Below, piece by piece: positions 1-29,649 of a stretch of DNA of 29,649 bases (positions are counted from its first letter, which is position 1; each line of letters starts with the position of its first letter). The position numbers were made by a program, and so were the translations under genes. Source of the stretch: an uncultured Mycoplasmataceae bacterium (GTDB taxonomy: Bacteria; Bacillota_I; Bacilli_A; Mycoplasmatales; Mycoplasmoidaceae); the NCBI GenBank assembly GCA_947176435.1, contig CAMWQH010000001.1:1-29649 (forward strand), in the 5' to 3' direction. The notes below the pieces were generated by a model. The model was not told the origin of the DNA and did not search any database. It saw only the letters and a list, made by a program, of their open reading frames with translations.

Positions 1-3000
1 ATTAGAACAATATTTGTCCTTAAAAAAGATCAGTACGACTCTGAATCTAATGGACTAACAAAAGACATTAAAAATTTCTTAAAAATAAACATTAAATCAA
101 TAAAAGTCGTTAATAAATACATTGTCAAAAATGTAGATAATTTAACTTTTGAAAAATCATTAACTTCAGTTTTTAGCGAACCAATGGTTGATGATTTTTA
201 CATAGATGAAATTCCAAGTATCAAAAAATTTGAATCGTTTGCTATTGAATTTCTTCCTGGACAATTTGATGCTCGTGCAGAAGCTGCTAAACAATGTTTA
301 GTATTAATAAATAACAAATTAAACCCTGAAGTTAAATCAGCAAAAGTTTATTTAGTAAGTGGTAATGTGTCATCAACTGATTTAAATAAAATTAAATCGT
401 TCTTAATTAATCCTACAGATTCAAGAGAAACCGAAGTTTATTCAACTTCTTTTCCTACTCATAAAGAAAACAACACTAAAATTGAAACAATTGCTAAATT
501 TATTTCAATGGATAAAAAAGCATTATCTGAATTGCATTTATCATTAAGTCTTGCAATGTCTATCGAAGACCTAATGATGATTCAAGATTATTTTAAAAAA
601 GTAAAACGTAATCCTACATTAACAGAGATTAAAGTAATTGACACATATTGATCTGACCATTGTAGACATACTACCTTTGAAACAAAAATTAATAAAATTG
701 ATTTTGAAAAATCTGAATATGATGATTTGTTTAAATCTACATATAAAACATATTTAGATACTCGCAAAAAAGTTTATGGTGCAAAAGCTAAGACTAGAAA
801 AATTTGTTTAATGGATTTAGCTACTATTGCAGTTAAAAATTTAAAGAAATCTGGTGCATTAAGAAATTTGGATGAATCTGATGAAATAAATGCATGTTCA
901 ATTAACATTAATGTAAAAACAAAAAAAGGTGTAGAAAAATACATCTTGATGTTTAAAAACGAGACACATAATCACCCAACAGAAATCGAACCATTTGGTG
1001 GTGCCTCTACTTGTTTAGGCGGGGCAATCAGAGATCCTTTGTCTGGAAGAACATATGTTTATCAAGCCATGAGAGTTACAGGATCAGCAGATCCTACAAC
1101 CCAATTAGCTAAGAAACTTCCTGGTAAATTACCACAACGTACAATTACTATTAATGCAGCTAATGGATACAGCTCATATGGTAATCAGATTGGTTTAGCA
1201 ACTGGACAAGTAGATGAAATCTACCATCCTGGTTTTGTTGCTAAGCGTTTAGAAACTGGAGCTGTTGTAGCAGCTGCTCCTAAATCAAATATAGTTAGAC
1301 GCAAACCTAAAGTTGGTGATGTAATTATCTTATTAGGTGGAAGAACAGGAAAAGATGGTATTGGTGGTGCAACCGGTTCTTCTAAACAACATCAAAAAAC
1401 TTCTATGAATGAATGCGGTGCAGAAGTTCAAAAAGGCAACCCAGTAGAGGAAAGAAAAATTCAAAGATTGTTTAGAAACCCTGAGGCTTCTAAATTAATT
1501 GTTAAATGTAACGACTTTGGCGCTGGAGGTGTAAGTGTTGCTATTGGTGAACTTTGTGATGGATTAGAAATTGATTTAAACAAAGTTACAAAAAAATATG
1601 CTGGACTTAATGGTACAGAATTAGCAATTAGTGAATCACAAGAAAGAATGGCCGTTGTTGTAAGCAACAAAAATGCTAAAAAATTTATTGAATTAGCAGA
1701 CAAAGAAAATCTTGAAGCTACTATTGTTGCAAAAGTTACAAGTAATAATCGTTTAAAAATGAAATGAAACAACGATTGAATAGTTGATATCTCTCGTGAT
1801 TTTTTAAATACAAATGGTTTTACTCAATCCACTAACGTTGTTTTTAATAAACCTAATAAATTAGTTCAACCAAAAATATCTAGTTTAAAGGAAGCATGAT
1901 TGGAAATGTTAACTGATTTAAATTGTTGTTCAAAATTAGGTTTGCTTCAAAAATTTGACTCTACAATTGGTACTAACACAGTGTTAATGCCTTTAGGCGG
2001 ATTCAAACAATTAACACCGGCCGAAGGTATGGCTGCTAAAATTCCTTTATTTGGAAAAGAAACTAATACATGTTCTTTAATGGCTTATGGTTTTAATCCT
2101 TTCTTAGGTGATTTTAGTCCGTTCCATATGGCTTATTATTCAGTAATTGAATCAGTTTCAAAAATAGTTGCTATGGGTGGAGACTATAAAAATGTTTACT
2201 TAAGTTTCCAAGAATATTTTAGAAAACTTGGTAAAGATCCTAAAAGATGAGGATTGCCATTTGCTGCATTACTAGGTGCATTTAAAGCGCAAGAAGATTT
2301 AAAATTAGGTGCAATTGGTGGTAAAGACTCAATGTCAGGAAGTTATGAAAATTTAGATGTCCCTAATACTTTAATTTCTTTTGCTGTTTGTGTTGATGAA
2401 GCAAACAATATTATTTCTCCGGAATTCAAAAAAATAGATTCATCAATTGCTTATGTATATCCATTAAAGAAAAAAGACGGAACGCTAGATACTAAGTCAT
2501 TGATTAATACTTTTAGTCAATTAACAAAGTTAATTAAATCAAAGAAAATTATTTCAGCTTATTCATTAAAACAAAAAGGTATTGCTGAAGGTATTTCTAA
2601 AATGTGTTTAGGAAACTGAATTGGTGCTTCTATCAATGGTTTAAAAGATAATGAATTATTTCAAACGAACTATGGATCATTTATCTTAGAAATTCCTTCC
2701 AATATAAATGTAAATAATGAATTAAAATGTTTAAACTTTAAGGTTATTGGTAAAACAACTCAAAAATCACAAATTAAAGTTAATAAATTAACATTAAGTC
2801 TAGATGAAGTATTAAAAACAACAATTTCAAAATTAGAAGATATTTTCCCTTCAACTGTTGAAACTAAATCTAATTCGAATTTAAATATCAGACCTTATAA
2901 ATTTACTAAACATTCAATGTTTAGTAAGGTAGTTAAAAAACCTACTGTTGTAATTCCGGTATTCCCAGGAACTAACTGTGAATATGATAGTCAATTTGCT

Positions 3001-3741
3001 TTTGAAAAAGCTGGAGCTATTGTTAAACAAGTTTTAATTAGAAACAAAGATCAAAAATCTTTATTAGCTTCTATTAATGAATTAGCTAAAACTATCGATA
3101 AATCTCACATTATTTTTTTACCTGGAGGTTTCTCTGCAGGGGATGAACCAGATGGTTCTGCTAAATTTATAGTTAATGTTTTCCATAATGAAAAAGTTAA
3201 GAAAGCTACTATGGATTTAATTAAACGTAAGGGTTTAATTTTAGGTATCTGTAACGGTTTTCAAGCATTAATCAAATTAGGTCTTGTTCCATATGGAAAA
3301 ATTATTGATATGAATGAATCAATGCCAACTTTAACATTTAATAAAATTAGGCACCATATGTCTAGATTAATTAGAACAAAAGTTGTTTCTAATAAGTCTC
3401 CTTGAATGGCTGGTTTAGTTCCTGGGGATATTAGAACTAACGCTATTTCTCATGGTGAAGGTAACTTTGTTGCAAGTCATGAATTAATTCAAGAATTAAT
3501 TAACAACGGTCAAGTTGTTACACAATACGTTGATGAACAAGGCAACCCAACAATGAAAATGCCATTCAACCCTAACGGTTCTATGATGGCTATTGAAGCA
3601 ATCACAAATGCTGATGGTAGAATTATGGGTAAAATGGGTCACTCAGAAAGAATTGGTGAAAACTTATATCGTAATGTTCCTGGTGAATATGACCAAAAAA
3701 TCTTTGAGAGTGGAGTAAAATATTTTAGTAGAGGTAAATAA
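1..3741 (+). CDS. purL: Phosphoribosylformylglycinamidine synthase, large fused type (FGAM synthase plus C-terminal glutaminase); start lies just upstream of the window
   Basis: ORFs 184, 727, 1900, 2254, 2917 and 3406 are all in frame +1, separated only by TGA (649, 1765, 1777, 1897, 2248, 2617, 3403). Frame is open from base 1 to TAA 3739-3741. Motifs: W-SDHCRHTTF, FKNETHNHPTEIEPFGG, GGKDSMSG, PGTNCE, PGGFSAGDEPDG, GICNGFQ (catalytic Cys), MGHSE (His-Glu). Confidence 0.96.
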
Positions 3742-4190
3742 TGAGAGTCGCAATAATCTATGGATCTAAATCAGATGATCAAGTAATGGCTAATGCTATT
3801 AATTTATTAAAAGAATTTGGTGTAAGTTATGAAAGTTATATTCTATCAGCTCACCGTGTTCCTGAAAAATTAACTAAAACAATTAAAGATGTTGAAAACA
3901 AAGGTTGTGAAATCATTATTGCTGGTGCTGGTTTAGCTGCTCATTTACCAGGAGTAATTGCTAGCCAAACTTTATTACCAGTTATAGGTGTTCCTATCAA
4001 TGCACAATTAGGTGGATTAGATGCTTTATTTTCAATTGTTCAAATGCCTAAATCAATTCCTGTTGCAACAGTAGGAATCAACAATAGTTACAATGCCGCA
4101 ATGCTAGCAGTTCAAATGTTAGCCATTAAAGATTCTAAATTAAAAACTAAATTAAACAAATTTAGAATTGACATGAAGAAAAAATTTTAG
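3741..4190 (+). CDS. purE: N5-CAIR mutase / AIR carboxylase catalytic subunit
   Basis: GSKSD, SAHRVP, IAGAGLAAHLPG and QMPKSIPVATVG motifs; TAATG stop/start overlap with purL. Confidence 0.96.
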   Translation: MRVAIIYGSKSDDQVMANAINLLKEFGVSYESYILSAHRVPEKLTKTIKDVENKGCEIIIAGAGLAAHLPGVIASQTLLPVIGVPINAQLGGLDALFSIVQMPKSIPVATVGINNSYNAAMLAVQMLAIKDSKLKTKLNKFRIDMKKKF

Positions 4191-4218
4191 AAAAAAGCAA
4201 GATTACTCTTGCTTTTTT
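4191..4218. terminator. Bidirectional intrinsic terminator between purE and the convergent protease gene
   Basis: Perfect inverted repeat AAAAAAGCAAGA-ttac-TCTTGCTTTTTT, giving a U-tract on both strands. Confidence 0.85.
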
Positions 4219-4219
4219 A

Positions 4220-5230
4220 TTAACCTAATATTGATGCAGCTGCTGCGAAAAAGTCAGGATATTCTGTAGATCCGCCAGGAATCGAGAATAATGCAAAAGT
4301 TTTTTGGAACTCACTAGATTCTTCATATCCTGAACCACCTCAATATATACCTACTACTTCATAGTCTTCATTAATAACCATAGAACCTGAAGCACCACCG
4401 CCCATATATGTTAATGATTTTCATTCAGTAGTTCATTGATTTTGATAGGTTAAATAAGTTGGTGAAATGATATTAAGTGCTCGTTCTTCAAGTTTATCAA
4501 GATAATCAATTTCCTCACAAAAATAAGTATAGTCACAATCAGAACCAGGAGAAGAATCTGCTCACGGAAATCCTGCCATATACACTTTTGATTTAGAAGA
4601 CAAAGCCTGCTCATTAACATTTACAATGTTAGCACCTTTTAAATAATGACTATTAATATAGTCAATTTGGTCTTTAAAAGTTGAATTAGAACCCACATTA
4701 TAATATGCATTTGTTAAATCTACTTTAAAAGCACAAATATCCATATAAGCTGGTAAAGAAATATCACCAATTTGTACTTCACCAAAAGAAATAAAGGCAG
4801 GGGTTAAAGTAGTGAAAACATTGGAAGTTGTACTCTCATTAATTGCATAATCATAATAAAAATCAATTTTCTTATAACTATATTGGTCATACAGATTAGA
4901 AGCAAAACCTAACTTATGGGTTGTGTTTGATCGATTAAGAATTTCTTTAATTACTTCATAGACATGATAATTAGTAATAATCTCGTATGTATAATCATTA
5001 TCACTATACCTTTTATAAAATCAAGCAGTACCAAATGATGCGTATGCTTGACCTTGGTCTGTTATAGCATATGCACCAATTGACATTTCACGTTCACTAA
5101 TATATTTAAAATGATCATCATTAATAGGAACATAAGTACTAATTTGAATTGTGCAACTTGTTAAATTAAAACATGATGGTATTGTAATTGCAGCAAACAA
5201 TAAAAAAGGTTTAAAAAATTTCTTTTTCAT
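4220..5230 (-). CDS. Lipoprotein, trypsin-fold serine protease of the mycoplasma DUF31/MIP-like type (336 aa)
   Basis: ORFs 5021..5230 and 4562..4744 join through TGA, ending at TAA 4220-4222. Signal peptide with lipobox LTSC; motifs GTAWFY, ITNYHV (His), DICAFKVDL (Asp), YMAGFP, GGGASGSMV (Ser), VVGIYWGG. Confidence 0.8.
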
Positions 5231-5272
5231 AATATTTTTTAATTATTATATATTTACATTTTTTAAAAAAAA

Positions 5273-6931
5273 TTAACTAATTTGTTGATCAACTATTTGG
5301 AAGAAATCGTATGTTCCATATGTTGAATTATTTAATCTAAATAGTGCAAACTTTGGATAAAAAACATAAGAAGTTGATGTATCAGTTGTGCCTCCTCAGT
5401 ATATACCAACAGTTTGAAAATCTTCATTGATAACCATTGAACCAGAAGATCCACCTCCCAAAGCAAACGTTTCTTTTTCTGTCATTATACATTGATCTTG
5501 AAAAGTGTAATATGAAGAGTTAGAAAATACGTTTAAAGTTTCTCCTTCCAATTGCTCAACTTTGGTTTTTACTTGAGTTAAATATGTATATTGTCTCTGA
5601 TCTTCATATTGTTGAGAATTAGCTCATGGATAACCTGCAATATAAACATCATCATTATCTCCAGGAGAACCAAAATTGACAATTTGTTCTCCTTTTCCAT
5701 AATGGCTATTTATATAATCTAATTCATTTTTTAATTCATTAGTACCTTTAGTATATCCCTTAATAGATGCAAGATTTTCTCTATCATACAAATTTTGAAG
5801 GTCAACTTTAATTGCACACATATCCATGTATAAATCTTTTGTTCCTCCAGAACCATAATATGTCCCCAAATTTATGTTTATTGGATTTAACATTTGTTCA
5901 GTGAAATTAGTAACTACTTCAACATAATCAAAATAGTCACTTGAATATGGATTAGAAGAATCAGGGTTACCAAGAACCGCTAACATATGAAACTTTGTTG
6001 AAGTATTATATTCATCCATAATATTTTTAATTCCAACTCAAACGTGATAATTAGTGATGAATTCATAGCAGTGGTCACTATCTGTTAGTCTTTTATAAAA
6101 TCACATTGTTCCCGAAGATGCTGCACTTAATTTTGGAATACCAGAAGAAGCGTTAAGTCCAATAGCACTTACAGATAAAGTTCTTTGAGCAATGTAATCA
6201 TAATAATCTGAAGAAGACAATTTACCATCATTTATAGTATCTATACAAAAAGTTAAAAAAGAAGAAACAGTGGAATCATTTTTTGCAGTTGCACATAATT
6301 TAAATTCGTATGTGCCATAAGTTCCAATCTTGCTTCATTGAATTTTGTTACCAACAATTGCAACCTTCCCTAATGTTTCATCGTCTTTTATAGATCATTC
6401 AACATTTTGATCACATTCTTGTGGATAAACAGAAGCACTTAATGTTCAATCTAGTGTATGTATTTCTTCATCTTTATCGCAATAAATAGTAGTATTTTTG
6501 TTGTAGTTTATTGCAACATATTCTTGATCAACTGCACCTGATATTGTGTTAATTCAAAATTTTCTTGTGCTAGAAATAGATTGATCTTTTTGGGAACTCG
6601 CATGTAATCCAAAAGAATAAATACCTTCTGTACCTATTGGTTGTCAGGTTATTTTATTGTTGATAATTTGAACTTTATTAGTTTCATCGTTTATGATTGA
6701 TCAATCTATACCTTGGTCTGTAGCTAATGGGTAAATGGTTGCATTTAGAAGTCAACCAATAGTGTAATATTCATCTTTATTTGAATATATTGTATCTTTA
6801 CCGTAGTAATTTATTGAAAGATATTCTTGTTTATATTCAACAACAGAATTAGAGCAATTTGATAATAATGAAGTTGGGACAAATGTACAAGCGACTACCA
6901 ATAAAGTTTTAAACATTTTTTTTAATTTCAT
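5273..6931 (-). CDS. Lipoprotein with two ~100-aa Ig-like (BIg2-like) repeats followed by a DUF31/MIP-like serine protease domain (552 aa)
   Basis: ATG 6931 (RBS-like GAGGA upstream) reads open through TGA codons to TAA 5273-5275. Lipobox LSNC; motifs GTMWFY, ITNYHV, DMCAIKVDL, YIAGYP, GGGSSGSMV, VGIYWGG; clear paralogue of 4220..5230. Confidence 0.8.
6236..6829 (-). repeat. Two tandem ~101-codon intragenic repeats (Ig-like domains)
   Basis: QEYLSINY..W.LNATIYP..DQGIDWSI..NKITW..IG versus QEYVAINY..W.LSASVYP..DQNVEWSI..NKIQW..IG; period 303 nt (6829 vs 6526). Confidence 0.75.
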
Positions 6932-6942
6932 ATTTATTCCTC

Positions 6943-6974
6943 AAAAAAAGATATCGGTAAAAACCGATATCTTT
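6943..6974 (-). terminator. Intrinsic terminator of tuf
   Basis: AAAGATATCGGT-aaaa-ACCGATATCTTT hairpin, with a U-run on the minus strand just after the tuf stop. Confidence 0.85.
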
Positions 6975-6998
6975 ATTATAGATTTTTAATAAAAGAAA

Positions 6999-8183
6999 TT
7001 AAGCAATAATTTCAATTACGTTTCCAGCACCTACAGTTCTACCACCTTCACGAACTGAGAATTTAGAACCTTTTTCAACTGCGATTGGAGCAATTAATTC
7101 AACTGTTAATTCAGCATTATCACCAGGCATTACCATTTCTACACCTTCTTTTAGAGTAATAGAACCTGTAACGTCAGTAGTTCTGAAATAGAATTGAGGT
7201 CTGTATCCGTTGAAGAATGGAGTGTGACGACCACCTTCTTCTTTCTTTAAAGCATATACTTGAGCTTTAAATTTAGTATGAGGAGTAATTGAACCAGGTT
7301 TAGCTAATACTTGTCCACGTTCAACATCAGTCTTATCAACACCTCTTAATAAGATACCAGCATTATCACCAGCCATAGCTGAGTCTAATTGTTTTCTAAA
7401 CATTTCAATACCAGTAACAACTGATTTCTTTGTAGGTCTTAAACCAACAATTTCAACTTCTTCGTTCATGTTTACTTGTCCTCTTTCAACACGACCTGTA
7501 ACTACTGTACCACGACCAGTAATTGTGAAGATATCTTCGATTGGTAATAAGAATGGTTTATCAACATCTCTTTCTGGAGTTGGGATTCATTTATCAACAG
7601 CATCCATTAATTCTTGGATCTTTTGTTCTCATTCAGGTTTTCCTTGAAGAGCCATTAAAGCTGATCCACGAATAACCGGAGTGTTGTCTCCATCAAATCC
7701 GTAAGAAGTCAATAAATCACGAATTTCCATTTCTACTAATTCTTGAATTTCTGGGTCAGTAACCATATCACACTTGTTAATGAATACAACAATACGAGGG
7801 ACACCTACTTGTCTTGCTAATAGGATGTGTTCACGAGTTTGAGGCATTGCACCATCAGATGCAGCAACAACTAGGATACCACCATCCATTTGAGCAGCAC
7901 CAGTAATCATGTTCTTAACATAGTCGGCGTGTCCTGGACAATCTACGTGTGCATAGTGACGAGTCTTTGTTTGGTATTCAACGTGTGCAGTGTTAATAGT
8001 AATACCACGAGCTTTTTCTTCTGGAGCACTATCAATTTGTGCATAGTCTCTAGCTTCAGCTAAGTTTTGCTTTGCTAAATATGTACAGATAGCAGCTGTT
8101 AAAGTTGTTTTTCCGTGGTCAATGTGTCCGATAGTACCAATATTAACGTGTGGTTTACTTCTATCAAATTTTGCTTTTGCCAT
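6999..8183 (-). CDS. tuf: Elongation factor Tu (394 aa)
   Basis: [18 protein letters not shown] and GRTVGAG motifs; the two ORF-track pieces are in frame through TGA (KPE-W-EQK); AGGAG RBS upstream. Confidence 0.99.
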
Positions 8184-8191
8184 ATTTTTTT

Positions 8192-8277
8192 CTCCTATAT
8201 ATATTTAATATGTTAGTTTATTATACAAAATATTACAAATAATAAATAAATATTTAGTTAGTTTTTAATTTTATAAT
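8192..8277. promoter_or_regulatory. Divergent sigma70-type -10 boxes for tuf and the HIT gene, plus the tuf RBS
   Basis: TATAAT on minus strand at 8220-8225, TATAAT on plus strand at 8272-8277, AGGAG on minus strand at 8192-8196; -35 boxes not convincing. Confidence 0.45.
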
Positions 8278-8286
8278 CAAATCATT

Positions 8287-8691
8287 ATGAGTTGTATATT
8301 TTGTGACATAGTTTCTAAAAAGATTCCAGCATATGTAATTGCTGAAAATGATAATGCATTGGCTTTTCTTGACATTAACCCAATAAGTGATGGGCACACA
8401 GTAATCATTAGCAAGAAACATTATGCTAATTTAAGAGAATGTCCTGAAGAAGTTCTATCTGACATGATTAAATTAACTAAGATAGTGACTAATAAAATAG
8501 ACGATTCAAAGTTGAAACCTTGAGGATTTAATTATTTATCTAACGATCAAAAAATAGCAGGTCAGGAAATTATGCATATTCATTTTCATGTAATTCCAAA
8601 ATATGGAAAAAATGAAGGATTTACTTTTAAAATCGGCACTCACTATGTAGATGAAGTTAAAAAAATCTACACTATATTAAATAAAAAATAA
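8287..8691 (+). CDS. hinT: HIT family (histidine triad) nucleotide hydrolase (134 aa)
   Basis: CIFCDI, AFLDINP and GHTVII motifs; reading through TGA 8521 gives the HIHFH triad; TAA 8689-8691. Confidence 0.93.
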
Positions 8692-8693
8692 TT

Positions 8694-9926
8694 TTATTTT
8701 TTCAGCTCTTCTCAATACTTCTCTAGTTTTTGTTCATTAATAGAATATTTAGAAGGTTTGTAATATTTCTTGTTTCGTAATTCTTTAGGTAAATAATCTT
8801 GTTTAACTCAAGCGTTTTCGAAATCATGCGGATATTTATATCCTGTTCTTCCTAATTTGCTTGCAGATTTATATGATTGATCTTTTATATGGTTTGGAAC
8901 CGAATATGCTTTGCCACTTTGAACATCTTGTAATGCCGACATAATTGCCATATATGCAGAATTTGATTTTTGAGATAAGCAAATTTCAATAACAATTGTT
9001 GCAAAAATTTGTTTACATTCAGGAAATCCAACTTCTTTTGCAGCATGTACAGCATTTACAACTCTAGAGCATAGTTGCGGGTTGGCCATACCAACATCTT
9101 CATAACAACATGCAATGATTCTTCTACAGATTGATTCGATGTCTCCGGCTTGTAATAATCTTGCCAAATAATAAATTGCAGCGTCTGGATCACTACCTCT
9201 CATTGATTTGTGAAATGCAGATTGAAGATCATAATATTCATCGCCATAATCCGCTGCTACAACGTATGATTGTTGCATAACTTCTTTAAGAAGTTTATCT
9301 GTAATTTTTTTATCTTTATATAAGAAGTTTAATACATCAATTATGTTAATTGCGCTTCGAACGTCTCCGTTTGTTTGAATACATATTTTTTTAAGTATTT
9401 CATCAGGCAAAGTGATATCCAATTTATATCTTTTAAAAGTCTTTTTGAGACCATTAAATGTCTCATCAACTGAAACTGGTTGTAATTCTAAAATTTGACA
9501 TCTACTTCTAATTGCGGGGTTAATAACAAAATATGGATTTTCTGTTGTCGAAGCAAACATATAAATTGTTCCATTTTCTAAATATGGCAATAAGATGTCT
9601 TGCTTATCTTTGTTTAATCTGTGAATTTCTTCAAGAATTACAACATATCATCCTTTTGACGCTTTTGCTGTTTCAATTATTTGAATTAGTTTTTCTTTTT
9701 TATCAATAGATGCATTAAATACTTGATAAGGGACGCCTAAATCGTTTACTAATGCGTAACTTATTGAAGATTTACCAATTCCTGGATAACCATAAAGAAT
9801 TAAAGAGTAAAGCGTTTTATTCTTAACCATTTGAGTTATCAATGAATCTTTATTTAGCAAATGAGTTTGACCAATTACTTGATCAATGGATTTTGGTCTT
9901 AATATGTTAGATAGTAATTCTCTCAT
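8694..9926 (-). CDS. rarA: Replication-associated recombination AAA+ ATPase RarA/MgsA (410 aa)
   Basis: RPKSIDQVIGQ, GYPGIGKS (Walker A), EEIHRLNK, ASTTENPYF, HKSMRGSDPDAA and YKYPH motifs; joined through TGA at 9648 and 8808; TAA 8694-8696. Confidence 0.93.
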
Positions 9927-9932
9927 GATAGT

Positions 9933-10463
9933 TTATTTTAGTATTTTCTTTAGTTCACTGAACTTAATATTCATCATATTAAGTCTTTTAAAAAGTTGCT
10001 TATTATTACATTCAGAAATTCCAAAGTGATCTGTAACAGTTTTTCTTTTTTGTTTTGTATTTAAGTCAAGCTTTTGGTATTGTTCTATTGTTAGACAGTT
10101 GTTTGCCTTCTTAAAAGATTTTAGATTTTTAAATGCATCTAAGATTTGTTTGTCTGATGCTTCAGCTACTCCGGGTTTTTTAGTTCCCTTTGGTCTTTTG
10201 ATAAAAGCTTGCTCAAATGAATCTAATTCATTTTGAAGTTTTTTTCTTATTTTTTCTCCTGGACCATCTGGATCCAAAAATAAAACAATATCATTTGTTT
10301 TTGATGTTTTTTTTATCAAGTTTATTGTTTTTAAAGACAATCTAGAACCATTCGTTTCGATTGTCCTTACATTAAATAATTGTTTTAATCGTTGTGTGTC
10401 GGTTTTGCCTTCAACAACAACTATTTGTTTAATTGTTGGCTTACTTTTTACCTTTTGGTTCAT
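9933..10463 (-). CDS. rnmV: Ribonuclease M5 (Toprim, 5S rRNA maturase)
   Basis: IVVVEGKTD, FLDPDGPGEKIRK and GVAEAS motifs. ATG 10463 chosen; it overlaps the prs 3' end by 23 nt. Confidence 0.9.
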   Translation of the reverse strand: MNQKVKSKPTIKQIVVVEGKTDTQRLKQLFNVRTIETNGSRLSLKTINLIKKTSKTNDIVLFLDPDGPGEKIRKKLQNELDSFEQAFIKRPKGTKKPGVAEASDKQILDAFKNLKSFKKANNCLTIEQYQKLDLNTKQKRKTVTDHFGISECNNKQLFKRLNMMNIKFSELKKILK

Positions 10464-11427
10464 ATAAATCATAGATTTTTGATATTGAACCATCTTTAGA
10501 ATAATAAACTTCAATGATTTTTGCTAGATATTCACCTAAATCTACAACATGTAAGTTAGGAATATTAGATTCATAAACACTTTCAATTGAATTTGATAAA
10601 TAAATATCTGAAATTACTTCAGTGTTAACAGCATCAATTAATCTTTCAATAGCAGGTCCAGATAAAATACCATGTGTTGAAACAATGTTAATTGTTTTTG
10701 CACCTTTAGATTTTAAAACTTTACATGCTGCAACTATTGTTCCTGCAGTATCAATCATATCGTCAGCAATTAAACAATCTCTACCTTGAACATCACCAAG
10801 AATGTTTAAAATTTCAGCTTGATTTGGTTTAGGTCTTCTCTTATCAAGAATTGCTAACGGAGCACCTAAAGCAGTAGCAATTTTTCTAGCACGTTTAACA
10901 CCACCGTAATCCGGAGAAACAACAGTTAAATTTTCAACACTAATGTTTTTAATTGCTTGAGAAATTAATAACATTGTTGCTCTCAATGTATCTACAGGAA
11001 TATCAAAGAATCCTTGAGTTTGTTCACTATGAACATCAATGATAGCAACTCTTGTTGCTCCTGTTTTTTCTAACAATTTAGCTAATAATTTTGATGTAAT
11101 TGGTTCACGGCCTAGTGTTTTACGATCTTGTCTTGCATAAGCATAATAAGGAATGATTACGTTAATTTCTTTTGCAGATGCTCTTTTCAATGAATCAATA
11201 GCGATTAATAATTCCATAATTTTTTCATTAACTGGTTTTGATAATGATTGAACAACTGTAATCGCTCTATTTCTTACTGGCTGTTCAGGTCTAACCATAA
11301 TTTCTCCATCAGCAAATCTACTAGAGAAAGTTTTAATAGGTTTAACATTTAAATTTTTACAAATACTTTCAGTTATTTTCTTGGCACCAGATAGGCCCAT
11401 TACATAAATTTCTTTACTGTTTGACAT
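10441..11427 (-). CDS. prs: Ribose-phosphate pyrophosphokinase
   Basis: FADGEI, PYYAYARQDRK, VVSPDYGGVKRA, DKRR and DDMIDTAGT motifs; start taken at MSNSKE, with a TATAAT ~22 nt upstream. Confidence 0.97.
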   Translation of the reverse strand: MSNSKEIYVMGLSGAKKITESICKNLNVKPIKTFSSRFADGEIMVRPEQPVRNRAITVVQSLSKPVNEKIMELLIAIDSLKRASAKEINVIIPYYAYARQDRKTLGREPITSKLLAKLLEKTGATRVAIIDVHSEQTQGFFDIPVDTLRATMLLISQAIKNISVENLTVVSPDYGGVKRARKIATALGAPLAILDKRRPKPNQAEILNILGDVQGRDCLIADDMIDTAGTIVAACKVLKSKGAKTINIVSTHGILSGPAIERLIDAVNTEVISDIYLSNSIESVYESNIPNLHVVDLGEYLAKIIEVYYSKDGSISKIYDLYEPKGKK

Positions 11428-11469
11428 AATACAAATATTAATACTTAAATTATACATTTTCAATGTATA

Positions 11470-12036
11470 AAACTTATGATATTTTAAATAATATTAGATT
11501 AAAAAGTTATTCTAACTTCCCAAGAATATAAAAAATCAATTGTCGGACTTAAAACTAGTTTGAAAAAAATAATTTTATGGTATACACATTATGATTGGTT
11601 ATTTTCTTGCAAAAAAGCAGTATTGAAAATGTCAACAAATTTATAAAAAAATTTCAAAATAAACAAATTTTACAAAAACATCTCGGCATAAAATAAAAGA
11701 GGGTATAGATTAAATAAACAATTTATAAAACCCGAGTTGCACTATAAATCATCAATTGAACTATATAATAGTCTCTATCAAACTAAGTTACTGGGAAGTT
11801 TGGTTTTGACTTAGTATTATTAAAAAGTCAATAGTTGTGCTAAAAAAATAGTTTGAAGAAGAATAACTTTAAAGAGATTTAGACTATGAAAATTTATTAG
11901 TCAATAATAAATAAAGTCATAGATTAAATTAATAATCTATGAAACTTGAATTAATATATAAATTATTTGTGAACTATAACAATGTCTCTATCAAGCTAAG
12001 TTTCTAATAACTTTAGTTTAGACTTAGCATAATAAT
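11470..12036. repeat. Three degenerate tandem ~212-nt non-coding units with conserved hairpins (candidate structured RNA)
   Basis: TAGATTAAA at 11495, 11706 and 11920; GTCTCTATCAA at 11771 and 11984; CTAAGTT...GACTTAG hairpin at 11782-11815 and 11995-12028; no meaningful ORF found. Confidence 0.7.
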
Positions 12037-14904
12037 CTAATTTGGTAAAATACAGTCTAATAATGCTTGAGCTGCAAATTGGAATACAGACATTACTGTA
12101 ATAATAACAGGGTATTTATATTCAGCTATTTTAGTTGAATTGTTTAATGCCTTATGAGCATTATATTCTAACCTTTTTTCTCCCAAGTGAAGTTCAGCAT
12201 ACCTTCTTCCAGCATTGTTTGTAAGATGTTGTATTTGAAAATCATATGTTTCGACAAGATCTGTATATCCTTTAGCTAGACTTTTTGCTTTACATACTTG
12301 AATACCATTGATTCATGCAGCAAATTGGTCTTGCTCTGCAATACCAGCTTCATATGCTTTATCAAAAGAAAGTCTGTTAAATGCTGGCACACAATAAGCT
12401 ACTGATGTTAAAATTAACAACGGGAAAGATATTCCCAAAAGAGCATATGATGCGATTTGCAATTTCGATAAAGAATCTTCATCATCTTTTGAAGTATCAA
12501 CATCTTGATATAGAGTGTTGTGAATTTCATCGAATTTATCTTTTCCTACAACATTTTCAATTTCATCTTTATTTTCACTAATGTAAGTTTCAAGAAGAGA
12601 TTTTGTTAAAATTCTAGTTTCTAAAGAAAGTTTATGAACATTTTGCCCAGCTTTAACTTTTGCATCATATTGTGCATGAGAATCATTTAATGTTTTAATA
12701 TCTTTTTCTAAGTTTTTGAAATTATTAACAATTGTAGATTTAAATGAAGAATATTTATTTTCAATTGTTGAATTTTTCTTCATATTCTTGTAATTTTTAT
12801 ATGATTTATGAAAATCAATACCAGACAAAATAACTTCAGAACCTAATGTAGCAAGGTAAACACTACCAATTACTATATTAGCAATAGCATCAGAATCGGC
12901 TCCAAGTGATGCAACAACTCTACAACTATATACAACCATCATTGCACCTACACTAGCACCTAATGCTGAAGAAGCTGAAAGAAATCCAATACATTTATCA
13001 AGATTTTTTCCAATTTCATCAATTTTAGAAGTATCTCCACTAGATGAATTTTGATTTAATGAAGCCATAATTTGGATGTATTCAGAATAGTTAGAAATAA
13101 ATAGAGCTTCTGTTCTTCCTAAGTCAATTGTTTGTTGAATAACTTGGTCAATATCAAATTGCACTTCTAATGAAGCTAATTCAATATTATTTCAATGTCA
13201 AGGAATATCTTTAACCACATAGAAATCATTGTTTGTTGTTTCATTAGATTCAATGCCACTATCGATTAATGCTCAATGAACTGATAATGTGTTAGTATTT
13301 GTATTTACATCACTAGCAATTAATGCAAGCTTTTGATTTGTGTGAAAGCTAGTTGAAAGTAATTCTTCAATATTTGAAGGAATAGGGATACCTTCATAAG
13401 CAGCAGCATCTAAAATTACTGGATTTTTAGATAAATCATAGTCTTGATCTTTAGAACCTTTGTAATTGTTAAGAATTTCGTTAATTTTTGTTCTAGATAA
13501 AGCTGAGTCTTTAAAGAAAACGCCATTTTCATCAGGAACAACATCATTTGATAGCTCTGTAAAAGAAATTTTTTCATTTAGAGTGGCAGTAGAATCTGAT
13601 AATTTATCATTTAAATATTTGTTGTTAGTAATATTATTAACTAAATCAAAAGAATTTACTTTACATGAAAAAACATTCATTGATTCAACATTAGTTCCAT
13701 CTAAATTCTGTCATAAAATTTCAGTACTATCTGTTTTACTAATTCCAAAAACAAATTTTAGATTTGCAACATGAGAATCAACTGAATTTTCAACATCAAG
13801 AAGCTTAACATGTAATTGGTAGCCAGGGAAAATTTCATTTTTCTCATAAGGAACATAACCAACAAAACTATCAAGTGGAGCTTCATAGAAAGCTCTATTA
13901 ATAGTGTTTTTATCATAGTCTCCTGTTTCTTTAGCTTCTGGAATATCATGATCAATTGATATTTGGTCAAAATCACAACCTCTAGCTAAATTGTATTTAT
14001 AGTTAAATAGTGCAGTAACATCATCACTTGTTAAAATGCTACCAACTTCTAAACCTTCATTATTTAATGAATAATCTTTTAGCAAAGATAAACCTTCTTC
14101 ACGAATTGATAATAATTGTGATGAATTGTTTGTGAATCAAGTAAGAACTGTTTCTAATTCAGCATCTTTATCATTTTTTTGCTTTTCATCAACATTGATT
14201 TTATTATTTTTTAAATAATTTAATGTTAAATTTTCGTTAGTTTGAAATTCATTAAGAAGTAATGAATATGTAACATCATCATACAAGGACTCATTAGCTG
14301 CATCAAGAGTATCAAGAATATCACTTTTATATTGAGTTGCTTGTTCAATAGCAACATCTTTATCAACACCGGCATTAATTAAATCTATTTCATATTTGGC
14401 AGCCATTGTTGGTATGTCATATTGAAACCTATCATAGTCTATTACATCTACCCCAAATTCTGCAGCTTGAGAATTAACATATGAATAAACGTTGTTTAAT
14501 GAATCTTGAGTTAATTGGCCATCAGCTGGTAGATTGTTGCTAGCTAATTCTTCAGTAATTTTATTAGAAATGTTTTTCTCCATTAATCCAATAGTAGTAT
14601 CAACAGTAGTTTTATCTAAACCAACCGCATACAAAGTATATTGAGTTTTATCTTCAATAGCAGCGATTCTGTGATTCAACTGGTCTTGGGTTACGTCTGT
14701 GTCATCACTCATAGATCTAACAGCATCTAAAGATGAATACTTAGAATTGATTATTTGACCATCAGATAAAGAATATTTTTTACTAACTTCTTTAATATTA
14801 TTTTTTTGATAATTTGAAACCTGGCACGAGCACAATGATAAAGTAGGAAGCAATGCCATTCCTGTTAATAATATTTTTTTATTTTTCATCATAATTTTCA
14901 TCAT
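12037..14904 (-). CDS. Large uncharacterised lipoprotein (~955 aa) with C-terminal hydrophobic helices
   Basis: ORFs 14137..14904, 13711..14085, 13273..13680 and 12313..13164 are in one frame, joined by TGA, ending at TAG 12037-12039. Signal peptide with lipobox LCSC; start could be 14889-14904. Confidence 0.85.
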
Positions 14905-14950
14905 AATTTATTAATATATTATATTTGATTATATCAAAATATTTTTAATA

Positions 14951-17641
14951 TTACACATTGTATTTTATTTTTCAATCTTCACTTGTTGCAGTTGAAACTG
15001 GATAGAAAGAGTCTCTGTGATCGTTAGATTCATACATAAAATCCATATATCTAAATCCCATAGTGATTGGATTTGGGCAATCTATAAGATTACCAGATTG
15101 ATCCATTCATCCATAGTGAAGTTGGTATGCTCCATCAGAATTTTTTTGAGCATAAAATGCGAATGCATTAAAGAAAGAGTCATTATTACCATTTCTATTG
15201 TCGCCAGACAAAATATTCATAGTTGTTTTTCATTGACTACATTTAATATCATAATGTGGTGCTTTACCAGGGATAACTAATTGATTTGCATTAGTTAATG
15301 TTAGTGTTGTGTTGATTGCTGATAAAGGAATAGATTCTACACCAAAAATACTAACTGATGCTTCATAATTACCTTCTAATCAACCAGAAACATCCCTAAC
15401 AAGATCATTGGATAGTCAATATGATAAAGGTTGGGATTTCAATGCTTCCGGATGACCTTTTTGATTAATTCATCAATCTAATTTTTCAGTTGTGTAGTTA
15501 AAATTAAGGAATAATTTTTTAATATCTCATTGAGCTGTTACAGGTCATCCATTAATTAAAGCTCCGCCTCCACCTTTTCATTCACCAATAGGTCAATCCT
15601 GAGTATCATATTGATGACGTGAAGGAAGAACAGACATTGAATATTCTACAAATTGATCTTCTGAAGGAATGTTCTTGTAATTAAATTGTGAATAAAACTT
15701 TTCAGGATAATTAATCCCAGCGTAAAATATTGAAAAATCATTACTTATCGGTGAATCTGTAAGTGTTGTAGGGATAATTGAAGAAGAATAACCACTAGGG
15801 CCAACAAATTTAAAAGATATATTTATTAAATCGCCATAAATTCATGGAACAGAATCGGTTGATGAACAGATATCAGATTCTGATAAATCTCATTTTGTTG
15901 AAGAAGAAATTGAAATTGAATCAATTAAAGATTGATTTTCAGAGTCAATTCTATTAAAAACAAAATCAAATTGTGGTTCTTTATGTTTGTTTGGATATTT
16001 GTTTTCCCAAAAGTTTTTGTCAAGTGCACATGGATTTAATCAAGAAAGATTGTAAGGAGTTGAAGTTGTTGTAAGTTTTATGCAACCATTTGGATCAGAG
16101 TATTCAGAAAAATTCAATCATTGACTCTTATCACCAATGGTTAGTTCTTCCCCTGTAAAACTATACATATGAATATCATTCATTAATAATTCAAAACATT
16201 CATCGTTATTTGAGTTATTTCTCGTAAAATATGAACAATATGATTTATTTATAGAAGTTTCCCCGTCTTTATCAAATTGATATTTTTTTCAAGTTTTATT
16301 TCTATTATTGTCAATAGTGATATAAGCAACATTAGGGAAACAAAAATCAGTAATCTCACTATTCATCTCAATTTTTTTATTATTGGTAAATTGTTTAGAA
16401 TATGAAGCTTGATTAGCAATATTTGTCATTCCGATAATTTTTAAAGGTTCACCAGTAGAAGTTACAATTTCATAGTGTCCAGGAGTAGTATCGGTAGATG
16501 GTTCTTTAGGAACTGGGAAATATTTTACATATAAATCTGTTGTATTTAATAAATCATTTTCAAAATCTAAAGAAATAGAAGAATCAAATGAAAAATTATC
16601 AAATGTTTGTTTTTGGGAAAGAATTTTAACTTTTTCACCTTTTTTTGGAATAGAAACATTTTTTAAATCAAATGAATATTGATAGTGTTGTGCAGTATCA
16701 AAATCAGGGACAGCAAAAGTTCCATTATGACCATGAAAATTAACAGTAATTTTTGATGTTAAATTGGCAATCTTATGATCTTTTTTTGTTAAAAATGATA
16801 AAGTTGGTTCTTTAGAAAACGCGCCTTTGTTTATTAATGTTTCTAATGAAAGTTGCTTTCCTTTAGCTAATTTAAATAATCTATTAAATTGGTCAATACC
16901 ATTAGTTTTAAAAGTAATAACAGGGAAGGCATCATTATCAAAAAAAGCAGTATCAAATGATCCACCAGTTATAGAATATTGCGTACGACTACCTTTACCA
17001 ACAAAAGCATTTTGTGTGGTTTCATTTATTTTAAATGTTGATTGATTGTCAAAAGGTAAGTTAAAAGCTTTGTCCTCGTCTATTAGTGGGAAAATTGGAT
17101 CAACAAAATATGCTGCAGGAGTAAAACCAGTGTATGGATCTGGTGTTGGCTTTGGAGCAACACCGGTTGCTATAAATTTTAATGTCAAACTAGTGGTGTT
17201 TGTGTACAAATCAGTTACAGATATTGCCAAAAAATCAAGTTTAATGTTAGCAAATTGACCAGCTAAAATATCAAAATATGAAATTCTATCAAAATCAATA
17301 TCGAAACTTAAAGCATATCCCTTGGATGAAATCTCTAAACAAATACTAGTTAAATCAATACATGAAGCAAAATTTGCATTTCCATTTTCATACTGTGCAT
17401 TAGTAATTTTAAATGTGTCAGCATTAGAGTCTAATGTTCCGTTAGATAATTGAGATGAACCACTACCTAAATCTACATTTACACTATCAGCAGAATATGT
17501 AACTTTAAATGGAGAAGGAATCCCTAAACCAATTAAATTTGTTTCATTGGTTGTTAATGATGAATTAAATGCTAATCCTGGCAAGAGAAAAGATGCAACA
17601 GTAGTTAACAGTAGAATTCTTCTTTTTTTCATATTTATCAT
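14951..17641 (-). CDS. Large uncharacterised secreted/surface protein (~896 aa)
   Basis: ORF 16289..17641 continues through many TGA codons to TAA 14951-14953 (translated by hand). N-terminal MKKRRILLLTTVASFLLPGLAF signal-like segment without a lipobox. Confidence 0.82.
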
Positions 17642-17682
17642 ATATTATATAATAATTTTAAAATCAATAGTAAATTTCCCAG

Positions 17683-19003
17683 TGTAGGTAACACTAACTT
17701 TTGGCACCACCTAAACAAGGTTATTATAGTTATGAAAATATAATATTGATTTAATAGGTGTCATAAACTTGTTTTCTTTACTAATTTCATCTAATTCTGT
17801 GTAATGTAATAATCTATCATTGTTGTAATAATTTATTCATTTGTCAAATGTTAATTTGATTTCGTCTAAACTTATGCATTTTCTTAATAACTTTCCAAGT
17901 TCTTGATCAATTGTTCGATGGTATCTTTCAATGCAGCCATTGCATTCAGGTTGTTGATAAGGAATGAAAATATGAATTATTCTTCTATCATTACATCATT
18001 TATTGAATTGATTTGATTTAACAAAATTTGTATTCTTAAATTGCATAGCATTATCTGTTTGAATTCTTTTAATTTTGATATTATTTTTTGAGAAGAAATC
18101 ATACATTTCGTCTAAACATTTCATTAATTCGGTGTTAGTTTGATTATCCAATACTTTTAAATGAACTAATCTTGAGCTAGTGTCAATTGCATCAAATATT
18201 GCAACTTTCTTGTTTAAACCTGTTTCTTTCAAACCAAGAATTTTAAGATCTAATTGGATATTTCCTAATTCTTTAGGTTTTCTTCTAAACAAATGTGGTC
18301 TTGATAACTTTTTGTTTTTATTCATAAGTTTTCTACTATCTTCATTGAGAATTTTTATTAGAGTTGTGTGAGAAATATTCTCAAATTTTTTATCCAATTT
18401 TCTTATTGCTAATCATAGATTAGTTTTGTTTAATAAGCAATTAACATTGAGGAAATTTTCGTAGAAAATCACTGATTTGTCGCCGTTCTTTATCATTGTA
18501 TTTGTAAGTTATTGTTTTTGGTATAGGAGTTTTTGGCAAATGTAAATTAAACTCAATTGTTCTTTTGTCACATAGCTTACACAGTTTATATTTTTTCCTA
18601 AAGAAATGTCTTTTTGAAATTGGAGTTGTTTTTCAATTTTTCTGATAGTATTTTTTAATACTTATATTTTTATTGATGCAAAAGTTTAAGACATATAAAA
18701 CATTCTTAAAGTTTTGTTTAAATCTGATATATCTGTTGTATAAAGCCTATCAGCTCTATTACTTATTCCATAAGTGTTTAAATTACTTGTAATTTGAATA
18801 AACTCTTTTTCAAAACGAAAATAAACAGCATTTATTGCTTCAAATTGGATATGGATTGGTCTTTTATTGGTTGGTGTATATAATCATTTGGTACGCCTCT
18901 GGTTTAGGTGTACTACGGAGTCAAAGTTCTAGCTTATGACTCTTTTTTTTAGTAGCGGGAATTATTATATTTTCCCCGGTGCCAAAAGATTATGTATCTA
19001 ACA
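17683..19003 (-). mobile_element. IS481-like insertion sequence (~1321 bp), decayed
   Basis: 26-bp imperfect terminal inverted repeats TGTAGGTAACACTAACTTTTGGCACC (17683-17708) and revcomp TGTTAGATACATAATCTTTTGGCACC (18978-19003); TGT...ACA ends; internal DDE transposase; no clean target-site duplication. Confidence 0.8.
17711..18888 (-). pseudogene. Frameshifted DDE (rve) transposase
   Basis: C-terminal frame carries GNIQLDLK (D), IDTSSR, IQTDNA (D) and QPECNGCIERYHRT (E), ending at TAG 17711-17713. The upstream HTH-like part is in another frame (shift near 18450), and no single frame reaches a start codon, so the 5' boundary is uncertain. Confidence 0.75.
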
Positions 19004-19041
19004 CAATGGTGTTTTTTATTAAAAAAATCTATTGTTTAAAC

Positions 19042-19047
19042 TATAAT
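19042..19047 (+). promoter_or_regulatory. -10 box of ffs
   Basis: TATAAT ending 6 nt before the predicted SRP RNA 5' end. Confidence 0.6.
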
Positions 19048-19052
19048 ATTTA

Positions 19053-19132
19053 TGTCCTTGCAACGTTAGTTGCGAACCTAGTCAGGCCGGAAACGGAGCA
19101 GCTATAAGCTTATGCTAACGTGTGTAAGGACA
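19053..19132 (+). ncRNA. ffs: Signal recognition particle RNA (small 4.5S type)
   Basis: Conserved domain IV GTCAGGCCGGAAACGGAGCAGC; long stem TGTCCTTGCA-ACGTTAGT / GCTAACGT-GTGTAAGGACA. Confidence 0.92.
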
Positions 19133-19250
19133 CTATTTTATATTTTCTAGATTTTTGCATTTATATACAATCTGTTTATTATTAAATAATATTCATATTA
19201 AGTACCCTCTTTCTTAAAATACAAAACGCAAAAATTAAAAAATATAAAAG

Positions 19251-19280
19251 AAAAAGGCTGAGTCAAATCAGTCTTTTTTT
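19251..19280 (+). terminator. Intrinsic terminator downstream of ffs
   Basis: GGCTGA-gtcaaa-TCAGTC hairpin followed by a T-run. Confidence 0.6.
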
Positions 19281-19302
19281 GTTTTTAAAACAATTAATAA
19301 AT

Positions 19303-19332
19303 AAAAAAGATCGATTTAAACCGACCTTTTTT
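19303..19332 (-). terminator. Intrinsic terminator downstream of rnpB
   Basis: Minus-strand GGTCGG-tttaaa-TCGATC hairpin (G-U pairs) plus U-run. Confidence 0.6.
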
Positions 19333-19343
19333 ATTTAGTTATT

Positions 19344-19694
19344 TACAAGTTGTAAGCCATGTTCTGTGTCATTATTTACATAATGATATTGATCATTTAT
19401 CTACACATATGTGCCAAATCATTGATTCAGTTATCTTTGACTTGTTCCCCTACCAAATTTGGGTTTCTTGCTTATGGAGTTTACCGCGTTTCACTTTTAT
19501 AGTTTCCTATAAACTCGTCTCTGTGGCACTTTAGGCTATTACTATCTTATACCGATACTTAGATAATTTTAGCGTCATCACTCTAACTATAGGGTGTTGG
19601 AATTTATCATTCCACATAAACATTTACAAGCATCGCAGCTTGTGCAAGCATGGACTTTCCTCTACATTATTAATGCAGCGATCAATTACTTGTA
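19344..19694 (-). ncRNA. rnpB: RNase P RNA (B type)
   Basis: Minus strand shows GAGGAAAGTCCATGCT, AAAGTGCCACAGAGACGAG, GTGAAACGCGGTAAACTCC, GAAACCCAAAT and ACAGAACATGGCTTAC; terminal P1 TACAAGT/ACTTGTA. Confidence 0.95.
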
Positions 19695-19732
19695 GGACAA
19701 ATTATATAACAAAACCGGTTTTTTAAATATTA

Positions 19733-21628
19733 TTATTTATTCTTACAATCGTAGAATGTATTAATGATTTTAATTGTCTCAACTAATTCTTCTTTATTTA
19801 CATAACAAGATTGGATTCTTGTTTTTGTTCTGTCTGATTTTAATAACATAAATCCATCACCATTACCAAATAGGTTCAAAGCTTTAGGGGAATTTAAAAA
19901 TAATTTAGAAACATTTTCGTCTGAAGTTTTAAAAACAAAATAAGAAGAAATATTTTTTTGAAAATCTTCATTTCATAAGTATGAATCAATTGATTGTGCA
20001 TATAGTATTACTTTTATACCGCACATTTTTGCATCCCTTGATAAAAGTTCTTTTAAAATAGCGATATTATTTGGTGTTTCATTTAAGAATTGATCAATAT
20101 CAAATAAAACAACTAATACTTTATTAATTTTATTTTCTTGATTTTTCTTGTTATATGTGTCAACATCTGAACAATGTGATTTAGATATTATTTTTTGTCT
20201 CAATTTTAATTCATCAAGTAATGAAGTTAGACATTTGTTTGTTTCAGATTGTGAAGAAGTTGGGGAACTTATTAAATGATCTAATCCAGAAAATGATTCA
20301 AATATCTTTTCCTCATGACAAGAACATAAAAGAACTTTTAAATCTTTTGGTGAATTTAAATAAACGTGAGAAAGAATTAATGAAGAAACTTGCATAATAG
20401 CACCACTCCCCTGTTTACCAACAATTAATGTTGACGGACTAGTTTTAAAGTTATAAGTCACGTTTATTTGACTATATGTTGATCCGACTGCAGCTATATT
20501 TTTAGTTAGTTTCTTCTCGGATGCTAATATATTTTTTATAGAAATTTTAGATGGTTGTTTATTTAAAACTTCAATAGTGATTTTTGCTCCTTTAACTGCA
20601 AAGTTAATTTGGTCTGTATTAAATATTTCAAGTAATTCTTTTTTTAGATGAATTAACTTATTGATTTGTTCTTCGTCTGTAAATTTATAAATATATTCAC
20701 AATACAACGGCATAACATTTGAAGTTGCAAAAGCTAGACCAATGTTGTTTTTTTGAATAAAGCTATTTAAATCTTTTATTACCTTTGCAGATTTTTCAAT
20801 ATTTTTATGATAGTTATCTACTCCTGTGTCTGTTAAGAAAGAAAGAGGTGGCGTATCTTGTAATTCGTTCATTGCTTCCATCTTAATCGAATTCAAATCA
20901 AATATATTAATCTTTTTATCTTTCTTGGTTCCATTAAGTTCATCTTCTGGATTTTTTTTGTCTAGATAAACGCCACCCAATTTTTGAACAATTGATTTCT
21001 TAATTTTATTTAAAAACTTTATATCTTTAACTCCAAATAAAATTGCAACTGCAGCAACAAGTAAAATTGCTTCAAAGATAAACAATGTTGATCATTGCAT
21101 GATAAATGATAAACTTACAAAAAATTCTCCAATCAACCCACCTGTAATGTTTGGATTGATAAACTCAGAAAACCACATTTTAAATGAGTTTGCCTTGATA
21201 TATTGTCCATATAATGTGTGATATTTTATTAACGGGTCAATAAAATTTTCATTAATTCCTTGTGTAACATGATTATTAGCTAATCATGAAGTAGCAGAAG
21301 TCATAATGAAAATAAACAAAAATAACAATAGCTCAAAAATTCAAATATTATGTTTAAAAAATATCTTAAGAATACTTTTATTAAACAATTTAACTATTAG
21401 CATTACATATATAAAAAAATAGACAAAATATTTTGATACTCCAAATAAGTATTCAAAAAATATTGCATCCAAATAACAACCTGTAAATGGTAACCTAATT
21501 AAAGATATTGTTAATAAAATTAACAACATACAACAAGTAAAAATTCTGGAAGTTTTTCTAGCTTTATTGTAATTTGCTACAATTCTATTATTTACTTCAG
21601 AAATATCTTGAGTAGCTTTAGTATCCAT
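19733..21628 (-). CDS. ftsK: FtsK/SpoIIIE-family membrane protein (631 aa) with degenerate ATPase motifs and no gamma domain
   Basis: ORFs 21341..21628 and 19973..21085 join through TGA, ending at TAA 19733-19735. N-terminal TM helices with GGLIG; C-terminal half is collinear with the FtsK motor domain (LIVGKQGSG, DHL, KNISSYFVF, LFGNGDG, RIQSCYV). Confidence 0.7.
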
Positions 21629-21636
21629 ATATACAA

Positions 21637-23322
21637 CTATTTTGAAAATATTATAGTTGTTATAACAAGTGGCTTTTTGCTAAATTTTTTATCGAACTGT
21701 TTACCAACAATTTTTCTAACAAATAATTTGTATTCTTTTACATCAAAAGTTTTAGCTTCTAACTGAGCCTTTGCATATTCATTTAATGATTTAACAAACT
21801 CTTCATTTAATTGTGACAAAGTCTCTTTTATTTGATCAGTAATGTTTAGTACTCCAACAGCATCAAAATTAAATTTGATAATTTGTTTAGTTTGATTTGA
21901 AAGTAATAAATTAGCAAGCACTACACCTGTCTCTTTCATCTGATCTCTTTCAAACATAGAACTTGTTTCTCCATCAAGTGAACCTTGAGAGTTAATAAAT
22001 TGTGGAGTTAATTTAATAAATTTCTTTGTTGGTAATAACTGTGTATTTTCAAAAGTAACTTTGTCTCCATTATCAAGAACCAAAACACTATTTTTATTAA
22101 TTCCCATTGATCAAGCACATTTTTTATATGCTTCAAAACTCATATGTAAACCACTTACAGGAATAATATATTTAGGTTTCAAACAATTAATGATAAATTT
22201 ATGGTCTTCGTTTGAAGCTTTCAATGGAAGAATTGTTTTCGGTAATTTATAAATTTGATTAATATTTGAACGATATAAATTATCAATTAAATTTGCTTCA
22301 GCTTTTTCATATCCAAATAATGTATTATTTGCATATACAAAGTTATCAGTTTCTTGTAATTGAACTTTTGGATCTTCTCCATTAATAATTTTTTGAAGCT
22401 TAACAAAATATTTTTCAAGAGAATCAACAATAAGAACAACAGCATTTGGATTTTGTTCTAATTGGGAATCATTAATGATTTTTAGATTTTTGATAAAAAG
22501 TTTTTTTGTCTCTTGTAAATGTTTGAAAGTATAAAAGAAGTTCTTACCATATATACAAATTGGTCTATCCATTGATGCACAAGCGCTAATTAATGATAGC
22601 ATACGATAAATTTCAAAATCATAACACGAAACTAAGACTCTTGAGTCAATATGTTCTTGCAAGATACCAATAAAATATTTTATGATGTGAGCATTAGGAT
22701 AAGTAAATCCTGTAGATTCACCAACAAGTCCCGATCCAACTATTAACGCTAAACATCTAGTACCAAAAGTTTGTGCAATTTTAAAATAATCATTTGGAAA
22801 TAAATCTCCAATACTTGAATTTAAAACAAAATCATCAATGTAGATTATCGCTCCATCTCTTGTATTAAATACAAATCCTGTTGAATGTGGTGTATATGAT
22901 GATACTTTAAACATTGTTACTGAAGCTTTACCAATTTGGTTAGCTTTCATTGGTTCAAGAACTCTAATGTTTAAGTTTAAAGTGTTATTTGTATTGTAAA
23001 ATAGATTTCTAAAATAGGTAATGATAATAGAAGCACTAATATCATTTGTATAAATAGGAATATTCGGTAAAAGCTTATATAGGTATTGTAATCCACCAAA
23101 GTTTATATATGTGGCATTACCAATAAAAATACCTTTAATCGCATTTTTATTATTAATAATCCATGAGTAATCAGGAATTATCTTTTTAATTCCTAACGAG
23201 GTTGAAGTTGGCAAAGAAATTCCACAATTCAAGATATAAATATCTCCGTCTATGGTTAATGAATAACATGGATTTTGTTTTTCATCCAATCCGCCAAAAC
23301 CTAGAAAATCAATTTTTGACAT
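21637..23322 (-). CDS. rnj: Ribonuclease J family, J2-like degenerate paralogue (561 aa)
   Basis: FLGFGGLDE start, KIIPDYSW, KPKYIIPVSG, VLVLDNGD and KKPLVITTII; ORF pieces join via TGA 22111. Confidence 0.85.
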
Positions 23323-23389
23323 AATAATATTAAAAAGTATATTAAGATTGTTATTGCTTTTTATTATATAGAGTTTTTATGAATGGTAT

Positions 23390-24094
23390 TTATTTTTTGA
23401 TCTTATTTATTTGTTTGCTCTTCTTGCTAAAAAAGAAATCAGATTCTTTAATGTACAAGAAATTTTCTGCAATATTTAGGGCATGATCAACATTTCTTTC
23501 AACATGCTTAAAAATAATAATTGCACCAGTTAAGATATTAGCAATTTCTTTTGCTGTCTTAGAATGAAGAATTTTAGATAACTCAACCATCGTAGAAGAA
23601 TATTTATCTTGATATGCATTTTGATATTTAACTGCTACTTCATATGTTTCAACAGCCTTTTTATTCATTAAACAATCTAATATTTTCTCAATATAACTTG
23701 ATGAATCCTTTATTGACGAAATCAATAAATCCCTAATTTTGTCACCAACTTTTTTGTGAGTATAGAAAAACTTTGCAGTGCTCATTACATAGTCAGCCAT
23801 TCTTTCCAAATCAGTGATTGAGTTTAAGATTGCAATAATAAATCTTAAATGATTCCCAACAGGTTGGTTCTTTGAAATTGCTCAAATTGAATCATCAAGA
23901 ATTTCGGCTTCAAAATGATTAGATTGATCTTCTAATTCGAAAAAAGTTTGAAGTTGCTCTTCTGAAATTGTTTCATTAGTTTGTAGAGTTTTATATAAGG
24001 TTCTTCAAGAGAAAATAACGTGTCTAGAAAATGCACGAAATTTTTCTAGTAATTCGTTTTCAGAATCTTTTAATAATGAATAGTTAGCTGCCAT
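23390..24094 (-). CDS. phoU: Phosphate transport regulator PhoU (234 aa)
   Basis: ATG 24094 is in frame with ORF 23390..23809 via TGA; LRFIIAIL..TDLERMADY and HVERNVDHALNIAE motifs; last gene of the pst operon. Confidence 0.88.
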
Positions 24095-24095
24095 T

Positions 24096-24215
24096 TTATC
24101 TTCCTTTTCTTGTAATCTTGGTTTTTCTAAATAAACTATACACAAAATAACCTAATGAACATCCAAATGTTAGTAATATTGTTGAAATAACTGTAGTAAT
24201 TCTATATTTATTCAT
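24096..24215 (-). CDS. Small 39-aa single-pass membrane protein
   Basis: MNKYRITTVISTILLTFGCSLGYFVYSLFRKTKITRKGR*; purine-rich RBS GAAGGGG upstream; fills the pstB-phoU gap, and its TAA is 1 nt before the phoU ATG. Confidence 0.6.
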   Translation of the reverse strand: MNKYRITTVISTILLTFGCSLGYFVYSLFRKTKITRKGR

Positions 24216-24227
24216 AATCAACCCCTT

Positions 24228-25184
24228 CTATCCAATTTTTCCGGAAATATATTCTCTTGTTTTCTTGTTATCAGGTGAAGTAAATATTTTTTTTGTTGTA
24301 TTTTTTTCAATTAATCTTCCCTGATAAAAAAACGCCGTGTCATCACTTACTCTTTGGGCTTGAGCCATGGAATGAGTAACAATAATAATTGTGAAATCTT
24401 TTTTAAGATTTAAAACAAGTCTCTCAATTTTAGAAGTAGCAATTGGATCAAGACCACTTGTAGGCTCATCCATTAACAAAACTTCTGGTTTAAGAGCAAT
24501 AGCCCTCGCAATACATAATCTTTGTTGTTGACCGCCAGATAAAGAAGTACCCAAATCATATAAATTATTTTTAACTTCATCTCAAAGAGCAGCACCTTTT
24601 AGTGATTCTTCAACAATTTGGTCTAATACTTTCTTATCATTAATACCATGTGATCTTGGACCATATGCAACATTATCATAAATACTCATTGGGAAAGGTG
24701 AAGGTTTTTGAAAAATCATTCCAACACGTGTAGTTAACTCTAATGTATTTAATTTTGGTGATTTCAAATTAATACCATCATCAAAATAAATGTTGCCTTC
24801 ACTATATGTATTATCAATTTGATCGTTCATTCTATTTAAACAACGCAAGAAAGTTGACTTACCACAACCAGAAGGGCCAATAAAAGCTGTAACTTTTTTA
24901 CGAGCTATTGTTGTATTAATATCTATTAATGCGTGTTTATTTTGGTTTCTATATCAAAAATTAAAATTTTCAACTTCAAAAATATTATTTTTATCAAAAT
25001 TTATTTTTTTTGTTTCTAATTCGTTCTTAATTTTATTTTTCAATGTTTTATAAATAGTTTTTTGATTCTTGTCTAAAAACAAATAGTAAAGAGGGGCAAC
25101 CACTTTATTTTTCTCTAAAATTTTTTTAACTTTTTGAGCATCATTTTGATCTTTATCAATAGATGTCTTCTTTACTTTTGCCAT
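24228..25184 (-). CDS. pstB: Phosphate ABC transporter ATPase with N-terminal extension (318 aa)
   Basis: Three ORF pieces in one frame joined through TGA; [35 protein letters not shown] and [10 protein letters not shown] motifs. Confidence 0.95.
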
Positions 25185-27253
25185 TATGTTAATTGTATGT
25201 AGTTATGTATTAATTGTATTTTATTAACAATAATATTGTTATTTTTATTTTTTTGTGCTTTTGAAAATATTCTTTTCTTTTTGTTTGTTTCTGATGGCGA
25301 ATCAGGTTTTGAATATTTTTTCTGAATTCTTTTTTGTTTTCACACAAAATAATAAGTAATTAATACATGTGAAATCATAATAATTAATAAAACTAAAATC
25401 ATTGTTATGAATGCACATTCATACATAACAGATGTACCTTGAGTAATATTTGCAGTATAAATTTGATCATAAATTCTAGTTGTCAAAGTTTGACCAGCAG
25501 TATTAAGAGCAATTGAACCCGAAGAAGATAAACCAGATGTTAAATATAACGGTGCGGTCTCAGCTAGAATTCTACCAATTGATAAAACGACACTTGTGGT
25601 AATTCCTTGAAGCGCTGTAGGTAAAACAATTTTTCTAATCGTTTCTCATTTTCCTGCCCCTAATGCCATTGAGTTTGTTCTTAATTCCTTAGGAACAGAT
25701 TGAAGAGCTTGTTGAATTGTTCTAATAAATGTTGGAAGAATAACTATTAATATAGTTAATGCACCAGCAATTAAAGATTTTCCTGCGCTTCCAGCCGATG
25801 ACATTCCACATGTTTGAATAAAGAAAATCAAACCAAACATACCAAATAAAATTGATGGTGTTGCACCAAGAGAATCAATAAAAAACAATAGAACTTTCTT
25901 TGTCTTACCATTCTTGGCAAATTCATTTAAATAAATTGCTATCAACAGTGACAAAGGCAATCCGATACCAATTGCTAAAACAATAATTAATAAAGTGTTT
26001 ACAAACGCTTGACCTGTTGTGTCTTTACCAAACAAAAATGCAGAAGAATATCCACTAGCGATCGCAACACCACCATAACCCAAAATATCAATCAAAATTC
26101 AAAACAAAAATGCAAGTGAAATAATTATCGAAACTCATTCTCAGAACATTTTCCATGAAGTGTAAAAGTTAGTCAAGAATTTATTTGACTTAACTCTTTT
26201 ATACAAATATTTAGAAATATCTTTCCCATCATATTCTTTAACTCTAAATATTTTTTTAAAACCTTTTTTAATTTGTCTTGGAACAAAAATTATTCATTCC
26301 CATGCTTTTTTTGTAAGTTGATTATATTTTTTGTTTTTTGAAGATTTTTGTTTGCTCAATCTCATTACAATAGCATTTAAAATCATAATAAAAACAAACA
26401 AGAATATACCAAATGCAAATAATAGTCCTTGAAGAGCAGGACCTCCACTTTCAGCAAACATATTAGCTGAAATTAAAGCACCTAAAGTTCTCAAATTTGA
26501 AGTTAATAATCCTCAAAAGCCTTGATCAAATGTATCATTAAAACCTTGAGATTGAAGGATCATTGAAACAGCCATTGTTTCTCCAATTGCTCTTGCTAAA
26601 GCAATAATTATTCCTACATATATACTTCCTTTAACTTCTTTTTTAACAACTTTGTAAATTGATCTAGTTCTAGTGTTTCCTAAAACCATTGAAGCAGATA
26701 TTAAATCATTATTTGCACCATCCAAAGCATTAAGTGTTAGTGATACTACAGTAGGTAATATCATAAAAATCAACATAATACCAGCTGTTAACAAACTGTA
26801 TGTAGTATCAAGATTAAAAATCTTTTTTACAATTAATCCTAGTGATTCAGCAGCAAATAAACCAAATATAACTGAAGGAATATCAGCTAGTAACTCAATA
26901 CCAACTCTAGTAACTTTTTTATATCTTTTTGGCAATCTATATTTAATAAAAATTGCCGTTTTAATTCCAATTGGTCCTGCAAAAATAATTGCTATTAATG
27001 AAATTAAAATTGTGACACATAACGGCAATCAAATAGAGGCTTTGTTGTTTGCTAAATCAAATGTTGAAGTAAATAAAATATTTTTAATACCGTATTCTTT
27101 AAATCCAGGAACTGAAGCATAAATAATAAAAATAATTAAAGCAAAAAACACTAATGCAAAAACCCATGATAAGAAACATGATAAACCTTTTGATACATGA
27201 TCCTGATTGGTTTTTTTGGACATCAATTTAGAATATGATTTATTTTTATTCAT
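25184..27253 (-). CDS. pstA: Fused PstC-PstA phosphate ABC permease (~689 aa)
   Basis: Single frame from ATG 27253 (GGAG RBS) to TAA 25184-25186 via TGA codons. Two permease modules: LADIPSVIFG..ALARAIGETMAV and LGATPSILFG..IGRILAETAP; TAATG overlap with pstB. Confidence 0.9.
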
Positions 27254-28433
27254 AAATTGCTCCAAACGATTCATCTAAACGAACATCATGTAAATCAAAA
27301 TCAGAAATTCTATAAGAATCATCTTTTTTCATTGAGTTCTTTTGATTTTCTGTCAGAGTTGCTGCTCCCATTTTATTTCAAATATCTTTTGTCTGAGTGT
27401 CATCCAATAAAAAGTTTTCAATGAAAGACAATTGACCTTCATCATTATCTAATGAAGTCATTAAATTAAGTGGTCTACATCAATTGTAATTACTGTTTTG
27501 CATATTTTCAACAGTGTATGAATATACTGTAGAATCACTTCCCTGATATCCAAAAACTCCATAGTGATTTTTCCTTATTAAATCTTCATTTTGTGCAATG
27601 AATCCTGAAGAAAGATATACAACCGAACCTGGTGTATTACTTTTCGAAAACATATCTCAAGCACGACTATTAGCTTCATCCGTTTGAACTAACTTTCAGT
27701 TACTTCCATAATTTCCGACTTCAAATGCCTTCTGCGTTCTATTTGACAATTTTTTTGAATCAAAATTTTTGTATCTTGAATATTCATAAAAAGATGCAGC
27801 AGTACCAGAAGTTAATGATCCACCAGTTCTAACATATGGGATCATTTTTGTATTCTTTAAAATCGAAATAATTGATGAATCAATATATTCACTTGCAAAA
27901 TCACCTAAAGTTGGATAGGAATTCACGTATGAATCGTCTGCAAAACCAGAAAACGCTTGATACAATTTTTCAATTGTGTTTTCTGAAACTGATAACATAC
28001 TCTTGTTATTGTCTGTAGGAAATAACATTTCATCAGTAATTAAAGAATTTTTTGGAGGAATATAAACCAGACAGATTGCTTCTCATGCAACTGTATAAGT
28101 TTTTATATTTTTGTCTTTCCATTTTTGCTCTAATTCATTTTTAGGATCTATAACAGAACTATATGGATCTTTTGAAGCATTACCAATGTTAGTAAATCCA
28201 TCTGCTACTTGGTCTATACCAAAACCAGAACCACCAGCATCAACTGTAATATCAATTGATTTGTGTGATTTTAAATAATCTTTTGATAATTCTTCAATAA
28301 ATGGTTTTACTCCAGACGAACCAACTGAAGTAATAGTAGTTTTGTTAGATCAATTTGTACTAAACCCTACAACAAATGCAAGCGGAATAAGATATGCAAC
28401 CGATATCAAGGTGTTTTTCAATCATCGCTTCAT
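27246..28433 (-). CDS. pstS: Phosphate ABC transporter substrate-binding protein (395 aa)
   Basis: ITSVGSSGVKPF, AGGSGFGI, VRTGGSLTSGT and YNWCRPLNL motifs; ATG 28433 to TAA 27246-27248 via TGA; N-terminal hydrophobic anchor without an obvious lipobox Cys. Confidence 0.88.
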
Positions 28434-28480
28434 GTTAGATAGGGTTAAATAATCTTTCGCACATATTATAAATATTATTA

Positions 28481-29077
28481 TTAATATTTAGTTTTATTTT
28501 TTATAGCGTATTTTAATGTTAAATTATCAGCATAATCTAGCGCTGAATTAATAGGCAATCCTAAAGCTATACGAAAAACTTCTGCATTAGAAATAGTATT
28601 GATTATTTTTTTAATGAAAGCGGCAGTGGCTTCACCGTTAACCGTTCAATTGGTTGCAATTATGACTTCTTTAATCTTACTCTTTTTAAGTAAATCCATT
28701 AGTTTTTGAACAACTTGTTGGTTTAAAACAGTTTTGTTTTTAACATCTAATTCACCATTTAAAATGTAATATCTTCCTGAATATGAATTTGTGTTTTCAA
28801 CTTTTTGTAAATCTTCTTGTGAAGAAACAATACACAATTTACTAGTGTCTCTATCTGAATTAGAACAAATATCGCAAACTTCACCAAAACAATAGTTATT
28901 ACAAATTTTACATATTTTAATTTTTTGTTTTGCTTGAGTTATTCTTCCAACAAATTCTTTAATGTATTGATCATCTTTTTTAATTAAAAAATGAGCAATT
29001 CTTTCAGCTTGCTTTTTCCCAACACCAGGAAGTGATTTAAGTGCATCTATTAAATAGTCAAATTCAGCGTTATTCAT
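28481..29077 (-). CDS. recR: Recombination mediator RecR (198 aa)
   Basis: LPGVGKKQAER, C4 zinc finger (CKIC..CDIC), IIATNW.VNGEATA and RIALGLP..LDYAD; TAA 28481-28483. Confidence 0.95.
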
Positions 29078-29079
29078 TA

Positions 29080-29388
29080 TTAAAATAAACCAGGCATTCC
29101 ACCTTTAGGCATAGCAGATGCTGTAATTTCATCTTTTGCAGCACTAACTTCTTTAATCGCAGCGCTAACCGCTTCAGCTACCATGTCTTGTAGTGTTGCT
29201 TTATCATCAGGATCTACTAACACATCACTAATAGTTATTGCCTTAATTTCTAATTTACCAGTTATTTTTACAACAACTGAAGAATTTTTATAATCATATT
29301 CAAATTCTTTAGCTTCAAACTCTTCAAGTTTTTTTGCCATTTCTCTTTGCATTTTTTGTGCTTGTTGCATGATGCTTTGGAAATTCAT
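29080..29388 (-). CDS. ybaB: YbaB/EbfC nucleoid-associated protein
   Basis: MQQAQKMQ, VVKITGKLEIKAITI, DPDDKATLQDMVAEAV and GMPGLF; canonical position upstream of recR. Confidence 0.92.
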   Translation of the reverse strand: MNFQSIMQQAQKMQREMAKKLEEFEAKEFEYDYKNSSVVVKITGKLEIKAITISDVLVDPDDKATLQDMVAEAVSAAIKEVSAAKDEITASAMPKGGMPGLF

Positions 29389-29453
29389 AATTAGTGGTCC
29401 TTTATTAAATAACTTTAATAAATTATACTTATAAAATATAAAATAAACATATT

Positions 29454-29649
29454 ATGGAAAACAAGAAATATAGTTGAGATTTAGAATGCTTATTAAAAGG
29501 TAAAACTTTAGATGGTTTAATTAAGAAATGAACAAATAAACAAGAAGAAATTTTAAAACTTTATCCTAATTTTTACAAAAGTCTATCTAATTTTAAAAAA
29601 TGATTAAAGGTTAATGAAGAAGATGAAGTTATTTCGAATAGATTAATGA
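29454..29649 (+). CDS. pepF: Probable oligoendopeptidase F (M3 family), 5' part only
   Basis: MENKKYSWDLECLLKG...W matches the typical PepF N-terminus (KY.WDL..L); the frame runs off the window. Confidence 0.65.

Follow-up and report, generated by a model that had tools for sequence, protein, structure and literature searches.

Insertion sequences of the IS30 type are common in mycoplasmas, IS1630 and ISMhom-1 being two examples (PMC3317919, PMC7648426). IS1630 is 1.18-1.38 kb long, has 27-bp inverted repeats and is associated with long duplicated junctions (PMC3317919). ISMhom-1 is 1.26 kb in length, with a 108-bp leader and 27-bp inverted repeats, and its insertions fall within untranslated regions as well as at gene 3' ends (PMC7648426).

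The window described here, the whole stretch of 29,649 nucleotides that was analysed, is contig C1 of a fragmented assembly of Mollicute type, 699 kb in 114 contigs (genome G000; 28% G+C and 77.5% complete), in which TGA is read as tryptophan. Among its genes are prs (10441-11427, minus strand, with its ATG at 11427), whose product has the Pfam domains Pribosyltran_N and Pribosyltran, and a gene for a 955-aa lipoprotein without a Pfam family (12037-14904, minus strand). We conclude with high confidence that two dead, internally deleted copies of an IS30-family element lie head to tail between these genes, and that the region is transposon debris and not a new RNA. Such an element has a gene for a DDE transposase, flanked on both sides by terminal inverted repeats that measure about 29 bp here. 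The two copies are denoted A, on the prs side, and B, towards whose right end the lipoprotein gene is convergent.

The earlier note had described this interval as a tandem array of three units of about 212 nt. Units 2 and 3 are genuine, and form an ungapped direct repeat of approximately 129 nt (11692-11820 and 11906-12033) at a spacing of 213-214 nt. Their identity is 72-78%, with 72% between 11692-11752 and 11906-11966 and 78% between 11757-11820 and 11970-12033, and their local alignment score of 85 is reached by none of 300 dinucleotide shuffles (22 +/- 3). Unit 1 (11470-11691), however, is out of register. Its similarity to unit 3 is at chance level (105 of 300 shuffles scored as high), and it matches unit 2 only at an offset of 292, with 11529-11577 corresponding to 11821-11871; this match is the left end of the element, repeated. 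The motifs quoted for the three units are all present at the positions given, but the TAGATTAAA at 11495 is not homologous to the other pair. It is made up of 5 nt of flanking sequence and the first 4 nt of the left inverted repeat of copy A, whereas the other two TAGATTAAA copies fall inside the hairpin designated A. Tandem Repeats Finder reported nothing at the units, and an nhmmer search of the window's own genome with a profile built from units 2 and 3 returned just the two copies plus weak fragments. Within its own genome the repeat therefore seemed local, and its dispersal became apparent in related genomes.

A match to a dispersed repeat had been named beforehand as a finding that would speak against an RNA array, and the units do match many loci in related genomes. 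A region of 573 nt containing them has matches at 80-83% identity, including many copies in G006, a genome of the same genus, where several of them are situated at contig ends. With a query element that is nearly complete at about 1.19 kb and has its transposase frame interrupted (G006:C5), we find 10 matches in G006, 13 in G055, five each in G052 and G053, two in G014 and five in the window's own genome. ORFs beside the G006 copies read as pieces of a DDE transposase (FGHWEIDIVEGKRGT, TDNGSEFW and HPYCSCEKGSIENINKLIRRKFPK), and the NCBIfam model NF033563 (IS30 family, cut-off 80) scores G006 fragments at 130.6 and 79.2 bits and an intact 367-aa relative in G044 at 189.2 bits. The repeat is the right end of this IS30-family insertion sequence, containing the last transposase codons and the right terminal inverted repeat. 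The element termini were set where the flanks diverge in an alignment of independent copies together with their flanking sequences; the outermost similar stretch is GACTTAGTA at the right end and TAAAAAGTCAATAG at the left end, and similarity breaks off beyond them. The left and right terminal inverted repeats in G006 match at 24 of 29 positions, and have the core AAACTTCCCAGTAA in common.

Further relics are present elsewhere in the window's own genome (C30:3185-3642, C2:1311-1423, C15:2178-2259 and C16:4547-4583), and these comprise a transposase gene that is no longer intact, fragments of right ends and one left end on its own. An intact IS30-family transposase did not turn up in the assembly, but with 77.5% completeness the genome may encode one elsewhere. 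In the relatives we note short derivatives of about 330-390 nt with shared junctions, both in G006 (L044 3547-3876, L043 2395-2691 and L045 1612-1912) and in G055 (L064 383-753 and L067 2629-2951). A deletion junction joining element positions 170 and 1045 is common to G006 C7, C98 and C75, and G055 C20 and C46 have a similar junction in common. These derivatives in two species constitute a candidate MITE family in this Mollicute genus. The element and its short derivatives are apparently unnamed, and novelty appears to be limited to these.

Copy A (11500-11816, plus strand; 317 nt) is internally deleted, such that positions 7-87 of the G006 element are joined to positions 975-1197. Its left part (11500-11594, plus strand) carries a degenerate left inverted repeat, in which the core has mismatches at 3 of 14 positions, followed by the 5' leader and an ATG at 11591-11593. 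The right part (11600-11816, plus strand) is a broken relic of the last ~70 transposase codons with a TAG stop codon at 11812-11814, and ends in the right inverted repeat (11788-11816), the core AAACTTCCCAGTAA of which is exact at 11788-11801 on the minus strand. Alignment of copy A with the G006:C5 element by blastn gives 82% identity over 224 nt (E 1e-53) and 81% over 81 nt. The C-terminal 102 aa of the G006:C9 transposase match window 11521-11811 by tblastn (42% over 100 aa, E 1e-9), and a six-frame reading of the window yields SIENVNKFIKKF and then SSIELYNSLYQTKLLGSLVLT followed by a stop, the whole being broken by stop codons and frameshifts.

The right inverted-repeat tip of copy A is separated from the left tip of copy B by the spacer TTAT (11817-11820). 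Copy B (11821-12029, plus strand; 209 nt) is a more decayed deletion derivative. Its left part (11821-11894, plus strand) corresponds to positions ~22-92 of the G006 element and keeps the left inverted-repeat tip, but about 31 nt that include the AAACTTCCCAG core are missing between two 14-nt direct repeats; its right part (~11906-12029, plus strand) corresponds to positions 1073-1195. The blastn matches to the G006 element are at 77% identity over 82 nt and 77% over 124 nt. The apparent period of ~213 nt arises because copy B is 209 nt long and the spacer adds 4 nt. The junctions, 87-to-975 in copy A and ~92-to-1073 in copy B, are unique and absent from the other copies; both copies lack an open transposase frame and fall short of the full element length of ~1.0-1.4 kb.

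The two hairpins described in the earlier note are present in both copies, and each coincides with a part of the element. Hairpin A of copy A (11704-11727, plus strand) is a palindrome in the transposase codons V-I-D-W-I-N-N-L-W, in which a W codon has mutated from TGA to TAA, and in copy B (11918-11941, plus strand) it forms 9 perfect pairs, CATAGATTA/TAATCTATG. Hairpin B is located at 11782-11815 in copy A and 11995-12028 in copy B, both on the plus strand. Its 5' arm in copy A is formed by the codons ...T-K-L-L, and the 3' arm runs from the final codon through the stop into the outermost bases of the right inverted repeat.

Comparison with related genomes reveals both empty and occupied sites. 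In G054, G052 and G053 homology to the prs flank (82-83%) ends at window 11495-11503 and the element is absent; in G014, also without the element, prs is joined to the SRP RNA gene within ~41 nt. G006, in which the prs flank is similarly conserved, has a relic at the identical junction (ATTAGAT then TAAAA), with a different internal deletion. Genes for SRP RNA and RNase P RNA directly follow prs in G014, G054 and G053. In the window these are found well to the right, as a small SRP RNA (19047-19141, plus strand; RF00169, 56.6 bits) and a class B RNase P RNA (19348-19693, minus strand; RF00011, 251.9 bits), and their side-by-side arrangement is conserved in relatives. Homology stops at the prs flank and resumes at window 19004 in G014 (96%) and at 19030 in G054, and thus, compared with G014, G054 and G053, the window carries an insertion of about 7.5 kb (11500 to ~19003-19029). 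No target-site duplication was seen beside copy A, copy B or the A+B pair in the AT-rich flanks, the right flank being rearranged relative to the empty sites.

Within the 7.5-kb insert are the 955-aa lipoprotein gene and an 896-aa ORF, together with the two IS30 relics and a transposase relic resembling IS481. The stretch has the look of a hot spot for insertion, or of an island with insertion sequences at its borders, that carries surface-protein genes. The IS481-like relic is a 261-aa ORF with an rve domain (17711-18496, minus strand) that scores 112.8 bits with NF033577, below the cut-off of 224, and is probably truncated at its N-terminus. We considered its product as the parent transposase of the units and rejected it, as it is IS481-like and has no similarity to them. 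Paralogues of the 955-aa lipoprotein (23-38% identity) directly adjoin other copies of the element in G006, G014 and G055 and on contig C30 of the window's own genome (L047 465-1523, L048 5306-9001, L049 3701-6664 and L064 1295-2794). In G006:C139 and in G014 the left end of the element is ~25-80 nt upstream of the lipoprotein start.

The empty sites also bear on a role in prs expression, the units having been proposed as tandem prs attenuators. The element is missing from the site upstream of prs in G014, G054, G052 and G053, and the native upstream region (11431-11499, minus strand), which is 82-83% conserved in G054, G052, G053 and G006 up to window 11495-11503, is outside the element. A promoter scan of this region identifies two candidate prs promoters, one with an extended -10 motif, TGTATAAT, on the minus strand at 11456-11449, and the other, TTGAAA-17-TAATAT, at 11463-11435. 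Because these conserved 70 nt with their candidate promoters separate prs from the element, the units are not a prs leader. The units are upstream of the prs promoter, and a transcript initiating there would therefore exclude them; the units could be reached only by read-through from the lipoprotein gene.

A separate question is whether copy B has acquired a function at its other side. At four loci a large convergent ORF has its stop codon only 3-10 nt away from the right end of the element, these being G006 C9, C5 and C98 and the window itself at 12029-12039 (the intervals in the relatives are at L041 4198-4204, L042 5201-5212 and L043 2691-2698). This distribution suggests that the element prefers targets just after gene ends, possibly terminator hairpins, as is reported for IS1630. 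IS1630 is said, in the title of a 1999 report by Calcutt et al., to target inverted repeats and to duplicate them, and for this reason the element here may have replaced the lipoprotein gene's own terminator. Copy B would then be an exapted relic in which the hairpins are a maintained intrinsic terminator of the convergent 955-aa lipoprotein gene, a reading that we consider doubtful. The right end of copy B is 7 nt from the stop codon (12037-12039), and on the minus strand hairpin B begins 8 nt after that stop and is followed by hairpin A and then a U-rich tract; this tract had been pointed out previously, and it is indeed seen for copy B. The hairpins of copy B are more perfect than those of any other copy, with fold z-scores of -3.0 (plus strand) and -1.6 (minus strand), and the short distance to a convergent stop codon recurs at the three G006 loci. 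However, a terminator scan finds no site on either strand, and the stems contain only 1-2 G-C pairs. Hairpin B has a loop of 16 nt and lacks a U-run after it on the minus strand, and the better fold is that of the plus strand rather than the strand of the lipoprotein mRNA. An extended form of this scenario, in which a short IS30-derived MITE family is spreading in the genus and copy B was co-opted as the lipoprotein terminator following insertion into the original terminator, is rather improbable.

It is very improbable that the units are still-mobile MITEs, short units moved in trans by a full-length transposase of the IS30 family. The earlier suggestion of a MITE-like structured repeat was right to the extent that the short copies A and B arose by deletion from a transposable element whose ends are inverted repeats, but their junctions are private. 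Shared junctions do occur in the relatives (G006 C7, C98 and C75; G055 C20 and C46), and their presence at several loci fits the copying of a ~330-390-nt derivative; the core of the right inverted repeat of copy A is also exact. Against mobility, the A and B junctions are each unique, the left inverted-repeat core is absent from copy B and the left repeat of copy A is degenerate. In addition, the window's own genome has yielded neither an intact transposase nor a target duplication, and the divergence of A and B from the other copies is 17-30%.

Selection for RNA structure was evaluated with an alignment (A1) to which five species contribute 10 right ends, and in which the three stems proposed in the earlier note, 21 pairs in all, were compared with 500 shuffles. 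Where units 2 and 3 differ in their stems, the changes on the two sides complement each other, just as claimed for these two copies. Across the 10 copies, 88.0% of cells are paired against 86.8% in the shuffles (47 of 500 as high), the covariation score is 0.186 against 0.162 +/- 0.015 (28 of 500 as high), and five pairs are changed on both sides where 3.1 are expected (45 of 500 as high). In the family as a whole, the outer stem TCGG/CCGA, which had been thought to be kept, reaches only 67.5% paired cells. In hairpin B pairing holds in 73% of cells for the outer three pairs, and five of the 10 copies lack it at position 130/164. Hairpin A (A1 columns 47-70, corresponding to window 11704-11727) is paired in 98.8% of cells in the 10 copies, and six of its eight pairs vary, on one side only and mostly to G-U on the transposase-sense strand. 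This pattern hints at a possible RNA or single-strand DNA constraint on the hairpin A palindrome while the element was active; the intact but more distant G044 relative has a counterpart of neither hairpin A nor hairpin B. The fold of unit 2 does not surpass that of shuffled sequence (z = -0.33 and -0.55), and unit 3 folds better than 200 of 200 shuffles on the plus strand. The appearance of covariation is a result of comparing just two diverged copies of insertion-sequence palindromes.

The units match no Rfam family, and none had been recognised in the earlier note; a cmscan search of 11000-12500 against Rfam with E-values up to 10 gave four matches only, all at chance level and all outside the units. 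A novel structured RNA array, or a series of prs attenuators, selected for secondary structure is extremely improbable, for although the stem differences between units 2 and 3 are complementary, unit 3 folds well and there is no competing Rfam family, it is opposed by all of the evidence for dispersed IS30-family relics, by the absence of the units upstream of prs in G014, G054, G052 and G053, by their position upstream of the prs promoter, by disruptive hairpin B changes in other copies and by covariation that does not rise above shuffles over the 10 copies.

Taking the two copies as dead, internally deleted IS30-family insertions, a probable history is that an element landed between prs and the SRP RNA gene, and that it was later joined by a second copy inserted directly at its right inverted repeat, or else gave rise to a tandem dimer. 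Most of the transposase gene would then have been lost from each copy by a separate internal deletion, and both would have gone on decaying by point mutation, the hairpins being inherited element sequence. The relics are presumably functionless now; at most, the hairpins of copy B may end transcription of the convergent lipoprotein gene.

In a tree of the right ends, copy A groups with copy B at the base with weak support (84/78), the branch of copy B is long (0.41), and G006 C7 groups with C75. Because the copies tend to group in this way by genome, the tree does not separate one ancestral insertion common to this genome and G006 from recurrent insertion at a hot spot or from gene conversion. 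The two copies probably decayed separately from longer copies, since their junctions differ and copy B keeps left bases that copy A lacks. We rejected copy B as a simple recent duplicate of copy A, as ~5 nt of the left part of copy B are absent from copy A and the identity is just 72%. Given the few shared derived states, it is possible that A and B derive from a common source lineage.

There are several broader implications. Palindromes occur in the ends of insertion sequences, and once two copies of these have diverged their differences can mimic compensatory changes, so repeats that come only as a pair are not a sound basis for calling a structured RNA. The interval between prs and the SRP RNA gene appears as an insertion hot spot, now occupied by ~7.5 kb of mobile DNA with two large surface-protein genes, and such insertion is typical of how mycoplasma-like genomes vary their lipoprotein repertoire. 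Defining the ends of an undescribed IS30-family element and of its short derivatives helps in annotating fragmented assemblies and in explaining contig breaks.

Compared at the family level, the element resembles IS1630 of M. fermentans and ISMhom-1 of M. hominis in having a single DDE transposase of the NF033563 type, a length of ~1.2 kb, inverted repeats of ~27-29 bp and a 5' leader of ~90-110 nt, and in its intergenic and gene-3'-end insertion in multiple copies, truncated ones included. It differs from both in that its sequence is specific to this genus, and the window copies differ in being only 317 and 209 nt long without an open transposase frame; the long target duplications of IS1630 were not found beside them. 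The window copies are like MITEs in being short, non-coding and hairpin-forming and in retaining the two ends of an autonomous element, and MITEs are easily taken for structured RNA genes; the ~330-390-nt derivatives in the relatives, with their shared junction, are also MITE-like. Unlike MITEs, the A and B junctions are private, the left repeat of copy B is incomplete, target duplications are lacking and the window's genome has no sign of recent copying. IS30 itself forms head-to-tail dimers, (IS30)2, and inserts next to its own inverted repeats. Although the spacer here is ~4 nt rather than the 2 bp of IS30, and both members are decayed, the A/B pair resembles these arrangements in that the right tip of copy A abuts the left tip of copy B with only a few bases between them.
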